From: Nitrospirota bacterium
GTDB taxonomy: Bacteria > Nitrospirota > UBA9217
Reading direction: 5' to 3'
NCBI GenBank assembly: GCA_963790205.1
Contig: CAWBNQ010000006.1
Span: 1 to 64,000, forward strand
Length of the DNA: 64,000 bases
In this document: in pieces, positions 1 through 64,000 of the stretch
Layout of the letters: the number at the start of each line of letters is the position of its first letter
Position numbering within the stretch: position 1 is the stretch's first letter
The notes under the pieces: model-generated
Database searches by the model: none
The model's input: the letters and a program-made list of their open reading frames with translations, nothing else
Told to the model about the DNA's origin: nothing
Made by a program: the position numbers and the translations under genes

Positions 1-1598
1 GGGCTGTTGCCCAAAGGACTTCCCGCGAACAATCACTCACCTTGATGCGTAAAGAGGTCTAAGCTAATGACGGGCGATCGGTTCTGTTCAAGGGAACATG
101 CCAAATGAGCGATCCAAAGCCTTTGCCACTGTTCTTTGAACGACGAGCAGCCGTACCGCAGCTGCTTTTTTCGGCTTGGAAGCATGCGCTATTAGCACTT
201 GCATGTTCTCGATGGCACAGGTCATATATTCCTGGACCCGCATTCGCCAAAGGCCTCGCCAGCGTGCTTGATCGAAGCCGTATCGGGTGCCCCTGGCAAA
301 GGGGTCGCCCATCAGGTGTTGCTCTGGTTTTGATGCGTACCGTGCATTGGCTGATCGACTGATTGCACGCATGCGCTCCAGAACATTCTTCCGGAGATGA
401 CGCTTGATCGTTCGGCCGGACTTGTGTTTGGTGCATTGCTCTCTAGCTGGCACGCTGCGCAGACTTTCCTGGGCGCTGCGTAGTCCCGGCTTTGTCTCGC
501 TATATGCAGCGACTTCGGCTTGAGCTGAGTTCCTGCCGGGCACATATAGGAGTCGGTGGCACGGGTCCATAGGAAAATCTATCTTCCATAAAGATGTCGG
601 TTTTCGCTATTTGATTGATCGCCACGTCTCGTAAATCCGGGATATGCGCCTTTATGCCCTGTCATGGCAGGCAAGGAAGTTGTCGATCGTTCCGTACTTA
701 CTGTCCGCAACAACCGTTTCGGCCTCGACTTCCGTTGTTGCGTGGTGTTGCTCGAGCAGCGGAAGGATCAGATGGGCTTCGTTCACGTCGCCGGGCGCTA
801 CGTCGGTTGCAGTGATGATTTCTTTTTTACCGTCAACGGCCCGATGCACTTGGTAGGAAAGTTTGGATTCCCCCCGGTTCACGAGGGCCACGTCCGGGTC
901 GGTGGTGGAGGATGTGGCGGTTGTTCTTTTTTTCGTAGGTCCTGGAAGGAGTAGCGTCTTGTGGTGCGTTCTTCCGAGCGGGCTTCCAGCTTTTTATAAT
1001 TTTTGTGCAACTGATGTTTCAGGTTCCGGGTATTGAGAACCGAACTGTTGGAGGCATTTGCATCCACCAGACTGGAGTCGACGAAGATCTTGCGGCCGTC
1101 AATAAGACCGGCTTCCGCGCACTGCAGAACAATACGTTCGAAGAACCTTTGAAAAACATTGAGGCCCCATTTTTTGCGGGCCTTGGATAGCACGCTATGG
1201 TTGGGAATTTCAGAATCAAGGTCATACCCGAGAAACCAGAGCCAATCCATACGCTCTGGCAGGGTGTCCATCAGCTCCCGCTCCGAGCGGACATTATAAA
1301 AGATCAGGAGTAGCATCAGTTTCAGGATAATTGGTGGTGGCACTGAAACGTTGCCGTTGTTGCCGTACAAGTCCTTGACTTCGTCATAGGCGAAGTTGAA
1401 ATCGATCAGCGTATTGACTTTTCTCAAAGGATGGTTCTCACGAACCCGTTTTTCTATATTGATGCCGATATAGAACAAGCTGCTTTGAGGCGGTTGCTGC
1501 AATCCCATCATGGCTATTGGCTCCTGATGTCGTGATTGACGTCGCAGCAATATAGCATTACTGAGTGGCTTTCTCAATATCATTTGGGCAACAGCCCG
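1..1598 (-). mobile_element. IS1182-family insertion sequence, copy 1 (transposase broken by multiple indels)
   Basis: 15-bp perfect TIRs GGGCTGTTGCCCAAA (1-15) / TTTGGGCAACAGCCC (1583-1597); near-identical to copies at 2335 and 43341 but split into ORFs 879-1583, 652-891, 312-545 and 88-570. Confidence 0.9.
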
Positions 1599-1663
1599 TT
1601 TACTGTTGACATCCCGGCCCGCATAGCGAATTAAGCGTGATGACTGGTCGGCCTGCAGAATCT

Positions 1664-1686
1664 ATAGGTTCACGTCTTGTATTTTG
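1664..1686 (-). repeat. CAAAATACAAGACGTGACCCTAT-family repeat
   Basis: ATAGGTTCACGTCTTGTATTTTG is the reverse complement of the motif at 46506-46528 with 1 mismatch. Confidence 0.75.
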
Positions 1687-1748
1687 CCATCAGAACTTTG
1701 GGAGTACCATACGAAGTCCGCCCCGCCGCTTGCCTTTAGCCGCCGCTT

Positions 1749-2302
1749 TTGTTAGTATCCATCATGTTTTCCGTGTTGATGCTCTTCCTTATCCCCGTCG
1801 GGGGCGGCATACCGGCCGGGGTATTGCTTGCCCAGTCCAAGGGTCTGGCCTGGCCCGTGACCGCAGGGCTCTATCTGGTTTCCGATATGATGCTGGCCCT
1901 CGCATTCGAGCCGGTCCTTCAACTTCTCGCATGGTTAGGCGGAAAAGTCCCGTTTCTCGCCCGTATCAGCGCAAGGATGAAGGCTGCACTGGCCAACAGC
2001 GCGTCCCATGTAAGCGGCACAGGCGCGGGCCCCATGACGCTCGTTCTGATCTCCTTTGGCGCGGACCCGATGACCGGGCGGGCCTCGGCGATGGCCGTGG
2101 GCCATGGGTTCCTGATGGGCTGGGTCTTCGCGATCTCGGGCGATATGCTGTATTACGCCGTCATTGCAGTCACGACCCTGCGCCTGAACAGGTATTTTCG
2201 CGATCCGAATACGACGATGTGGATAGTTCTTGGCGCGATGATTGCCGTCCCCTGATCGTCCGCTTGTTCCGGGCGCCCCACAGGGAGACGGTGGGAAATT
2301 GA
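1749..2302 (+). CDS. small multi-pass membrane protein (probable 1-nt frameshift near 2250)
   Basis: Hydrophobic ORF 1749-2255; adding one C in the CCCC run gives ...IAVPLIVRLFRAPHRETVGN* ending at 2302; start uncertain. Confidence 0.6.
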
Positions 2303-2334
2303 TGCATTGAGAGATCACCAGGGTCGCGTCCTGT

Positions 2335-3935
2335 CGGGCTGTTGCCCAAAGGACTTCCCGCGAACGATCAAGCGCCTTGATGCGTAAAGAGGTCTAAGCT
2401 AATGACGGGCAATATCGGTTCTGTCTCAAGGGAACATGCAAAATGAGCGATCCGAAAGCCTTTGCCACTGTTCTTTGAACAACGAGCAGCCGTACCGCAG
2501 CTGCTTTCTTCGGCTTGGAAGCATGCGCTATTAGCACTTGCATGTTCTGGATGGCACAGGTCATATATTCCTGGACCCGCATTCGCCAAAGGCCTCGCCA
2601 GCGTGCTTGATCGAAGCCGTATCGGGTGCCCCTGGCAAAGGATCGCTCCATCAGGTGTTGTCTGGTTTTGATGTCGTACCGTGCATTGGCTGATCGACTG
2701 ATTGCACGCATGCGCTCCAGAACATTCTGCCGGAGATGACGCTTGATCGTTCGGCCGGACTTGTTTTTCGTGCATTGCTCTCTAAGCTGGCACGCTGCGC
2801 AGACTTTCCTGGGCGCTGCGTAATCCCGGCTTTGTCTGGCTATATGCAGCGACTTCGGCTTGAGCTGAGTTCCTGCCGGGCACATATAGGAGTCGGTGGC
2901 AGGATCATAGGAAAATCTATCTTCCATAAAGATGTCGGTTTTCGCTATGCGATTGATCGCCACGTCTCGTAAATCCGGGATATGCGCCTTTATGCCCTTG
3001 TCATGGCAGGCAAGGAAGTTGTCGATCGTTCCGTACTTACTGTCCGCAACAACCGTTTCGGCCTCGACTTCCGTTGTTGCGTGGTGTTGCTCAAGCAGCG
3101 AAAGCATCAGATGGGCTTCGTTCACATCGCCGGGCGCTACGTCGGTTGCAGTGATGATTTCTTTTTTACCGTCAACGGCCCGATGCACTTGGTAGGAAAG
3201 TTTGGATTTCCCCCGGTTCACCAGGGCCGCGTCCGGGTCGGTGGTGGAGATATAGCGGTTGTTCTTTTTTTCGTAGGTCCTGGAAGGATCAGTGCTTTCG
3301 GTGCGTTCTTCCAAGCGGGCTTCCAGCTTTTTATAATTTTTGTGCAACTGATGTTTCAGGTTCCGGGTATCGAGAACCGAACTGTTGGAGGCATTTGCAT
3401 CCACCAGACTGGAGTCGACGAAGATCTTGCGGCCGTCAATAAGACCGGCTTCCGCGCACTGCAGAACAATACGTTCGAAGAACCTTTGAAAAACATCGAG
3501 GCCCCATTTTTTGCGGGCCTTGGATAGCACGCTATGGTTGGGAATTTCAGAATCAAGGTCATACCCGAGAAACCAGAGCCAATCCATACGCTCTGGCAGG
3601 GTGTCCATCAGCTCCCGCTCCGAGCGGACATTATAAAAGATCAGGAGTAGCATCAGTTTCAGGATAATTGGTGGTGGCACTGAAACGTTGCCGTTGTTGC
3701 CGTACAAGTCCTTGACTTCGTCATAGGCGAAGTTGAAATCGATCAGCGTATTGACTTTTCTCAAAGGATGGTTCTCACGAACCCGTTTTTCTATATTGAT
3801 GCCGATATAGAACAAGCTGCTTTGAGGCGGTTGCTGCAATCCCATCATGGCTATTGGCTCCTGATGTCGTGATTGACGTCGCAGCAATATAGCATTACTG
3901 AGTGGCTTTCTCAATATCATTTGGGCAACAGCCCG
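2335..3935 (-). mobile_element. IS1182-family insertion sequence, copy 2 (intact)
   Basis: 16-bp TIRs CGGGCTGTTGCCCAAA / TTTGGGCAACAGCCCG enclosing one transposase ORF. Confidence 0.92.
2394..3848 (-). CDS. IS1182-family DDE transposase
   Basis: DUF772-like N-terminus (HPLRKV...SERELM...WFLG...PNHS), FVDSS, STTDPDA, VADSKYG, CPAG and CAAC...C zinc motif; RBS CAGGAG before MMGLQQ. Confidence 0.9.
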   Translation of the reverse strand: MMGLQQPPQSSLFYIGINIEKRVRENHPLRKVNTLIDFNFAYDEVKDLYGNNGNVSVPPPIILKLMLLLIFYNVRSERELMDTLPERMDWLWFLGYDLDSEIPNHSVLSKARKKWGLDVFQRFFERIVLQCAEAGLIDGRKIFVDSSLVDANASNSSVLDTRNLKHQLHKNYKKLEARLEERTESTDPSRTYEKKNNRYISTTDPDAALVNRGKSKLSYQVHRAVDGKKEIITATDVAPGDVNEAHLMLSLLEQHHATTEVEAETVVADSKYGTIDNFLACHDKGIKAHIPDLRDVAINRIAKTDIFMEDRFSYDPATDSYMCPAGTQLKPKSLHIARQSRDYAAPRKVCAACQLREQCTKNKSGRTIKRHLRQNVLERMRAISRSANARYDIKTRQHLMERSFARGTRYGFDQARWRGLWRMRVQEYMTCAIQNMQVLIAHASKPKKAAAVRLLVVQRTVAKAFGSLILHVPLRQNRYCPSLA

Positions 3936-3956
3936 TAAAATCAAGACATAAGCAAT

Positions 3957-3986
3957 AAAAAAAGCCCCTCGGGCGAGGGGCTTTTC
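3957..3986 (-). terminator. intrinsic terminator downstream of the multiheme cytochrome
   Basis: AAAAGCCCCTC-GGGC-GAGGGGCTTTT hairpin with a T7 run on the minus strand. Confidence 0.8.
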
Positions 3987-4004
3987 AATGCTGCGGCTGT
4001 CTGC

Positions 4005-6422
4005 CTATTTCCATCCATCCGCAACGATCTTTTTGGACTTTGTGTAGGGGAACTTTTCCATGAGCTTTCCGACCGGCAGCTTTTCGTCTCCTGATCTCAT
4101 GAAGTGGAGCAGCGCAACCGAGGCCCAGTAGTCGTTATAATACTCCGTGCCCTCAAGCTGGACCGGCACGCCTTTGCCGTTCACCCGGTGGCAGGCCCCG
4201 CAGGTCACCGGCCCGGCATACTTTCCATCAGGGCTGAACTGGAGCGCCTGCTCGTGCGACGTAATGTCCACGGTGCCGCCCTGTCCTTCATACCGCACCG
4301 GATAAAGCCCGTGGATAGATTCATGGCACGACTGGCAGGCAATGTTCCCGTGCGCCTTCGAGTAACGGTATAGTGAATACTTGTTCGGCTGGTCGATGGG
4401 GAAATAAGCCCCTCCTTCGCTCTCTACGAAAGGCGCGAGATGGCAGTCGGCGCAGTGCGGTTCCCCTGCGGCGAGCCACCAATCCTGGCCTGCAGAGGCC
4501 CCGTCATAAGGCACGGCATCGCCTTCCTTCGCGTTCCAGGCAAGGAGCTTCAGCTTGCCCGCGCTGTCCTTTGAAGCCTTCACGAGCGTTGCACCGGTAT
4601 GTTTTCCGTAATAGGCGTACAGGGGTTCCCCCTCCGCACCCACCACAGGATCGGCGTAGTATTGTCTGAACTTTTTCTCGTCACTGTTTGCCACAGCCCT
4701 GACCACCTCAGCAAGGGATTTGTTCCTGAGGGATGCCCCTTCCTGGGTGGCCGCGTTCTGCAGATCATCGTTATTATACAGCTCTCGCGCAAGTTGATTG
4801 TGGCAATTGGTGCAGTAGAGTCCTCTCATCTCCCTGACCGGATTTCCCGTTTCGTCTTTCATGCTTACGTCACGGAGATACCATTTCCCGATGTCGTTCA
4901 GGAAGAAGGGCGGTTTCACGTTCGGGTTGGTGTGGGCATCGCGGCGCAGGTAGCACCCGCCGCCCGCTGTTCGCACGTCGGCGTTCGAAAAACGCGGGTT
5001 CCCTTCCTTATCGACGATGACATAGGGGTTTGCCGGCAGGTTGTTCATTTTCTCCGGCTGCCAATGCGTCGGATGGCATGCCTGGCAGCTCTGCGTCCTT
5101 CCCGCCTTGTCGGGCATGGGGATAAATCCTGCGTGCGCTCCATGGATCGCAGCGGACAGGGACTTGGCTTTTACCGCTTTATACCCCGTTGCCGTCGGAC
5201 GCGGGGACTGCAGGTTGCCGGAAACGTTGTCGCCGTGGCAATCCGCGCAGTTCACCGGGCCTACGCTTCCGAGACGGTTCGTGGACGCATCGGACCGGTA
5301 ATCCTTGAGAAAGCCGGTGCCGTAGTGCCGGTCATGCAATTCGAGAACGTTGATGGTCGCTGCCGACGATCGCGCCATGAATTCCGACATATCGGGATAG
5401 TTCTTCTTCCAGTAGGCGTATTCCTTGTCAAAAAGCGATAACCCTTCCTCCCGTGACAATTTCGCCGCCTTCCCTTCTGCCGAGTGACACACATAGCAGT
5501 TCGGGATGTCGACGGGGTTTGTGCCGAAAAACTCGACCGGTTTCCCTTTGGCCATGATCGGCTTCCCCTCTTTGTCCTGCAACCGGACCGTGGAATACTG
5601 ATAGGGCTGGAAATCGAGGTCTGATACGGTGCGGATGGTCCCTTTCCTCCTGCTGTCGTTGAACGCGGTCAAGGGCAGTCCAAGCGCATCCCACAGGTAC
5701 GACGCGGTCAGCGTCAGTTGGATGTTCTTGACCTCGGGGATGAGAGAGTCGGTGAAGACCTTGTTGCTCCCCGAGCTTCCCGCGTAGGCCAGGTCGCCGC
5801 CGGAGAGATTTTTCCCCGTCGGCCCGGAATCGATGGGCACCTGGATCTGCTTCCCCACAAAGAGCCGCTGTGCCTCGGTCGCGCCCGGCGGGACCGTGCC
5901 TTCGAGGTCCTTGTAGATGAAGAGGTGGGTCCAGACGTAATTCGCCATGTTGTCGCCGGGGTCGTCGCTCCTTCCCGTGCCATAGACGTCCTTGCTCACC
6001 TGCCAGTAGCGCATTTTGTTCCCTTCGCTGTAGCTGTTGTCCTTGACCGAGTAGGCTAGCTTGATGCCGTCGTCGGGTGAGAGCAGGCGCGGCAGCCGGC
6101 CCCGTTCTCCGGTCTCGATTGCCTGCGCCTGAATGCTGTTATAAGGGGGGATCACGCAGCAGTAGGAAATATCAAACCCCACGCAGTGCATCCCCAGCTC
6201 GTAATTGATGAAAACGGCATAGGGGTCTTTCGGGTCGTAGAGCGTCACGGTCCTCCCTTTGCCGTCTTTGGCCGTGACCTTTTTTAAATGACCCTGTTTG
6301 AAGCGGGGCGCCTGGTCATAGGAAGTCCCCGGCCGCGCGGCGGCAATGACGGCGGGGGAGGCCGGAAATGCAAGAACCGATAACAACAGGAACATAATAC
6401 CGAGAATCTTTTTGCTGTTCAT
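4005..6422 (-). CDS. exported multiheme cytochrome c (7 CxxCH)
   Basis: Signal peptide MNSKKILG...; motifs CYVCH, CADCH, CQACH, CTNCH, CADCH, CQSCH, CGACH; N-terminal ELGMHC...PPYN motif; RBS GGAGGAG. Confidence 0.88.
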   Translation of the reverse strand: MNSKKILGIMFLLLSVLAFPASPAVIAAARPGTSYDQAPRFKQGHLKKVTAKDGKGRTVTLYDPKDPYAVFINYELGMHCVGFDISYCCVIPPYNSIQAQAIETGERGRLPRLLSPDDGIKLAYSVKDNSYSEGNKMRYWQVSKDVYGTGRSDDPGDNMANYVWTHLFIYKDLEGTVPPGATEAQRLFVGKQIQVPIDSGPTGKNLSGGDLAYAGSSGSNKVFTDSLIPEVKNIQLTLTASYLWDALGLPLTAFNDSRRKGTIRTVSDLDFQPYQYSTVRLQDKEGKPIMAKGKPVEFFGTNPVDIPNCYVCHSAEGKAAKLSREEGLSLFDKEYAYWKKNYPDMSEFMARSSAATINVLELHDRHYGTGFLKDYRSDASTNRLGSVGPVNCADCHGDNVSGNLQSPRPTATGYKAVKAKSLSAAIHGAHAGFIPMPDKAGRTQSCQACHPTHWQPEKMNNLPANPYVIVDKEGNPRFSNADVRTAGGGCYLRRDAHTNPNVKPPFFLNDIGKWYLRDVSMKDETGNPVREMRGLYCTNCHNQLARELYNNDDLQNAATQEGASLRNKSLAEVVRAVANSDEKKFRQYYADPVVGAEGEPLYAYYGKHTGATLVKASKDSAGKLKLLAWNAKEGDAVPYDGASAGQDWWLAAGEPHCADCHLAPFVESEGGAYFPIDQPNKYSLYRYSKAHGNIACQSCHESIHGLYPVRYEGQGGTVDITSHEQALQFSPDGKYAGPVTCGACHRVNGKGVPVQLEGTEYYNDYWASVALLHFMRSGDEKLPVGKLMEKFPYTKSKKIVADGWK

Positions 6423-6608
6423 TCTCTCCTCCTTTTGATGGATGATTTGCAAAATACCGGACATCACTGCGCTTAGAGCTCATCGCGCGGACGCCAGGGA
6501 ACGCGGCTCACGCGGCCAAAAGTTCGGGACATCATGGCCCACAACAGCAAAAACTGATACTAAAGTTTTCTGTTCGGGAATTCGAAAAGCGGCCGACTTT
6601 TCAAGTAT

Positions 6609-6624
6609 AGCAGATACTTTTCCA
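6609..6624 (-). promoter_or_regulatory. candidate sigma54 -24/-12 promoter for the multiheme cytochrome
   Basis: Minus strand TGGAAAAGTATCTGCT has GG-N10-GC spacing; two sigma54 activators are encoded next door; imperfect match. Confidence 0.35.
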
Positions 6625-6796
6625 TGCTCGGACCATTGCCGCGCCCTCCCGTTTTCTCGTATGGAATTCGATTATAAATTGTGCTAAGATGATGACCTGC
6701 GGTGGTCGACCAAGCCGGGCCGCGACGCTGCGGAGCAGATTGCGCAGCGGCGGACAGGCGTGCTGACGAAGAAGGTCCGGCGACGGGGGGATACCT

Positions 6797-6973
6797 ATGA
6801 GGAGGGATGTCTGGATATTTTTATTCGTCCTCGGAGTTCTTTTTTTCAGTTGGCCGATCATGAGCATTTTTGAAAACAGCCTGGTCTCTTCGCTGTTCGT
6901 CATCTGGTTCCTCTTTATCGTCTGCATCTTCATCATTTCGATCTTTTCCGAACGGGAAGACGGCGGAGGCTGA
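6797..6973 (+). CDS. 58-aa two-TM membrane peptide abutting the SLC5-kinase (CbrX-like position)
   Basis: MRRDVWIFLFVLGVLFFSWPIMSIFENSLVSSLFVIWFLFIVCIFIISIFSEREDGGG*; its TGA is immediately followed by the GTG of the kinase; absent from the ORF track. Confidence 0.75.
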   Translation: MRRDVWIFLFVLGVLFFSWPIMSIFENSLVSSLFVIWFLFIVCIFIISIFSEREDGGG

Positions 6974-9919
6974 GTGTTTTCTCCCTGGATACTGCTGACG
7001 GTCATACTTTCCTATCTTCTCCTCCTGTTCTTCGCGGCCTATTTCGCGGAGCGCAAGGAACGGCAGGGGAAGAGTCTCGTATCGAACCCCTATATCTATT
7101 CGCTCTCGCTCGCCGTGTACTGCACCTCCTGGACGTTCTACGGCAGCGTGGGCAAAGCGGCGAACGCGGGCCTGAGCTTCCTTACGATCTATGTGGGGCC
7201 CACGCTCATGGCGGCGCTCTGGTGGATCGTCCTCCGGAAGATCGTCTATATTTCCAAAGAGAACCGGATCACCACCATCTCTGATTTCATCGCGTCACGG
7301 TACGGGAAGTCGCTTTCGCTCTCGGCCCTTGTCACCTTCGTGGCGGTGGTCGGCATCACCCCTTATCTCGGACTTCAGCTCAAGGCCATCATGACCGCAT
7401 TTTCCCTGCTTTCGGGCAGGCCCGAGGGAAGCCACTTCGCGGGCTGGTTCATCTCCGCCCTGCTCGGCGTTTTCGCCGTCATCTTCGGCGCGCGCCGGCT
7501 CGATGCCTCCGAGCGGCACGGGGGCCTGGTCTTTGCCGTGGCTTTCGAGTCCGCCATCAAGCTGGTGGCCTTCCTCGCGGTCGGCGTTTTCGTCACCTAC
7601 GGGCTCTTTAACGGGTTCGGCGATATCTTCGGCAGGATAGCGAGCGGCCCCTACGCCTCTCTCATGAAGATCGGAGAGGGATCCCGCGTCAGCTTTCTCG
7701 AATGGACGTCGCTCACGTTCCTGTCGATGATGGCCATCCTGTTCCTGCCGCGGCAATTCCACGTGGCCGTGGTGGAGAACACTTCCGCGGACCATATTAA
7801 AAAAGCCATGTGGCTCTTCCCGCTCTACCTCTTTCTGATCAACATCTTCGTGCTCCCCATCGCCTACGGGGGGCTCCTCCTCAAGGACATCCCGTCGACG
7901 GCGGACTACTTCGTGCTCAGCATCCCGATGCACTACGGCCATCCGCTCCTGGCGCTCATCGTATTCATCGGCGGGTTTTCCGCCGCCACGGCCATGATCA
8001 TCGTGGAGTCCATCGCCCTCTCCACCATGGTCATGAACAGCTTCGTGGTGCCGACGCTCTGGGACCTCTCCGCGATCAGGAATTTTCACGCCGTGATCCT
8101 GAACATCAAGCGGCTGGTCATCCTCGGGTGCGTGTTTCTCGGATATTCCTTTGCCGTGTACATCGGCGACTTTTACAGCCTCGTCGATATCGGGCTCAAG
8201 TCCTTCGAGGCGGTCACCATCTTTGCGCCGTCCATCCTCCTGGGCCTCTACTGGAAGGGCGGGAACAGGAAGGGGGCCGTCGCGGGCATCATCGCGGGGT
8301 TCAGCGTCTGGATCTACACCCTGCTGATCCCGGCGCTTATGCGCGCCGGGATCATCGTGCCGGGCGGGGTCATGGAATCGGTATTCAACTCACGGCTCCT
8401 CAACCCCACGGCGCTTTTCGGCCTCCATGGGCTCGACCGCTGGAGCCATTCCCTGTTCTGGGGGATGTTCCTGAACGTCGGTTTCTACGTGGGCGTGTCT
8501 CTCTTTACCCGGCAGTCCGACGCGGAGACTCGCCAGGCCATCATCTTCGTCGATTCCTATTCGCCGCTCCATTTTTCGCCGTCCCACCGGCCGTCAAGCA
8601 TCGCCGAGATCGAGGACATCCTCGGTCAGTACGTCGGCCGCATCGAGGCGGGCGAGGCGATCGAAAGCTTTCTTAAAAAGTACGGGCTGGAACGCGCCTC
8701 GATCTCCGGCGAATGGCTCCTGAAGCTCAGGCAGGAGGCGGAGGGCATCCTCTCGGGCGTGCTCGGCCCTTCCATCAGCACGCTCGTGTTCCAGGAGCGG
8801 GCGGTCCTCACGCACGACGAGGCGCTGCGCGTCTCGGATTCCGTCCGGCAGATATCACGGAGCCTGAGGCTCTCGCGCCAGGAGCTCGCCGAGGCGAACC
8901 GGCAGCTCGCCATGCTCAAGGAATTCAGCGAGAACATCATCGAGAGCCTCCCGCTCGGCGTGGCCACCCTGGACGAGTCGCTGCGGGTGAAGTACTGGAA
9001 CAGCGGCATGGAGCTGATCACCGGCGTCGAGAAGTCCGACGCCTTGAACAGCGTGGCGGCGGACCTCCTTACCTGCCTCGAGCCGCGCCTCTTTACGCCG
9101 GACGTCCGCGAAGGAGAGATCACCTGTAAGCGCAACTTCGAACCGCAGATCATCCTGAAGGGCCATCTGAGCAGGCTCACGGGCGCCCAGAAAGGGTATG
9201 TGCTCGTGCTCGAGGACATCACCGAAAAGAAGAAGATCGAAGAGGAGCTCTTCCGCGCCACCAAGCACGCGAGCGTGGGCAGGCTTGCCGCGGGCGTTGC
9301 CCACGAGATCGGCAACCCGCTGGCCTCGATCTCCTCCCTGGTGCAGGAACTGCAGGGCGAGGAGCTGACGTCCTTTACCAAAGAATCGCTCGCCACGATC
9401 AACCAGCACGTGCACCGGATCGCGCGGATCGTGCGGAACCTCGGCGATTTCGCCCGGCTCTACCCGCACCAGAAGGTGCCGACGAGCCTGCGGGAAATTC
9501 TCGAGAACACGCTCAGCCTGGTGCGCTATGACAAGAACTTCAAGAAGATCGAGATCCGCGCCGACGTGCGCGATACGCCTCCGCTCACCATCGACCCTGA
9601 CCAGATCCAGCAGGTGTTCCTGAACCTCATCCTGAACGCCCGGGACGCCATGCCGGACGGCGGCCGTCTCGACATCTCGGTGAAACGGTCCGACGGGCAC
9701 GTGGAAATGCGCTTTGCCGACACCGGCGGCGGCATCGACGCCGAGGTGAAGGACAAGGTCTTCGATCCCTTCTTCAGCACCAAAGGGCCGACGAAGGGCA
9801 CGGGCCTCGGTCTCTCCATCTGCTACAGCATCATCAAGGACCACGGCGGGACGATCGAGATCGATTCCGAAAAGAACAAAGGCACGCGGTTCACCATCAG
9901 GATACCGGTGGCGGCGTGA
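6974..9919 (+). CDS. sodium:solute symporter (SLC5)-PAS-histidine kinase fusion, CbrA/CrbS-like
   Basis: YSLSLAVYCTSWTFYGSVG and LPRQFHVAVVEN SLC5-kinase motifs; PAS; H-box AHEIGNPL; N/G boxes. Confidence 0.92.
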   Translation: MFSPWILLTVILSYLLLLFFAAYFAERKERQGKSLVSNPYIYSLSLAVYCTSWTFYGSVGKAANAGLSFLTIYVGPTLMAALWWIVLRKIVYISKENRITTISDFIASRYGKSLSLSALVTFVAVVGITPYLGLQLKAIMTAFSLLSGRPEGSHFAGWFISALLGVFAVIFGARRLDASERHGGLVFAVAFESAIKLVAFLAVGVFVTYGLFNGFGDIFGRIASGPYASLMKIGEGSRVSFLEWTSLTFLSMMAILFLPRQFHVAVVENTSADHIKKAMWLFPLYLFLINIFVLPIAYGGLLLKDIPSTADYFVLSIPMHYGHPLLALIVFIGGFSAATAMIIVESIALSTMVMNSFVVPTLWDLSAIRNFHAVILNIKRLVILGCVFLGYSFAVYIGDFYSLVDIGLKSFEAVTIFAPSILLGLYWKGGNRKGAVAGIIAGFSVWIYTLLIPALMRAGIIVPGGVMESVFNSRLLNPTALFGLHGLDRWSHSLFWGMFLNVGFYVGVSLFTRQSDAETRQAIIFVDSYSPLHFSPSHRPSSIAEIEDILGQYVGRIEAGEAIESFLKKYGLERASISGEWLLKLRQEAEGILSGVLGPSISTLVFQERAVLTHDEALRVSDSVRQISRSLRLSRQELAEANRQLAMLKEFSENIIESLPLGVATLDESLRVKYWNSGMELITGVEKSDALNSVAADLLTCLEPRLFTPDVREGEITCKRNFEPQIILKGHLSRLTGAQKGYVLVLEDITEKKKIEEELFRATKHASVGRLAAGVAHEIGNPLASISSLVQELQGEELTSFTKESLATINQHVHRIARIVRNLGDFARLYPHQKVPTSLREILENTLSLVRYDKNFKKIEIRADVRDTPPLTIDPDQIQQVFLNLILNARDAMPDGGRLDISVKRSDGHVEMRFADTGGGIDAEVKDKVFDPFFSTKGPTKGTGLGLSICYSIIKDHGGTIEIDSEKNKGTRFTIRIPVAA

Positions 9920-9924
9920 AGAGA

Positions 9925-10010
9925 GCAGCAGTTCAAGCCGTTCAAGCAGTTGCGGCAGTTTAAACGGTTAAACTGCTTGAACGGCTTGTACGGTTTAAAC
10001 AGTTTGAACA
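9925..10010. repeat. 9-bp periodic imperfect palindrome
   Basis: GTTCAAGCC GTTCAAGCA GTT... followed by AACTGCTTGAACGGCTTGTAC, the reverse complement arm. Confidence 0.7.
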
Positions 10011-10037
10011 ATTATTTATTTTCCCCATGAGGTTGTG

Positions 10038-11388
10038 ATGTCGAAAAGTATCCTGATCGTCGAAGACGAAGAAACGCTGCGGGAGTCCATCAAGCGGATC
10101 TTCACAAAGGAAGGCTACGCAGTGGACGCCGCGGAGTCCGCCGAGAGGGGACTCGCCCTGCTCGAGACCAACGTCTACGACGTGATCATTTCGGACATCA
10201 TCCTGCCGGGGATGGACGGGATCGAGATGCTCACCCGGGTGCGGGAGCAGATGCCGGACCAGATTTTCATCGTGGTCACGGCCTACGCGTCGCTCGACAC
10301 GTCGGTGAAGGCGCTCCGGGCCGGGGCGTACGATTACATCATGAAGCCGATCATCCATGAAGAGATCAAGCAGATCGTTCGGAACGCGCTCCGTCAGAAG
10401 AGCCTTCAGACCGAGAACGTGCTCCTCAAGCGGGAGATCGGGAAGGACTGCGATTTCAGCGCCATCATCGGCGAAAGCCCGGCGCTCAAGGCCATCCTCG
10501 ACGAAGTGCGCAAGATCACGGACACCAAGAGCAATGTGCTTCTCCTCGGCGAGACGGGGACGGGCAAGGAGCTGTTCGCCCGGGTCATCCACCACAACAG
10601 CTCCCGCCGGGACATGACCTTTCGTGCCGATCAACTGCTCGGCGATCCCCGAGAACCTGCTCGAAACGGAACTCTTCGGCCACGTGCGCGGCGCCTTTAC
10701 GGGCGCGGTGGCGTCCAAAAAAGGCATCCTCGAGGAGGCCGAGGGCGGCACGGTGTTTCTCGACGAGATCGGCGACATGAGCCTTGCGCTCCAGGCAAAG
10801 CTGCTGCGGGTCATCGAGGACCAGGTGATACGGCCCGTGGGAAGCACCAAGGGCAACAAGGTGGACATCCGGTTCATCACCGCGACGAACAAGGACCTCC
10901 GGACGGCGGTGAAGCTGGCGATGTTCCGGGAGGACCTCTATTACCGTATCAACGTGATATCGCTCCTGATACCGCCGCTCCGGGAGCGAAAAGAGGACAT
11001 CCAATCGCTCGTGCGCTACTATCTGGAAAAGTACTCGCAGGAGATGGGGAGAAAGATCAAGGACATTTCGCCCGGGGCCATGGACATCATGATCGGCTAC
11101 GAGTGGGCGGGGAACGTGCGCGAGCTCCAGAACGTGATCGAGCGGGCCATTCTCATCTCCGACGGAGACCTGATCGGGCCGGAGCACCTGCCCCTCGGCA
11201 TGCGGGCGGAGGCTTCGTTTCAGCACCAGGTCTTCGGGAAAAAACTCTCGATCGAGGACTATACCAAGGCGTTCATACAAAAATACCAGGGCGAGTATAA
11301 CGAACAGCAGCTTGCCGACATGCTCGGCATCACCCGCAAGTCCCTCTGGGAGAAACGGAAGAAGTGGGGGATGCAGAAGGAGCGGTAG
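10038..11388 (+). CDS. sigma54-dependent response regulator, CbrB-like (split by a +1 indel near 10618)
   Basis: Receiver, Walker A GETGTGKE, then in a new frame [20 protein letters not shown] and [15 protein letters not shown]. Confidence 0.88.
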
Positions 11389-11394
11389 CATCAA

Positions 11395-11500
11395 GTTCGG
11401 AGTTGGGAGTTCGGAGTAGAAGAGGACTGTGTGATAGTGGTGTGCAGGATACTGCTCTTTTCTTCTGACTCCGAACTACGAACTAAACACGCCGAACTAA
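11395..11500. repeat. 7-bp periodic inverted repeat (AGTTCGG / CCGAACT)
   Basis: AGTTCGG AGTTGGG AGTTCGG AGT ... ACTCCGA ACTACGA ACT between two genes. Confidence 0.65.
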
Positions 11501-11507
11501 ATAAATC

Positions 11508-13094
11508 ATGTCCCTTAAGAAAAAAATAGCACTCAGTTTCTTCATCAGCGCCTTTATCATCGCCATCCTCGCTGCGTTCGAATACATCAATTTTGTCGAG
11601 CTCAAAAAAGAGGTGCGTTATCTGGAGACGACCGACACGATCAACCGCAAGTCGCTTCAGCTCCGGAGGCACGAGAAGAATTATTTTCTCTACAGCCCGC
11701 AGAAGGCGGACGAGGAGTCGGCGGCGGTCCATGCTTATCTCGGCGAGCTCAAGGACCTGCTGGCGAAAAACCCGGACATCGATAAAACGGACAAACTGGC
11801 GCTGCGCGGCAGCATTGCCGAGTATGAGCGGCTTTTTACGAGCATCGAATCGTCGGCACGGCGCCTGACCGGCCTTTTCGAGAGGACAAAAGCATCATAC
11901 GGAAAAAGCGAGAAATTCTTTTCTCTGGTGGAAGCTACCTTTCTCGAGCGGACTTCCCAGTCAGCCGAGTTTCTCGAAAAGGTGTTCCTCCTGCCCCGCC
12001 GGCACGTCTTGATCACCGGGCTCAGGGGGCTCGATGCGGACATCATCGCGCTCAGAAAGACCGGTGAAGACATCGTCGCCACGTCCAAGGACCTTGACAA
12101 GGTAGCCCGTGAAAAGGCGGAGACGGTGATCCGCGTCTCGCAGGTCGCCATCCTCATTTTCATCCCGTTGTTCTTCGTCGTAGGCATCGGCCTGCTGTTC
12201 TTCATTACCACGAACGTGGTGAGGCGGCTGATGCTCCTGATCAACGTCGTGGAAAAGACCGGCAGGGGCTTCTATCCCCGTCTGTCCCTTCCCCTCTCGA
12301 AAGGGAATGCCCCTGACGAGGTAGGCGTGCTGATCGACAAGTTCAACGACATGGAGGACCAGCTTGCTCTGCGGGAAGCGGAGCTCGGCCGCAAGAACCG
12401 GGAGCTGATGCAGGCCAGGAAGCTTGCGGCCATCGGCACGCTGGCGTCGGGCGTGGCGCATGAGCTGAACAACCCGCTGAACAACATCTACCTTTCGGCG
12501 CAGATCCTCGCCAAAGAGGCGGGCGAAGGCTGTTCCCGCGAAGTCAAGGAAGCGGTGGGCGACATCGTGGGCCAGACCGAGCGGGTAAAACAGATCGTGG
12601 GAGACCTCCTGGAATTCGCGCGCGGCCGGGAGCCACGGTTCTCCCGGGTTGAGCTGGAGGGGCTGATTTCCGGCGCGTACCGGCGCCTCGGAGGCGCGAG
12701 GAACATCGATAACATACGGTTCTCGTTCGACGCCGAGCCCCGGCAGATCGTCATCTCCGCCGATGAGGGGCAGCTGGAGCAGGTTTTCAACAACCTGTTT
12801 GCGAACGCCGTGGACGCGATGGAGGGCCGCGGCAGTCTCAGCGTGAGCGTGAAAAGGAACGAGGGGTCGGCAATCATCAAAATCTCGGACACCGGCAGGG
12901 GAATCCCTCCGGAAGCCATTGAAAAAATCTACGAACCTTTTTTCACGACAAAGGACAAAGGCACCGGCCTCGGTCTTGCCATCGTGTATAATATCGTCAA
13001 GAAGCACGGCGGCGACATAGCGGTCGAAAGCGAAGAGGGAAAAGGGACGACGTTCACGATAACGCTGCCGGGCGATGATACAAGTAAGAAGTAG
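11508..13094 (+). CDS. membrane sensor histidine kinase
   Basis: Two TM segments, HAMP-like linker, AHELNNPL H-box, DTGRG and GTGLGL. Confidence 0.92.
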   Translation: MSLKKKIALSFFISAFIIAILAAFEYINFVELKKEVRYLETTDTINRKSLQLRRHEKNYFLYSPQKADEESAAVHAYLGELKDLLAKNPDIDKTDKLALRGSIAEYERLFTSIESSARRLTGLFERTKASYGKSEKFFSLVEATFLERTSQSAEFLEKVFLLPRRHVLITGLRGLDADIIALRKTGEDIVATSKDLDKVAREKAETVIRVSQVAILIFIPLFFVVGIGLLFFITTNVVRRLMLLINVVEKTGRGFYPRLSLPLSKGNAPDEVGVLIDKFNDMEDQLALREAELGRKNRELMQARKLAAIGTLASGVAHELNNPLNNIYLSAQILAKEAGEGCSREVKEAVGDIVGQTERVKQIVGDLLEFARGREPRFSRVELEGLISGAYRRLGGARNIDNIRFSFDAEPRQIVISADEGQLEQVFNNLFANAVDAMEGRGSLSVSVKRNEGSAIIKISDTGRGIPPEAIEKIYEPFFTTKDKGTGLGLAIVYNIVKKHGGDIAVESEEGKGTTFTITLPGDDTSKK

Positions 13095-13161
13095 GAAGGA
13101 AAAAGCAGGAAGTAAAAAATGAAAAGCGAGAACTCGGCATTGTTGTGCTCTGGAGAAAAAA

Positions 13162-14493
<1,332 letters not shown>

Positions 14494-14556
14494 CGGGCGG
14501 GTATTCCGCGCCATATCTTTCCGGCCTGGCTGCAGAATGATACAGCGCGGTATCCC

Positions 14557-15039
14557 GTGGAGAAAAACCGGATGAAATTTGAAGATTTAGAGAATGACCT
14601 GAAAAAAGGCATCGGACTGGTCAGGGTGAATGCCGCTGTTAAGCTGGGAAAGCTGAAGGATAGAAAGGCCATATCAGCCCTCCTCGAGGCCCTCAAGGAT
14701 CCCAATATGGCGCTCAGGAACAATGCCGCTTTCGCCTTGGGGGAGATCGGCGCGGGCGAAGCCGTGCCGAACCTTATTGACCTGCTCCGCGACCCCGAAG
14801 AGCGGGTGCGAAAAAGCGTGGTCAAGGCATTGGGCATGATCCGTGCGCGGGAAGCGGTCGCTCCGCTTGTTCAGTCCCTCGATACCGAAACTTCACGCGT
14901 TGTTCGAAAAAGCGCCATCCGCAGTCTCGGGCAGATCGGCGATCCGGCGGCATTGAACGCCGTGGAATGGTTTGTATCGCATCCGGACCCGACGCTGGCG
15001 GATGCGGCAAAGCAAGCGGTCGGGAGGCTCAAAAAATAA
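14557..15039 (+). CDS. HEAT/PBS-lyase repeat protein
   Basis: Repeated VRxxAAxALGxIG...AVPxLIxLLxD. Confidence 0.85.
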   Translation: MEKNRMKFEDLENDLKKGIGLVRVNAAVKLGKLKDRKAISALLEALKDPNMALRNNAAFALGEIGAGEAVPNLIDLLRDPEERVRKSVVKALGMIRAREAVAPLVQSLDTETSRVVRKSAIRSLGQIGDPAALNAVEWFVSHPDPTLADAAKQAVGRLKK

Positions 15040-15406
15040 TCCAATCACCAAATCTTAATTTTGAGCTCATTACCCTTAACGTGAAGAGTTTTTCCGGTAT
15101 CATTCAATCGTTGCAGCCCTTTGAAACGCCGATATTACATTTAGATTATTAGGTAATAGGGTGCTATAATGTATCATTGGAAAATTAAATATAGTTGACT
15201 GAAAGTCACAGCAAGAGCGTCATTTGAAAGCTACATCTTTCAACCAATACTTTGCACTCATAGTGCGTTGCAAGGCTGATGTTCCGCTTGGATATCTTCT
15301 TAACAAGTCCAGGGATACCCCTGCCGATGGTGATCTCAGCCCAATAAACACCGATGGCTGCTAAGGCGATACCGGTATTTTCGAAAACGACAAAGGAGGA
15401 ATTACC

Positions 15407-16591
15407 TTGAAGACAAATACGATACTATCAAAGGGAATCATCATTGTCCTTCTCTTCGCTTCTTCATCCGCGGTCGCCCAAATGCTTCCTGAAGACCCGT
15501 CCAGAGGGGGCCAGCTGTTTGTGAGCAAAGGATGCGTGAAATGCCATACCGTCCAGGGCGAGGGAGGAAAGACCGGGCCGGATCTGGGCATTATAGGTCT
15601 TGACAGCACCCAGCTGGAGCTGGCAAGGGAGATCTGGAACCATACTCCCTCCATGATCGCGGACATGGAACATGAGGGCATCGCCAAACCCACGCTGACC
15701 GGCCAGGAATTTACTGATATCACCGCCTATCTCTATTTTCTCAGATTCTTTGATAAGGCCGGAAATGCCGCCGCAGGTGAATACCTCTTCTCCCTGAAAG
15801 GCTGCAGCTCCTGTCATCTTGAGTCGGGCAGAACCAGAGACAACGAGCCGGGGCTCGATGAGTTTCCCCGGAACGCTTCACCGGTTTTCCTGAGCCAGGC
15901 GATGTGGAATCACAGCCTGCCGATGATGGCACGCATGTTGCGGAGCGGAAAAAAGTGGCCCGATTTTAACGGAAACGAGATGATGGATGTGTTGGCTTAT
16001 ATCAACACCAAGGCAAAGGGGGCGGAAGAACCTTTATTCTTAAAACCCGGTAATCCCAAGGAAGGCAGGATTGTCTTCAATGCCAAGGGATGTGCCAATT
16101 GCCATTCCGTCCATGGCGAAGGCGCAAAGAATGGCATCGATCTCGGGAAGAGAGCGGAGTCCTTTTATACGAGCCTCACCCAGATCGCTTCGAGAATGTG
16201 GAACAAGAGCCCTGAGATGATCCTGTTCACAATAGCCCCAACGCAGTGCGGGGTTCCCAGCTTCACCGCGAAAGAAATGAACGATCTCCTCGCCTATCTT
16301 TACTTCCTCCATTACACGGATGAGCCCGGGGATGCGTCAAGAGGGAAAAAACTCTTTTCAGATATCGGGTGCGCACAATGTCACGGACTGGACGGGAAAC
16401 GCGGAACGCTGATGTATATCGATCTCTCCAAATACCGGAACAGTCCGCCGACCGACATCGTGGCCAGCATCTGGAATCACAGTATCAAAATGCGGGAGGC
16501 AACAGGAGCGAAAGGTGTATCCTGGCCTCAATTTAAAAAAGGAGAGATGGCGGACCTGCTGGAATTTATCCGGACTCCCGTAAAGAAATAA
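15407..16591 (+). CDS. exported tetraheme cytochrome c (4 tandem monoheme domains)
   Basis: Signal peptide; CVKCH, CSSCH, CANCH, CAQCH, each in a GxxLF...C..CH...WN(H/K)...M repeat; TTG start after AAGGAGG. Confidence 0.88.
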   Translation: MKTNTILSKGIIIVLLFASSSAVAQMLPEDPSRGGQLFVSKGCVKCHTVQGEGGKTGPDLGIIGLDSTQLELAREIWNHTPSMIADMEHEGIAKPTLTGQEFTDITAYLYFLRFFDKAGNAAAGEYLFSLKGCSSCHLESGRTRDNEPGLDEFPRNASPVFLSQAMWNHSLPMMARMLRSGKKWPDFNGNEMMDVLAYINTKAKGAEEPLFLKPGNPKEGRIVFNAKGCANCHSVHGEGAKNGIDLGKRAESFYTSLTQIASRMWNKSPEMILFTIAPTQCGVPSFTAKEMNDLLAYLYFLHYTDEPGDASRGKKLFSDIGCAQCHGLDGKRGTLMYIDLSKYRNSPPTDIVASIWNHSIKMREATGAKGVSWPQFKKGEMADLLEFIRTPVKK

Positions 16592-16833
16592 CGGCAGAGA
16601 ACCCTCGTATGGTAAATATATTCAAACATACTGATTAAAATATTTTTAACTCGTTAACAAATGGTTAAGATAAGCATGGATTCGCCTCGACAGCACCGTT
16701 TCTCAACGCAACGAACTCCATTGCCCGGCCGAATGAATATTCCTCTACGGAGCCGGCGCTTCGCTGTAACTGCTTTTTGCGAGCTTCTCCAGAATAAAAT
16801 CCATCCAAAACCCCTCTCTATGAACCTGCAATT

Positions 16834-17032
16834 CCCCGTAGATGCCTATACGAACCTTCATTTGCTGCGGGGTCACCTTGCAGATTCCTCCCCCTGAGAC
16901 GGGGGAGGTTAGGTGGGGGTGACGAGTTTCCGATACCTCACCCTCCCCGCACCCCTCCCAGCAAGGGAGGGGGAACTATAATAACGAGATACCCCGCGGA
17001 TGCCTATACGAACCTTCATTATGCTGCGGGGA
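16834..17032. repeat. ~40-bp direct repeat pair flanking a REP-like palindrome
   Basis: CCCCGYRGATGCCTATACGAACCTTCATT(A)TGCTGCGGGG at ~16834 and ~16992; CTCCCCCTGAGACGGGGGAGG...CCCCTCCCAGCAAGGGAGGGG between. Confidence 0.65.
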
Positions 17033-17218
17033 GGTTCATTTCTCGCATTACCGGGAGCAGTGCTGCCGCACCCTCAATTGACAAGCCTGAGCTTCAGATT
17101 ATACTTTTCGCATACGTTCCTCGAACCATCTTTTCAGGAACATCAGTCTAATTTCATTTCACATTACGGAATATCGATATGGTATACTTTATCCTCATAG
17201 GATGAGGATGGAGGGCGC

Positions 17219-19171
17219 ATGGCATCGCCGCAGGTTAAGAAACAGACGAATAAGAAGGAAACGGTACTATCCGGGATCAGTCTCCTGACGGACCACGATA
17301 TTTATCTCTTCAAAGAGGGGAACCACTTCGGACTCTACGAAAAGCTCGGATCGCACGCCATGACCGTCGACGGAGCGGCGGGAACGCTCTTCGCGGTATG
17401 GGCGCCGAACGCGTCGAAAGTGTCGGTGAAAGGCGATTTCAACGGCTGGAACAAGGATTCTCATAAACTGAAAGCCCGGGGCGACGGATCGGGCATCTGG
17501 GAAGGGTTCATCCCGGGAATAGGCCACGGCACGATCTATAAGTATCACATCCGTTCCCGGTCCAATAATCACGAAGCGGAAAAAGGGGACCCCTTTGCGT
17601 TCTCCTGGGAGACGCCGCCCCGAACGGCCTCTCTGGTGTGGGACCTGGACTATCCGTGGGACGACGGCCCGTGGATGAAGGGCCGCCGAACGACGAATTC
17701 TTTGAGCGCTCCTTTTTCCGTGTACGAACTGCATCCGGGCTCGTGGCGGCGCGTTCCGGAAGAAGGCAACCGCTCGCTCACCTACCGGGAGATGGCCGTC
17801 TATCTTCCCGAGTACCTCAAGGACTCGGGTTTTACGCACGTCGAGTTCATGCCGGTGATGGAGCACCCTTTTTACGGATCCTGGGGATACCAGGTCACGG
17901 GGTTCTTCGCGCCCACGAGCCGCTACGGCACGCCGCAGGATTTCATGTATCTGATCAACGCGCTTCATCAGGCGGGGATCGGCGTCATCCTCGACTGGGT
18001 GCCGTCGCACTTCCCGGGCGACGCGCACGGGCTGGTCTACTTTGACGGGACCCATCTCTACGAACACGAGGACCCCCGCAAGGGGTTCCACCCCGAGTGG
18101 ACGAGCCACATCTTCAACTACGGCCGCTACGAGGTGCGCAATTTCCTGATCAGCAGCGCCTTGTTCTGGCTCGATAAATACCATGCCGACGCCCTCCGGA
18201 TCGACGGCGTGGCGTCCATGCTCTATCTCGACTATGCCCGCACGGACGGCGAATGGGTCCCGAACATCTACGGCGGCAGGGAGAACCTCGAGGCCATCGA
18301 CTTCCTCAGGAGCCTGAACCGCGAGGTCTACCGGGCCTTCCCCGACGTGCAGACCATTGCCGAGGAAAGCACGGCCTGGCCCATGGTCTCCCGTCCCGCG
18401 CACGTGGGCGGGCTCGGCTTCGGCATGAAATGGAACATGGGCTGGATGCACGACACGCTCAAATTCTTCTCCGTGGACCCGGTTTTCCGCAAATACCACC
18501 AGAACGAGATCACCTTCAGCATCTGGTACGCTTTTTTCGAGAACTTCATGCTTCCGCTGTCCCATGATGAGGTGGTGTACGGCAAAGGCGCCCTTGCCGG
18601 GAAGATGCCCGGGAACCACCGGCAGAAGCTCGCCAACCTCCGGCTCCTGTTCGGCTATCAGTATACCCACCCGGGCAAGAAGCTTTTGTTCATGGGAAGC
18701 GAGCTCGGTCAATGGGCGGAGTGGAGTCATGAGCAGAGCGTCGAATGGCACCTCCTGCGGTTTCAGTCCCACTACGGCGTATGGCAATGGGTCAGGGACC
18801 TGAACCGGCTCTACCGCAGCGAACCCGCCCTGCACGAGCTCGATTTCGACGGCGCGGGGTTCGAGTGGGTGGATTGCAGCGACCACGAACAGAGCGTGAT
18901 CAGCTACCTCAGAAAGGGAAAGTCGGCGAACGATGTGGTCCTCGTCGTGTGCAACTTCACTCCCGTGCCGCGGCACAACTACCGGACCGGCGTCCCTTCC
19001 GGAGGGTACTGGAGAGAGCTTCTGAACAGCGATGCGGAGGTGTACGGCGGGAGCGGGCAGGGGAACCTCGGGGGCGTCAATGCCTCGTCCGAGGGGATCC
19101 ACGGCCGGGGCCATTCGCTCGACCTCACCCTGCCGCCGCTGGGGATCCTGATGCTCAAAAAAACCGTATGA
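17219..19171 (+). CDS. glgB: 1,4-alpha-glucan branching enzyme
   Basis: FAVWAPNA, SWGYQVTG, DWVPSHF, RIDGVASMLY, AEESTAWP, KWNMGWMHD, LSHDEVV. Confidence 0.97.
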   Translation: MASPQVKKQTNKKETVLSGISLLTDHDIYLFKEGNHFGLYEKLGSHAMTVDGAAGTLFAVWAPNASKVSVKGDFNGWNKDSHKLKARGDGSGIWEGFIPGIGHGTIYKYHIRSRSNNHEAEKGDPFAFSWETPPRTASLVWDLDYPWDDGPWMKGRRTTNSLSAPFSVYELHPGSWRRVPEEGNRSLTYREMAVYLPEYLKDSGFTHVEFMPVMEHPFYGSWGYQVTGFFAPTSRYGTPQDFMYLINALHQAGIGVILDWVPSHFPGDAHGLVYFDGTHLYEHEDPRKGFHPEWTSHIFNYGRYEVRNFLISSALFWLDKYHADALRIDGVASMLYLDYARTDGEWVPNIYGGRENLEAIDFLRSLNREVYRAFPDVQTIAEESTAWPMVSRPAHVGGLGFGMKWNMGWMHDTLKFFSVDPVFRKYHQNEITFSIWYAFFENFMLPLSHDEVVYGKGALAGKMPGNHRQKLANLRLLFGYQYTHPGKKLLFMGSELGQWAEWSHEQSVEWHLLRFQSHYGVWQWVRDLNRLYRSEPALHELDFDGAGFEWVDCSDHEQSVISYLRKGKSANDVVLVVCNFTPVPRHNYRTGVPSGGYWRELLNSDAEVYGGSGQGNLGGVNASSEGIHGRGHSLDLTLPPLGILMLKKTV

Positions 19172-19272
19172 GCTGACAGCGCCTCTTGTTTTTTCTCCAT
19201 CGCTATGTTATTGTTCAATATCATCTTATGCCATAACGCGTCCTCCGGCCGCAACTAATAGGATTTTTTAAT

Positions 19273-19375
19273 CGTCATTCCCGAATGATTCTATCGGGAA
19301 GCCAGTGTCTTAGATTCACATCCACTGTTTTAAAAAAGTTTCCGGATTCCCGATTAAGACACCCGGGAATGACGG
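19273..19375. repeat. CGTC-tagged REP-like palindrome
   Basis: CGTCATTCCCG...CGGGAAGCC...GGATTCCCG...CGGGAATGACG; related copy at 24411-24491. Confidence 0.7.
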
Positions 19376-19468
19376 TTAATGGTGGTTTTTTATCAAAGAA
19401 AGCATCCGGGCGATCCTGTCAAGTTCAACGGGGTACTATCATAAATAGTTATTAGAAAATCGAACATC

Positions 19469-20116
19469 ATGAAAAAATCCCCGCAAAAAAAGAGCGGCAG
19501 TCTGTCGCGGCGCGTACACTTTCCCGAAGATGAAGCGCGATTGCCCTGGCTTCCGAGGCTCCTCGAGGCCTACGCTGTCGCGGACACGGGCGTGGCGATC
19601 GCGATACGGGATGAAGGGAAAAAACGAAGGAAGAAGCTTGCCTGCGCGAAAGGCTGCGGCAACTGCTGCGTGCATCAGAAAGACCTGCCCCTCTATCCCC
19701 ACGAGCTGGTCGGCATCTACTGGTATGTCTCTGAAAAAATGGCAAGTCCGGGCAGGGATGTCCTGAGGGACCGGCTCGCGCGAAGCCCGGCCTCCGAGGC
19801 CTGCCCCTTTCTGATCGACAAGGCCTGTTCCATCCATCCCGTCCGGCCCATCGGGTGCCGGCAATTCAACGTTTTCACCGCGCCCTGCGCGCCGGGCGAG
19901 GACCCCTTTTACACGAGGCGGGACGACGTGCTCACGCCTGTCGCGGAATATACGGACCGCGCTTTTGCCGCGGCGCTGCCGTTCTATGGCCTGAAGAGGG
20001 AAGACGCCCTCGCCGAAGCGATCAGGCTTGTCCGCTCCCAGATCATGAATCTCCGGTCCTTTGACTGGAGCAAGCTGGTCGCCATCATGGATAAATCCGG
20101 TCCACGAATGCCATGA
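19469..20116 (+). CDS. YkgJ-family cysteine-cluster (Zn/Fe-chelating) protein
   Basis: CAKGCGNCC, CPFL, CSIHPVRPIGCRQF. Confidence 0.85.
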   Translation: MKKSPQKKSGSLSRRVHFPEDEARLPWLPRLLEAYAVADTGVAIAIRDEGKKRRKKLACAKGCGNCCVHQKDLPLYPHELVGIYWYVSEKMASPGRDVLRDRLARSPASEACPFLIDKACSIHPVRPIGCRQFNVFTAPCAPGEDPFYTRRDDVLTPVAEYTDRAFAAALPFYGLKREDALAEAIRLVRSQIMNLRSFDWSKLVAIMDKSGPRMP

Positions 20117-20831
20117 CTGAAAAACCATTTGTCATCCTCTCCCTGGGGAGAGGGTTGTGGAACGTTTGTACTATCATGCAAGACGGATTTTGCAACTTAA
20201 AGCGTTTTACCGTATTATGACTTGACGCCTTCAAGTATAAAAATTAAGAATATAAACTTGTTTTTCCCGAGAGCGAAAAGAGTTTCCAAAAAACGCAACC
20301 TTCTGTTATCGTCATGACACGCCCGTGCAGAAAATCCTTGACTTGACTGGACATCTTTGATATATTCGAGCCAACGTTTCTTAAGTTTTTTTTCTTATTT
20401 TTTCCGTGGCAATTCCTTTCACGCAGTTCGGCAGCGGCAAGTAATAGTGGTAGATTTACACGATCAGATAAATCTATGAGGATACCCACTATCAGCTCTC
20501 CATATCGCTCTTTTCTCTTTTCGCGGAAGACAGCCTGGCCTGAATTGCCGGACAACTGCACCGCGGCATCCATCGGCACACAGGCAAAGCATAAAACCAG
20601 AACTTCACTTTGTTTCATGCTCACAGGTATCGCTCATGCGTCAGGTGAGGTCCATCGCGGATTTCAGCTTCAGTTAATGAAAGGAGGGATGCGTCAATCT
20701 CTTGATCTCTGCAGCAACTAGAAGCAACGGCAACAACGCACCATCGTCCCATAATCAACATCACATCTCACGAAGAAGTCAAAAACGTTCCGGGGAGACC
20801 CGGGACAAAACTACATAAGGGAGGATAAACG

Positions 20832-22280
20832 ATGAAGAAGTTTGTTGTGTTACTCGTAGTTGTGGCAATAAGCTGTTTCAGCGCTGCGGCTTTTGCCGCG
20901 GACATCGCCGTCAGCGGCTCGATCGACATTCGGAGCAGGGATTTCATGAATCCGGACGCGCTGCCCAGCGGTCTTACGCTTCCAGACGGCACTGTTGTTA
21001 ACAACGGCACTGATAGGGACACCCAGGAGAGGGTGCGCCTCAATATCGATGCCAAGGCCGGCGATGTAAAGGGCCGGATATCCATCGAGAACGACTGGGA
21101 CAGCTGGGGCAGGCTTGAAACCCCCATGGCGAACGGTCAAACATCAGAGGTCAACACGACCGGCGGCAGCCAACCGGTCTACCTGAAGCTTCGCGAAGCA
21201 TGGATCAACTTTAACCTTCCGGGCGTTCCTGTCAACGTGAACGCGGGCCATCAGCTCCTGCAGCTCGGCAATGCCTGGTTCTTCCGCGACATGAAGTACG
21301 GCTCCGATGCGTGGGTGGTCGCCAATGTGACCGGCGCCAACACGGCTGCCTTTGTCGATATCAAGGTCAGCGAGGGCGACACGGGCGCGGCCGACGACGT
21401 AGACGCGTATGCGTTCCTCGACGTATTCAAACTGTCCGACACGATGATGGTCGGCATGGACCTGACCCGGGTGGATGACCGCAAGGCGGCGCTCGACAAA
21501 GCCCCGTTCCTTCTCGACGCGGCCGGCCTTGGCAATGCCATGAATAAGATCAATCTGTACAACCTCGGCCTGAACTTCAACGGTCAATTGGGACCGGTGA
21601 ACTTGAAGGCTGAGATCGATAAGCAATTCGGCAAGGCGGACCTTATTGCGGGCGTCACCACCGCCGACGGCATACCGGCTAACAACCCCAAGTTCAAGGG
21701 CTACCAGGCCGTGCTCCAGGGCAATGTGGCCATGGACCCCGTTACCATCAACTTCACTGCCGCACGCGGCACGGGTCAGAAATCGGATTTCGGCACCAAT
21801 GGCAATCTTGATGTGAACCAGATGGTGACCATCCTCGATGCTGACCAGCACTACACGTTCCTGTATGAATACAAGGTACCGACCGCGGCCCTGAACATTC
21901 CGAGTTCGGTGGCCAGCACTGATCAATTACACACCGGCTTTGCCAACACCACGGCGCTCAACGTGGGCGGGAAATTTGCCGCTGCAAAGAGCCTGACCAT
22001 CGGCGCCAACCTGTGGTACCTCCTGGCGACCGAGGCTGTTGCGATCAATGGCGCGACAGTTCCTGGGACGGGTGGAGCGCTGGCGGCTACGTCGCGTAAG
22101 GTCGGCACCGAGGTCGATCTGGACATCAACTGGCAAATGTATGACAGCCTGTCCTGGGACTGGCAGCTCGGCTGGCTCAAGCCCGGCGATGCCTATCAAG
22201 TCAACGATCCTCTGACCGGCGCATTATTGGATGCCGACAAGGTCCTGGGCGTACAGGGTGTCCTGAGCTACAAGTTCTAA
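20832..22280 (+). CDS. outer-membrane beta-barrel porin
   Basis: Signal peptide ending AFA, alternating beta-strand pattern, C-terminal ...GVLSYKF; strong RBS. Confidence 0.8.
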   Translation: MKKFVVLLVVVAISCFSAAAFAADIAVSGSIDIRSRDFMNPDALPSGLTLPDGTVVNNGTDRDTQERVRLNIDAKAGDVKGRISIENDWDSWGRLETPMANGQTSEVNTTGGSQPVYLKLREAWINFNLPGVPVNVNAGHQLLQLGNAWFFRDMKYGSDAWVVANVTGANTAAFVDIKVSEGDTGAADDVDAYAFLDVFKLSDTMMVGMDLTRVDDRKAALDKAPFLLDAAGLGNAMNKINLYNLGLNFNGQLGPVNLKAEIDKQFGKADLIAGVTTADGIPANNPKFKGYQAVLQGNVAMDPVTINFTAARGTGQKSDFGTNGNLDVNQMVTILDADQHYTFLYEYKVPTAALNIPSSVASTDQLHTGFANTTALNVGGKFAAAKSLTIGANLWYLLATEAVAINGATVPGTGGALAATSRKVGTEVDLDINWQMYDSLSWDWQLGWLKPGDAYQVNDPLTGALLDADKVLGVQGVLSYKF

Positions 22281-22337
22281 GTTGCAGTACCATGCCGCGC
22301 CGGTTTGAATCCCGGTCAGGCTGATGAACAAACGAAG

Positions 22338-22375
22338 ATCCCCCGGGAGGAAAATCCTTCCGGGGGATTTTTTTG
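22338..22375 (+). terminator. intrinsic terminator of porin
   Basis: ATCCCCCGGGAGGA-AAA-TCCTTCCGGGGGAT followed by a T run. Confidence 0.85.
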
Positions 22376-22478
22376 TCTGCTGTGATGGTAATTGGCGTGT
22401 TGTATGCGCTCTGGGACCGGGCCCATCGGACTAAATCAGAGCCTGCGGGGGAATAAAGAAAAATTTTGTGACGAAATG

Positions 22479-22515
22479 AAAAACCCGGAGGGCTGCAGGC
22501 CTTCCGGGTTTTTCT
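22479..22515. terminator. bidirectional intrinsic terminator (folD side)
   Basis: AAAAACCCGGAGGGC...GCCTTCCGGGTTTTT. Confidence 0.75.
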
Positions 22516-22569
22516 TACTGTTCATGTAACGTAATCATGCATCCTGCAACGTGTACCCTGCGTCATGCA

Positions 22570-23421
22570 TTACGCATTTTGCAGTTTCGCCGCCTTGACC
22601 ACGTGCTTTAACAGCACGCGGGTCGTGACCGTGCCCACGCCCCCCGGCACGGGCGTGATCGCTCCTGCCGTTTCCTTCGCCGCTTCGGTGTCCACGTCGC
22701 CGACGAACTTGTCGCCCTCGGGGTTGATGCCCACGTCCAGGACCGCGGCCCCCGGCTTGATGTAGTCACTGGTGATCATCTTCGCCTTGCCGATGGCGGC
22801 CACGAGGACGTCGGCGCGCCGGCACACGCCGGGAAGGTCCCTGGTCTTCGAGTGGCAGACGGTCACCGTGGCGTTCTCGCCCAGAAGCAGCATGGACATG
22901 GGCTTGCCCACGACCATGGAACGGCCGATGACCACGGCTTCTTTCCCGCTCATCGGGACCTGGTAAAACCGGAGTATTTCCATCACCGCCTGGGGCGTGG
23001 CCGGCGGGAAACCCGTCATGTCGCCGGCCATGATCTTGCCGGCGTTCACCGGGTTGAAGCAGTCAACGTCCTTTTCCGGCGCGAGGATATGCTTCACCAC
23101 GTTCTCGCTGATCTGCTTGGGAAAGGGCCTCATCACGATGATCCCGTGGATGTTCTTGTCCGCGTTCCGCTGCTTCAGGATATTCACGAATTCGTCCTGG
23201 CTGGTCGCGGCCGGCAGCTGCTCGATCTCGCAGATGATGCCGTTCTTCTCCGCCATCTTCTTTGCGCTGTTGGCGTAAAAGACGGAGTCCTCGGCCCCGC
23301 CCACGATCATGATCCTGAGCGCCGGGTTGACGCCCTTCGCCTTGAGCTCCTGGACGTCCTTCTGGATGTCCTGGTCCAGCTTCTGAGCAACTTCTTTTCC
23401 TGTCAGTAATTTCGCCGGCAT
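22570..23421 (-). CDS. folD: methylene-THF dehydrogenase FolD (probably monofunctional)
   Basis: KDVDC, PATPQAV, VIGRSMVVGKP, DVGIN, TPVPGGVG. Confidence 0.93.
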   Translation of the reverse strand: MPAKLLTGKEVAQKLDQDIQKDVQELKAKGVNPALRIMIVGGAEDSVFYANSAKKMAEKNGIICEIEQLPAATSQDEFVNILKQRNADKNIHGIIVMRPFPKQISENVVKHILAPEKDVDCFNPVNAGKIMAGDMTGFPPATPQAVMEILRFYQVPMSGKEAVVIGRSMVVGKPMSMLLLGENATVTVCHSKTRDLPGVCRRADVLVAAIGKAKMITSDYIKPGAAVLDVGINPEGDKFVGDVDTEAAKETAGAITPVPGGVGTVTTRVLLKHVVKAAKLQNA

Positions 23422-23440
23422 ATGTTCTCCTTCGGATTAA

Positions 23441-23533
23441 AGGGTCCGGGGTCCAGGGGCAGGGTTCAGGTTGATAGCAAAAAAAACTCGAAGCTTCTTG
23501 CTGAACCCTGGTTACTGTCCCCTGTACCCTGTT
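23441..23533. repeat. 7-bp periodic inverted repeat (GGGTCCA / TGAACCC)
   Basis: GGGTCCGGGGTCCAGGGGCAGGGTTCAGG ... CTGAACCCTGGTTACTGTCCCCTGTACCCTG between fchA and folD. Confidence 0.6.
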
Positions 23534-23534
23534 T

Positions 23535-24161
23535 CTATCCCATCTTTTTATACGTCGTCTCCATCACGGCCTTCTCAAGCGCGGCCACCTGCGTCAGCGC
23601 GTCCCGCATGCGCGCCCAGGTTTCCTTGTTGAAGGCCTCGTCCTTGATGCTGTTCACGTTGATCTTGACGTTGAGCGCGGAGCTCTGGGCGCAGGCCTGG
23701 GCCAGGAGCACGGCCACGCCCGCGTCGCTCACCGCCCCCACGTTGCCGATATCAGCGGCCCGTTGGGCAAGCCTCGCGACCTCGAGCGACTTCATCCCGA
23801 TCTCGAAGGGGACCTGGCAGGCCTTCTTGAGGGCCTCCTGCATTGCCATGGTGCGGGCCGCCTTTTCCGCGTCGGTGTTCTTCGGCATCTTGTACACGAG
23901 GGAAAGCGCGCCGTATGCCTCGGTGTCCTTTTGGACAAGGTCCTGCATCTCGGCCCTCAGCTTTTCCGATTCCTTGAGCAAGGCCTCCACCTGCGGCTGA
24001 ACGTCCTTGTACTTTTCCTTGCCGAGCGTAAGGTTCGCAACCATGCTTACGAGCGCCGCCCCGAGCGCGCCGGTGAGCGCGGCCACGCTGCCGCCGCCCG
24101 GTTCAGGCGATTTGCTCGCGAGTTTGTCCATGAAGTGCCGCAGGGGTTGATCGATGTACAT
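23535..24161 (-). CDS. fchA: cyclodeaminase/methenyl-THF cyclohydrolase (FTCD_C family)
   Basis: LASKSPEPGGGSVAAL, MVANLT, YKMPK, GNVGAVSDA, LNVKIN; RBS AAGGAGG; upstream of folD. Confidence 0.85.
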   Translation of the reverse strand: MYIDQPLRHFMDKLASKSPEPGGGSVAALTGALGAALVSMVANLTLGKEKYKDVQPQVEALLKESEKLRAEMQDLVQKDTEAYGALSLVYKMPKNTDAEKAARTMAMQEALKKACQVPFEIGMKSLEVARLAQRAADIGNVGAVSDAGVAVLLAQACAQSSALNVKINVNSIKDEAFNKETWARMRDALTQVAALEKAVMETTYKKMG

Positions 24162-24266
24162 AGTAGAAGGACCCTCCTTGAAGTATGTCCGGTGGGTTGA
24201 AAGCATAATAAAATTGCCGTCTTTTGTCAACAGGAAAATGCCCGGGGGAGGAGCGGGAGGGAGACA

Positions 24267-24375
24267 ATTGAACCTCCCTGCAGCAAGCTGCAGGGAATCC
24301 CGATTCTCAAGGTAAGAACATAATCGTATTCGCTCGCTAGCCCCGCAGCAAGCTGCGGGGTTTGCGCTTACTCCA
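24267..24375. repeat. paired CCC(T/C)GCAGCAAGCTGC(A/G)GGG palindromes (IS200/IS605-end-like MITE)
   Basis: CCCTGCAGCAAGCTGCAGGG (24276-24295) and CCCCGCAGCAAGCTGCGGGG (24341-24360). Confidence 0.6.
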
Positions 24376-24506
24376 GAATTCAAAGTACCTGTGCAGCAGT
24401 CATTATTGATCGTCGTCCCCGATTGCCTCTATCGAGGACCCGGGGGCTTTTGGAACTTCTGGGTTCCCGATTAAACCATCCGGGAATGACCAGAAAAGAG
24501 GAGATG

Positions 24507-24953
24507 CTACTTCATGAGCCGGTCGACCCACTGCACCAGCTCCAGTTTTTCCTTCGGCGCCCCGTCCATGCGGGCTATCTGCGTACCGTTCCTGAACATG
24601 ATGAAGGTCGGCGTGGCCTTTACCGTAAAGCGGCCGGCCAGGCCGGGTTCGGCATCGACATCGACCCTGACCACCTTCAGGCGCCCGGCCCGCCAGGACG
24701 CGAGGTCGTTCACGATGGGTTCCGCCACGCGGCAGTAGCCGCACCACTTGGCCCAGAATTCGAGGAGCACATACTCCGGCCAGTCGAAGATCTCCCGCTC
24801 GAACGTCGCGGCAGTGGCCGTGACCGGCGCGCGGGGGAAATCGAGCGCTGTTTTGCATTGCCCGCAGACCGGATGGGCGGACAATTTATCAGAGGGCACG
24901 CGGTTGAGCGTCCTGCAGGAGGCGCATCGGAGGACGACCGGTTCGTTCGGCAT
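24507..24953 (-). CDS. trxC: thioredoxin 2 (Zn-finger + Trx)
   Basis: N-terminal CxxC...CxxC (CASC, CGQC) and WCGYC active site. Confidence 0.85.
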   Translation of the reverse strand: MPNEPVVLRCASCRTLNRVPSDKLSAHPVCGQCKTALDFPRAPVTATAATFEREIFDWPEYVLLEFWAKWCGYCRVAEPIVNDLASWRAGRLKVVRVDVDAEPGLAGRFTVKATPTFIMFRNGTQIARMDGAPKEKLELVQWVDRLMK

Positions 24954-25318
24954 GGTTTCCTTTCCTGGTTATCGTACGAGTATTATATCACGAAGCACAG
25001 GCCGGCTTGAAGCGTTTTCACCTGCTTCCGGGCCTCCTCGCAATATCGGGTATACTAGAGATGAGCGAGGAAGGCCTGGGACCGGAGGGGCATGCGCTGA
25101 TCCCCCTCACTCACACCCCGCTCTCACCAGTGGCCGAGATATGGCAACAGCAGGCTGCGAGAACGCGGGTGCGGACCCGGGCCCTCTCCCTGGCGGGGCG
25201 AGGGCAAGTTTTGTTTCCTCTCCCATCAGCGGAGAGGACCAAAATGAGGGATGGTTCAGGGCCGACTTAAAAAATCGCTTACCGTTTAAGGTGTGACGCG
25301 TTCAAGGTCTCTAAGGTC

Positions 25319-26380
25319 ATGACCGGGCCTCTTGACAGAAAAATCATCCAGGTAGACGGCTCCTACGGAGAAGGAGGGGGGCAGATCCTCCGTACTTCTC
25401 TCGCGCTCTCCTGCGCGCTCGGGAGACCGGTCGAGCTCGATAATATCCGCAAGGCGCGCAGGAAGCCGGGACTGCAGCCGCAGCACCTCATGGCGCTCAA
25501 AGCCGCGGCAGCCATCTGCAGCGCCCGCGTTGAGGGGGCCGGGCTGTCGTCCACGGCCATTCGCTTCTCGCCCGGCCCTCTTGCGGGCGGCGATTACTCC
25601 TTCGACATTGCGGAGAAAACAGGAAGCGCCGGCAGCACATCCCTCGTTCTCCAGACGATCATGCTTCCTCTCTGTTTCTCGGAGCAACCCTCGACCGTAA
25701 CGGTATCGGGCGGCACCCACGCGCCCTGGAGCCCCTCCTTTCACTATCTCCGGCAGGTGTTCTCGACCGCGCTCGCCCGCGCGGGGGCGTCCGTGGATCT
25801 TTCCATTGAGAAATGGGGTTGGTACCCCGTCGGAGGCGGCAGGATCTTCGCGCGGATCGGTCCGATGAGGGCCTTTTCGTTGAACGCGATTGTCGGGCGG
25901 GGAAAACTCAAAGGGGTGGGCGGGATATCGGCGGTCTCGAACCTGCCGCAAGACATCGCCGTTCGTCAGCGCAACCGGGCTTTGAGCGCACTCAGGCAAC
26001 GAGGCGTGGACGCGGCCATCGAGCTTGTTTCCGCGCCGTCGCCCGGCAAGGGAACGTTTGTCTTTCTTCTTGCGGAGTTCGATGCCATCACGGCAGGGTT
26101 CGGCGCGCTCGGCGCGCCCGGCAAGCGGGCCGAAGCCGTGGCGGACGAGGCCTGCCGCGCTTTGTTCGAGTACCTCGATACCACGGGCGCCCTCGATCCG
26201 CATCTGGCTGATCAGATCATTCCCTATTGCGCCCTTGCCGAAAGCACGTCGGAATTCACGACCAGCCGCATTACCCGGCACCTGCTCACGAACATTTGGG
26301 TCGTGCAGCGGTTCACGGCGGCCGAGATCTCCGTTGAGGGTCGTGAAGGGGAGCCGGGGCGGATACGCGTCCGCCCGTGA
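25319..26380 (+). CDS. rtcA: RNA 3'-terminal phosphate cyclase
   Basis: DGSYGEGGGQILRT, PGLQPQH, GGTH, GWYPVGGG, DPHLADQ, TRHLLTN. Confidence 0.95.
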   Translation: MTGPLDRKIIQVDGSYGEGGGQILRTSLALSCALGRPVELDNIRKARRKPGLQPQHLMALKAAAAICSARVEGAGLSSTAIRFSPGPLAGGDYSFDIAEKTGSAGSTSLVLQTIMLPLCFSEQPSTVTVSGGTHAPWSPSFHYLRQVFSTALARAGASVDLSIEKWGWYPVGGGRIFARIGPMRAFSLNAIVGRGKLKGVGGISAVSNLPQDIAVRQRNRALSALRQRGVDAAIELVSAPSPGKGTFVFLLAEFDAITAGFGALGAPGKRAEAVADEACRALFEYLDTTGALDPHLADQIIPYCALAESTSEFTTSRITRHLLTNIWVVQRFTAAEISVEGREGEPGRIRVRP

Positions 26381-26657
26381 GAGAGGGACGGGGAGGCGGG
26401 GGATAAGGGATTGGGACGATAAAAAAATACGTCGAAAAGAAACGTGCATGCCTCTTGGGATAAAATCAGAAGTTTACGTTGATTTTTGTCAAATCTCCTA
26501 GTAGGATACTGCCGAAACACAAGCCTGGTCGCTTCATAGTTCCAACAAGTCCTCAACGATGCTGAGAGTTATTTCGGATCTTCGATGGTTTCACGGGGGC
26601 ACTATTCTATGTTATACTTAACCTGTACAAGGTCATGACGTGAACAAGGAGGGAGTT

Positions 26658-26957
26658 ATGAGGTTGATCGTTGTTGTAATAATGATTCTGGTCCTCGTCG
26701 CCATTGGCGCGACAGGGTGCGTATATACGCACGTTACCATGCCCTTAAGCATCGAGCTCAACAAGACGGACCTGGGCCACAAGCAGGGGAAGGCCGCCAT
26801 GTACTCCGTGTTATGGCTCGTTGCCTGGGGAGATGCGGGCGCCGCCGCTGCGGCGAAAAACGGCGGGATCACCGTGCTGACGCACATGGATCGGGAATTC
26901 GAATCGGTTATGTTCGGCATCTACACGCGCACGACGACGGTCGTCTACGGCGACTGA
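26658..26957 (+). CDS. TRL-like lipoprotein
   Basis: Lipobox ATGC; VAWGDAG..AAAKNGGI...D...FGIY...TVVYGD. Confidence 0.75.
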   Translation: MRLIVVVIMILVLVAIGATGCVYTHVTMPLSIELNKTDLGHKQGKAAMYSVLWLVAWGDAGAAAAAKNGGITVLTHMDREFESVMFGIYTRTTTVVYGD

Positions 26958-26968
26958 AGGGGTTTCCG

Positions 26969-27316
26969 ATGAGGAAAATAAAGCTGACAGCCTTTATTCT
27001 GGCGCTGTCTGTTGCTCTGGCCGGCTGCACCCAGGCGCTCTTGTTCAATAACGGAGTGTTCTTACATACCGTGGAGCCGCTCACTTTAAATCAGAATGCA
27101 ACGGACGTGAGGGAGAGCCTGCTGAGGGGGCGTGGCTCCATCACTCAAGTGAGTGATCCTTTAATCTCTGGCTTAAGCGTGCGATTGGGTAAGAATGGAC
27201 TGGGCGATATCGCCAAGAGGCACGGGATTGAGACGATCTATTATGCCGATCTTGAAGAGTGGAGCTGTTGTTTGGGCCTCTGGAGCAGGGACGTGGTGCA
27301 CATCTACGGAAAATAG
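26969..27316 (+). CDS. TRL-like lipoprotein, second copy
   Basis: Lipobox LAGC; GLGDIAKRHGIETIYYAD...LGLW...HIYGK. Confidence 0.7.
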   Translation: MRKIKLTAFILALSVALAGCTQALLFNNGVFLHTVEPLTLNQNATDVRESLLRGRGSITQVSDPLISGLSVRLGKNGLGDIAKRHGIETIYYADLEEWSCCLGLWSRDVVHIYGK

Positions 27317-27333
27317 CGCGTTTGCGTCTGATG

Positions 27334-27367
27334 AAAAAAGCCCTCCGCGGACAGCGGAGGGCTTTTC
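27334..27367. terminator. bidirectional intrinsic terminator
   Basis: AAAAAAGCCCTCCGC-GGACA-GCGGAGGGCTTTT between convergent genes. Confidence 0.85.
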
Positions 27368-27402
27368 ATTTCCGGATCAGGAGGGACCGCCGGGCGCGGC
27401 GC

Positions 27403-27798
27403 TTATTTCAGGTGCTTGGCGCTCTGGACGCTCACTTCATAGGCAATGCTGGCATGGCCGGCGACAAGGTCCTCACTTTTTCCGTCGCAGCATAACCTTC
27501 CCTTTACCGTTTTTTTACGGTCCTTGACCAGGCTGGTGACCACCGGCATCAGGTCAAAGCCCCCGTTGGTGCACTCTTCCCGCATGCAATCCATGTGGAA
27601 ATAGGCGTAATCAGTAGGAAGAAAATTCAACGTCCGCACCATGAGGACGGGGTGCTGGCCGCGCTGGTAATAGGTCAGGCGAAACACGATTTCCGAAATG
27701 CCGGGAAAACGGTCTGAAACCAGGCCCGCAGCCAGTTTCTTCTTTTTCAGCTGTTCCTGCCTTTCCAGATGGTTCTGCCGATAGGTCACGGTGCTCAT
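27403..27798 (-). CDS. hypothetical protein (Cys-containing)
   Basis: RBS GGAGG before MSTVTY; C-x3-C motif CMREC and a later CC. Confidence 0.65.
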   Translation of the reverse strand: MSTVTYRQNHLERQEQLKKKKLAAGLVSDRFPGISEIVFRLTYYQRGQHPVLMVRTLNFLPTDYAYFHMDCMREECTNGGFDLMPVVTSLVKDRKKTVKGRLCCDGKSEDLVAGHASIAYEVSVQSAKHLK

Positions 27799-28408
27799 TG
27801 ATTTGTTTTCCTCCAAATAAGAAAGGCCGCAAAAATATGCTATCTTGCGACCCTCTTGAATGATGCGCGACTTCGAATATTTGTAATTATCGCACAAAAT
27901 GGCCTCTAAGTCAATATGAATATCCTGTTTTCTTCATGATTACGCTAAAATTCAGCGGGTTATGCCTTTTTTATCGCACATTTTTCAAGCTGAGGACTCT
28001 ACGCCGGGAGAGTGGGCAGGCTCCGGCTTCAAACGATCACTCCCGCGATCCCCGCGTCCGGCATGAAAATCAATTTGTAGCGCCTCAACCCCGCAACCCT
28101 CTTGCCTCCCTCCCGGCAATGACCCGGACAAGCCCAGCCTCCCCTTTTGTTCTTTCGTCTAAATCACCAGCCCGACGTCCGGCAAGTGAAACTCGTGCCG
28201 TACTTTCTCTGTGCAATACGCGCGCTCTGCGATCACAAAAAAAATGATGTGTTCCCGCGTTCATCGGCGGATTTTCCCGGCCGTTGCTACTTTTGGTAAC
28301 TCAGGAAAAACGAAGCTGAATATCAGGGATCCCCCGATTGACCTTTAGGAGCAATTAATTTATTCTCGAACAAGTCATAGTATCATTCCCGTAAAACAGA
28401 GGTGAGCG

Positions 28409-28621
28409 ATGGAGTACTTCAAGGTCGTTGCGCCGGGCAGGGAGCATCAGGACAGGGATGTTCTTATCAATACCATACGATACGGAAGGGTCGGAGAGGT
28501 GCTGGCCCTGGGCAAGGGATATGTTCTGGTGTCCGTCGACCTCCCGAATGCCGAAGAGAAGATGGTCATGCTCTGGGATACAACGCCGTCAGACCCAAAA
28601 GTTATAGAGATCCGGGCATGA
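28409..28621 (+). CDS. small hypothetical protein
   Basis: RBS GAGGTG, 70 aa. Confidence 0.5.
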   Translation: MEYFKVVAPGREHQDRDVLINTIRYGRVGEVLALGKGYVLVSVDLPNAEEKMVMLWDTTPSDPKVIEIRA

Positions 28622-28706
28622 AGAAGCCCGCGGAATGATCATACGAGGCCGCAGGAAAAGCGGATCAGCCCGTTCGCAAGAACATCCGGTCTCAGGAGAC
28701 GCGTCC

Positions 28707-29513
28707 ATGCCGAAGACAAAAACGAGGAAAGCCGCTTCACCAAAAAAACACCGCACGGTTCCCAATTATTACGGCTGGGTGCCGGACCTGCCCGACCACC
28801 GCGACTATCTGTACGGCGCACTGCGGCCGGTGCCGCCGGGGCTCCCGCCCCGCGTCGATCTCCGGCCGCACTGCTCGAAGGTCGAGGACCAGGGAACTCT
28901 CGGGAGCTGCACGGCTAACGCGCTCGCGGGCGCGCTCGAGTTCCTGGAAATACGCGACAGGGTGCGCTTCGCGGACCTGAGCAGGCTGTTCATCTATTAC
29001 AACGAGCGGGTGCTCGAGCACTCCGTCCGGTCCGACTCGGGCGCCATGCTCCGCGACGGGATCAAGACCCTGGCAAAGCGGGGCGTCTGCGTTGAAACGA
29101 GCTGGCCCTACGTAATTTCCAGGTTCGCGAAAAAACCAGGCGCGGTCCAGTACAGGGAGGCGGGCGAGCACCAGATCACGTCCTATCGCCGGATCCTGAC
29201 GCTCGACGAGATGCGGACCTGCCTGGCCGAAGGATATCCCTTCGTCTTCGGGTTCACCGCCTATGAAGGCTTCGAGTCGCGAACGGTGGAAAAGACCGGC
29301 AAGCTCAACATGCCGAAGCGAAAAGAGCGGGCCATCGGCGGCCATGCGGTCATGGCCGTTGGATACGACGATGCGGAAAAGCGGTTCATCGTGCGCAATT
29401 CCTGGGGACCGAAATGGGGCATGAAAGGGCACTTTACCATGCCCTACGCGTATGCGGCGGACAGGAACCTCTCCGATGATTTCTGGACCATACGGAGAGG
29501 GGAGAAGCTGTAG
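28707..29513 (+). CDS. C1 (papain-family) cysteine peptidase
   Basis: YGWVPDLPD, QGTLGSCTANA, GGHAVMAVGY, RNSWG. Confidence 0.92.
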   Translation: MPKTKTRKAASPKKHRTVPNYYGWVPDLPDHRDYLYGALRPVPPGLPPRVDLRPHCSKVEDQGTLGSCTANALAGALEFLEIRDRVRFADLSRLFIYYNERVLEHSVRSDSGAMLRDGIKTLAKRGVCVETSWPYVISRFAKKPGAVQYREAGEHQITSYRRILTLDEMRTCLAEGYPFVFGFTAYEGFESRTVEKTGKLNMPKRKERAIGGHAVMAVGYDDAEKRFIVRNSWGPKWGMKGHFTMPYAYAADRNLSDDFWTIRRGEKL

Positions 29514-29596
29514 AAAAAGACCGGGCGTCCCCGGTCCGGCGCCCGGGCAGCGGAGAACAGAGCGAGGATGCGAAATAAACGAAGAGGGAAACCATC

Positions 29597-30280
29597 ATGA
29601 AAAAAAAGGAGCCCGCCGTGAGAAAACGCCGAGCGATCATATACGACGATAATTTCGACGTTGCGGACATATTGAAGGAACATTTCCTGCTGCGGGGCTA
29701 TGAAGCGTTTACGTACCAGAAACCGGTAAACTGCCCGGCGTACGACAATGCCGACTGTAAAGAACAGTATCCCTGCGCCGATATCATCCTTACCGACCTG
29801 GACATGCCCAGGAGGAGCGGCATCGACATGCTGCGCATCCAGTCGCGGAACGGGTGCAGGGTCCCGGCGGGGAGCAGGGCGCTCATGTCGGGCGCTCTCG
29901 ATGAGAAGGGACTGGAGGGCATCAGGGAACTGGGCTGCAGGTATTTCCAAAAACCTTTCTCCTTCGACGAGATTGCGGCGTGGCTCGGCGAGCGCGAGAA
30001 GCAGATGGACCTGTCGCAGCGCCTGGGTATGAGGCGGGAGGAAAAGCGCGCCGAAGCCAACGAAGCGATAGAGTGTCTCGTGGACAATAACGAACCCGTG
30101 GACGGCATCGTCCTGAACAGGAGTTCCCGGGGGCTCTGTTTGCAGGTCCGGTGCCTCGTTCGCGAGGGTCAGACCATAGCTGTTCGTTCCGGACTTTTTC
30201 CTTTTCCCCGGGCTGCATCGGTCCAATGGGTCAGGCCCGCGGGGGACGGTTCCTATGTGACGGGATTGAAGTATGCGTGA
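29597..30280 (+). CDS. receiver domain + PilZ domain protein
   Basis: IYDD...TDLDMP...KPF receiver with a Cys-rich insert; RREEKR and NRSSRGL PilZ motifs. Confidence 0.8.
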   Translation: MKKKEPAVRKRRAIIYDDNFDVADILKEHFLLRGYEAFTYQKPVNCPAYDNADCKEQYPCADIILTDLDMPRRSGIDMLRIQSRNGCRVPAGSRALMSGALDEKGLEGIRELGCRYFQKPFSFDEIAAWLGEREKQMDLSQRLGMRREEKRAEANEAIECLVDNNEPVDGIVLNRSSRGLCLQVRCLVREGQTIAVRSGLFPFPRAASVQWVRPAGDGSYVTGLKYA

Positions 30281-30281
30281 C

Positions 30282-30425
30282 AAGTAGAAGTGAGAAGGTT
30301 GAAGGGTGAAGTTTGAAGTGATAGTACGAGGGAGAAGTGAGAAGGTTGAAGGATGAAGCTTGGAGTCATAGTACTATCCCGAGGGAGAAGTTGTTTCACC
30401 CTTCTCACTTCACCCTTCAAACTTC
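30282..30425. repeat. GAAGTTTGAAG heptamer hairpin element A
   Basis: GAAGTGA GAAGGTT GAAGGGT GAAGTTT GAAGTG ... TTCACCCTTCTCACTTCACCCTTCAAACTT. Confidence 0.8.
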
Positions 30426-30468
30426 CCCCGGTTCCGGGCAGGGAGTTTGACAAAGGAGACGCATACCC

Positions 30469-31137
30469 ATGATCCATGAATATGAAATGAACGGGCTCCT
30501 GGTAAAGACCGGCGACATCATCTGCACCGTTGACAAGGGCCCCTCCATTCTTGACGGACAGTTCTGGCGGTATATCGGGCACCTCATTCCCGGCGAGGTC
30601 GATCATGTCGCCCTCTACGTCGGGCCGGAAGGCCGCTGCGTGGAAGCCGGAGCAAAGGGACGGGTCATAACGTTTTGCGTAACGGACCATGCCTGGGACG
30701 CCCGGAAAATGCGGGACCAGCGCGGGGAGATGGTTGACGCCCTCTATGGCATCGCCTGCCCCGTCCAAGGCAGGGGTCTTTCCGAAAGCGGGAAAGCCGA
30801 GGTCCGTGAAAACGTGGCCCGCTATTGCCTTGCCCAGGCCGCGGCAGGAAAGCCGTATAACCTGGATTTCTTCAACGCGAACAGGGAAGACGCTTTTTAC
30901 TGCAGCCAACTGGCCTATCTGGCCTACTTGAAGAACGGGATAGACTTGAACACCGGCCTGGGAATACCCCATATCCCGCGGACGAGCAGCATCATTTTCC
31001 CGCAGGAGCTCTGGAGCGGATGCGTTCACGCGAAATGCGGCCCGGACGGACAAAAACCCGGAGGGGCCCGCAAGGTCCGCGGGCCCGGGGCCGCTTCAAC
31101 GGCGGCGGGGAAAGGCCGGTCCCGCTTTACCGGGTGA
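30469..31137 (+). CDS. permuted papain-like amidase (YiiX/YebB-like NlpC/P60)
   Basis: KTGDII, DHVALY, VEA, KPYN, FYCSQL..LAY, IFPQEL. Confidence 0.8.
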   Translation: MIHEYEMNGLLVKTGDIICTVDKGPSILDGQFWRYIGHLIPGEVDHVALYVGPEGRCVEAGAKGRVITFCVTDHAWDARKMRDQRGEMVDALYGIACPVQGRGLSESGKAEVRENVARYCLAQAAAGKPYNLDFFNANREDAFYCSQLAYLAYLKNGIDLNTGLGIPHIPRTSSIIFPQELWSGCVHAKCGPDGQKPGGARKVRGPGAASTAAGKGRSRFTG

Positions 31138-31140
31138 ACC

Positions 31141-31521
31141 ATGGCGGAGAAAGAAGGGCATATGCCTGCACAAGAGAGGGACGACGGTCCGGCGCCCGCA
31201 TACACGTGGTTTGTCCTCATGCAGCTCGATCAGCATCGCGAACAATCCATGGGCGACAGGACGCTGAAAATCAAGGACCTGGCCTTTCATAAGGAACACA
31301 GCGGTCCCGGGGACCGGCGGCGCGCGGCAGAGGCCCTGGCCGTGCCCCTGATGAACCTGTACAGCGCGCTCGGCAAGGCCGGGCTCGACGGCGGCGTGAC
31401 CATGGACCAGGCCAGACAGATGATCGTCAGCGTGCTCCTCGACGGAGAACAGACGGTCCTGGACCTCGCCGCGGTCTTCGGCAAATGCTACCGGTTCCCC
31501 GATGAAGGACGGCCCGAATGA
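31141..31521 (+). CDS. hypothetical protein
   Basis: Fills the gap between co-oriented neighbours with 3-10 nt spacing. Confidence 0.5.
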   Translation: MAEKEGHMPAQERDDGPAPAYTWFVLMQLDQHREQSMGDRTLKIKDLAFHKEHSGPGDRRRAAEALAVPLMNLYSALGKAGLDGGVTMDQARQMIVSVLLDGEQTVLDLAAVFGKCYRFPDEGRPE

Positions 31522-31531
31522 AGGAAGCGCG

Positions 31532-32047
31532 ATGAAAATTGCGGAGCTGATCAAGCGGGCGCTCGAACAAAACGGTCTCCCCGTGCTGAGACCGAGGCAG
31601 GCAGCGAAGTCCCTCGACGTAAGCGTGGAGCTTCTGCGGCTCATTCTCACGAAGGGACACGTCCCGAAAGACAAAACGCTCGGCAAAATAGCGGGCAAGC
31701 TCGGCATGAACGCGTCCGCATTGATCCTGGCAGCGCACCAGGAGAGAGTGCCGGCGGAGATGAAGGGCTATTTCCTTTCCGCGGCACCGGAAAAATCCTG
31801 GCGCCGGAAGCGGGTCTTTCCGCTTTCCGAGGAGCAGTGCAATTATCTCGGGAAGATCATGAGTAATGACGAGATCCAGATCGTGAGAAAGTTCCGGCAG
31901 GTCCCGGGGGAGGCGCAAGCGCAGGTCGTGGACTATGTCGATTATCAGTTCGCGTCAAAGAGGACGACGGCGACCCCGGGTCCCGCCGATCAGGGGGACC
32001 CTCAGAATGCCGGTGAAACGATGAGCGCAGACAGGGACACGGTATGA
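31532..32047 (+). CDS. putative XRE/Cro-like HTH protein, paralog 1
   Basis: AAKSLDVSVELLRLIL..GHVP....LGKIAGKLG; clear paralog at 41982. Confidence 0.7.
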   Translation: MKIAELIKRALEQNGLPVLRPRQAAKSLDVSVELLRLILTKGHVPKDKTLGKIAGKLGMNASALILAAHQERVPAEMKGYFLSAAPEKSWRRKRVFPLSEEQCNYLGKIMSNDEIQIVRKFRQVPGEAQAQVVDYVDYQFASKRTTATPGPADQGDPQNAGETMSADRDTV

Positions 32048-33282
32048 GCGAAACAACATGTTTTTACGATATCCACTGCCATGCCATGAACCTGAGCCAT
32101 CCGAACCTCTACGCCATGGTAAAACGGAAATGGGCCCTGGCGCTGCTCATGTCTCCGCTGGCCCTCCCCGCACAGTTTTTTTTAAAGGAAAAGGTCAAGA
32201 GGGCGTCAAACCTGCTTTCGGCGATGGAAAACGATGTCACGGATTTTTTCCTGATCACGGAATATTTTCTGAAAAAAAACGGGCAGGAGCTGCGGATCGG
32301 AGATACGGCGTTCAACAAGATCGTCCTGACGCCGCTGTTGATGGACTTTGGATGCAAGGACATGAAAAGCGATGCCTTTTACAACCGCGCCCCTCAAAAG
32401 CCGATAGCGGAACAGGTCGTTGATGTGTTCAACGGCATCAAGGATTATTGCCGGTATAAACTGGTTTTGAACGATGATGGTATTGATTATGACGCCGATA
32501 CCAAGGAAAATAAATTGTTTGAGATCTATCCTTTCCTTGGGATCAACACCAAGAACTACAAGCTTCAAGGCGTTGACGCCCTGTTCGATAAATACTTCAA
32601 GGAGTATAAACATGACCATCAGAGCCTGTATGACAGAATGGGGACGTTTGAAGGCGACATCGACGACATGAAAAGCAATTTTTTTGCCGGTGTGAAGGTA
32701 TATCCGCCCCTCGGGTTCGATCCCTGGCCCGGGAACAACGCGGAGGAACTGGATAAGGTGATGTGCCTGTACCGGCACTGCTGCAAAAAAAACATCCCCA
32801 TCACAACTCACTGCAGCGATGGGGGGTTTTCCCTTGTCGATGAGGCCAAAGAGTTCACCTCTCCCGAAAAATGGCGGACCGTTCTGTCGAACAAGGAGTT
32901 CAGCGGCCTGAGGCTTAATTTCGCCCACTTCGGAAGGCAGGGGAGGAGATGGTACGGGGCCGGGAATCACGACTGGGAAAACATGATCGTCTCGCTCATT
33001 GCATCACGTGACAATAACGTGTATGCGGATTTCTCCTACCGGGGCTGCGAGGATGGTTATTACGATGGCCTGAACAAGCTCATGGATAAACAGCCTGAAA
33101 AGGACAGGGAGCTGCTGAAACAGCGGATATTGTTCGGGTCCGATTTCATGATCAATCTGCTGGACAGCGATTCCTATAACCAGTATCTCGCGGGCTTCAT
33201 GGACAAGGGAAACCCGCTGGGAGCGGAGGAGCGGGTCCGTTTTTGTTCAGCCAACCCGGAAAGATTTCTTTTCGGGCCGTGA
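32044..33282 (+). CDS. amidohydrolase-family metalloenzyme
   Basis: DIHCH, GVKVYPPLG, TTHCS, NFAHFG, ILFGSDF, ANPERFL. Confidence 0.85.
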   Translation: MSETTCFYDIHCHAMNLSHPNLYAMVKRKWALALLMSPLALPAQFFLKEKVKRASNLLSAMENDVTDFFLITEYFLKKNGQELRIGDTAFNKIVLTPLLMDFGCKDMKSDAFYNRAPQKPIAEQVVDVFNGIKDYCRYKLVLNDDGIDYDADTKENKLFEIYPFLGINTKNYKLQGVDALFDKYFKEYKHDHQSLYDRMGTFEGDIDDMKSNFFAGVKVYPPLGFDPWPGNNAEELDKVMCLYRHCCKKNIPITTHCSDGGFSLVDEAKEFTSPEKWRTVLSNKEFSGLRLNFAHFGRQGRRWYGAGNHDWENMIVSLIASRDNNVYADFSYRGCEDGYYDGLNKLMDKQPEKDRELLKQRILFGSDFMINLLDSDSYNQYLAGFMDKGNPLGAEERVRFCSANPERFLFGP

Positions 33283-33334
33283 CGAAGAGGAGAACGTTCG
33301 CAAGCTCACTGAGCAGACCGGAAGGAGAAGGAAC

Positions 33335-33571
33335 ATGGAATTCTTTACCGTCCCCTGCCCCGGCAGGGGAAATGTCTCGGTTGGCGGCAGTTTTCAGGGA
33401 GCGAGCATAAAGGACGATAAGCTTCACGTATTCCAGTGCGGCGAGGGACTCCATGATATTTCCATGGAGTGCCTTGTGGGGAAAAAGTGCCACGTAACCA
33501 TGCAGCGGATTTTGATCGCCGGCACCAACCCGGTTCTGCCACAGGAGATCCCGTTCATATGCGCGGTATAG
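33335..33571 (+). CDS. small Cys-containing hypothetical protein
   Basis: RBS GGAGAAGG; overlaps the start of the patatin gene. Confidence 0.5.
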   Translation: MEFFTVPCPGRGNVSVGGSFQGASIKDDKLHVFQCGEGLHDISMECLVGKKCHVTMQRILIAGTNPVLPQEIPFICAV

Positions 33572-35043
33572 ATCGTTTCCTGGCCCTTCTATCGACAACG
33601 GCGCTTGTTGTCGTCGTCGTTGGCTGCGCCCACTACAAAGATAATCCGCGGCTTGATGCCATTGATCCGAATGGGGGATATCGCTACAGCGTTGTGCGTG
33701 GCAAACCGGCAGAAGAAAAGCCCTTCGTTCTCCTTGCCTTTTCCGGCGGTGGAACGCGCGCCGCCGCCTTCGCTTTCGGCCTGATGGAGGAGCTCCGCAC
33801 GATCGAGTATGCGGCCAAAGGAGGCGCCAGACGCCGGCTGCTGGACGACGTCGAGATCATTTCCTCCGTCTCCGGCGGCAGTTTTACCTCGTCCTATTAC
33901 GCGCTGTTCCCGGACCGTTTCTTCAGCGACTTCCCGGACCGGTTCCTCTACCGTAATATCGAGGGCGGCCTGCTGGCAAGGCTGTTCAACCCCTACAATT
34001 GGTACCGGCTCCTCTCCCCCGACTTCAGCCGCATTGATCTGGCGGACGAGTATTACAATGATGCCGTATTCGACGGGAAGACCTTTGCGGACCTGCTCAT
34101 GAACCGCAAAGGAAACGTTCCCTTTCTCGTGCTGAATGCGACCGACATCTCGATCACCCATCGCTTTGAGTTCACGCAGGACCAGTTCGACCTCCTTTGC
34201 TCGGATCTTTCCGGGGTGTCCCTTTCCCGGGCCGTCGCCGCCTCGTCCAATTTCCCTGTCGCTTTTGCGCCGATGACCGTAAACATCTACAACAAAAAAC
34301 ACTGTGGTCCTCTGCCCGGCTGGATCGGGCCGGCGCTTGCGAATTATAAAAATACCGGCCGCCGCTTCTTCGACGCCCGCGCGGCTGTCTCGTACCGCGA
34401 CCCGGCCAGGAGCTACGCCCACCTTCTCGACGGCGGCCTGTCGGACAACCTCGGTTTGCGCGGGCCCTATCAGGCAATCACTACTCTCGACAGCCCCTGG
34501 AGCATTTTGACCCAGGCCAACCTGGCACGCCTCGGCAAACTGATGGTAATCGCGGCCAATGCCAAGACGACCAAACATAAGGAGTGGGACAAAACGAGCG
34601 CGCCGCCGGGGATATCCTCCGTCCTGAGCGTGACCATGAACGGACCGATGGACGATGTCTCCCTGGACAGCGTGGAAATGACCGGCAATCACTTCCAGTA
34701 TATGAAGCAGCTGTCGGACACGGTCGACGCGTGCAACACGGTCCTTGCCCGGAAGTGCCCCGCGGCCCCCCCGATCACCAACCCTCTTGTCACTGACTTC
34801 ACCTTTGCCGAGCTCTCCTTTGACCGGATACAAGACGACCGCCTGCGGCGGTGCATGCAGGGGCTTCCGACCTCGTTCAGCCTGCCGCGGCAGACGGTTG
34901 ACCTCCTGCGCCTGGCCGCGGCGCGGCTCCTGATGACGTCCGGTCCGTTCATCAAGGGGATGCAGGACCTCGACCCGGCGTGGAAGCCCCATGAAGTGGT
35001 GATCGATCCGAAGCTCATCGATGCCGTATGCGGCCCCGGATAG
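33559..35043 (+). CDS. patatin-like phospholipase lipoprotein
   Basis: Lipobox VVGC; SGGGTRAA, SVSGGS, AASS, LDGGLSDNLG. Confidence 0.88.
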   Translation: MRGIDRFLALLSTTALVVVVVGCAHYKDNPRLDAIDPNGGYRYSVVRGKPAEEKPFVLLAFSGGGTRAAAFAFGLMEELRTIEYAAKGGARRRLLDDVEIISSVSGGSFTSSYYALFPDRFFSDFPDRFLYRNIEGGLLARLFNPYNWYRLLSPDFSRIDLADEYYNDAVFDGKTFADLLMNRKGNVPFLVLNATDISITHRFEFTQDQFDLLCSDLSGVSLSRAVAASSNFPVAFAPMTVNIYNKKHCGPLPGWIGPALANYKNTGRRFFDARAAVSYRDPARSYAHLLDGGLSDNLGLRGPYQAITTLDSPWSILTQANLARLGKLMVIAANAKTTKHKEWDKTSAPPGISSVLSVTMNGPMDDVSLDSVEMTGNHFQYMKQLSDTVDACNTVLARKCPAAPPITNPLVTDFTFAELSFDRIQDDRLRRCMQGLPTSFSLPRQTVDLLRLAAARLLMTSGPFIKGMQDLDPAWKPHEVVIDPKLIDAVCGPG

Positions 35044-35275
35044 ACTCAAGGCCCTTTTTTTGTCGTGCAGGGCGATGTGCTGGCCAGACGATGTTCATCA
35101 AGACCTTGCGGCTTCGGAATACGACGGAGAAAGTCTCTGCAACCGGCCGATCAAGCGCTTGACAAGAAAAACGCGGAAGCTCATACTGGGTAAACGCGGC
35201 CGGTTCAACGGCCGAAGGGGGAGGCATGATCGCTCCATACCGGTAATTCATAATTAGGGAAACCAGAGGGAACCC

Positions 35276-35998
35276 ATGATGCAGGACAAAAGGCGGCATA
35301 AGAGATTCAGATTGGACCTCACGGAAATAAACGGCAAGATGATCCTGGCCGACAAAGTGGAGATCAATGACATCAGTCTCGGCGGAGTCGCCCTGAAAGC
35401 GGACCGGAGGCTCAATATCGGCAAGGAATACGTGATCAAGCTGGGGGACAAGAGGACGCATATCGACGTCAGGGGCATTGTCGTGCGTTCCGAATTAAGC
35501 GGGATCGAGGAAAGGGCCAACAGGGGAAAAGTTTCAATATACACGGCAGGGCTGATGTTCAAAGAGGGACAAGCAGATATAATTGCCGGTTTTCTTGGTT
35601 CAATCGAGCAACACGAAAAAGAGGAAGCGCCGGCGACGCCTGACCGGAGGCTCGCTGTCCGGTTTCATATCATCACTCCCCGGGAGCAGGTCCTGAGCTT
35701 TCCCGCAGAGTTCAAGGTGAAGGAAATCAGCCTCAGCGGCATGTGCATCCGGACCGAGCAGGCCCTGGAAATAAAAAGCACGATCCCCATGGACCTGTCT
35801 CTCCTGACGGGCAAGCCCGTCAAGTTTACCGGCAGGGTTGCTTCATGCCGGCTGACGGAGGACAAGGGGCCGGCGCGCTACGAAACAGGGGTCGAATTCA
35901 AGGACCTGACGGATAAAGATAGAACGCTGCTTACAGCATTCATAGATTACCTGGCATTGATTGAAGTTAAAACCGACCTAAAAAAAGCAGACGATTAG
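35276..35998 (+). CDS. tandem PilZ-domain protein
   Basis: RRHKR...DISLGG and RRLAVR...EISLSG. Confidence 0.85.
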   Translation: MMQDKRRHKRFRLDLTEINGKMILADKVEINDISLGGVALKADRRLNIGKEYVIKLGDKRTHIDVRGIVVRSELSGIEERANRGKVSIYTAGLMFKEGQADIIAGFLGSIEQHEKEEAPATPDRRLAVRFHIITPREQVLSFPAEFKVKEISLSGMCIRTEQALEIKSTIPMDLSLLTGKPVKFTGRVASCRLTEDKGPARYETGVEFKDLTDKDRTLLTAFIDYLALIEVKTDLKKADD

Positions 35999-36077
35999 GG
36001 CGCCGGGCGGCAGAACGGCAACGCAGGCTCATTCGTCATGTTGCTTTTCGGAGTATTGTGATCTGATATTGACGATG

Positions 36078-36180
36078 TACGATTTGGAATTTCCGATTGG
36101 CGATTTGAGATTTTAGATCCGGGATTTTAGCTTTACGATTCAGTCAATCTCAAATCGCAAATCTGCAATCTTAAATCGAC
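36078..36180. repeat. 7-bp periodic inverted repeat (GATTTGA / TCAAATC)
   Basis: GATTTGG AATTTCC GATTGGC GATTTGA GATTTTA ... AATCTCA AATCGCA AATCTGC AATCTTA AATC. Confidence 0.7.
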
Positions 36181-36207
36181 TGTTCATAGATGAAAGGAGA
36201 AGCCAAG

Positions 36208-36525
36208 ATGAAAAAGCTGGTCTTTGCCGTTCTGTTGATTTCCTTCCTTGCCGGCTGCTACTCAGTGCCGGTCAGAATCCCCACGGTCATGGACAAGCAA
36301 TATGATGTTTTGGGCGAGGGCGAGGGTTCCGCTGTCGGGATCATGCTGTTCGATGTTATACCCATCGGCCAGAATGAGCGTTTGGAGCAAGCATACAAGG
36401 AAGCCGTTTCCAGCAAAAACGGAGACGCTTTGATCGACCCGGTCATTTCAGAGCGCTGGTTCTGGGCCTATATTCTCAATGGATACGTAACAAAGGTGAC
36501 AGGGACCGTGATCAAATATAAGTAG
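36208..36525 (+). CDS. small lipoprotein
   Basis: Lipobox LAGC; RBS AAGGAG. Confidence 0.75.
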   Translation: MKKLVFAVLLISFLAGCYSVPVRIPTVMDKQYDVLGEGEGSAVGIMLFDVIPIGQNERLEQAYKEAVSSKNGDALIDPVISERWFWAYILNGYVTKVTGTVIKYK

Positions 36526-36547
36526 CCCGGGAGAAAGAATAAAGGAA

Positions 36548-36640
36548 AAAGTTTGAAGTGTGAAGAGAGAAGGATGAAATAACTTCTCCCTCGGGATCAC
36601 CCTGTGATTTCAAACTTCACCCTTCAAACTTCTGACTTCT
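36548..36640. repeat. GAAGTTTGAAG heptamer hairpin element B
   Basis: GTTTGAAGTGTGAAG...ATAACTTCTCCCTCGGGA...TTCAAACTTCACCCTTCAAACTT; homologous to 40130-40215. Confidence 0.8.
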
Positions 36641-36673
36641 ACCGGTGAATTCCATTACTCGGAGGGAACAAGC

Positions 36674-37690
36674 ATGAAACGGAAAGCCGCTTTGCTCATG
36701 GTGCTCATTATCGCCGCATTTTTCGGAGCGCCGGAAGTTCAGGCCCAGTCCCAGCTTAATTATGAAAAAATCAAGACGCTGCGGGGATATCAGGGCGACG
36801 TTCTGTCGCTCGCGATCAGCCCCGACGGCAAATACATGGCGGCCGGAACGTCCGACAACGCGATCGTCGTCTGGGACACGGCGAATTGGCGGATCATCGC
36901 CACGCTCAATGAGGACGAGGGCGATGTCAATGCCCTGGCGTTCAGCCGCGACGGAAAGCTCATGGCCTCGGGACATTCTCATGACAAGGTGTATCTCTGG
37001 GACACGACGGCGTGGAAAAAGACGGCAACGATCAAGGCCCCGAGAACGGTGAACGCGCTGGCGTTCAACCGGGACGGCAGCGTCCTCGCCATAGCGAGCG
37101 ATGACGACGACGGGATGCTGTGGGACGTTCACAAGGACAAGCTGTTCAAGAAGCTGAAAGGCCACAGCAGGGACATCGAGGCGGTCGCGTACAGCCCCGA
37201 CGGGACGCAGGTGGCGACCGGCAGCCGGGACAATACGGTCATTCTCTGGGACGCGGCCTCGGGCGATAAGATCAGGACCTTGAAAGGCCACGCGAACAAT
37301 GTAAATGCGGTCGCCTACAGCAGCGATGGAAAATATCTCCTCTCCGGCAGCAATGACAATTCCCTGGCGATCTGGGACGCCAAAACAGGGAATCTGATCG
37401 ACGGGCTTACCGGTCATTCCAACGGGGTCTGCACCCTATCGTTCCTCCCGAACAGCCACACGGCGGTTTCCGGCGATTGCATCGCTCTTACCGGCCCCTT
37501 TGGAATACCGATCAGGCAAACGGACGACTCGTGCAAGCTTATCTTCTGGGACGTCGCGTCCGCCAAAAAAATAAAGACCCTCGAAAGCGACTGCGGGTTA
37601 AGCTGCTCCGCCTTCAGTCCTGACGGAAAATACTTTGTGGCCGGCTACGCAAAAAGCGGCCGGTTCATCGAGCTTTATGAACGGAAATAG
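36674..37690 (+). CDS. exported WD40-repeat beta-propeller
   Basis: Signal peptide; repeated LxGH...VA(Y/F)SPDG...ATGSxD.T..LWD. Confidence 0.92.
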   Translation: MKRKAALLMVLIIAAFFGAPEVQAQSQLNYEKIKTLRGYQGDVLSLAISPDGKYMAAGTSDNAIVVWDTANWRIIATLNEDEGDVNALAFSRDGKLMASGHSHDKVYLWDTTAWKKTATIKAPRTVNALAFNRDGSVLAIASDDDDGMLWDVHKDKLFKKLKGHSRDIEAVAYSPDGTQVATGSRDNTVILWDAASGDKIRTLKGHANNVNAVAYSSDGKYLLSGSNDNSLAIWDAKTGNLIDGLTGHSNGVCTLSFLPNSHTAVSGDCIALTGPFGIPIRQTDDSCKLIFWDVASAKKIKTLESDCGLSCSAFSPDGKYFVAGYAKSGRFIELYERK

Positions 37691-37693
37691 CCG

Positions 37694-37760
37694 GTTTGAA
37701 GGGAAAAGGGGAAAGTTTGAAGTGAGAAGTGAGAAATGAGAAGGGTGAAGTTTGAAAAGA
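37694..37760 (+). repeat. GAAGTTTGAAG heptamer element C (left arm only)
   Basis: GTTTGAAGGG...AAGTTTGAAGTGAGAAGTGAGAAATGAGAAGGGTGAAGTTTGAA. Confidence 0.7.
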
Positions 37761-37808
37761 AGAATGTTCAGGACAAGATGCAGTGGATAAATGCAAAGGA
37801 TGGGTAAA

Positions 37809-38064
37809 ATGCTGAACCGCGGAGGCGCGGAGACGCAGAGGGATAACCAATTAACGGAAAAGATCATAGGCTGTGCAATTGAAGTTCATAAAGCATTAGG
37901 CCCTGGTCTTTTAGAGTCGGCCTATGAAGAATGCTTTTGCTATGAACTTGCCCAAAATGGTTTTTCTGTTAGCCGTCAGGTTCCTTTACCTGTCTCTTAT
38001 AGGGTTGTTGCTGAATTTTATTGTTCCAGCTCCTAAAGACGGAATAAAACGATTCGTGAATTAA
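37809..38064 (+). pseudogene. GxxExxY protein, internally deleted
   Basis: [24 protein letters not shown], then a jump to GLLLNF...GIKRFVN* in another frame; central PD-(D/E)xK part missing. Confidence 0.8.
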
Positions 38065-38101
38065 TTTTAAGATGCCTCCGCGTCTCGGCGGTGAATACTA
38101 G

Positions 38102-39434
38102 CAGTTTGCTGAAAAAGTCCTTTTCAAACGTGATGTAAATGCGTATAGTGGCGCAACGGCAGTTGACAAGGAGGCCACATGCGCGGTGAAAACGAGATTC
38201 AGAGCGGGATGTTCAGTTACTTTTCTCCTGAACAGCGTGTCCCGGCCCAGCATCCTCTGCGGGCGATCAAAGCCCATGCGGATACGGTTCTTGCAGAGCT
38301 TTCGCCGGTCTTCGACTCCATGTACAGCAACATGGGGCGGCCGTCGATCCCGCCGGAGAGGCTGCTGAAATCCCAGCTCTTGATCGCCCTGTACTCGGTG
38401 CGTTCCGAAACCCAGTTCTGCGAAATGGTGGATTATAACATTCTCTTCCGCTGGTTTTTGGATATGGACCTGGAAGAGTCGTCCTTCGATCCCACGACGT
38501 TCACGAAGAACCGGGATCGGCTTCTGGAACATCGGGTGGCCGTGAAGTTTTTTGATCGTGTGGTTAACATCGCCCGGAAAGGCGGGCTGCTCTCGGATGA
38601 TCATTTTACGGTGGACGGCAGCCTTATTGAGGCCTGCGCCAGTCTGAAGAGCTTCCGTCCCAAGGACGAGGACCCTTCGGACCGCCCGACGACGGACGAT
38701 GATCCGGGAAATCCCACGGTGAACTTTCGGGGTGAGAAACGGTCGAACAAGACTCATGCTTCTACCACTGATCCCGAGTCTCGTTTGATGAAGAAGAGCG
38801 CGGGCAAGGAGGCTAAGCTTTCTTTCGGCGCCCATGCCTTGATGGAGAACCGAAACGGCCTGCTGGTCGACATCACCGTTACCCCGGCAACGGGTGATGC
38901 GGAACGGGAGGCGGCCAAGGATATGCTTACCCGTCAGGCGCGGAAACGCGTTAAACCCAAGACCATCGGTGCCGATAAGGGCTACGATACCCAGGGCTTT
39001 GTTGAGGCCATGCGGGGCAGAGAGATCACGCCGCATGTTGCGGCCAACACCGAAAGAAGAGGCGGCTCTGCCATAGATGGACGCACCACGCGGCACGAAG
39101 GATACAACATCAGCCAGCGAATCCGAAAACGGGTGGAAGAGATCTTCGGATGGCTCAAGAGCATCGGCGGTTTCAGGCGGACACGGTACAAGGGAAGAGA
39201 TCGAACCCACCTTCAAGCCTTGTTCGTCGGAGCTGCATACAACCTGCTGCGAATAGTAAATATCCAACGGCGAACTGCGGCTGCTACATAGCAAAAGCGC
39301 AGTAGAATCCCGATAATGGGTGCCGAAAGGCGATCTTGAATGAGCTACAAAGTGTGTCATAGGCTTTGCAGTAGGATAAAAATCAAGCTCCGAATAGAAT
39401 TTTTTAAACTGAAGGCCACTTTTTCAGCGGCCTG
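38102..39434 (+). mobile_element. IS5-family insertion sequence
   Basis: TIRs CAGTTTGCTGAAAAAGT / ACTTTTTCAGCGGCCTG, flanked on both sides by CTAG (38098-38101, 39435-39438). Confidence 0.88.
38179..39291 (+). CDS. IS5-family DDE transposase
   Basis: GRPSIPPERLL, FTVDGSLI, STTDPE, GADKGYD, RKRVEEIFGWLK. Confidence 0.9.
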   Translation: MRGENEIQSGMFSYFSPEQRVPAQHPLRAIKAHADTVLAELSPVFDSMYSNMGRPSIPPERLLKSQLLIALYSVRSETQFCEMVDYNILFRWFLDMDLEESSFDPTTFTKNRDRLLEHRVAVKFFDRVVNIARKGGLLSDDHFTVDGSLIEACASLKSFRPKDEDPSDRPTTDDDPGNPTVNFRGEKRSNKTHASTTDPESRLMKKSAGKEAKLSFGAHALMENRNGLLVDITVTPATGDAEREAAKDMLTRQARKRVKPKTIGADKGYDTQGFVEAMRGREITPHVAANTERRGGSAIDGRTTRHEGYNISQRIRKRVEEIFGWLKSIGGFRRTRYKGRDRTHLQALFVGAAYNLLRIVNIQRRTAAAT

Positions 39435-39458
39435 CTAGGAATTCAGGAGGACTTTTTC

Positions 39459-40124
39459 ATGGACGTCATTGATGCGTTGAACTCACGGTTTACGGTCCGC
39501 GCTTTCAAGTCTGATCCCGTCGACCGCCGCACGCTCGAAAGGGTCATGGAGGCCGCGCTCAGGGCGCCGTCCTGGGCCAATACCCAGCCCTGGGAGGTCT
39601 ACGTGGCAGGCGGCGAGGTCCTGAACAGGCTGCGCCAGGACTACCTTGCGAACCTGAAGAACTGCGTGGCCAGAAACCCCGATCTTGCCGCGCCGAAGGA
39701 GTGGCCACCGCTGCTCCGGAAACGGATGGAGGCCCTGAAGTCAGAACGCATGGCGACCCTTGAGCGGGTCTGCCTGGACAAGTCGGAAATGAAGGACCTG
39801 TCGGAAATGAACTATCATTTCTTTCATGCGCCCGCGGTCGCGTATATCTGCATGGACAGGACGCTCACCCCCTGGTCGGTCTACGACCTCGGTCTTTTTT
39901 CCCAGAGCCTCATGCTGGCGGCGCGCCACTTCGGCCTCGATTCGGCCCCGGCGGTGACCCTAGCCGCCCATCCCGACCTGATCCGGAAGGAACTGAACAT
40001 ACCGGACGGCCTTTCGATCATCATCGGGATAGCGCTCGGGTATGCGGATACCAAGCATCCGCAGAACCAGTATCGAACCCTTCGTCGGCCCGTTCAGGAA
40101 GCGGTAACGTTCAAGGGGATTTAG
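39459..40124 (+). CDS. nitroreductase family protein
   Basis: RFTVRAF, APSWANTQPW, DLGLFSQSLMLAA..GL, GIALGY. Confidence 0.92.
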   Translation: MDVIDALNSRFTVRAFKSDPVDRRTLERVMEAALRAPSWANTQPWEVYVAGGEVLNRLRQDYLANLKNCVARNPDLAAPKEWPPLLRKRMEALKSERMATLERVCLDKSEMKDLSEMNYHFFHAPAVAYICMDRTLTPWSVYDLGLFSQSLMLAARHFGLDSAPAVTLAAHPDLIRKELNIPDGLSIIIGIALGYADTKHPQNQYRTLRRPVQEAVTFKGI

Positions 40125-40129
40125 CGCAG

Positions 40130-40215
40130 GTTTGAAGCGGGAAATGAGAAGAATGAAATAACTTCTCCATCAGGGAACACTATGGCTTCAAACTTCACCC
40201 GTCTCACTTCGAACT
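40130..40215. repeat. GAAGTTTGAAG heptamer hairpin element D
   Basis: Colinear with element B, including the core ATAACTTCTCC..(C)GGGA. Confidence 0.8.
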
Positions 40216-40308
40216 GTTTCGTCGGGAGGAAGCAGGCACGTGACCCCATAAGCCCAAGGCCGTGTTGACTTGAACGCCACCAATAACTTTTCAGGAGGGA
40301 AAAACGTC

Positions 40309-40926
40309 ATGAAAAAGGCATTGCTCGTACTTGTGCTGTCTGCGGGGGTGTCGGGTTGCGCTTTTACAACGGAGAACATAGACCTCTCATACGCTCCCCA
40401 GCCGGGTGTGGCAAAAATTGCCGAAGCGAACAACGTTATCGTAAGCGTTCAAGTGGATGACCAGCGCCAGGACAAAAGCAACAGGGTCAGCAGCAAAAAG
40501 AACGGATTCGGGATGGAGACGGCGCCTATCCTGGCCAATGAAGATGTCACGGTGACCGTCCGACGCGCGATAGAACAGGAGCTGCAATCGCGCGGTTTCT
40601 CGATCGGCAACGGATCGGTCGTTACAATACTTGCCGAATTGACCCGTTTTTGGAACGATCACAAGGTGGGCTTTTTTTCAATCGATGCGATCGCCGAGCT
40701 GAACATGAACGTCCTGGTAAAGGACAAGAGCGGAACGATTCTCTATTCCCGCACTATTCAAGCACAGGGCATTGAACCTAATAACCAGCTGTCGAACGGC
40801 AACAATGCGCGTTTGGCCCTGAACAAGGCCCTGGAAAAGGCCATGAAGTTATTGTTTGAAGATGGGACATTTATTTCCGCATTGATTCATGATGCGAGGA
40901 AAAGTCCTCCCGCCGCAGGACAATGA
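40309..40926 (+). CDS. YajG-like lipoprotein
   Basis: Lipobox VSGC; VxVDDQR...ELQSRGF...ALNKAL. Confidence 0.7.
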   Translation: MKKALLVLVLSAGVSGCAFTTENIDLSYAPQPGVAKIAEANNVIVSVQVDDQRQDKSNRVSSKKNGFGMETAPILANEDVTVTVRRAIEQELQSRGFSIGNGSVVTILAELTRFWNDHKVGFFSIDAIAELNMNVLVKDKSGTILYSRTIQAQGIEPNNQLSNGNNARLALNKALEKAMKLLFEDGTFISALIHDARKSPPAAGQ

Positions 40927-41000
40927 GGCCATGCCGGGGATGGAGCGCATTGAAGTGTGAAATGAGAAGAGTGAAATGGAGGGAAGTTTTTTTAAAACAC

Positions 41001-41923
41001 ATGAGGAACATCAAAAGCCCGCTCATCCTGTTCATCCTGTTTTTTGCCTGTGCCATGGCCCCGGCCGCAGAGGTCTTTGCGCAGGCTGATAGTTCGCCGG
41101 CGCCGCCGCCCGTTGAGCAGGGGAAACAGCAAGACAACGACACCAGCGCCTGCAATAAAAAATCGCCGATCAGCACCTATAAGATAAACTATTTCACCCT
41201 GAACAACTGGCCGAACAACGATAACGCGCAGGTCAAATTCCAGTTCAGCGTGAAATACAAATTTTTCGACCGGGATGTTTCGGTCTGGGGACGCCCCCTG
41301 GCCCTGTATCTGGCCTATTCTCAGAAATCGCTCTGGAACGTGGGACAGAATTCCATGCCCTTCGAAGAGAGCAACTATAATCCGGAGGCCTTTCTGAACT
41401 ACACCGTAAACAGCGCGCGGGGGCCGGTCGAGCTGCGGGACGTCGTCCTGGGCCTGTATGAGCACGAGTCGAACGGGCTGGCGGGGCCCCAGTCCCGCGG
41501 CTGGAACCGCGCGTACGTAGCAGTCCGCCTGGGGTCCCTGCCGATAACGGAACCATGCAATGACGACTCAACGCGAAAGGACCACATCGAGTTAACCGTG
41601 AAAGTCTGGCACGCCTATGGATACTCCGATGAAACCGCCTATCTTCAAACGACCGGAAGCAATGAGACCTTTCTCGGGTATGAAGGCCACGGGGAGGTCA
41701 ATCTGGTCCTCAGAGACATTCTCGTCCGGGGCGGCTGGGGCAACCGGATCGATATGACGTCGAGGGTCGGGGTAGGCGGAATTTCGAATTTCAATACCAG
41801 CAGAAGATCCCGTCCCTGCATTTCTCGCCTTACTTTCAATACTGTTATGGCTACGACGAAACACTGCTCCGGTTCGACCGTTTCGGACGGCGGGCTTTCT
41901 GGGGAGTTTCGTTCGTGTATTAA
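41001..41923 (+). CDS. pldA: outer-membrane phospholipase A (OMPLA) with a probable indel near 41770
   Basis: KFQFSVK, AYSQKSLW, FEESNYNPE, catalytic HESNG, SRGWNR; a shifted frame gives YFQYCYGYDETLL...GVSFVY*. Confidence 0.8.
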
Positions 41924-41981
41924 GGCCGGACAGGGCACGGACGTTTCGCATTCTGTTTGAGGATCGGAGGAAGGCGCGGCA

Positions 41982-42458
41982 ATGAAAGTGGCGGAAATGA
42001 TCAAGCGGGCCCTCGAACAAAAGGGCCTTCTGAACAGGAAGGACGCGGCAAAGGCCCTCGGCATAAGCCTGGAACTCCTGAGGATCACGGTCTACCGGGG
42101 ACACATCCCGAAGGACGCCGTACTCGGCAAGATAGCGGACAATCTCGGCCTGGACCGCGCCGAATTGATCCTGGCAGCGCACCAGGAGCGGGCGCCCATC
42201 GAGGTGAAGGGGTATTTCCTCTCAGCCGCGAAGCGGAGGTCCTATCCGAAGAAGCGGGTATGGCCCCTTTCCGAGGAGCAGTGCGATCATCTCGGGAAGG
42301 TCCTGAACGAGACGGAGATACAGATGATCAGGATGTTCCGGCAGGTCCCCGACGAGACGAAGGCGGGGATCGTCGGCTATATCGAGTATGCGTGGGCGAC
42401 GAAGAGGATGCCGAGGGAGATGAGCGCCGCCGAGGAGAAGGGAAAGAGGGAAGGTTGA
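41982..42458 (+). CDS. putative XRE/Cro-like HTH protein, paralog 2
   Basis: Shares IKRALEQ, LILAAHQER, KGYFLSAA, PLSEEQC and FRQVP with 31532-32047. Confidence 0.7.
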   Translation: MKVAEMIKRALEQKGLLNRKDAAKALGISLELLRITVYRGHIPKDAVLGKIADNLGLDRAELILAAHQERAPIEVKGYFLSAAKRRSYPKKRVWPLSEEQCDHLGKVLNETEIQMIRMFRQVPDETKAGIVGYIEYAWATKRMPREMSAAEEKGKREG

Positions 42459-42535
42459 AGGGAGAAGGGTGAAGGGTGAAATGGAGGAAAGTTTGAAGTG
42501 GGAAAGACTTCAAACTTCACCCTTCTAACTTCCAT
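42450..42535. repeat. GAAGTTTGAAG heptamer hairpin element F
   Basis: GAAGGTT GAAGGGA GAAGGGT GAAGGGT GAA...AAGTTTGAAGT...ACTTCAAACTTCACCCTTCTAACTTC. Confidence 0.8.
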
Positions 42536-42777
42536 ACCAGCGTCGGTTCGCGCGCTCTACAACAATTCGGCAACGACCTTCTAGTGTCTGGAGTGATGAA
42601 TAAGTTAAATAGTTCGTCACGTATCAACGTTATGTCCCCTATGTTGCATTGCTCCTCGCCATTATCTACTCGGTCGTGCTCACGGCGGCGTTCTTTTTCC
42701 TGACGGGGTATGTGCTGAAGAAGAAGAGGTGTGTGTAGGGAGGATGTGTTGTCGACAGAGATTTGATCGGAGATAAT

Positions 42778-43326
42778 ATGAAAGCTCTTGTTCCAATCGA
42801 AATAATCGAGAAGAAGATATTGTTGATCGACGGTCAGAAGGTCATGCTGGACAGCGACCTTGCAGCTCTGTACGGCGTGACTACGAAGCGGCTGAACGAA
42901 CAGGTTCGCCGCAATGTGAAGCGCTTTCCCGCTGATTTCATGTACCAGTTGTCACAAGAAGAACTCGATTCTTTAAGGTCGCATTTTGCGACCTTAAAGA
43001 ATAGTCGAGGAAAACACCGCAAATATATGCCTTATGTCTTTACCGAACAAGGCATAGCCATGCTCTCCAGCGTATTAAACAGTGGTCGGGCTATTGAAGT
43101 AAACATTCAGATCATGCGGACCTTTGTAAAGCTGCGGGAGATGATGGCATCACATAAAGACCTGGCAAAGAAACTCACTGATCTCGAAAAGAAATACGAC
43201 GGTCAATTTCAAATTGTATTCGAGGCCCTCAGGCAGCTTATTGAGATAGAACAGAAACCGAAGGGTAAGATTGGCTTTATCGCAAAGGAGCGTCAGGCAG
43301 TGTATAGGACGACTAAGAAGCGGTGA
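42778..43326 (+). CDS. ORF6N-domain protein
   Basis: GQKVMLDSDLAALYGV.TKRLNEQVRRN..RFP.DFM; PYVFTEQGIAMLSSVLNS..AIEVNIQIMRTFV. Confidence 0.92.
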   Translation: MKALVPIEIIEKKILLIDGQKVMLDSDLAALYGVTTKRLNEQVRRNVKRFPADFMYQLSQEELDSLRSHFATLKNSRGKHRKYMPYVFTEQGIAMLSSVLNSGRAIEVNIQIMRTFVKLREMMASHKDLAKKLTDLEKKYDGQFQIVFEALRQLIEIEQKPKGKIGFIAKERQAVYRTTKKR

Positions 43327-43340
43327 ATGTCAAAATAAAA

Positions 43341-44941
43341 CGGGCTGTTGCCCAAAGGACTTCCCGCGAACGATCAAGCGCCTTGATGCGTAAAGAGGTC
43401 TAAGCTAATGACGGGCAATATCGGTTCTGTCTCGAGGGAATATGCAAAATGAGCGATCCGAAAGCCTTTGCCACTGTTCTTTGAACAACGAGCAGCCGTA
43501 CCGCAGCTGCTTTCTTCGGCTTGGAAGCATGCGCTATTAGCACTTGCATGTTCTGGATGGCACAGGTCATATATTCCTGGACCCGCATTCGCCAAAGGCC
43601 TCGCCAGCGTGCTTGATCGAAGCCGTATCGGGTGCCCCTGGCAAAGGATCGCTCCATCAGGTGTTGTCTGGTTTTGATGTCGTACCGTGCATTGGCTGAT
43701 CGACTGATTGCACGCATGCGCTCCAGAACATTCTGCCGGAGATGACGCTTGATCGTTCGGCCGGACTTGTTTTTCGTGCATTGCTCTCTAAGCTGGCACG
43801 CTGCGCAGACTTTCCTGGGCGCTGCGTAATCCCGGCTTTGTCTGGCTATATGCAGCGACTTCGGCTTGAGCTGAGTTCCTGCCGGGCACATATAGGAGTC
43901 GGTGGCAGGATCATAGGAAAATCTATCTTCCATAAAGATGTCGGTTTTCGCTATGCGATTGATCGCCACGTCTCGTAAATCCGGGATATGCGCCTTTATG
44001 CCCTTGTCATGGCAGGCAAGGAAGTTGTCGATCGTTCCGTACTTACTGTCCGCAACAACCGTTTCGGCCTCGACTTCCGTTGTTGCGTGGTGTTGCTCAA
44101 GCAGCGAAAGCATCAGATGGGCTTCGTTCACATCGCCGGGCGCTACGTCGGTTGCAGTGATGATTTCTTTTTTACCGTCAACGGCCCGATGCACTTGGTA
44201 GGAAAGTTTGGATTTCCCCCGGTTCACCAGGGCCGCGTCCGGGTCGGTGGTGGAGATATAGCGGTTGTTCTTTTTTTCGTGGGTCCTGGAAGGATCAGTG
44301 CTTTCGGTGCGTTCTTCCAAGCGGGCTTCCAGCTTTTTATAATTTTTGTGCAACTGATGTTTCAGGTTCCGGGTATCGAGAACCGAACTGTTGGAGGCAT
44401 TTGCATCCACCAGACTGGAGTCGACGAAGATCTTGCGGCCGTCAATAAGACCGGCTTCCGCGCACTGCAGAACAATACGTTCGAAGAACCTTTGAAAAAC
44501 ATCGAGGCCCCATTTTTTGCGGGCCTTGGATAGCACGCTATGGTTGGGAATTTCAGAATCAAGGTCATACCCGAGAAACCAGAGCCAATCCATACGCTCT
44601 GGCAGGGTGTCCATCAGCTCCCGCTCCGAGCGGACATTATAAAAGATCAGGAGTAGCATCAGTTTCAGGATAATTGGTGGTGGCACTGAAACGTTGCCGT
44701 TGTTGCCGTACAAGTCCTTGACTTCGTCATAGGCGAAGTTGAAATCGATCAGCGTATTGACTTTTCTCAAAGGATGGTTCTCACGAACCCGTTTTTCTAT
44801 ATTGATGCCGATATAGAACAAGCTGCTTTGAGGCGGTTGCTGCAATCCCATCATGGCTATTGGCTCCTGATGTCGTGATTGACGTCGCAGCAATATAGCA
44901 TTACTGAGTGGCTTTCTCAATATCATTTGGGCAACAGCCCG
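43341..44941 (-). mobile_element. IS1182-family insertion sequence, copy 3 (intact), 4-bp TSD AAAA
   Basis: Same 16-bp TIRs; AAAA at 43337-43340 and 44942-44945; a few SNPs from copy 2. Confidence 0.92.
43400..44854 (-). CDS. IS1182-family DDE transposase
   Basis: Near-identical to 2394-3848. Confidence 0.9.
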   Translation of the reverse strand: MMGLQQPPQSSLFYIGINIEKRVRENHPLRKVNTLIDFNFAYDEVKDLYGNNGNVSVPPPIILKLMLLLIFYNVRSERELMDTLPERMDWLWFLGYDLDSEIPNHSVLSKARKKWGLDVFQRFFERIVLQCAEAGLIDGRKIFVDSSLVDANASNSSVLDTRNLKHQLHKNYKKLEARLEERTESTDPSRTHEKKNNRYISTTDPDAALVNRGKSKLSYQVHRAVDGKKEIITATDVAPGDVNEAHLMLSLLEQHHATTEVEAETVVADSKYGTIDNFLACHDKGIKAHIPDLRDVAINRIAKTDIFMEDRFSYDPATDSYMCPAGTQLKPKSLHIARQSRDYAAPRKVCAACQLREQCTKNKSGRTIKRHLRQNVLERMRAISRSANARYDIKTRQHLMERSFARGTRYGFDQARWRGLWRMRVQEYMTCAIQNMQVLIAHASKPKKAAAVRLLVVQRTVAKAFGSLILHIPSRQNRYCPSLA

Positions 44942-44981
44942 AAAAGACGTGACGCTCAGGTCTTCCGAGTGGAGAGTAGGG

Positions 44982-45011
44982 AATATCAAAATACAAGATG
45001 TGACCCTATGA
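44982..45011 (+). repeat. CAAAATACAAGACGTGACCCTAT-family repeat
   Basis: AATATCAAAATACAAGATGTGACCCTATG; 1 mismatch to 46500-46529. Confidence 0.8.
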
Positions 45012-45158
45012 GGTGCTTTTCTTATCGTCTTTTTGTTGTTCGAATTCGGGAAAGCAGCGGCCTTCCAGAGTGTCATGGCCATGCTCTTCAGGACCGCGGT
45101 CTGGCTGGCGATCTATTCCCTGGTCTTGTGGAAGAACAGGGGACAGGTAAAATAGAGC

Positions 45159-45235
45159 GAAGTGTGAAGTAAGAAGTGAGAATGGTGAAGAAAATAAATC
45201 GCTTCAAACTTCACCCTTCAAACTTCTAACTTCTA
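45159..45235. repeat. GAAGTTTGAAG heptamer hairpin element G
   Basis: GAAGTGT GAAGTAA GAAGTGA GAA...CTTCAAA CTTCACC CTTCAAA CTTCTAA CTTCTA. Confidence 0.8.
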
Positions 45236-45257
45236 CAAAGTAGACAGGAGGAAAACC

Positions 45258-45776
45258 ATGTTGCCCAGCCGTAACGATGATTTGCGCAAAGCCTACCGGA
45301 TGACCGCGTTCATCGGCCTGGCCATGATCGCGAGCCTAGTCGTCTATGCCGTCGTGGTCGAGCTCATCAAGAAGCAGAATGCGCCCTTCGGCGGGTACTC
45401 GCCCATGCCGCCCGATGTCTTCTCGACGCTTCGCTATGCGCTCATGGTTGTTGCGGCCGTGGAATTCTTTGTGATCAGGCTCATGAACAAGCTTATGCTC
45501 TCCGGGAAGGTCCCGCTCCAAAGTTCGCCCACGACCGTCAAGTTCACTCCCGAGCTGCAGCGGCTGGTGAGCGCGGCCGTCGTGACCTTCGCCCTGTGCG
45601 AGTCCGTGGCCATCTACGGGCTGGTGCTCTTCCTGATCCAGGGAAATTCCGGCGACTTCTATCTCTTCCTGGTCCTCTCGCTCCTGTTTTTCAGCACCTA
45701 CTTCCCGAGGTACGGCACCTGGGAGGAGTGGATCGCCGGGCAGGAGCGCGAGCAGTCCCGGCGGCCGCAGCCGTGA
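45258..45776 (+). CDS. 4-TM membrane protein of unknown function
   Basis: RBS AGGAGG; four hydrophobic segments; ALCES.AIYGLVL...FP motif. Confidence 0.75.
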   Translation: MLPSRNDDLRKAYRMTAFIGLAMIASLVVYAVVVELIKKQNAPFGGYSPMPPDVFSTLRYALMVVAAVEFFVIRLMNKLMLSGKVPLQSSPTTVKFTPELQRLVSAAVVTFALCESVAIYGLVLFLIQGNSGDFYLFLVLSLLFFSTYFPRYGTWEEWIAGQEREQSRRPQP

Positions 45777-45787
45777 AAGGCAGCCCC

Positions 45788-46294
45788 ATGAAATACATCT
45801 GCTTAATAGCAGTCGCGCTTGCACTCGCCGTCAGTCCGGCCTTCGCGCAGTTCTATCAGTATACGGACAAGAACGGCAACATTGTGATAACCGACAGCCC
45901 TCCGTCCGGCGCCGAAGTGCGGGAAAAGCAGGTCACCGGGGAGCGCGTCCACAGGTCCACGCGATCGGAAAGTGATCATCCGGCCCTTGAGAAGAAGGAT
46001 GATCCGGACCGGGCCGCGCAGGGGGAAGAACGATCGAAAAAAAATTACAGCCGGGTCAGTGTCGTGATGTACATGACCGACTGGTGAGGCTACTGCAAGA
46101 AGGCGCGTGAGTTCATGCGCTCGCTCGGGGTGGACCTCGTGGAGTACAACATCGACAAGGACAGCGGCAAGCGGGACGAGATGCGCCGAAAAAGCGGCGG
46201 AACCGGCGTCCCGGTGATCGACGTCGAGGGCACGATCATTCGCGGCTTCAATGCCAACGCGATCAGGGCCGCGCTCGATCAGAGCGCCCGGTAA
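45788..46294 (+). CDS. exported DUF4124 + glutaredoxin selenoprotein (Sec at TGA 46085-46087)
   Basis: Signal peptide, YQYTDKNG...TDSPP; MYMTDW[TGA]GYC continues in frame through GVPVI..G..I.GF to TAA 46294. Confidence 0.85.
46103..46120 (+). promoter_or_regulatory. bacterial SECIS-like hairpin
   Basis: GCGCGTG-AGTT-CATGCGC stem-loop starting ~15 nt after the UGA, G at loop position 2. Confidence 0.65.
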
Positions 46295-46499
46295 GCATTC
46301 CCTGGTATTCGTGACCCTGAGAGCTGTGCCCCGTTGAAGGGAAAGCATAGATAGAAACAACGTTATATATGGATAGAGCATGAGGATCCGAATCATGGGG
46401 TGTCATTGACTAGGGTCAGAATGTCTCTCAGAGTACACGGCGGCGTTCTTCTTCCTGACGGGGTATCTGCTGAAGAAGAAGTATGTGTGGAAATAGTGA

Positions 46500-46529
46500 A
46501 ATATCAAAATACAAGACGTGACCCTATGG
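46500..46529 (+). repeat. CAAAATACAAGACGTGACCCTAT-family repeat
   Basis: AATATCAAAATACAAGACGTGACCCTATG. Confidence 0.8.
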
Positions 46530-46539
46530 AGTCCCAGCG

Positions 46540-46640
46540 GAGGTACGATCAGGAAGAGCAACGTTATTGACAACGAAAGTGCTGCGATGAAGACCTCCCG
46601 TGGCGTGATTCAGGGCTATAACGGGCCGGACATGGTAGAC
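46540..46640 (+). pseudogene. transposase remnant (IS1182-like)
   Basis: Translates to KSNVIDNESAAMKTSRGVIQGYNG, resembling the SNxTDxESxxMK...QGYN block of IS1182-type transposases. Confidence 0.5.
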
Positions 46641-47353
46641 GGTATTAGATAGTCGTTCACGGGGAGGTTTGGAGAACCCTAATCCGACCTGCTGGGATCA
46701 TGGTCGCGAAGAAAAGTGCAAACTTCAAGACAGTGAATATTATTAGAGAAAGGATCGACGCATACCTTGTGGCCAGTAAAATACCAGTAGCGTGAAACTC
46801 AATTTCCCGAAGGAGGTAAGTACTAAAAAGAACTGTAGAAGCGGCTTGGGATCATCATCTATCGGCCGAAGAACTTTATCTTGAGCTCGAATAAGGACTC
46901 CTGTATCTTTCCAGCCCGCAAGTGTCTCTACTGAAGCGGCGAGAATGCTCTGATCAACGGAAGATGGGCCATTAAGTTTCGCAGTAGCAAAAGGTACTGC
47001 GTGCCCTGCGGACAAAGAGAAAAGCGCCTTCGCGATCTTCACCTGATGGAAATTCGTCAGGTTATTTATTTTGTGGTGTCTATTGGGACGCCAGGCGGAA
47101 ACATTCTCTCATAAGATACGGCGAGCGATATATTCAATCCAAGGCCATCTTATTTATTATAAAAGAAGGCTTGGGACAGCGGAACAGCATTAGCCAACAT
47201 AAGATGATACAAGGATTTAATCAATTTTCCTTCGTACTTAAGGATGAAATGATAATCTGAGCGGACGAATTAGATAGTTACATACTAGAATGAAGTAAGA
47301 GTCTTTTGACTTTTTTACAGGATTGTTAAGTATAAGTAATGGAGGCTTGTGAA

Positions 47354-47791
47354 ATGGCTAAAATAGTTTTGTATATAACTGCTTGTATCTTAATAGTGAT
47401 TTCTGTCGTAGTATTATCAGGAATCATAGTTGCTCATTTCATGTTTGCAGGCAAGACTCCCGAACAGTTAGTTACAATAATGGGAATCCACCCGAGATTC
47501 CCAAAACTGATATATTATGGTGCAATTTCAGGATTTATTTCGTCAATCATTTTTCTTGTTTCCGGAATCAATTTAGTCAGGCTACGAAATTGGGCCAGAA
47601 CATTGTTACTGTGGTTTATCCCACCAATGATATTGTTAGATCTTGTTTACTTTTATCTCATGGATATGCTTAACATACATAACGGCAGGACTTTAATTTT
47701 TGATTTGATTATATGGATGTTACTTCTCAATAAAAATATAGAAAAAGAATTTAGGAAAACTAATAAGGCTGAACGTGCCAGGAGTTTATGA
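47354..47791 (+). CDS. low-GC membrane protein (possible orphan immunity gene)
   Basis: AT-rich, 4 hydrophobic segments, RBS GGAGG, adjacent to Rhs. Confidence 0.6.
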   Translation: MAKIVLYITACILIVISVVVLSGIIVAHFMFAGKTPEQLVTIMGIHPRFPKLIYYGAISGFISSIIFLVSGINLVRLRNWARTLLLWFIPPMILLDLVYFYLMDMLNIHNGRTLIFDLIIWMLLLNKNIEKEFRKTNKAERARSL

Positions 47792-47849
47792 TATAAGCTC
47801 AAAAGCTGTGAACCTTTAGGGTATCTGCGGCCGGGTCGCAACGAACAAA

Positions 47850-50800
47850 GATAGCCTGAACAACACGATTAATTATACCTATGACTCCGAAGGCAACAAA
47901 CTGACCGAGCAGATCAATGACAGCGCGAACAGTCTCCAGAAGACGCTCAGCTATCAGTACGATGCGCTTGATCGGCTGGCGAAGATCGTGAACCCCGATA
48001 GTACGTTTACGCAGTATACCTATGACGGGACAACGGCCAAAGACCCGAATGGAAACGCGACTACCTACAACTATGATGCATTAAGCCGACTGGCTTCGGT
48101 CATCCAGCCCGGAACTGTTACGACAACTTATGGCTACAACACAAATAATAACCTGATTTCCGTGACGGATGCGAACAACAATACGACCTCGTACAAGTAC
48201 GACGACAAAGGTAGGGTCTATCAAGTCATCTCGCCGGACACAGGAACCACAACTTACCAGTATGATCCAGCTGGAAATCTCACGAGCAAGACGGACGCGA
48301 AGGGAATTACTGTTGCATATACGTATGACGCGGCAAATAGGCTAACGCGAATCCACTTCCCGTCTGATACCGACATTGTTTACGCTTATGATAGCTGCGT
48401 GAACGGCAAAGGCCGTCTTTGCAGCATGACCGACGCGAGCGGCACGACTGCTTACGAATACTCCGCGAAAGGTCAGATCAAAAAAGAAACGCGGGCCATC
48501 GATAGCATTCAATACGTCACCCAATACACCTACGATCAGAACGGCAACTTGAAGACGATAACGTATCCCAGCAGTCGCGTGATCACGTACACCGTGTCGA
48601 ACGATAAAGTGACCGCTGTTCTGAACAACGCCGCGAACCTTGCCACGAATATCAACTATAAACCTTTCGGCGGCGTTTCCTCGCTTACCTATGGCAACAG
48701 CATTGTCGGAACCATCGGCTACGATAACCAGTATCGCGTTACGAGCATCACAGCGGGAACCGTGATGAGTCTCGGCTATCCAACGTATGATGCGAACGGG
48801 AACATCATGGCCATCAACAACGCTCTCGATCCCACTAAGAACAAGTCATTTACTTACGATGCTCTTGATCGTCTCTCGACGGCAACGGCCACCGGCATAT
48901 GGGGCAGTCTCGCCTGGACCTATGACGGAGTTGGAAACAGACAGACGGAGAACGGAAACTCGTACACTTACGTTCCCAGCAGTAATAAGCTAAGCGGCGC
49001 CAATGGCCTGTCTTATGGATTTGATAACGACGGCAATACCACGATAGAAGGCGCACGTCAGTATATCTATAATCAGAACCAAAGATTGATCCAGGTAAAC
49101 AACGGTAGCACCATTGCGTACTACACCTACAATGGCAACGGCCAGCGAGTAAAGAAGAATGTTAATGGCGTAGTAACTATCTTCCATTACAGCCTGAATG
49201 GCCAGATCATTGCCGAATCAGATAGTGCTGGCACTATTACCGCGGAATACGTTTACCTCAATGCCCGTCCGCTCGTAAAGATCGAAGGGCCGAATAACTA
49301 TTATTACATCAATGATAGTCGTGAGCTACCCCCCTTTGTAGTGCCACTTGCAATTAGAGGTTTTGACCGATCTTTGACAATTCTTGCAGCTTGAATTCAG
49401 CAGGCGTCAGGTCGTTTAAAGAGCTGTGGAGACGAACCTGCATGTAATCGACCCGCCAATTCTCGATGATCTTTCGTGCATGATCCAAGCTCATGAACCA
49501 GTTTTCGTTCAGACATTCGTCGCGGAATCTGCCGTTAAAGCTCTCCATGTAGCAATTATCAACCGGCTTGCCCGGACGAATGAACTGTAGCTTGATCCCG
49601 CGCTCATATGCCCACGCATCCAGCGCGTTGCTGATGAACTCAGGGCCATTATCAACAACGATCTGCTCGGGAAGGCCGTGAATTGCCGATATCCGGGTCA
49701 GGACCTGTGCTACCCGCTTACCGCCGATCGATGTATCTACTTCAATCCAGAAACATTCTCTTGTAAACGTATCAATGATCGGAAGCGCCCGAAACCTTCG
49801 CCCGTTATGCAGCGCATCCTGAAGAAAGTCCATGGCCCAGAGTTGATTCGGCCGCTCTGCCTTGGGAAGTTCTATTCGAGCCTGAGCTGCCAGCTCCTTC
49901 ATCCTGGTACGAAGTGCTTCGTCCTTATCCGGTTTCCGTTTGTACCGCAGGGTGTTCCGGCTCAGGTCCACGAGGCGGCTGGCGCGGCGATCACTCAGCC
50001 CAAAGCAGTCTTTGATATAGGCTGCGGCATCCCGCCGTGCCTTGGGCGTTAGAAGTTTTTTGTTACTACCGCTTTCAGTGCCTGGTTATCAAGCGTCAGA
50101 TCGGCTACGATCTGCTTCAAACGTCGGTTCTCGTCCTCGAGCTGCTTGAGGCGCCTCACCTCGCTGACGCCCATGCCGCCGTATTTTGCTTTCCAGTTGT
50201 AATAGGTGGCGTCGCTGAATCCGTATTTGCGGCAGAGCTCGGGGATCTTTATCCCTGCATCTGCCTCTTTTAAAATTTTGACAATCTGCTCCTCCGAGTA
50301 CTTGCCTTGCTTCATCTGGTGCCTCCTTTTCGAGTGAGATATTATGTCACACTCTAATCGGAAATGGCACTATTTTCGGGGGGCAGGTCCGTCGCGCTAC
50401 TCCCCAGAAGATGGTGGACAGCACGGGCACAGTTGTATGGGCTGCTGATTACAAACCTTTCGGCGAAGCGACGATCACTGTGTCAACGATCACAAACAAC
50501 CTCAGATTCCCTGGGCAGTATTATGATGTGGAGACAGGATTGAATTATAATTACTATAGGGACTATAATCCGATGACTGGGCGGTATATAGAGGCGGATC
50601 CGATTGGACTGAAGGGCGGATTAAATCTTTTTGCTTATGCAAAAGGGTCACCGATTAAGTGGGTGGATCCTCGAGGACTTTTATGTGTTCGGATCTGGCG
50701 ATCAGTCACAGGATTTGAATACCACATTTGGGATACTAGGTGGAATAAGGAGGGAGAAACAGTAGTAGATCCGGATTTACATTATGGATATTGCCAATGG

Positions 50801-51010
50801 AGTAAAATCCAGGAAGGTTGGTTAAAAGAGTATGTAAAAACTACTTATCTCTGTTGTGAATGTTTTAAATGTCAAATAAAGACTGAAGAGACTATAGAAG
50901 AAGGGCGACATGATAAGGTGGTTGACACCAGGATTACATCTATGTCATTTTGGCCTGTGGGACCGTATCATACATATATACACCAGTGTCCAACTCCATC
51001 CGATATTTAA
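47850..51010 (+). pseudogene. orphan Rhs/YD-repeat toxin interrupted by IS3
   Basis: YD repeats; removing the IS3 and one GTCG restores YYINDSRATPQKMVDS in frame; core NLRFPGQYYD.ETGLNYNYYRDY...DPIGL..GLN..AY...DPRGL, then a variable C-terminus; no proper 5' start. Confidence 0.88.
49322..50390 (-). mobile_element. IS3-family (IS407-like) element, internally deleted, 4-bp TSD GTCG
   Basis: Imperfect TIRs TGAGCTACCCCCC..TAGTGCCA / TGGCACTA..GGGGGGCAGGTCC; orfA 50049-50315; orfB (WAMDF, VDNGPEF, ESFNGRFRDECL) 49354-~50050 lacks the usual HTH segment after ELAAQ. Confidence 0.88.
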
Positions 51011-51030
51011 AGGAGCTGAAAGGAGCTGAG

Positions 51031-51513
51031 ATGATCAATCTATTTGGCTTTCTGTTAATTATCGCAGGATTTATTATACCTTTCCTAACTGATGGGCAGA
51101 TACGATCAACATTCTTTTTTTTGGTCGGATTCCTACTGCTTCTTTGGCCGAACAAGTATTTCCCGAAGATGTCCTTTTGGTTAAAATGGGGTCGAATTGG
51201 CGTGATACTAAAAATATTCGGGACATTATTTTTGATTCTTTTCTTTAAGCTTATAACACAAACATCGTTTTCTTCAAGTTATTTTGCTCTGTTAATGTTA
51301 CAGATAACCAGTTATATCTTCAGTCCTTTTGCTAGAATATTTGATATCATATTGCCAAAGGGCCAGATAACAATGCCCGATGGAAGTGCTCAATACACTA
51401 TTAGTTTTATAAGAGCTTCGGTTACTAGTTTCTGCGATATCTTGGCATATATCTTAATTGGCATCGCAATCGGTAAATTAATTGCGATGAAACAGAGTAA
51501 AAAAACAACATGA
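51031..51513 (+). CDS. putative Rhs immunity membrane protein
   Basis: Low GC, directly after the Rhs C-terminus, RBS AAGGAG, multiple TM segments. Confidence 0.6.
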   Translation: MINLFGFLLIIAGFIIPFLTDGQIRSTFFFLVGFLLLLWPNKYFPKMSFWLKWGRIGVILKIFGTLFLILFFKLITQTSFSSSYFALLMLQITSYIFSPFARIFDIILPKGQITMPDGSAQYTISFIRASVTSFCDILAYILIGIAIGKLIAMKQSKKTT

Positions 51514-51819
51514 CACTGTGGGGAGGTTGTTTTTATGCTTGCTTTTCCGTATGGTCAAAATATTCAAACGCACTGTTTTGTATGATTTTTACAGCCTCGT
51601 GCCAGCCCTGATATCATTCGCCAATTGCGGCAGCGGATGAGTCGGCGGGTGCTCCGTCTCTCCCTGTTATGCGATCAATGATGAAATAGCATGCCCTCTA
51701 CAAGTACGATTCTTCAAAAAAGGGCCTTAAAACGCGAGGTGTCGTATCTATACTTCGATCAACAAAACCCGCATGACTACAGGGCTTTTTCTCTATGGGC
51801 CGGGAACGCTAGACCGCAC

Positions 51820-52340
51820 CTTTGACGACAAAGGTCGGGTCTATCAGGTCATATCTCCGGACACCGGGACCACTACTTACCAATATGATCCTGCCGGAAA
51901 CATGATCAGTAAAGCGGATGCGAAGGGAATAACCATCTCGTACGCGTATGATGCGCTGAACCGGCTCACTAAGATCGACTTCCCCACAGACACGGACATC
52001 GTTTATGTTTATGACAACTGCCTGAACGGGAAAGGTCGCCTCTGCTCGATGACGGATGCGAGCGGGACAACTGCTTACGAATATTCGCCAAAGGGACAAG
52101 TAAAAAAGGAAACGAAGACCATCGACAGCATCCAGTACGTCACACAGTACTCCTACGATCAGAACGGAAACTTGAAGACAATGACCTACCCGAGCGGCCG
52201 CGTGATCACGTACACGCTCAGTAACGATAAAGTAACCGCTGTCTTGAACAACGCCGCAAATCTCGCAACGAATATCCAATATAAGCCGTTCGGCCCAATG
52301 TCGTCGCTCACCTATGGAAACGGTCTCGCGGGATCAATGA
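51820..52340 (+). pseudogene. second Rhs fragment
   Basis: DDKGRVYQVISPDTG...KPFG..SSLTYGN nearly duplicates ~48200-48700; ends at the IS110 target repeat. Confidence 0.85.
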
Positions 52341-52439
52341 TAAACATAGGGGACATACTATAACGCTCCCGTCAAGTGACAGTTTAGTTTTCATAATTTT
52401 CAATCAGATGGTTTTCTGCGTCGATTGAAGACGCAGCTT

Positions 52440-52670
52440 TCCTCCCGGCATTCCTGCCAGCATCGCTTTGATCGGCGAGTCTCTCGCATCCAGACGAACG
52501 ATAACTCTAATCGTTACAGCCTATTCGGCATGCCGCGCTTTCAGTTTGGCCGCCCAGAATACCTTATCCAGATTCTATCGTTCAAACGAGAGGTCCTGTA
52601 TTGTCCCCACCGAGGTCGTAGCCTCAACGTAGTGTCCCGGGCTCTCTCGCCGAAATTGGTTTTTTACGTT
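52440..52670 (-). ncRNA. putative bridge/seek RNA of the IS110 element
   Basis: Nested stems (CGGCGAG/CTCGCCG, CTCTCG/CGAGAG, GAACGATA/TATCGTTC) and a loop carrying 12-nt and 7-nt matches to the two insertion flanks; boundaries approximate. Confidence 0.7.
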
Positions 52671-52677
52671 TCACGGA

Positions 52678-53985
52678 TCATGCCGCTTTTTTATTCGCGG
52701 CCTCATCCTCCTGTTTGAGATATTTCGGATCAAAGCATTCTTTTTTTTTCATCAGCGTCCAAGCGATAACCAGGAGCTTCGCGGCCAGCTTGACGCGCAT
52801 CTTTGTGACGATGCCTTTCTCCTTTGCCCGGCCCTTGAGCTTGTTCGTAAAGTAGGTGATAAAGTCCTTGTTCTTAAGCGAGGCGATAAATGCCGCCTGA
52901 TACAGTCCGTAGCGGAGATCGGCCTTGCCTTGCTTGGAGATGACCGGTATCGCGCTGGTGGACTTCTTGCCACTTCGATCCGCGCACAGGTCGAGGCCTG
53001 CCATTTTCAATACCTGCTTGGCGCTCGTAAAGCGGCGTGGATTTCCAATGGCCCCAAGCACCTTTGAGGAAACATCCGGTCCGAACCCCGGAATGCTCAG
53101 CAAGTAGGTGTACTCCGGAAATTCCATGCAGGCATCTTCGAGTTTTTCCTCCACCGACTTGATGGTTTGCCTGATCTGCTTCAGGCCGTCCACCATGACT
53201 TGAGCTTCGAAAGACGCCGCTTCTCCCATAGTGCAGCCGATGGAATCAACCGCGGCCCTCCAGATCATTCCCACCCTGCGGCCCTTCGCCAGCGTCATTT
53301 TGCCCGGCGCGACGGTGCGGCAGAAGGCATCGTATTCCATGCCGGCGATCTCCGAGGGGTCAAGACATTCCCTTACCACCGTCAGGGTTTCCGATGGGCC
53401 GTAGTGTTGGTCCAACTCGGGGAAATACTGCGCGATGAGGTGATTGCGAACACATACGCTCATGCCGTGTTCCCTTCTCTTTAAACGCCGTTTGAGTGCG
53501 ATCAGGACGCGCACGTTCCGCAGTGTCATCAGGGGGTATTCGTAAAACAGGCACTTCCCCTGGGCGATAAGATCTGCGACGTTTGCCGCGTCTTTGACGT
53601 CATGTTTGTCCCAGCGGCCGTCCAGAAGCTGCCGGTTGTTCTTGACCGCGACGCCTCCCACGAGAACGACCATGTGCCCGCACTTGATCAGATGCTCCGC
53701 CAGGGGCTTGTGATAGTTCGCCGTCGGCTCGATTCCGAAAACGACCGTGGTCAGGCTATATTGAACTTTGATTCGCTCGACATAGGCGAGCAGCTTTTGA
53801 AAGCCTTCAAGCGTGTTGTCAAAGACCAGATTCTTAACCAGCGTTTTTCCGCGTGCCGTACCGAAAAAAGCGTTGTGCTTCTCCTTGGCCGCGTCAATGC
53901 CGACGATCAAATGCTTTTCCGAACCGCGAATTTCTTTCTTCAGTTGAAGAAACTGCTCAAGTCTGATATCATCTACATAATTCAT
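52678..53985 (-). CDS. IS110-family recombinase/transposase
   Basis: VGIDAAK, GIEPT, KHDVKDA (DEDD); SIPGFG, AGL.....SG serine; ISKQG...LR. Confidence 0.93.
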   Translation of the reverse strand: MNYVDDIRLEQFLQLKKEIRGSEKHLIVGIDAAKEKHNAFFGTARGKTLVKNLVFDNTLEGFQKLLAYVERIKVQYSLTTVVFGIEPTANYHKPLAEHLIKCGHMVVLVGGVAVKNNRQLLDGRWDKHDVKDAANVADLIAQGKCLFYEYPLMTLRNVRVLIALKRRLKRREHGMSVCVRNHLIAQYFPELDQHYGPSETLTVVRECLDPSEIAGMEYDAFCRTVAPGKMTLAKGRRVGMIWRAAVDSIGCTMGEAASFEAQVMVDGLKQIRQTIKSVEEKLEDACMEFPEYTYLLSIPGFGPDVSSKVLGAIGNPRRFTSAKQVLKMAGLDLCADRSGKKSTSAIPVISKQGKADLRYGLYQAAFIASLKNKDFITYFTNKLKGRAKEKGIVTKMRVKLAAKLLVIAWTLMKKKECFDPKYLKQEDEAANKKAA

Positions 53986-54159
53986 AGGAACCTCCTGCCA
54001 CAAGAATTTAGTTTCGCTATAAACTTATTCTTAGCAGGAGGTTTCTATTTTGGGTAGTCTTGAAGATAATTTTCCCTATACTTTAATGGGAGAATCTAAC
54101 CTCATGCTCTACCCATATATAACGTAGTGTCCGAAGTGTACTTTCGGACGAAGTCTAAC

Positions 54160-55264
54160 TAATACAAACGCACTAAGTAATGTTACAAAGTCGCCTGACT
54201 TTGTGCTTTGACCACGAGTCAAGCGTCCTTTGGACCGTTGCCCAGATTGCGTCAAGGTTATCAAACCACCGGTTGGTAGTTGATTCATAGCGAATCTGGC
54301 GCCATATGCGTTCCTGCATATTCAAGGCAGGCTGATATGGTGGTAAGTACACAATCCGGAGTCGTTTATGCTTTCTGAGAAACTCCCGGATTGGGTCACC
54401 CCTATGCCAACGAGCTCGGTCAACATACAGCCAGATAGTGTAGCCACGAAGCTGGCTATAAAGGTGCCGCAGCACTTTGAGAAAACCTTCTCGGTTGCCA
54501 CGTTCCGTTTGGATGACGCCGGCACGAGCCAGAAGAGGAGCCACCCAGCCGGAAACATTCAAACGTTTCTGATGCTGGCTGGTTGTCGGCACTTTCAACC
54601 GTTTCCCGATGAGCGCCCAGCCGCGGCCAAGCCGAGGGTGCAGAGTAAAACCGCATTCGTCCTGAAAAACCACAGTTTCTTTAGGACCCAGCGTTTTGAG
54701 TTTTTTTTAGGCTCCTGGCAAACTTCTTCGCGTCTTCTGCCTTTGCCTGGAGATAAACGTGATTGGCTCGCTTTAACCGATACCCAAGTTGATGCATCCA
54801 GTATTGGGCCTGACGGACTTTCAGCTTTATCCCGAACTGGCGCTGTAAATGAGTTGCCAAAGTGGGGCCATCCCATCGAATACGATTTAAGCCGAACTTC
54901 TGGGGCGATTCCTCCAGTTGAAGCTCTAGCTGAGCTACGATCTTAGGAGTCATCCGAACTGGACGGCCTGACTGCTTTTTCGGGACAAGGGCTTCTACTC
55001 CGTCCTTGTTTACCGCCCGCGTCCAGCGGTTTACGTTCATCCGGGTCTGGCCTAGGACTTCTGAGATCCACCCCGGTCGTTGACCCTCCATTACCAAGAG
55101 GAGGGTAGCTATCTTTATGCCGATCCAAGCTCCTGGCACCTTCTCTGCGAGGGCCAGCAATTGCTCTTTGGACACCTTTATTGGGCTTGCAGGGGATGTT
55201 TTCATGCCCCCAGAATAACATAAAGTATGGTTAAAGTGTAACAATATTTACTGCGTTTGTATTA
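54160..55264 (-). mobile_element. IS630-family element with split (frameshifted) transposase, TA target
   Basis: 27-bp TIRs TAATACAAACGCACTAAGTAATGTTAC / GTAACAATATTTACTGCGTTTGTATTA; orfA 54681-55205 (HTH), orfB from 54173 (FQDE, DRARWH, LPPYQPALNMQERIW); A8 run at the overlap. Confidence 0.9.
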
Positions 55265-55279
55265 ATTGGAGAATATCGC

Positions 55280-56830
55280 GTGCCTTATTGTCCAAATCCG
55301 GAGTGCCCGTTCAGAAAACGCTTCGGCGAATCCGCCGAGTACAACCAGGGCACGGCCACGTGTTCTGATTGCGGCACGGCGCTTGTAGCCGATGATCCGC
55401 TCGGGAGGACGGTCAAGCAGAAGAAGGAATTCAGGATGCGCGATGTCCATAAACGCCTCCTGTGGACGCTGGCTCTCCTGGGCTTCTGGACCATCGTGCG
55501 CCATTTTCCCCTGCCGGGCCTCGAGGGTGAAGGCCTGATGCGATGGGCGGCATTGGCGGGGAACCTGGGTCTTCGTGTTTCTCTATTCTCTTTAGGCCTC
55601 ATGCCATACATCACTGCCTGCGTTATCGTTGAGGTCGCCGCATTGCTCGTGCCCCCGTTCAAACAATGGCGTTCCAAGGGCGGGGCGCCTGGTAGAGCGC
55701 GGCTTACACGGGCCGCGATTTTTTTAACTGTTGTGATCGGGATCGTCCACGGCCGCGCTCTCGTTTGGCAATTAGGCAGTATGGCCGATGGTCACGTGCT
55801 TGTTGACAACGGGACGGCATTCAAGTCGCTCCTCGTCCTGACGCTCGTTGCCGCGATGTTTTTTATCATCTGGATAGCCGGTCAGATATCTACACGGGGG
55901 TGCGGTCACGGAATCAGCTTGATACTACTGTCCGGTATGGTGGGAGGGATCCCGCACGACTTCGTGAATGCCCTGCACCTCTACAAGAAAGCGCTTTCCT
56001 CCCCTCAATTTATCATGCCAATGGTGGCGCTTGCCGGCGCGATCATGCTGATAGTCTATATAGAGAGAAGCACCAGGCAAGTTCCGATACGGTATGCCGA
56101 CGGTACGGAGACAACGTTTCCCATTAAACTGACCACTGCCGGAACAACACCGGTTTCGTGGGCGTATTCACTTCTCGTGATCCCCATTTTATTCGTGCCT
56201 TTCAATGTAGCCATTAATGCGGCAACCCGTCCTGTTTCGGCCTGGATCACAGGACATCTCTATCAGGGCTCGCCTGTACACACCGCGGCGAGCGCCATCC
56301 TGATCTTTGTCCTTTACTTTGTTTTTTCGGCCCTGTTCCACAATCCGCGCGAGATGCTCGACTATCTCAGAGAAAGAAATGCATCCGTTCTTCCGGACGA
56401 GACAGAAGGAAAACGGGATATCTACCGGGGATTGGAAGGCATGGCATTTATCGGCAGCTTGTATCTGGTCCTCGTGTTTTTGTCGCTTCAGGTTATCTGG
56501 TGGCTGTTGCAGACGGAGGTCACCCCGGTCAACGGGGTCTCGTTGATCGTAGCAGTATGCATAGCGCTCGATCTGACCGGCGAACTGCTTTTCCGATGGC
56601 GCTCGGACAGCCTTGTACGCATTGCGGAATTCCACGAACCCTGGAAAGCCGGCCTGCTTCGCTCTCTTTTGGAAAAAGAAAAGGTACCCTGTATCGTACG
56701 GGGATATTATCACCGGTCCCTTCTGTATCTATTCGGCCCCTACATAGAGATGCCCGTTCTTGTCGCAGGAAGCAATGAAAACGCCGCGCGGGACGTAATG
56801 AGAAAATACATTGGATCATCTCCTTCTTGA
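55280..56830 (+). CDS. divergent SecY paralog with N-terminal Zn-ribbon and C-terminal DUF2007-like domain
   Basis: Colinear SecY motifs FPLPG, SLFSLGLMPYITA, WIAGQISTRGCGHGISLI, ERSTRQVPIRYA, PIKLTTAGTTP, NPREM, GVSLIVAV; CPNPEC..CSDC at the N-terminus; AGLLRSLLEKEKVPCIVRG at the C-terminus. Confidence 0.8.
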   Translation: MPYCPNPECPFRKRFGESAEYNQGTATCSDCGTALVADDPLGRTVKQKKEFRMRDVHKRLLWTLALLGFWTIVRHFPLPGLEGEGLMRWAALAGNLGLRVSLFSLGLMPYITACVIVEVAALLVPPFKQWRSKGGAPGRARLTRAAIFLTVVIGIVHGRALVWQLGSMADGHVLVDNGTAFKSLLVLTLVAAMFFIIWIAGQISTRGCGHGISLILLSGMVGGIPHDFVNALHLYKKALSSPQFIMPMVALAGAIMLIVYIERSTRQVPIRYADGTETTFPIKLTTAGTTPVSWAYSLLVIPILFVPFNVAINAATRPVSAWITGHLYQGSPVHTAASAILIFVLYFVFSALFHNPREMLDYLRERNASVLPDETEGKRDIYRGLEGMAFIGSLYLVLVFLSLQVIWWLLQTEVTPVNGVSLIVAVCIALDLTGELLFRWRSDSLVRIAEFHEPWKAGLLRSLLEKEKVPCIVRGYYHRSLLYLFGPYIEMPVLVAGSNENAARDVMRKYIGSSPS

Positions 56831-56932
56831 GTGGGTCGAAAAGACAGATGATGTCAACCGAGACAACACGCTTCCAGCTGCTTCAACTGGTCGCTTGTGG
56901 ATTTTTTTTGCACATCCCTTTCGCGTCCTGAA

Positions 56933-57268
56933 TGAAATTTCTGACCCGTCTAAGGCCACGTCCGCTCGCCCGTGCAAACTCGGCCTGCGGCCTCAGACAT
57001 GCGCGTTCGCCCTTCGGGACGCTGCCTTAGGCCTTGACGGGTGCCCAGAAATTTCATAGGGCCGCTCCAGGGACGTGCGGGGTTTGGGGTAAACCCCATG
57101 CGAAGATCCAGGCAGGCGACCGAGTCCGAGGGTGAAGCATTTCGGACTGTCTGAGCCCGAAGGGCGAGTTTCCGAAATGTACCGAGGGCGACCGAGCATG
57201 CCGTAAAGGATATTCGCCGGGTGCCCTTCTTTGGGTCACCTTTCTTGGGCACGCAAGAAAGGTGACAA
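56933..57268. repeat. ~335-bp highly structured non-coding element
   Basis: Three long hairpins; internal inverted pair AAACTCG..CTCAGACA / TGTCTGAG..CGAGTTT; terminal GTCACCTTTCTTG-GGCACG-CAAGAAAGGTGAC. Confidence 0.7.
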
Positions 57269-57340
57269 GGGCAAATATATCATTAACATGACCCGCTCAG
57301 ATGGGAGAAGACCCAATACTTTAATCAGGAGTGAATGACC

Positions 57341-57649
57341 ATGATCAACGTCGTAGCTTCGATCCGGGTGAAGGCAGGCAAGCTTTCCGAGTATCTTGCG
57401 ATCCTGAAAGCCAATATGCACGTAGTTCGAAAGGAAAAGGGATGTATCGAATACGTCCCCACAATCGACGTTGACTCACAACTGCCGCCGCAGGTCCTCG
57501 ATAAGAATTGCGTCACTCTTCTTGAGAGGTGGGAGAGCCTGGAAGCGCTCCATGCGCATCTCGCATCGCCCCATATGCTGGCTTACCGGGAAAAGGTGAA
57601 GGACCTGGTCGAGAGTGTAACGCTCAAAGTACTGCAGGAGGTAAAGTAA
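57341..57649 (+). CDS. putative quinol monooxygenase (ABM family), copy 1
   Basis: V..EKGCIEY...LLERWESLEALHAHLASPHM. Confidence 0.88.
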   Translation: MINVVASIRVKAGKLSEYLAILKANMHVVRKEKGCIEYVPTIDVDSQLPPQVLDKNCVTLLERWESLEALHAHLASPHMLAYREKVKDLVESVTLKVLQEVK

Positions 57650-57673
57650 ATCTCGTCTCGCTATGGAGGTTCC

Positions 57674-59545
57674 ATGAAAAAGATTGTTTTGCTTGCCGTG
57701 TTGTTGCTGATGCGTCTTTCAGTTGCCGTTGCCGAACCGATGTCGGATGCCGACATACCGTTCCGCTATACGAGCGATTCCATCGAATATGACGTGAATG
57801 CGGACGGTTCGTACACGGACACGCAACGATGGTCGACGATCGTTTTAAAGGATAGCGCCTTGCAGGGCTGCAAGTCGGCGTCCGTCACCTTCAGCACGAG
57901 CGTTGCCAAGGGCGAGATACTGGAGGCCTATACGCTCAAACAGTCGGGCAAGCGGATCGACGCGCCGAAAAGCAGTTATCAAGTATCCACGAACGACGGC
58001 TACGCAAGCGGTTCCCCGCTCTACTCCGACGAAACGACGATCACCGTCATGTTTCCGGAACTCGCCGTGGGCGATACCACCGTATTTACGTACCGCGTCA
58101 CCAACCGGGAGGGGATGTTTCCGGATCAATTTTCCATTTACCGCGTATTCTCCCGCTTCCAGGCATATGACGATGTTTCCATCAAAATCACCGCGCCGCG
58201 GACGATGCACGTGCGGACGAAACAATATTTTCTTTCAGCGCAGCCGGTCGTCGAAAAAGACGGCAAACAGATTCTCCAATGGTCATTCCAAAACAGGAAG
58301 CCCGAAAAATGGACGCCCGCGGACACCGGGATCGCCATCGTCGGAGACGAGCCCAGCCTGTACGTTTCCACGTTCGATAGTTATCGGCAGATCGCGGAAG
58401 CATACGCCAAGCGGGCCGTGCCCAAGGCCGCTGTTACGGAACGCGTGAAAGCGCTTGCGTCTCAAATAATCGGTGATAGGCGGACCCCGGAGGCGCGGGC
58501 GCGCGCCCTCTACGACTGGGTGGCCAAGAACATCACCTACGGCGGCAACTGCATCGGGATCGACGCGGTCGTGCCCCGCGACATCGACGTTGTCCTGGAT
58601 AACAGGATGGGAGACTGTAAAGACCATGCCACGCTGATCCAGGCGCTCTTTGCAGCCGAAAACATCGAAAGCGAACCGGCGCTGATCAATGCCGGCGACA
58701 TGTACGAACTGCCTCCGGTGCCCGTGGTCGGCGCAGTCAATCACGTGATCAATTATGTTCCCGGTATGAAGCTGTTCCTCGATTCGACCGCCTCGTACGT
58801 GCCGTTTGGAATGGTCCCTGCCGCGCTCGGGGAAAAGCCCGTGCTGCTGGTGTCGCACTTCCGGGACGGTGCCAGGGTCCCCAGCACGGCCCAATACGGG
58901 CACGAACAAATCATGCGCACGAAAATCCGGATCAATCCCGACGGGACCGCCACCGGTACGACGCAGATCAGCCTGAAAGGCGATCCCGCGATCGGCGCGA
59001 GATATTATATGCGGCGGCTGCGGGGCGATCAGGAGGATTACATGGTCCGGGCGGTGCTGCGATCACAGGGCGTTCACGGCACCGGGACCATCCTGAAAGA
59101 CGATCCCGCGGAACTGCTGGATGCGTACGAGTACGGGTTTACCTTCAAGCTGGAGGACCTGATCGTTGCCGCAAGCACGATCGGCATGCCGATCCAGCCG
59201 GTTGTATCCAGCTCATTGCCGATCTCGGCATTCGTGAGAGGAGCGTATGAACCGACTCCCAAGAAGGCCAATGTATGCTCGGGCGGGCACAGCGTGGAAG
59301 AATACGACTATGTGTTTCCCGCATCGATCACGATCGTCGGCTATCCCAAGGATTTCACCTTCTCCAGTCCCGCCATCGATTACACGGCAACGTATCGAAA
59401 ATCGGGGAATTCCCTGGTCATTAAACGCGAATTGCGCGACAAGACCGCAACGAATGTGTGCACGCCCGGGTATGAAGACGAATATCAAAAAAGCGCTCGT
59501 GCCATCATGCGGGACATAAAAGCCCAGGTGCTCCTGCGCGAATGA
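57674..59545 (+). CDS. exported DUF3857 + transglutaminase-like protein
   Basis: Signal peptide; VNADGSY, FPELAVGD; GDCKDHA, NHVI, LDST triad. Confidence 0.88.
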   Translation: MKKIVLLAVLLLMRLSVAVAEPMSDADIPFRYTSDSIEYDVNADGSYTDTQRWSTIVLKDSALQGCKSASVTFSTSVAKGEILEAYTLKQSGKRIDAPKSSYQVSTNDGYASGSPLYSDETTITVMFPELAVGDTTVFTYRVTNREGMFPDQFSIYRVFSRFQAYDDVSIKITAPRTMHVRTKQYFLSAQPVVEKDGKQILQWSFQNRKPEKWTPADTGIAIVGDEPSLYVSTFDSYRQIAEAYAKRAVPKAAVTERVKALASQIIGDRRTPEARARALYDWVAKNITYGGNCIGIDAVVPRDIDVVLDNRMGDCKDHATLIQALFAAENIESEPALINAGDMYELPPVPVVGAVNHVINYVPGMKLFLDSTASYVPFGMVPAALGEKPVLLVSHFRDGARVPSTAQYGHEQIMRTKIRINPDGTATGTTQISLKGDPAIGARYYMRRLRGDQEDYMVRAVLRSQGVHGTGTILKDDPAELLDAYEYGFTFKLEDLIVAASTIGMPIQPVVSSSLPISAFVRGAYEPTPKKANVCSGGHSVEEYDYVFPASITIVGYPKDFTFSSPAIDYTATYRKSGNSLVIKRELRDKTATNVCTPGYEDEYQKSARAIMRDIKAQVLLRE

Positions 59546-59727
59546 TTCGTGGAAGCATTCGAGGGACGTTGTGTCCGAAAGTGACTTTATTGTCCAAATC
59601 CGGAGTGCCCGTTCAGAAGACGCTTTGGCGAGTCCGCCGGCTCTTGACATGGTTTCCTACAGGACTTTTAGGAGTTCATCTCACGGCCTGATATTTTTTT
59701 ATTCAATTATCAAATGAGGAGCCGACC

Positions 59728-60036
59728 ATGATCAACGTTGTAGCTTCGATCCGGGTGAAGGCAGGCAAGCTTTCCGAGTATCTTGCGATCCTGAAAGCCA
59801 ATATGCCAGCGGTGAAAAGGGAAAAGGGATGTATCGAATACGTCCCCACAATCGACGTTGACACAAAACTGCCGCCGCAGGTCCTCGATAAGAATTGCGT
59901 CACTCTTCTTGAGAGGTGGGAGAGCCTGGAAGCACTCCATGCGCATCTCGCATCGCCTCATATGCTGGATTACCGGGAAAAAGTGAAGGACATGGTCGAG
60001 AGTGTAACGGTCAAAGTAGTGCAGGAAGTCAAATGA
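59728..60036 (+). CDS. putative quinol monooxygenase (ABM family), copy 2
   Basis: About 90% identical to 57341-57649. Confidence 0.88.
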   Translation: MINVVASIRVKAGKLSEYLAILKANMPAVKREKGCIEYVPTIDVDTKLPPQVLDKNCVTLLERWESLEALHAHLASPHMLDYREKVKDMVESVTVKVVQEVK

Positions 60037-60162
60037 TCACCGGCTGCGGCACGCTCATCGTTTTTCTCGCAGTACTTACATGAGCGGTAACTTAACTTCC
60101 TTGACATGATTCTGCAATCGCATATAATCATGCCATCCTATCTTTATCTTCGGGAGGGAACA

Positions 60163-61278
60163 ATGGCTAAGTCTTTCCGCGGCAAATTGATCGTTCTGCT
60201 CTTCCTTCTGATGGTCCCTGTGTCCTGCAATAACAATAATAACCAGTCTCCCTTGACCGTTCCCGATCTAACATGGACGCTTTCCACGATCGACAGCGCC
60301 GGATCGGTCGGGGTCGCGTCTTCGATCGCGAGAGATTCAAAGGACAAAATGCATATCAGCTATTACGACGGCACCAACGACGCGGTAAAGTATATTTCCA
60401 ACACGACCGGGACCTGGTCGTCTTCGACCGTAGACACCACTATCGGCAATGTTGCGGGCAACGTCAGTACCGCGATAGCAGTGGACTCGACGGACAGGGT
60501 ACATATCAGCTACGGGAGCTATACCCGCAATAAACTCATGTATGCGACTGTTTCAGCCGGCACCTGGACCACCTCTACGGTGGACAGCGCGACCATCCGC
60601 CATACTTCCATTGCAACCGATTCGCTTAATAACGTACACATCAGCTATTACGACCAGGGAACGGGCGCATACAAGTACGCCACCAATGCGACCGGTTCGT
60701 GGGTCACCACGACCCTTGATACGTCATTCTCAGAAGGTTCTTGTTCGATAGCAGTCGATTCGAGCGATAAGGTCCATGTGGCCTATATCGGATCGAGCAC
60801 GGGGGCCAACAATGATGTGATGTATGCAACGAATGCCTCGGGAACATGGACAAGATCAACGATCGTTCCGGGGGGGTCGGACAGCGTATCCGGGGTGTCG
60901 ATCGCCAGGGATTCCCAGGACAAAATGCATATCAGCTATTATGGTGCGGGCAATGCCGGACTGATGTACGCGACGAATGCTTTTGGCGCGTGGACAACGG
61001 AAGTGATAGACAATAGGGCATCCGCCGGACTTGTCTCGTCGATCGCCGTGGATCCGCACGATAACCTGCATGTTGCATACAGCTACTTTGCGTCCGATGG
61101 AAACTATTTGATGTACGCTACGCGGGAGGACGGCGTCTGGTGGTCATGGACTCTCGACAACGTCGGCGTTATGGGCTTCTCTTGCTCGATAACAGCGGAT
61201 TCCCATGACAGGCCGCATATCAGTTATTGGGACGGGAATTTCCCGAATCAGGACCTGAAATATGCGACTGCTGAGTAA
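60163..61278 (+). CDS. beta-propeller repeat lipoprotein
   Basis: Lipobox PVSC; ~7 repeats of SIAxDSxDxxHISY...LxYATNAxGxW. Confidence 0.8.
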   Translation: MAKSFRGKLIVLLFLLMVPVSCNNNNNQSPLTVPDLTWTLSTIDSAGSVGVASSIARDSKDKMHISYYDGTNDAVKYISNTTGTWSSSTVDTTIGNVAGNVSTAIAVDSTDRVHISYGSYTRNKLMYATVSAGTWTTSTVDSATIRHTSIATDSLNNVHISYYDQGTGAYKYATNATGSWVTTTLDTSFSEGSCSIAVDSSDKVHVAYIGSSTGANNDVMYATNASGTWTRSTIVPGGSDSVSGVSIARDSQDKMHISYYGAGNAGLMYATNAFGAWTTEVIDNRASAGLVSSIAVDPHDNLHVAYSYFASDGNYLMYATREDGVWWSWTLDNVGVMGFSCSITADSHDRPHISYWDGNFPNQDLKYATAE

Positions 61279-61404
61279 CCCCGACCGGGAAAAAGCCGGG
61301 GCACACCAAGTTAATCGGAACCTCATAGGTGCCCTTTATATGGTTATCAGGGCTTTACTGTTTGACTTTACTTTTTTTATTTCCATCTTCTCTTCCTGAC
61401 ACCT

Positions 61405-62041
61405 ATGCGATCGAATGGTCCGATAACCCGCCGTCAGAAGGCGCGGCCGCAGCATCAGCGCAGCAGCGTTGAGGTCGACGTCGAGTCGCTCCTGTCGCTC
61501 GAGAACCGCTGCAGCGGCTGCGCCAAAGGCGAGCGGTGCTGCTGCTCGTCGTACGAGGTCTGCGTTACCACGGCGGAGCTCAAAAGGATCATCAAGGTCC
61601 TGCCCGAGGCCGCCAAGCTCTGCCCCCATCTCCTGACCGCGGGCGGCTACGACAACGTGTTCGAGGAAGAGGAACCCGGGCTTTTTTCCATCGACACGAC
61701 CGAGGACGGCCTCTGCCTCTTCGCCTACTGGTCCCACGGCCGGACCCGCTGCTCCCTGCACACCGTCGCCAAGACGCTCGGTCTGCCCCTGGAGCAGGTG
61801 AAGCCGAAGGTCTGCCTTCTCTGGCCCATGCACTTCTCGGAAGGTCGTGAGGTCCTTTCCATGATCAACGACGCTTTTCTGTTCATTTGCAATGTTCGGA
61901 AAGCGCCGGGTTCGCGGCAGTCTGAGCCCCGGCTTTGTCGAGGCGATCGAGCTGGTGTACGGAGAGGGATGCGGGACCCAGGTGAAGCACGCGGCGAAGA
62001 ACGGGGAGCGGCGCGCGCTTTTGGTTGCTCGGAGGCAGTAA
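61405..62041 (+). CDS. Cys-rich DUF3109-like protein (probable indel near 61920)
   Basis: CSGC...CCC, CLFA, CSLH, KPKVCLLWP; a shifted frame gives LSPGFVEAIELVYG...RRQ*. Confidence 0.6.
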
Positions 62042-62189
62042 TGGACAGTGCGGAGTGCGCGTGAACCAAAAAAAGGTTTGAGGCTCCGCGTGAAATGGGT
62101 TCTTTTTTAGCTTTTGACTTTATCCGCGTTCCTTGCTAATCTGTCGTCCATTAACCGGCGTTCCACGGGAACAGGAAAGAGGCAATTGG

Positions 62190-63039
62190 ATGGACCAGGC
62201 TCGCATCGTATTTACCCGGTTCGACGGGGACGGCAAGAACATGTTCAACGACATTTATGCCATCGACCGCGGTGGTCAGAATGAGACCCGGCTCACGACG
62301 AACCCTGGCGCGGACGGGGAATACATCGACAATGCGGCGCCCCGGTACAACAGGGACCGGACCATGATCGCCTTCGTGAGCACGAAGAACAATCCCCGGA
62401 AATTGTACAACATCTTCTTCATGGACCTCGCGACCCGGAAAACGGCCCAGATAACCACGGGAGATCTCAATATCACGAGCGTTGACTGGTCGGCCGATGA
62501 CAGCCGTCTCGTCTTTTCCGGCGTTGACGAAAGCGGGCTCCAGCAGGTGCACACGGTCAATCTGGACGGGACGGGATTCACCAAGCTGACGGCAGGGCCG
62601 TCGGAGCACATGAACCCGATGTGGTCGCCCCGAGACGACCTGATCGCCTTCGTCGAGTTCCCGCCGGGCGCCGCTTCTTCCCAGGTCTGGGTCATGGACC
62701 CCGCTGGCAGGGACCGGAGGAAGCTCACGACGGACGACGTGCTGCATTCGAACCCGTCCTGGTCGCCCGGACGGGTCGTGGCTCGTTTACCGCTGCGACC
62801 TGGGCACGCCCCATCTCCGCAGGATCAATGTCGACACCGGGGAGATCGTGCTCTTCGAGCCCCCTGCGCGGGGAGCTGATTCGTCTCCCATCTGGTCCGG
62901 AAAAGAGATCGTCTTTTCCAGCAACTGCGACTGGGAAGAGGCTGAATCGATATTCAATCTCTACCGGATGTCCGAAACGGGAGAGAACATCCAGCGCTTG
63001 ACAACGGGGCAGGCTTTTGAATATTGCGGGGACTGGTAG
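62190..63039 (+). CDS. TolB-like PD40-repeat protein (extra C near 62768)
   Basis: RLT, WSADD, PMWSP, PSWSP(DG), PIWSG repeats across two frames. Confidence 0.8.
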
Positions 63040-63117
63040 GTTAAAGACAGTGCGGAGCGGGGAATGCGGAATGCGAAGTGGGCTCACGCGGAGCCGCGGA
63101 GAGCGCGGAGATAAAGA

Positions 63118-63564
63118 ATGAAAGAAATTGATGACATCACAGGCGAGATTGTTGATACTGCTCTGAAAGTGCATCAAGGGCTGGGGCCGGGCTTGCTGGA
63201 GTCGGTGTATGAGAGCGTGCTTGCCAAGGCTCTCGAAAAGCGCGGACTGAAGGTGGAAAGGCAGAAGCCCGTATCCTTTGTATACGATGATATTCCTTTC
63301 GACGAGGGCTTCCGGGTCGATCTGCTGGTCGACGACCGGGTAGTGGTGGAGTTGAAGTCTGTGGAAAAAATTGCTCCGGTTCACAGCAAGCAACTCCTGA
63401 CATACCTTCATCTCATGAACCTCTCGGTCGGTCTTCTCATTAATTATGGAGCTTCCACACTGAAAGAAGGGCTCCATCGTATCGTGAACGACCTCCCGGC
63501 CTCCGCGGCTCCGCGGCTCCGCGTGAACCAGGGAAGGATTTCTGATGAAAGGATTGGACAATGA
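63118..63564 (+). CDS. GxxExxY protein (PD-(D/E)xK nuclease-like)
   Basis: [22 protein letters not shown]...VVELKS, QLLTYL, GLLINY. Confidence 0.92.
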   Translation: MKEIDDITGEIVDTALKVHQGLGPGLLESVYESVLAKALEKRGLKVERQKPVSFVYDDIPFDEGFRVDLLVDDRVVVELKSVEKIAPVHSKQLLTYLHLMNLSVGLLINYGASTLKEGLHRIVNDLPASAAPRLRVNQGRISDERIGQ

Positions 63565-64000
63565 TGCCGCGGGAACGGATCCTGATACTGTTTCTCGTCA
63601 TACTCTGCGGCCTGCTCGTCGCAACGGCCGTCCATCCCTTTGATCGAAGCACCTGGATCATGGAGGTGGCTCCGGTGCTGATCGTTGTGCCTATTCTTGT
63701 CCTGACCTATCGCCGTCTTTCCCTGACGCCGCTCCTCTACTATCTCATTTTTCTGCACGCGATCGTTCTGATCACGGGCGGAGCGTACACTTACGCGCGC
63801 GTTCCCCTCGGGTTCTGGCTTGAGCGCCTGTTCTCGTTCAGCCGCAACGACTATGACCGGATCGGCCACTTCTTCCAGGGGCTCGTGCCCGCTCTCCTGG
63901 CGCGGGAGGTCCTGCTCCGCCTCGGGTATGTGTCAAACCGCCGCATGGCTTCATTCCTTGCAATCTGCTTTGCCATGGCGGTGAGCGCCTGGTACGAACT
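63561..64000 (+). CDS. DUF2238 (YjdF-like) inner-membrane protein, runs off window
   Basis: PFDRSTWIME, GGAYTYARVPLG, RNDYDRIGHFFQG. Confidence 0.85.
   Translation, partial: MMPRERILILFLVILCGLLVATAVHPFDRSTWIMEVAPVLIVVPILVLTYRRLSLTPLLYYLIFLHAIVLITGGAYTYARVPLGFWLERLFSFSRNDYDRIGHFFQGLVPALLAREVLLRLGYVSNRRMASFLAICFAMAVSAWYE

Follow-up and report, generated by a model that had tools for sequence, protein, structure and literature searches.

The window analysed here, a 64,000-nucleotide stretch of a Nitrospirota genome, carries an intact 1.8-kb IS110-family element that works like IS621, by a class of mechanism already known. Very probably, a bridge RNA of about 180 nt from the right end of the element guides its DEDD/serine recombinase to the GT of GGACACTAC-GT-CCCC, likely a TIRtron terminal inverted repeat. 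The boundaries, the core, the covariation between guides and targets, the stems of the RNA, and one donor and one handshake covariation are shown by the sequences. The element comprises 1767 bp between two copies of a GT core, and its immediate surroundings are as follows:

52355..54121 (minus strand): complete IS110-family element, in 4 full genomic copies with shared ends and differing flanks; limits taken from empty sites
53986..54121 (minus strand): left end with two hairpins (fold z -6.73), the second of which pairs the Shine-Dalgarno sequence
52678..53985 (minus strand): recombinase gene, 435 aa (Pfam PF01548 and PF02371; D31/E86/D129/D132 and S338 by alignment to IS621)
52349..52354 (plus strand): outer part of the targeted repeat, with the right target at 52349-52352 and a core copy at 52353-52354
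54122..54157 (plus strand): inner part of the targeted terminal-repeat remnant, with a core copy at 54122-54123, the left target at 54124-54132 and further repeat up to the IS630 end
54158..55263 (approximate, minus strand): unrelated IS630-family element in the repeat remnant beside the IS110 element (Pfam DDE_3 and HTH; multi-copy ends)

Three of the four full copies are 99.8-100% identical and the fourth is 90.6% identical; they occupy different sites with similar junction sequences, and a recent multi-copy spread is apparent from them. The divergent copy (G000:C5:353150-355962) has a one-base guide change and lies about 30 nt outside a Y1-transposase element that has its own, different terminal repeats. 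Non-coding sequence makes up 323 bp at the right end, where a reading from sequence alone had given 320 bp, and 136 bp at the left end. The left-end hairpin may influence translation; a long hairpin covering the Shine-Dalgarno sequence (53986-54050) is kept in homologs, as judged by eye, and a lone copy of it lies at G000:C3:438253-438308. The longest perfect inverted match between the ends is 5 bp here and at most 6 bp in 78 of 84 elements, measured in windows 2-3 nt off the final ends, and the element ends bear no sub-terminal inverted repeats of the 7-17 bp IS1111 type.

The neighbourhood is rich in insertions. The IS630-family element has two reading frames and at least 11 related genomic copies. 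Between 47988 and 52363, an IS3-like element (49354-50315) interrupts a YD/RHS-repeat gene, and a second YD fragment, truncated, ends at the targeted repeat. On the other side (55280-56830) lies a gene whose SecY-like product has a DUF2007 domain at its C terminus; part of the start of this gene is duplicated near 59580-59650, beside an empty copy of the repeat.

The recombinase has the length that the sequence-only reading had assigned to it (435 aa, against an estimate of about 435) and both IS110 domains: the DEDD RuvC-like domain and the serine-bearing Tnp domain characteristic of the family. D31, E86, D129, D132 and S338 are invariant or nearly so in 55 homologs. A structure model (pLDDT 85) has IS621 as its best fold match, with ISCro4 also close, at about 21% identity and with an added helical region. 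The nearest annotated plasmid-borne relatives are IS110 elements of Bacillota and Alphaproteobacteria (26-30%). For comparative purposes we assembled 155 loci: 71 genomic loci, the best 80 of 240 metagenomic loci and the 4 own copies. Named homologs, 51-98% identical, are mostly from Nitrospirota and Desulfobacterota, and a single genome (G711) carries about 24 of the fetched copies. In three loci (L063, L049 and L070), element ends or Y1 elements occur within recombinase genes, giving nested, rearranged copies.

At all junctions the left side reads ...GT-TAT-AT... and the right side ...AT-GT..., an invariance that is partly built in because the junctions were located by pattern. These letters allow several parses, and it is the empty sites that settle the core. 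In locus L049, a Y1 gene is bordered on one side by an intact repeat and on the other by the inverted copy of that repeat, which holds the element; GT occurs once in the intact form. Paralogous intact copies of the repeat are also present in L119, L138, L068 and L073. Empty sites in G711 comprise 17 of the GT form and none of the TAT form. The GT-form target was found at 33 sites in 19 of 101 genomes, with 1 site for the reversed control; TAT-type target patterns occurred in 1 of 401 and 2 of 301 genomes, which is not above controls. All searches for TAT-type empty sites taken together gave 4/61, 1/401, 2/5, 0/5 and 2/301 genomes and 23 viral matches, none of them with a Y1 gene (L190-L191 by eye). 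On these comparisons the core is GT, a short core common to target and donor.

The empty sites thus place the element at 52355-54121 and its target at GGACACTAC-GT-CCCC. Since just one GT separates the left from the right target in them, base 12 of the left guide and base 7 of the right guide correspond to the element's own termini and not to the target. The sequence-only reading had taken TAT as the core, together with a palindromic target, GGACA-N8-TGTCC, and a circle junction, GTTATAG-TAT-ATATGGG. Both are artefacts of a shifted parse: the palindrome arises only with the wrong core and has 2 unrelated occurrences in the genome, and the junction is off by the same register shift. Nor is the GGGGACA repeat that it had singled out enriched in the genome (488 seen, 515 expected).

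A TAT (or AT) core with a 12-nt left guide, a 7-nt right guide and the palindromic target does fit the single locus of the window, and sites reading GT-TAT-GT exist at window position 42629 and in L164 and L096; we nevertheless hold this register to be very improbable. The empty sites of G711 (0 against 17) and the control-level counts in 401 and 301 genomes argue against it, as does the 12th guide base, which varies (T in 83, G in 24 and A in 12 of 119 loci) while the flank base is constant. Furthermore, the promoter spacing and the likeness to the IS621 donor described below arise only with GT. An AT core, tried separately, would bring with it a handshake of unusual length (4 nt) and leave no right donor guide; the empty sites overturned it. 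Three further features of the window relate to the GT-core target:

42621..42645 (plus strand): target repeat with a 3-bp remnant, GT-TAT-GT, at 42629-42635; matches the joined flanks of the C5:354321 copy exactly from end to end
46354..46386 (plus strand): remnant of a left junction with about 20 bp of left end
59562..59576 (plus strand): unoccupied copy of the target repeat with 2 mismatches; the gene-start sequence that comes after it is that of the occupied site

The first of these is likely the scar of a former copy of the element. Sites resembling the target in which two GT cores enclose nothing but TAT, likely scars of 3 bp, are seen at 42629-42635 of the window, at L164:1-30 and near position 2490 of L096. 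Elsewhere in the genome (G000:C3, about 423310-423360), a mini-element consists of 21 bp of left end between two GTs, with intact target flanks; this mini-element and the remnant at 46354-46386 could be half-match products.

With the GT core in place, the target loop of the RNA is read as follows:

52627..52637 (minus strand): left target guide (9 nt) and core GU, identical to 54122-54132; covaries with the flank
52612..52625 (minus strand): inner stem-loop of the target loop, invariant in the aligned RNAs, with a compensatory GAGA/UCUC in L055, L058 and L119
52601..52608 (minus strand): right target guide (4 nt and core AC, 52603-52608) and putative handshake position(s) 52601-52602; covariation at +1 to +5

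By analogy with the layout of IS621, positions 52601-52602 may act in the handshake. The matches on which the sequence-only reading was built are exact: 54121-54132 recurs letter for letter at 52626-52637, and the reverse complement of 52349-52355 stands at 52602-52608. The GAGG/CCUC hairpin that it placed between the guides is kept in all 54 aligned RNAs. The hairpin was located by pattern in 119 of the 155 loci. Counting over distinct guide types, the left guide matches its cognate flank at 5.20 of 7 positions (shuffled, 2.56 +/- 0.21; 33 guide types from 89 usable loci of the 155), and the right guide at 4.13 of 5 (shuffled, 1.73 +/- 0.26; 21 types from 97 loci, 5 loci with an odd loop length being left out). 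None of 20,000 shuffles scored as high for either guide. Covariation of guides and targets across homologs, proposed at the outset as a check, is thus borne out on both sides. What survives of the earlier claim is an RNA-guided recombinase whose target loop can be read and which is directed to a repeat; the core, the target sequence, the circle junction and the nature of the repeat had to be revised. As for the long left guide, all 9 bases match here, and yet in an ungapped comparison across the 33 types identity falls to 0.35 at -8 and 0.19 at -9, so that a long left guide is not established family-wide. Across the family, the sequences suggest a left guide of about 7 bases plus core, as in IS621. 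In the C5:354321 copy the left guide matches at only 6 of 9 positions. Locus L055 (1433-1544) has an additional hairpin with a target loop only and a different guide, upstream of the full RNA.

Target guides are part of a larger predicted RNA, which also contains a putative donor loop:

52472..52653 (minus strand): predicted bridge RNA, made of a closing stem, a target hairpin and a donor hairpin; 97.5% of cells paired in 54 RNAs
52559..52567 (minus strand): predicted left donor guide, with two extra bases relative to the right end of the element; its variable base tracks donor -3
52512..52517 (minus strand): right donor guide (3 nt and core AC) and handshake base 52512, complementary to target -1
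52370..52375 (minus strand): predicted -35 box; joining the ends via GT would bring it to 17 nt from a TATATA -10 box (54116-54121)

In an alignment of 54 RNAs, whose related members are not independent, 12 of 34 pairs are changed on both sides, with 147 double-change cells against 42 after shuffling; slid controls reach 36-46%. The structure was drawn from the window sequence together with the alignment. The multi-stem fold noted earlier does not stand out in a single sequence, where the whole end gives a z of -1.59 that is not significant alone, and its support comes from covariation. No Rfam family matches the right-end RNA. The RNA model matches only downstream of the gene in 4 of 4 copies, and among the 150 of 905 candidates that were scored there is no orphan copy of the RNA in the genome beyond the 4 elements.

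The donor loop was missed by the sequence-only reading and appears in the second hairpin once the GT register is used. This hairpin has the guide layout of IS621 as given by the authors' design code (PMC11208160, supplementary file 7), in which GT is an accepted core: its left strand resembles the right end of the element, and its right strand carries 3 bases of the left end, 2 core bases and the handshake base. In 72 of 74 distinct RNAs the variable base of the left donor guide is the same as donor -3, one miss being a pattern error and the other (L050) a true mismatch; on a quick tree of 51 proteins this covariation amounts to only 3 changes, to which L058 adds a third state. The remaining donor-guide positions are invariant. 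The donor-loop handshake base and target -1 are complementary in 54 of 63 distinct RNAs, including 47 of 47 for C, the other 9 of 63 not being Watson-Crick; a handshake base at the same position is reported for IS621 in PMC11208158. The target-loop handshake may extend to donor -3, where a complementary C is present in 19 of 35 G-type and 0 of 27 T-type elements, a possibility that is confounded by clade and is absent in L058.

Could the matches have arisen by chance, or as remnants of captured flanks, with no RNA function? The weak single-sequence fold and the lack of an Rfam family are what one would then expect to see; however, covariation on both sides, dozens of independent guide types and their constant place in a conserved scaffold speak to the contrary, and we regard this explanation as exceedingly improbable and already refuted as far as sequence allows. 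A more substantial alternative, although still quite unlikely in our view, is an organization of the seekRNA type, in which the RNA doing most of the work is only a shorter one with the target loop, the protein chiefly reads the ends, and the second hairpin serves as a scaffold or represents a minor form. Short RNAs with the target loop alone predominate in the published accounts of ISEc11 (PMC11187229) and CazIS110-1 (10.1101/2025.10.25.684509), the donor guides are mostly invariant here, and L055 bears an extra hairpin with a target loop only. Against this, the second hairpin shows strong compensatory change, bases within it covary with donor -3 and with target -1, and CazIS110-1 is described as needing the full-length RNA (10.1101/2025.10.25.684509). 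The seekRNA-type alternative concerns processing and can coexist with the bridge-RNA explanation.

Under the bridge-RNA explanation, transposition may be envisaged in five steps. The ends would first join via one GT core, creating a donor, ATAGTAT-GT-TATAT, together with a -35/-10 promoter. The target loop would then pair with both target strands, for which covariation is observed, and the donor loop with the circle junction, where one base covaries and the rest are invariant. Top strands would be cut beside the core and exchanged, driven by the handshake bases, of which that of the donor loop covaries; the chemistry of cleavage and exchange is taken from IS621 (PMC11208158). The expected product has GT on both sides, as is observed. 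Circle formation, the junction promoter, RNA binding, cleavage and strand exchange are all modelled here on IS621. Whether IS110 elements excise by cut-out or copy-out is debated in the field (10.1101/2025.10.25.684509, 10.64898/2026.08.31.748434, PMC13626964). The predicted donor is identical to that of IS621 at 11 of 14 positions. Joining the ends via GT in silico puts TTGACG exactly 17 nt before TATATA, so the circle junction may form a promoter with a -35 box, a 17-nt spacer and a -10 box; TTGAC lies at the same distance in 101 of 106 right ends, the motif being part of the search rule. No circle junction was found in 4 DNA runs of relatives, 238 loci and 401 genomes, data that rarely retain rare circles. 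Fifteen viral matches to the junction were set aside as AT-rich promoter-like sites without a recombinase (the TAT-type control gave 83 matches).

The targeted sequence is indeed a repeat, as had been proposed, although a different one: a GGGGAC-type repeat found at Y1-element ends and in short inverted dimers. The consensus of 29 empty sites in relatives, which 54122..54157 fits, runs about 11 nt beyond the guide. An inverted partner within 150 nt is present at 8 of the 29 sites (7 of them dimers), against 10 of 3000 random windows. Two of the 29 directly precede a Y1 start, 4 have a Y1 match in the locus and about 20 are lone copies. A Y1 gene occurs in the fetched flank of 9 of 67 loci with the guide type of the window, 0 of 52 with other guides (about 24 of these from one genome, and flank lengths differ) and 3 of 36 with an unknown guide; Pfam PF01797 is recognized in 8 of 8 Y1 frames tested. 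By eye, the repeat has a fixed orientation in seven loci, with the Y1 start about 55-110 nt inside, and marks Y1 ends in four more; it stands at both ends of a Y1 gene in L049 only and at one end in about 10 loci. The terminal repeats of TIRtrons have the published consensus GGGGWSAS (PMC3733652, 10.1101/279083), with which the target repeat, reading GGGGACGT, agrees at 6 of 8 positions. From these sequences we infer that the targeted repeat is likely a GGGGAC-type terminal inverted repeat of Y1-transposase elements (TIRtrons).

We may also hypothesize that the mechanism is as described and that the sequence it targets is a generic repeat between genes, or scars of the element itself that have built up, and not the end of a Y1 element. 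Most empty sites are without a nearby Y1 gene, none lies beside the site in the window, and the 7 Y1 genes of this genome carry a different repeat, none having exactly this one. Yet the fixed orientation and spacing relative to Y1 starts in seven loci, the Y1 ends in four, the presence at both ends in L049, the inverted dimers and the likeness to the published TIR motif all point to a TIRtron end, and we consider a generic repeat unlikely. Near-matches to the target in this genome (8 sites with at most 2 mismatches) are not commoner than in shuffles. An attC site was also considered as target for the window element and was rejected, as no attC structure is seen by eye around the site. A lineage in G711 (L006-L033, L192-L208) is reprogrammed to the middle of a degenerate repeat of about 105 bp, attC-like in its CAAC...GTTG-like ends and same-orientation clusters (12 of 17 under a loose rule), with similar sequences in G000 (C8, C14); no integron integrase for the G711 repeat was found over the cut-off.

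Among known systems, IS621 and ISCro4/IS622 (PMC11208160, PMC11208158; PDB 8wt6-9, 9t56) are the closest in organization: a RuvC-like DEDD domain and a serine domain, a target loop followed by a donor loop, a left guide identical to the top strand and a complementary right guide, a 2-nt core, a handshake base after the core, a donor identical at 11 of 14 positions and a target repeat tied to a Y1 transposase (REP in the case of IS621). In contrast to IS621, the window protein is about 100 aa longer, the core is GT and the target repeat is different, while the RNA lies in the right end, has an outer closing stem and no 5' stem-loop, and has two extra bases in the left donor guide. The element thus has the guide order and donor layout of IS621 and no long inverted repeats, and does not have a left-end RNA. 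The RNA of the IS110 group usually lies at the left end, with published exceptions (PMC11208160, PMC11187229), and both sources note IS110-group elements with a downstream non-coding region and transposases of 395-455 aa. The IS110-group elements described in PMC11187229 share with ours the lack of long sub-terminal inverted repeats, a 3' non-coding region and a long variable region between the coiled-coil helices.

Members of the IS1111 group (IS4321/IS5075, ISPa11, ISKpn4) also carry their RNA downstream of the gene, but differ from the window element in having sub-terminal repeats of 7-17 bp, the opposite guide order and a shorter protein (330-350 aa against 435). Contrary to the earlier statement, IS1111 seekRNAs do not share this guide order, which PMC11187229 gives as reversed in that group. 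Lacking long sub-terminal repeats and having an IS110-type guide order and a long protein, the element does not belong to the IS1111 group. ISPa11 targets REP sequences, ISKpn4 attC sites, and IS4321/IS5075 are described as targeting Tn21 terminal repeats, a precedent for an element being directed to the terminal repeats of a different mobile element. CazIS110-1, likened here by its description (10.1101/2025.10.25.684509), shares a two-loop RNA of about 170 nt and a natural multi-copy state. TIRtrons (TIRYT, TnpA-Y1 subclass 2.1), as presented in PMC3733652 and 10.1101/279083, share with the Y1 elements found here a Y1 core with a C-terminal HTH and flanking repeats that start GGGG(A/T)(C/G) and also occur as dimers; the window target differs in reading GGGGACGT and not GGGGWSAS. 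In the open-access literature surveyed, we found no description of the guides, core and target of this long IS110 clade, and no report of IS110 targeting of TIRtron repeats, including the available parts of 10.64898/2026.08.14.744561, 10.1101/2025.05.14.653916 and 10.1101/2024.06.21.599552. No named ISfinder relative appears in the portion of the PMC11208160 supplement consulted; a member may be named in ISfinder, in subscription papers, in bioRxiv supplements or elsewhere in that supplement, such as its Supplementary Table 5.

As the class of mechanism is established, the finding does not change the field; what it offers is of practical and comparative use. In a clade distant from IS621, all four guides and a handshake base are legible, and the 33 left-guide and 21 right-guide types amount to a natural record of reprogramming. 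Bridge editors gain sequence space from a core that is natively GT, and TIRtron terminal repeats join the mobile-element landmarks that IS110 elements likely exploit. The case also illustrates that, without empty sites, one locus by itself misleads as to both core and target. Tentatively, and with more doubt than conviction, we may go further and suggest an unstudied clade of long IS110 recombinases that keeps the donor and handshake geometry of IS621 at about 21% identity and combines it with a right-end RNA, a GT core and parasitism of TIRtron ends, plus a handshake of the target loop that reaches donor -3/-4 over a bulge, additional loops for the target alone (as in L055), and mini-elements of 3 and 21 bp from half-match recombination. 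If this were true, the long-IS110 clade would represent an orthogonal, naturally diversified scaffold for bridge editing.

Follow-up and report, generated by a model that had tools for sequence, protein, structure and literature searches.

A divergent extra SecY with fused zinc-ribbon and DUF2007 modules, possibly a translocon-fold channel that corks itself

Here we report that a stretch of 64,000 nucleotides from a Nitrospirota bacterium (hereafter the window) encodes an extra SecY, which we propose, with moderate confidence, to be a gated channel or sensor that is uncoupled from SecA and ribosomes and corked by a loop of its own. The proposal builds on what was observed of the protein's fold, its losses, its conservation, the selection acting on it and its coexistence with a normal secY, and from these the corking is predicted. 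To our knowledge SecY is universal and nearly always single-copy, and SecY2, the described bacterial SecY duplicate, is still a SecA-driven exporter. At least 100 divergent clusters without the plug and the docking loops, and with a cork of their own, would show that the translocon fold has been re-used beyond motor-driven export.

An extra SecY beside a canonical one

The protein consists, in this order, of a zinc ribbon, a ten-helix SecY body and a DUF2007 domain, and its features lie in the window as follows.

55280..56830, + strand: SecY paralog gene, a single uninterrupted open reading frame of 516 aa with a GTG start and no internal stop
55280..55393, + strand: zinc-ribbon-like N-terminal module, residues 1-38 (C4, C9, C28, C31), with the motifs C4-P-N-P-E-C9 and C28-S-D-C31
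55433..56611, + strand: SecY body, TM1-TM10, residues 52-444 (Foldseek, VIA-align)
55520..55576, + strand: shortened, unconserved plug region, residues 81-99 (conservation 0.22)
55916..55918, + strand: S213, equivalent to E. coli S188 beside pore-ring I187, and the best coupling partner of H478
56063..56128, + strand: C4 (TM6/7) loop, residues 262-283, with the nine-residue tip holding R255/R256 deleted (22 versus 31 aa)
56390..56416, + strand: C5 (TM8/9) loop segment LPDETEGKR, residues 371-379, in place of PGIRPG (alignment with E. coli)
56612..56809, + strand: DUF2007 domain, residues 445-510 (Pfam; model match to 2hfv)
56699..56749, + strand: conserved loop, residues 474-490 (R-G-Y-Y-H-R-S-L-L-Y-L-F-G-P-Y-I-E), the proposed cork (conservation, motif)

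An earlier, sequence-only reading of the window had described a SecY body, a CPxxxC...CxxC N-terminus and a small C-terminal DUF2007-like domain, and all three were recovered. The protein belongs to the SecY/Sec61-alpha fold family (PF00344), which Pfam matched at residues 101-432 (E 1.2e-49; 169.8 bits, cut-off 32.2), while DUF2007 (PF09413) was matched at residues 447-509 (E 1.3e-5) with 25.7 bits, exactly the cut-off. The AF2 model of the full-length paralog (pLDDT 86.8, pTM 0.82) reached TM-scores of 0.82-0.85, by target length, when compared with SecY structures in Foldseek (E 1.6e-18), and VIA-align superposed it on 8ya3_Y with a Z of 31.5 and an rmsd of 2.6 Å across 378 residues. Folded alone, the DUF2007 domain resembled 2hfv (Z 9.0, rmsd 2.9 Å, 74 residues aligned), with PrgK/EscJ domains tying. 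Judging from its cysteine motifs the N-terminal module, which is missing in some family members, probably binds a metal.

Two SecY matches were found in the genome, which is 98% complete. The second is a canonical secY with PGIRPG on contig C10, located between rplO and map in the spc operon; this gene fills the spc-operon secY role and the paralog is an extra copy, which disposes of the concern, raised with the sequence-only reading, that it might be the only secY of its genome. A canonical secY was likewise present in 25 of the 25 genomes where the paralog was found. The genome further encodes one secA and one secE, and its one SecD P1-head match lies in a separate 535-aa frame. Asp1 had no match in this 98% complete genome, the same search being positive in a Lactococcus control, and neither secA2 nor asp genes appeared among the scanned neighbours, as the earlier reading had stated.

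Genomic setting of the paralog

Two features lie immediately upstream of the gene.

55268..55271, + strand: GGAG, resembling a ribosome-binding site, 8 bases 5' of the GTG and kept in 4 of 4 close-relative rows
54158..55264, - strand: IS630-type element, ending 15 bp 5' of the paralog start codon

The GTG start codon is ATG at the same codon in close relatives, the GC content of the gene is 0.547 (genome, 0.551), and a promoter scan for the paralog gave no signal exceeding chance. At least eight near-identical copies of the IS630-type element are present in the genome, and the copy in the window adjoins a multi-copy IS110 (about 52400-54142); this IS630 insertion, outside the system itself, may change the expression of the paralog in this strain.

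The neighbours of the paralog in the window include insertion sequences and two genes, one with an ABM domain and one of DUF3857/transglutaminase type, with no ribosomal genes found among them by Pfam, in agreement with its earlier placement outside any ribosomal operon. The gene order paralog-ABM-DUF3857-like recurs in L052. The first copy of the ABM-domain gene occupies 57335-57649, and a second copy (59728-60036) is preceded, at 59587-59639, by 53 bp that repeat the opening codons of the paralog at 94% identity; together the 53-bp copy and the second ABM-domain gene are likely the remnant of a local duplication. Further upstream, 47988-52363 holds pieces of an Rhs/YD-repeat gene interrupted by an IS3-like element (49354-50315), including a C-terminal piece (50411-51010) and an orphan Rhs fragment, and a small membrane ORF in this region (50950-51513) may be an immunity candidate. 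Non-coding repeats lie at 56903-57268, and copies 84-93% identical to them occur at several other genome sites.

A patchy family under purifying selection

A word search returned about 55 full-length relatives with 36-86% identity. Among the best 150 clusters (50% identity), 107 combined a SecY-like body with a DUF2007 part; the zinc ribbon was also present in 73 of these 107, and Gx[RK]PG was found in none of them. With the C-terminal region as query, only two further proteins came up. The named records belong to Nitrospirota, Thermodesulfobacteriota or deltaproteobacteria, and Myxococcota, with Hyalangium rubrum (P0130) as a cultured host, and the Atlas clusters point tentatively to Acidobacteriota as well (score 0.88). 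The spread is patchy: the paralog was detected in 3 of the 301 genomes of its own phylum, in at least 18 of 151 genomes of G302's phylum (a lower bound, with 10 candidates per genome scored at first), and also in G303-G306. Of 401 genomes from G305's phylum, the centre genome alone matched.

Set in a tree with SecY and SecY2, as had been suggested beforehand, the family forms its own branch. In a quick tree of the SecY part, a branch with an SH-aLRT of 92 set 58 family rows apart, the three SecY2-like rows lying outside, and in a second quick tree without the SecY2-like rows the family branch received an SH-aLRT of 100; both trees are unrooted and have long branches, and no donor is claimed. 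For the trees the families were thinned to 70%, or 39 rows were picked by hand; L085 (which holds an X), L083 and L075 were left out of alignment A3, and fragments and rows more than 90% identical were removed from the set used to compare loops and plug.

By dN/dS the family is under purifying selection, with values of 0.14-0.30 in 10 of 10 pairs and, by region in two pairs, 0.04-0.09 for DUF2007 versus 0.28-0.31 for the SecY body. The homologs of like architecture on whose existence and constraint the sequence-only reading depended are thus numerous and constrained, and architecture and motif are retained across phyla down to about 22% identity. For the family these results contradict a functionless, decaying secY duplicate, a reading we find scarcely credible, although four copies are split by frameshifts or stops (L012, L052, L084, L093), which may be assembly errors, and the IS630-type element sits just upstream of the gene here.

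Loss of docking loops, plug and a pore-ring residue

For loops and plug, 97 family rows were compared with 61 canonical rows, using E. coli numbering; the residue numbers of the E. coli pore ring are those we take to be standard. The two sequence features stressed earlier, LPDETEGKR instead of PGIRPG and a short plug region, were both borne out: residues 371-379 align with the E. coli PGIRPG segment, and the plug segment has 28 aa in the window's protein versus 40 (family median 30, range 22-48), with the FSGG motif absent from that of the family. The losses go further than that list: the C4 tip is missing, the plug is shorter by about 10 residues, and an isoleucine of the pore ring is gone. 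The C4 segment has a median of 22 aa (19 in a myxobacterial-like group) versus 31 in canonical SecY, R255/R256 are gone, and its net charge is 1.5 versus 7. At the pore-ring I278 position, where 143 of 148 canonical rows have I, most of the 249 family rows have S, E, D, T or G; the window's protein has S293 there, and its remaining five pore-ring positions are hydrophobic.

R255, R256 and R357 are reported to be common docking sites for the ribosome, FtsY and SecA (PMC3575545), and a role of the pore ring has likewise been reported (PMC8082313). The loss of the GIRPG arginine, to which the sequence-only reading had pointed, is real (GxRPG in 0 of 97 family members versus 52 of 61 canonical SecY), but as a sign of lost export it fails when taken alone, because staphylococcal SecY2 in the alignment lacks the C5 arginine too (GINPG) and SecY2 is an exporter. 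A stronger case than that of R357 by itself comes from the C4 tip, the C5 motif and the plug having been lost together. SecY without its plug is reported to leak water and ions (PMC2585858), plug deletion being described as tolerated but leaky (PMC2585858; 10.1101/2020.12.20.422553), and therefore another seal is needed. Where E. coli has G240, the core family group mostly has S, T or A, which decides nothing on SecE binding.

The DUF2007 loop as a predicted cork

Of 18 regions scored for conservation, loop 474-490 came first (0.70; next 0.57). Its motif, R-x-LLYFFGP, was found in 137 of 147 rows with a mean identity of 24%, and R479 and P487 are each at 99% in these rows. One myxobacterial-like group has kept the loop motif while its DUF2007 fold decayed, and the loops of this genome's free DUF2007 proteins are unrelated to the cork motif. 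The extra domains had earlier been called an addition to SecY; they are indeed present, but DUF2007 is no mere appendage, since its loop is the most conserved part of the protein and likely lies in the channel mouth. On the SecY side, Q93 is replaced by E in 240 of 249 family rows and Q419 by E in 219 of 249, and D431 is found in 249 of 249; by helical period the three would lie towards the cytoplasm, on the helix faces that carry I86 and I408 of the pore ring.

Mean-field coupling of 249 rows (174 effective sequences) ranked S213-H478 first of 118,341 pairs (z 11.3), above such plausible within-domain pairs as A19-D30, G158-V190 and F451-V493. Further couplings point from the loop region to the ends of TM2, TM5 and TM7, namely F127-Y488 (rank 18), H210-E490 (63) and T286-Y483 (137); noise is visible, however, as G158-Y477 and A192-E490 are out of keeping with this picture and many lower-ranked pairs are noise-like at about 174 effective sequences. 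Positions 213 and 478 were S/H in 132 of 195 rows and A/H in two (phi 0.87; next of 100 columns, 0.62). Position 213 changed 15 times on the tree, and a tree-aware test of S213/H478, with five independent pairs changing the same way, none the opposite way and two unchanged, was not significant (p 0.0625).

The model fits substrate-engaged SecY (Z 29-31.5, rmsd 2.2-2.9 Å) better than resting SecY (Z 23, rmsd 3.9-4.1 Å) at equal identity, a comparison that has no canonical-SecY model as control and draws its open and resting structures from different species. The pTM of 0.82 exceeds the share, 0.76, that the SecY body takes up, which suggests, as a rough guide, that an extra domain is firmly placed. 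Loop confidence fell only slightly when the domain was folded by itself, to 82/69 from 92/74 in the full-length model, the two being built from different alignments. The likeness of the model to gate-open states would also suit a motor-free insertase, holdase or lipid-facing scaffold, with its lateral gate propped open and its pore sealed, and so would the stronger conservation of the N-terminal half (TM2, TM5) over TM6, TM8 and TM9, together with the reported likeness of SecY halves to YidC (10.1101/2020.12.20.422553). Such a function appears improbable to us, since the loop in the funnel would bar entry from the cytoplasm and the link to yidC is limited to a single neighbour gene (L011).

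We also considered mimicry of SecA by the loop, which starts with (L/V)RGY and so recalls the LRGYGQKDP of the genome's SecA, presumably the tip of the two-helix finger. It was set aside and is kept only as a lead, because Y476 is 43% conserved and RG ends an ordinary DUF2007 strand.

Origin of the modules and fusion to SecD

The same genome encodes a 154-aa protein (L119, 1363-1827) made of a zinc ribbon and DUF2007 that starts CPxC..EYRxGF..C..C, the likeness between its zinc ribbon and that of the paralog being weak (pairwise E 5e-4, genome-wide E 0.1). In Nitrospirota records (L014-L020, L102-L116) the family's zinc ribbon (CPNPxC...CSDCG) is also carried as a cap by RDD, DUF898 and small membrane proteins. 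In these capped proteins a second zinc ribbon often comes next, and a zinc-ribbon membrane protein is also encoded in this genome (G000:C1 near 383940). The simplest history, as far as sequence comparison can suggest one, would be that a secY copy was set between, or joined to, two common cytoplasmic modules.

In a related subfamily, represented by P0262 (also P0289), an 854-aa fusion combines SecD P1 domains, a SecY-like body and the DUF2007 loop motif; the Atlas cluster nearest to P0262 has 140 members, of which 100% have SecDF_P1_head and 92% SecY. With the P1 domains placed ahead of the SecY-like body in P0262 and this cluster, the fusion speaks for a specialised exporter in which a dedicated substrate displaces the cork and SecDF or diffusion, not SecA, drives the outward movement, and so do the conserved fold, the lateral-gate GxxP motifs and the five of six pore-ring positions kept hydrophobic. 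Yet in the fusion Pfam recognised SecD by its periplasmic parts only, the proton-conducting helices not being found; one query detected no such fusion in 401 genomes of G302's phylum; and no secA2, asp1 or substrate gene is nearby or conserved. We therefore regard a specialised exporter as rather unlikely.

The fusion also lends itself to an opposite direction of travel. A turned-around translocon would take in or sense unfolded periplasmic polypeptide and, by release of the DUF2007 cork, either signal its presence to the cytoplasm or hand it over; we consider this unlikely and raise it because the periplasmic plug is gone, the predicted cork faces the cytoplasm and, in the related subfamily, the SecD head that catches peptides is fused on. 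If true, the protein would be a bacterial SecY-based retro-translocon or envelope-stress receptor.

Neighbourhoods across lineages

The neighbourhood analysis proposed with the sequence-only reading gave no gene conserved across lineages at the loci scanned and no partner pointing to a cargo or a signal, and secA2, asp genes and a serine-rich substrate were absent among the scanned neighbours. In one sub-lineage (L006, L007, L012, L072, L083, L087) the gene upstream of the paralog encodes a membrane protein of 275-470 aa that matches TPR weakly, often with a MoxR-like AAA ATPase pair further upstream. At L011:9437-10996 yidC lies about 0.9 kb downstream of the paralog on the opposite strand, the one such case.

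Mobile elements adjoin the paralog at several loci, PADLOC candidate defence genes were found near it in four (L005, L008, L053, L090), and L003 has a toxin-antitoxin pair. Such patchy, solitary genes beside mobile and candidate defence elements could encode a decoy or brake: a SecY look-alike that is always occupied would titrate SecE away, or would catch toxins and phage proteins directed at the translocon. Some contact-dependent toxins are reported to enter via SecY (PMC7858069). The paralog itself had no PADLOC match, however, nor had most of the 106 neighbours scanned; several of the matches were to generic domains, the counts have no background rate, and many neighbours are metabolic genes, so that we hold a decoy to be quite unlikely.

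A self-corked translocon fold

The repurposed channel or sensor, possibly of a new family, put forward by the sequence-only reading is supported by the presence of a second, canonical secY and of many constrained homologs, while the role of the channel itself is a prediction. In the self-corked SecY that we favour, the plug is lost along with both loops at which SecA, the ribosome and FtsY dock, and the basic-then-hydrophobic loop 474-490 would occupy the place of the translocating chain in the cytoplasmic funnel. There it could pair with the funnel-side acids E118, D431 and E435 and with S213, and would seal the plugless pore from the cytoplasmic side. As guesses, the cork might come loose when the DUF2007 or zinc-ribbon module senses a signal or when a peptide arrives from the periplasm, and SecE might be borrowed from the housekeeping translocon. 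The family, whose members are currently annotated as SecY or hypothetical, is a natural test of how a plugless SecY is sealed and of whether SecY can function without SecA or ribosome, and DUF2007 would gain its first testable role.

Comparison with known systems

In the titles and abstract starts of papers on SecY paralogs, SecY2 and DUF2007 from outside the subscription journals, no description of the SecY plus DUF2007 architecture was found. The paralog qualifies neither as housekeeping SecY nor as SecY2, scoring 160.1 against a cut-off of 253.6 with TIGR00967 (housekeeping SecY), and 50.8 against 249.6 and 74.2 against 353 with the SecY2 profiles TIGR02920 and PRK12417.

With housekeeping SecY (PF00344, TIGR00967; 5abb from E. 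coli, 6itc/8ya3 of Geobacillus type, 5aww from T. thermophilus) it shares the ten-helix fold at about 25-30% identity, TM2 GxxPY, TM5 GxGxG, TM7 GxxP and the TM10 aspartate. Unlike housekeeping SecY, it has no plug helix motif, a deleted C4 tip, no GxRPG, one polar pore-ring residue, Q93E and Q419E, and a fused zinc ribbon and DUF2007, and it is encoded outside the spc operon.

Accessory SecY2, reported to be an exporter (10.1101/202358; PMC5076819), is likewise a second, divergent SecY beside the canonical one and without the C5 arginine. Unlike the paralog, SecY2 retains G-x-x-PG and carries no fused domain in the cytoplasm, and it comes with SecA2, Asp1 and a serine-rich substrate, whereas the paralog is without these and on a separate branch.

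Other divergent SecY proteins were also seen. P0271, a SecY with an intact plug, a degenerate C5 loop and a 100-aa tail, was rejected as an intermediate: the tree places it among the canonical SecY proteins, and neither Pfam DUF2007 nor the family profile matched its tail. It is possibly an independent paralog. P0236, P0252, P0282, P0260 and P0267 are divergent SecY-like proteins with no tail and mostly no GxRPG that stand apart from the family in the tree. On plasmid-labelled records, secY genes occur among hypothetical genes at L126:3004-4275 (Photobacterium damselae, 30% identity to canonical) and L128:127-1440 (Streptomyces), both outside a ribosomal operon within the stretch seen.

The periplasmic P1 domain of SecDF (PF22599, PF21760), fused ahead of the SecY-like body in the related subfamily, is absent from the window's protein. 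Finally, the small zinc-ribbon plus DUF2007 proteins (PF09413; 2hfv; L119) have the same two modules in the same order as the paralog, which differs from them in carrying a SecY body between the modules and in having, where their DUF2007 loop is variable, a fixed hydrophobic motif.
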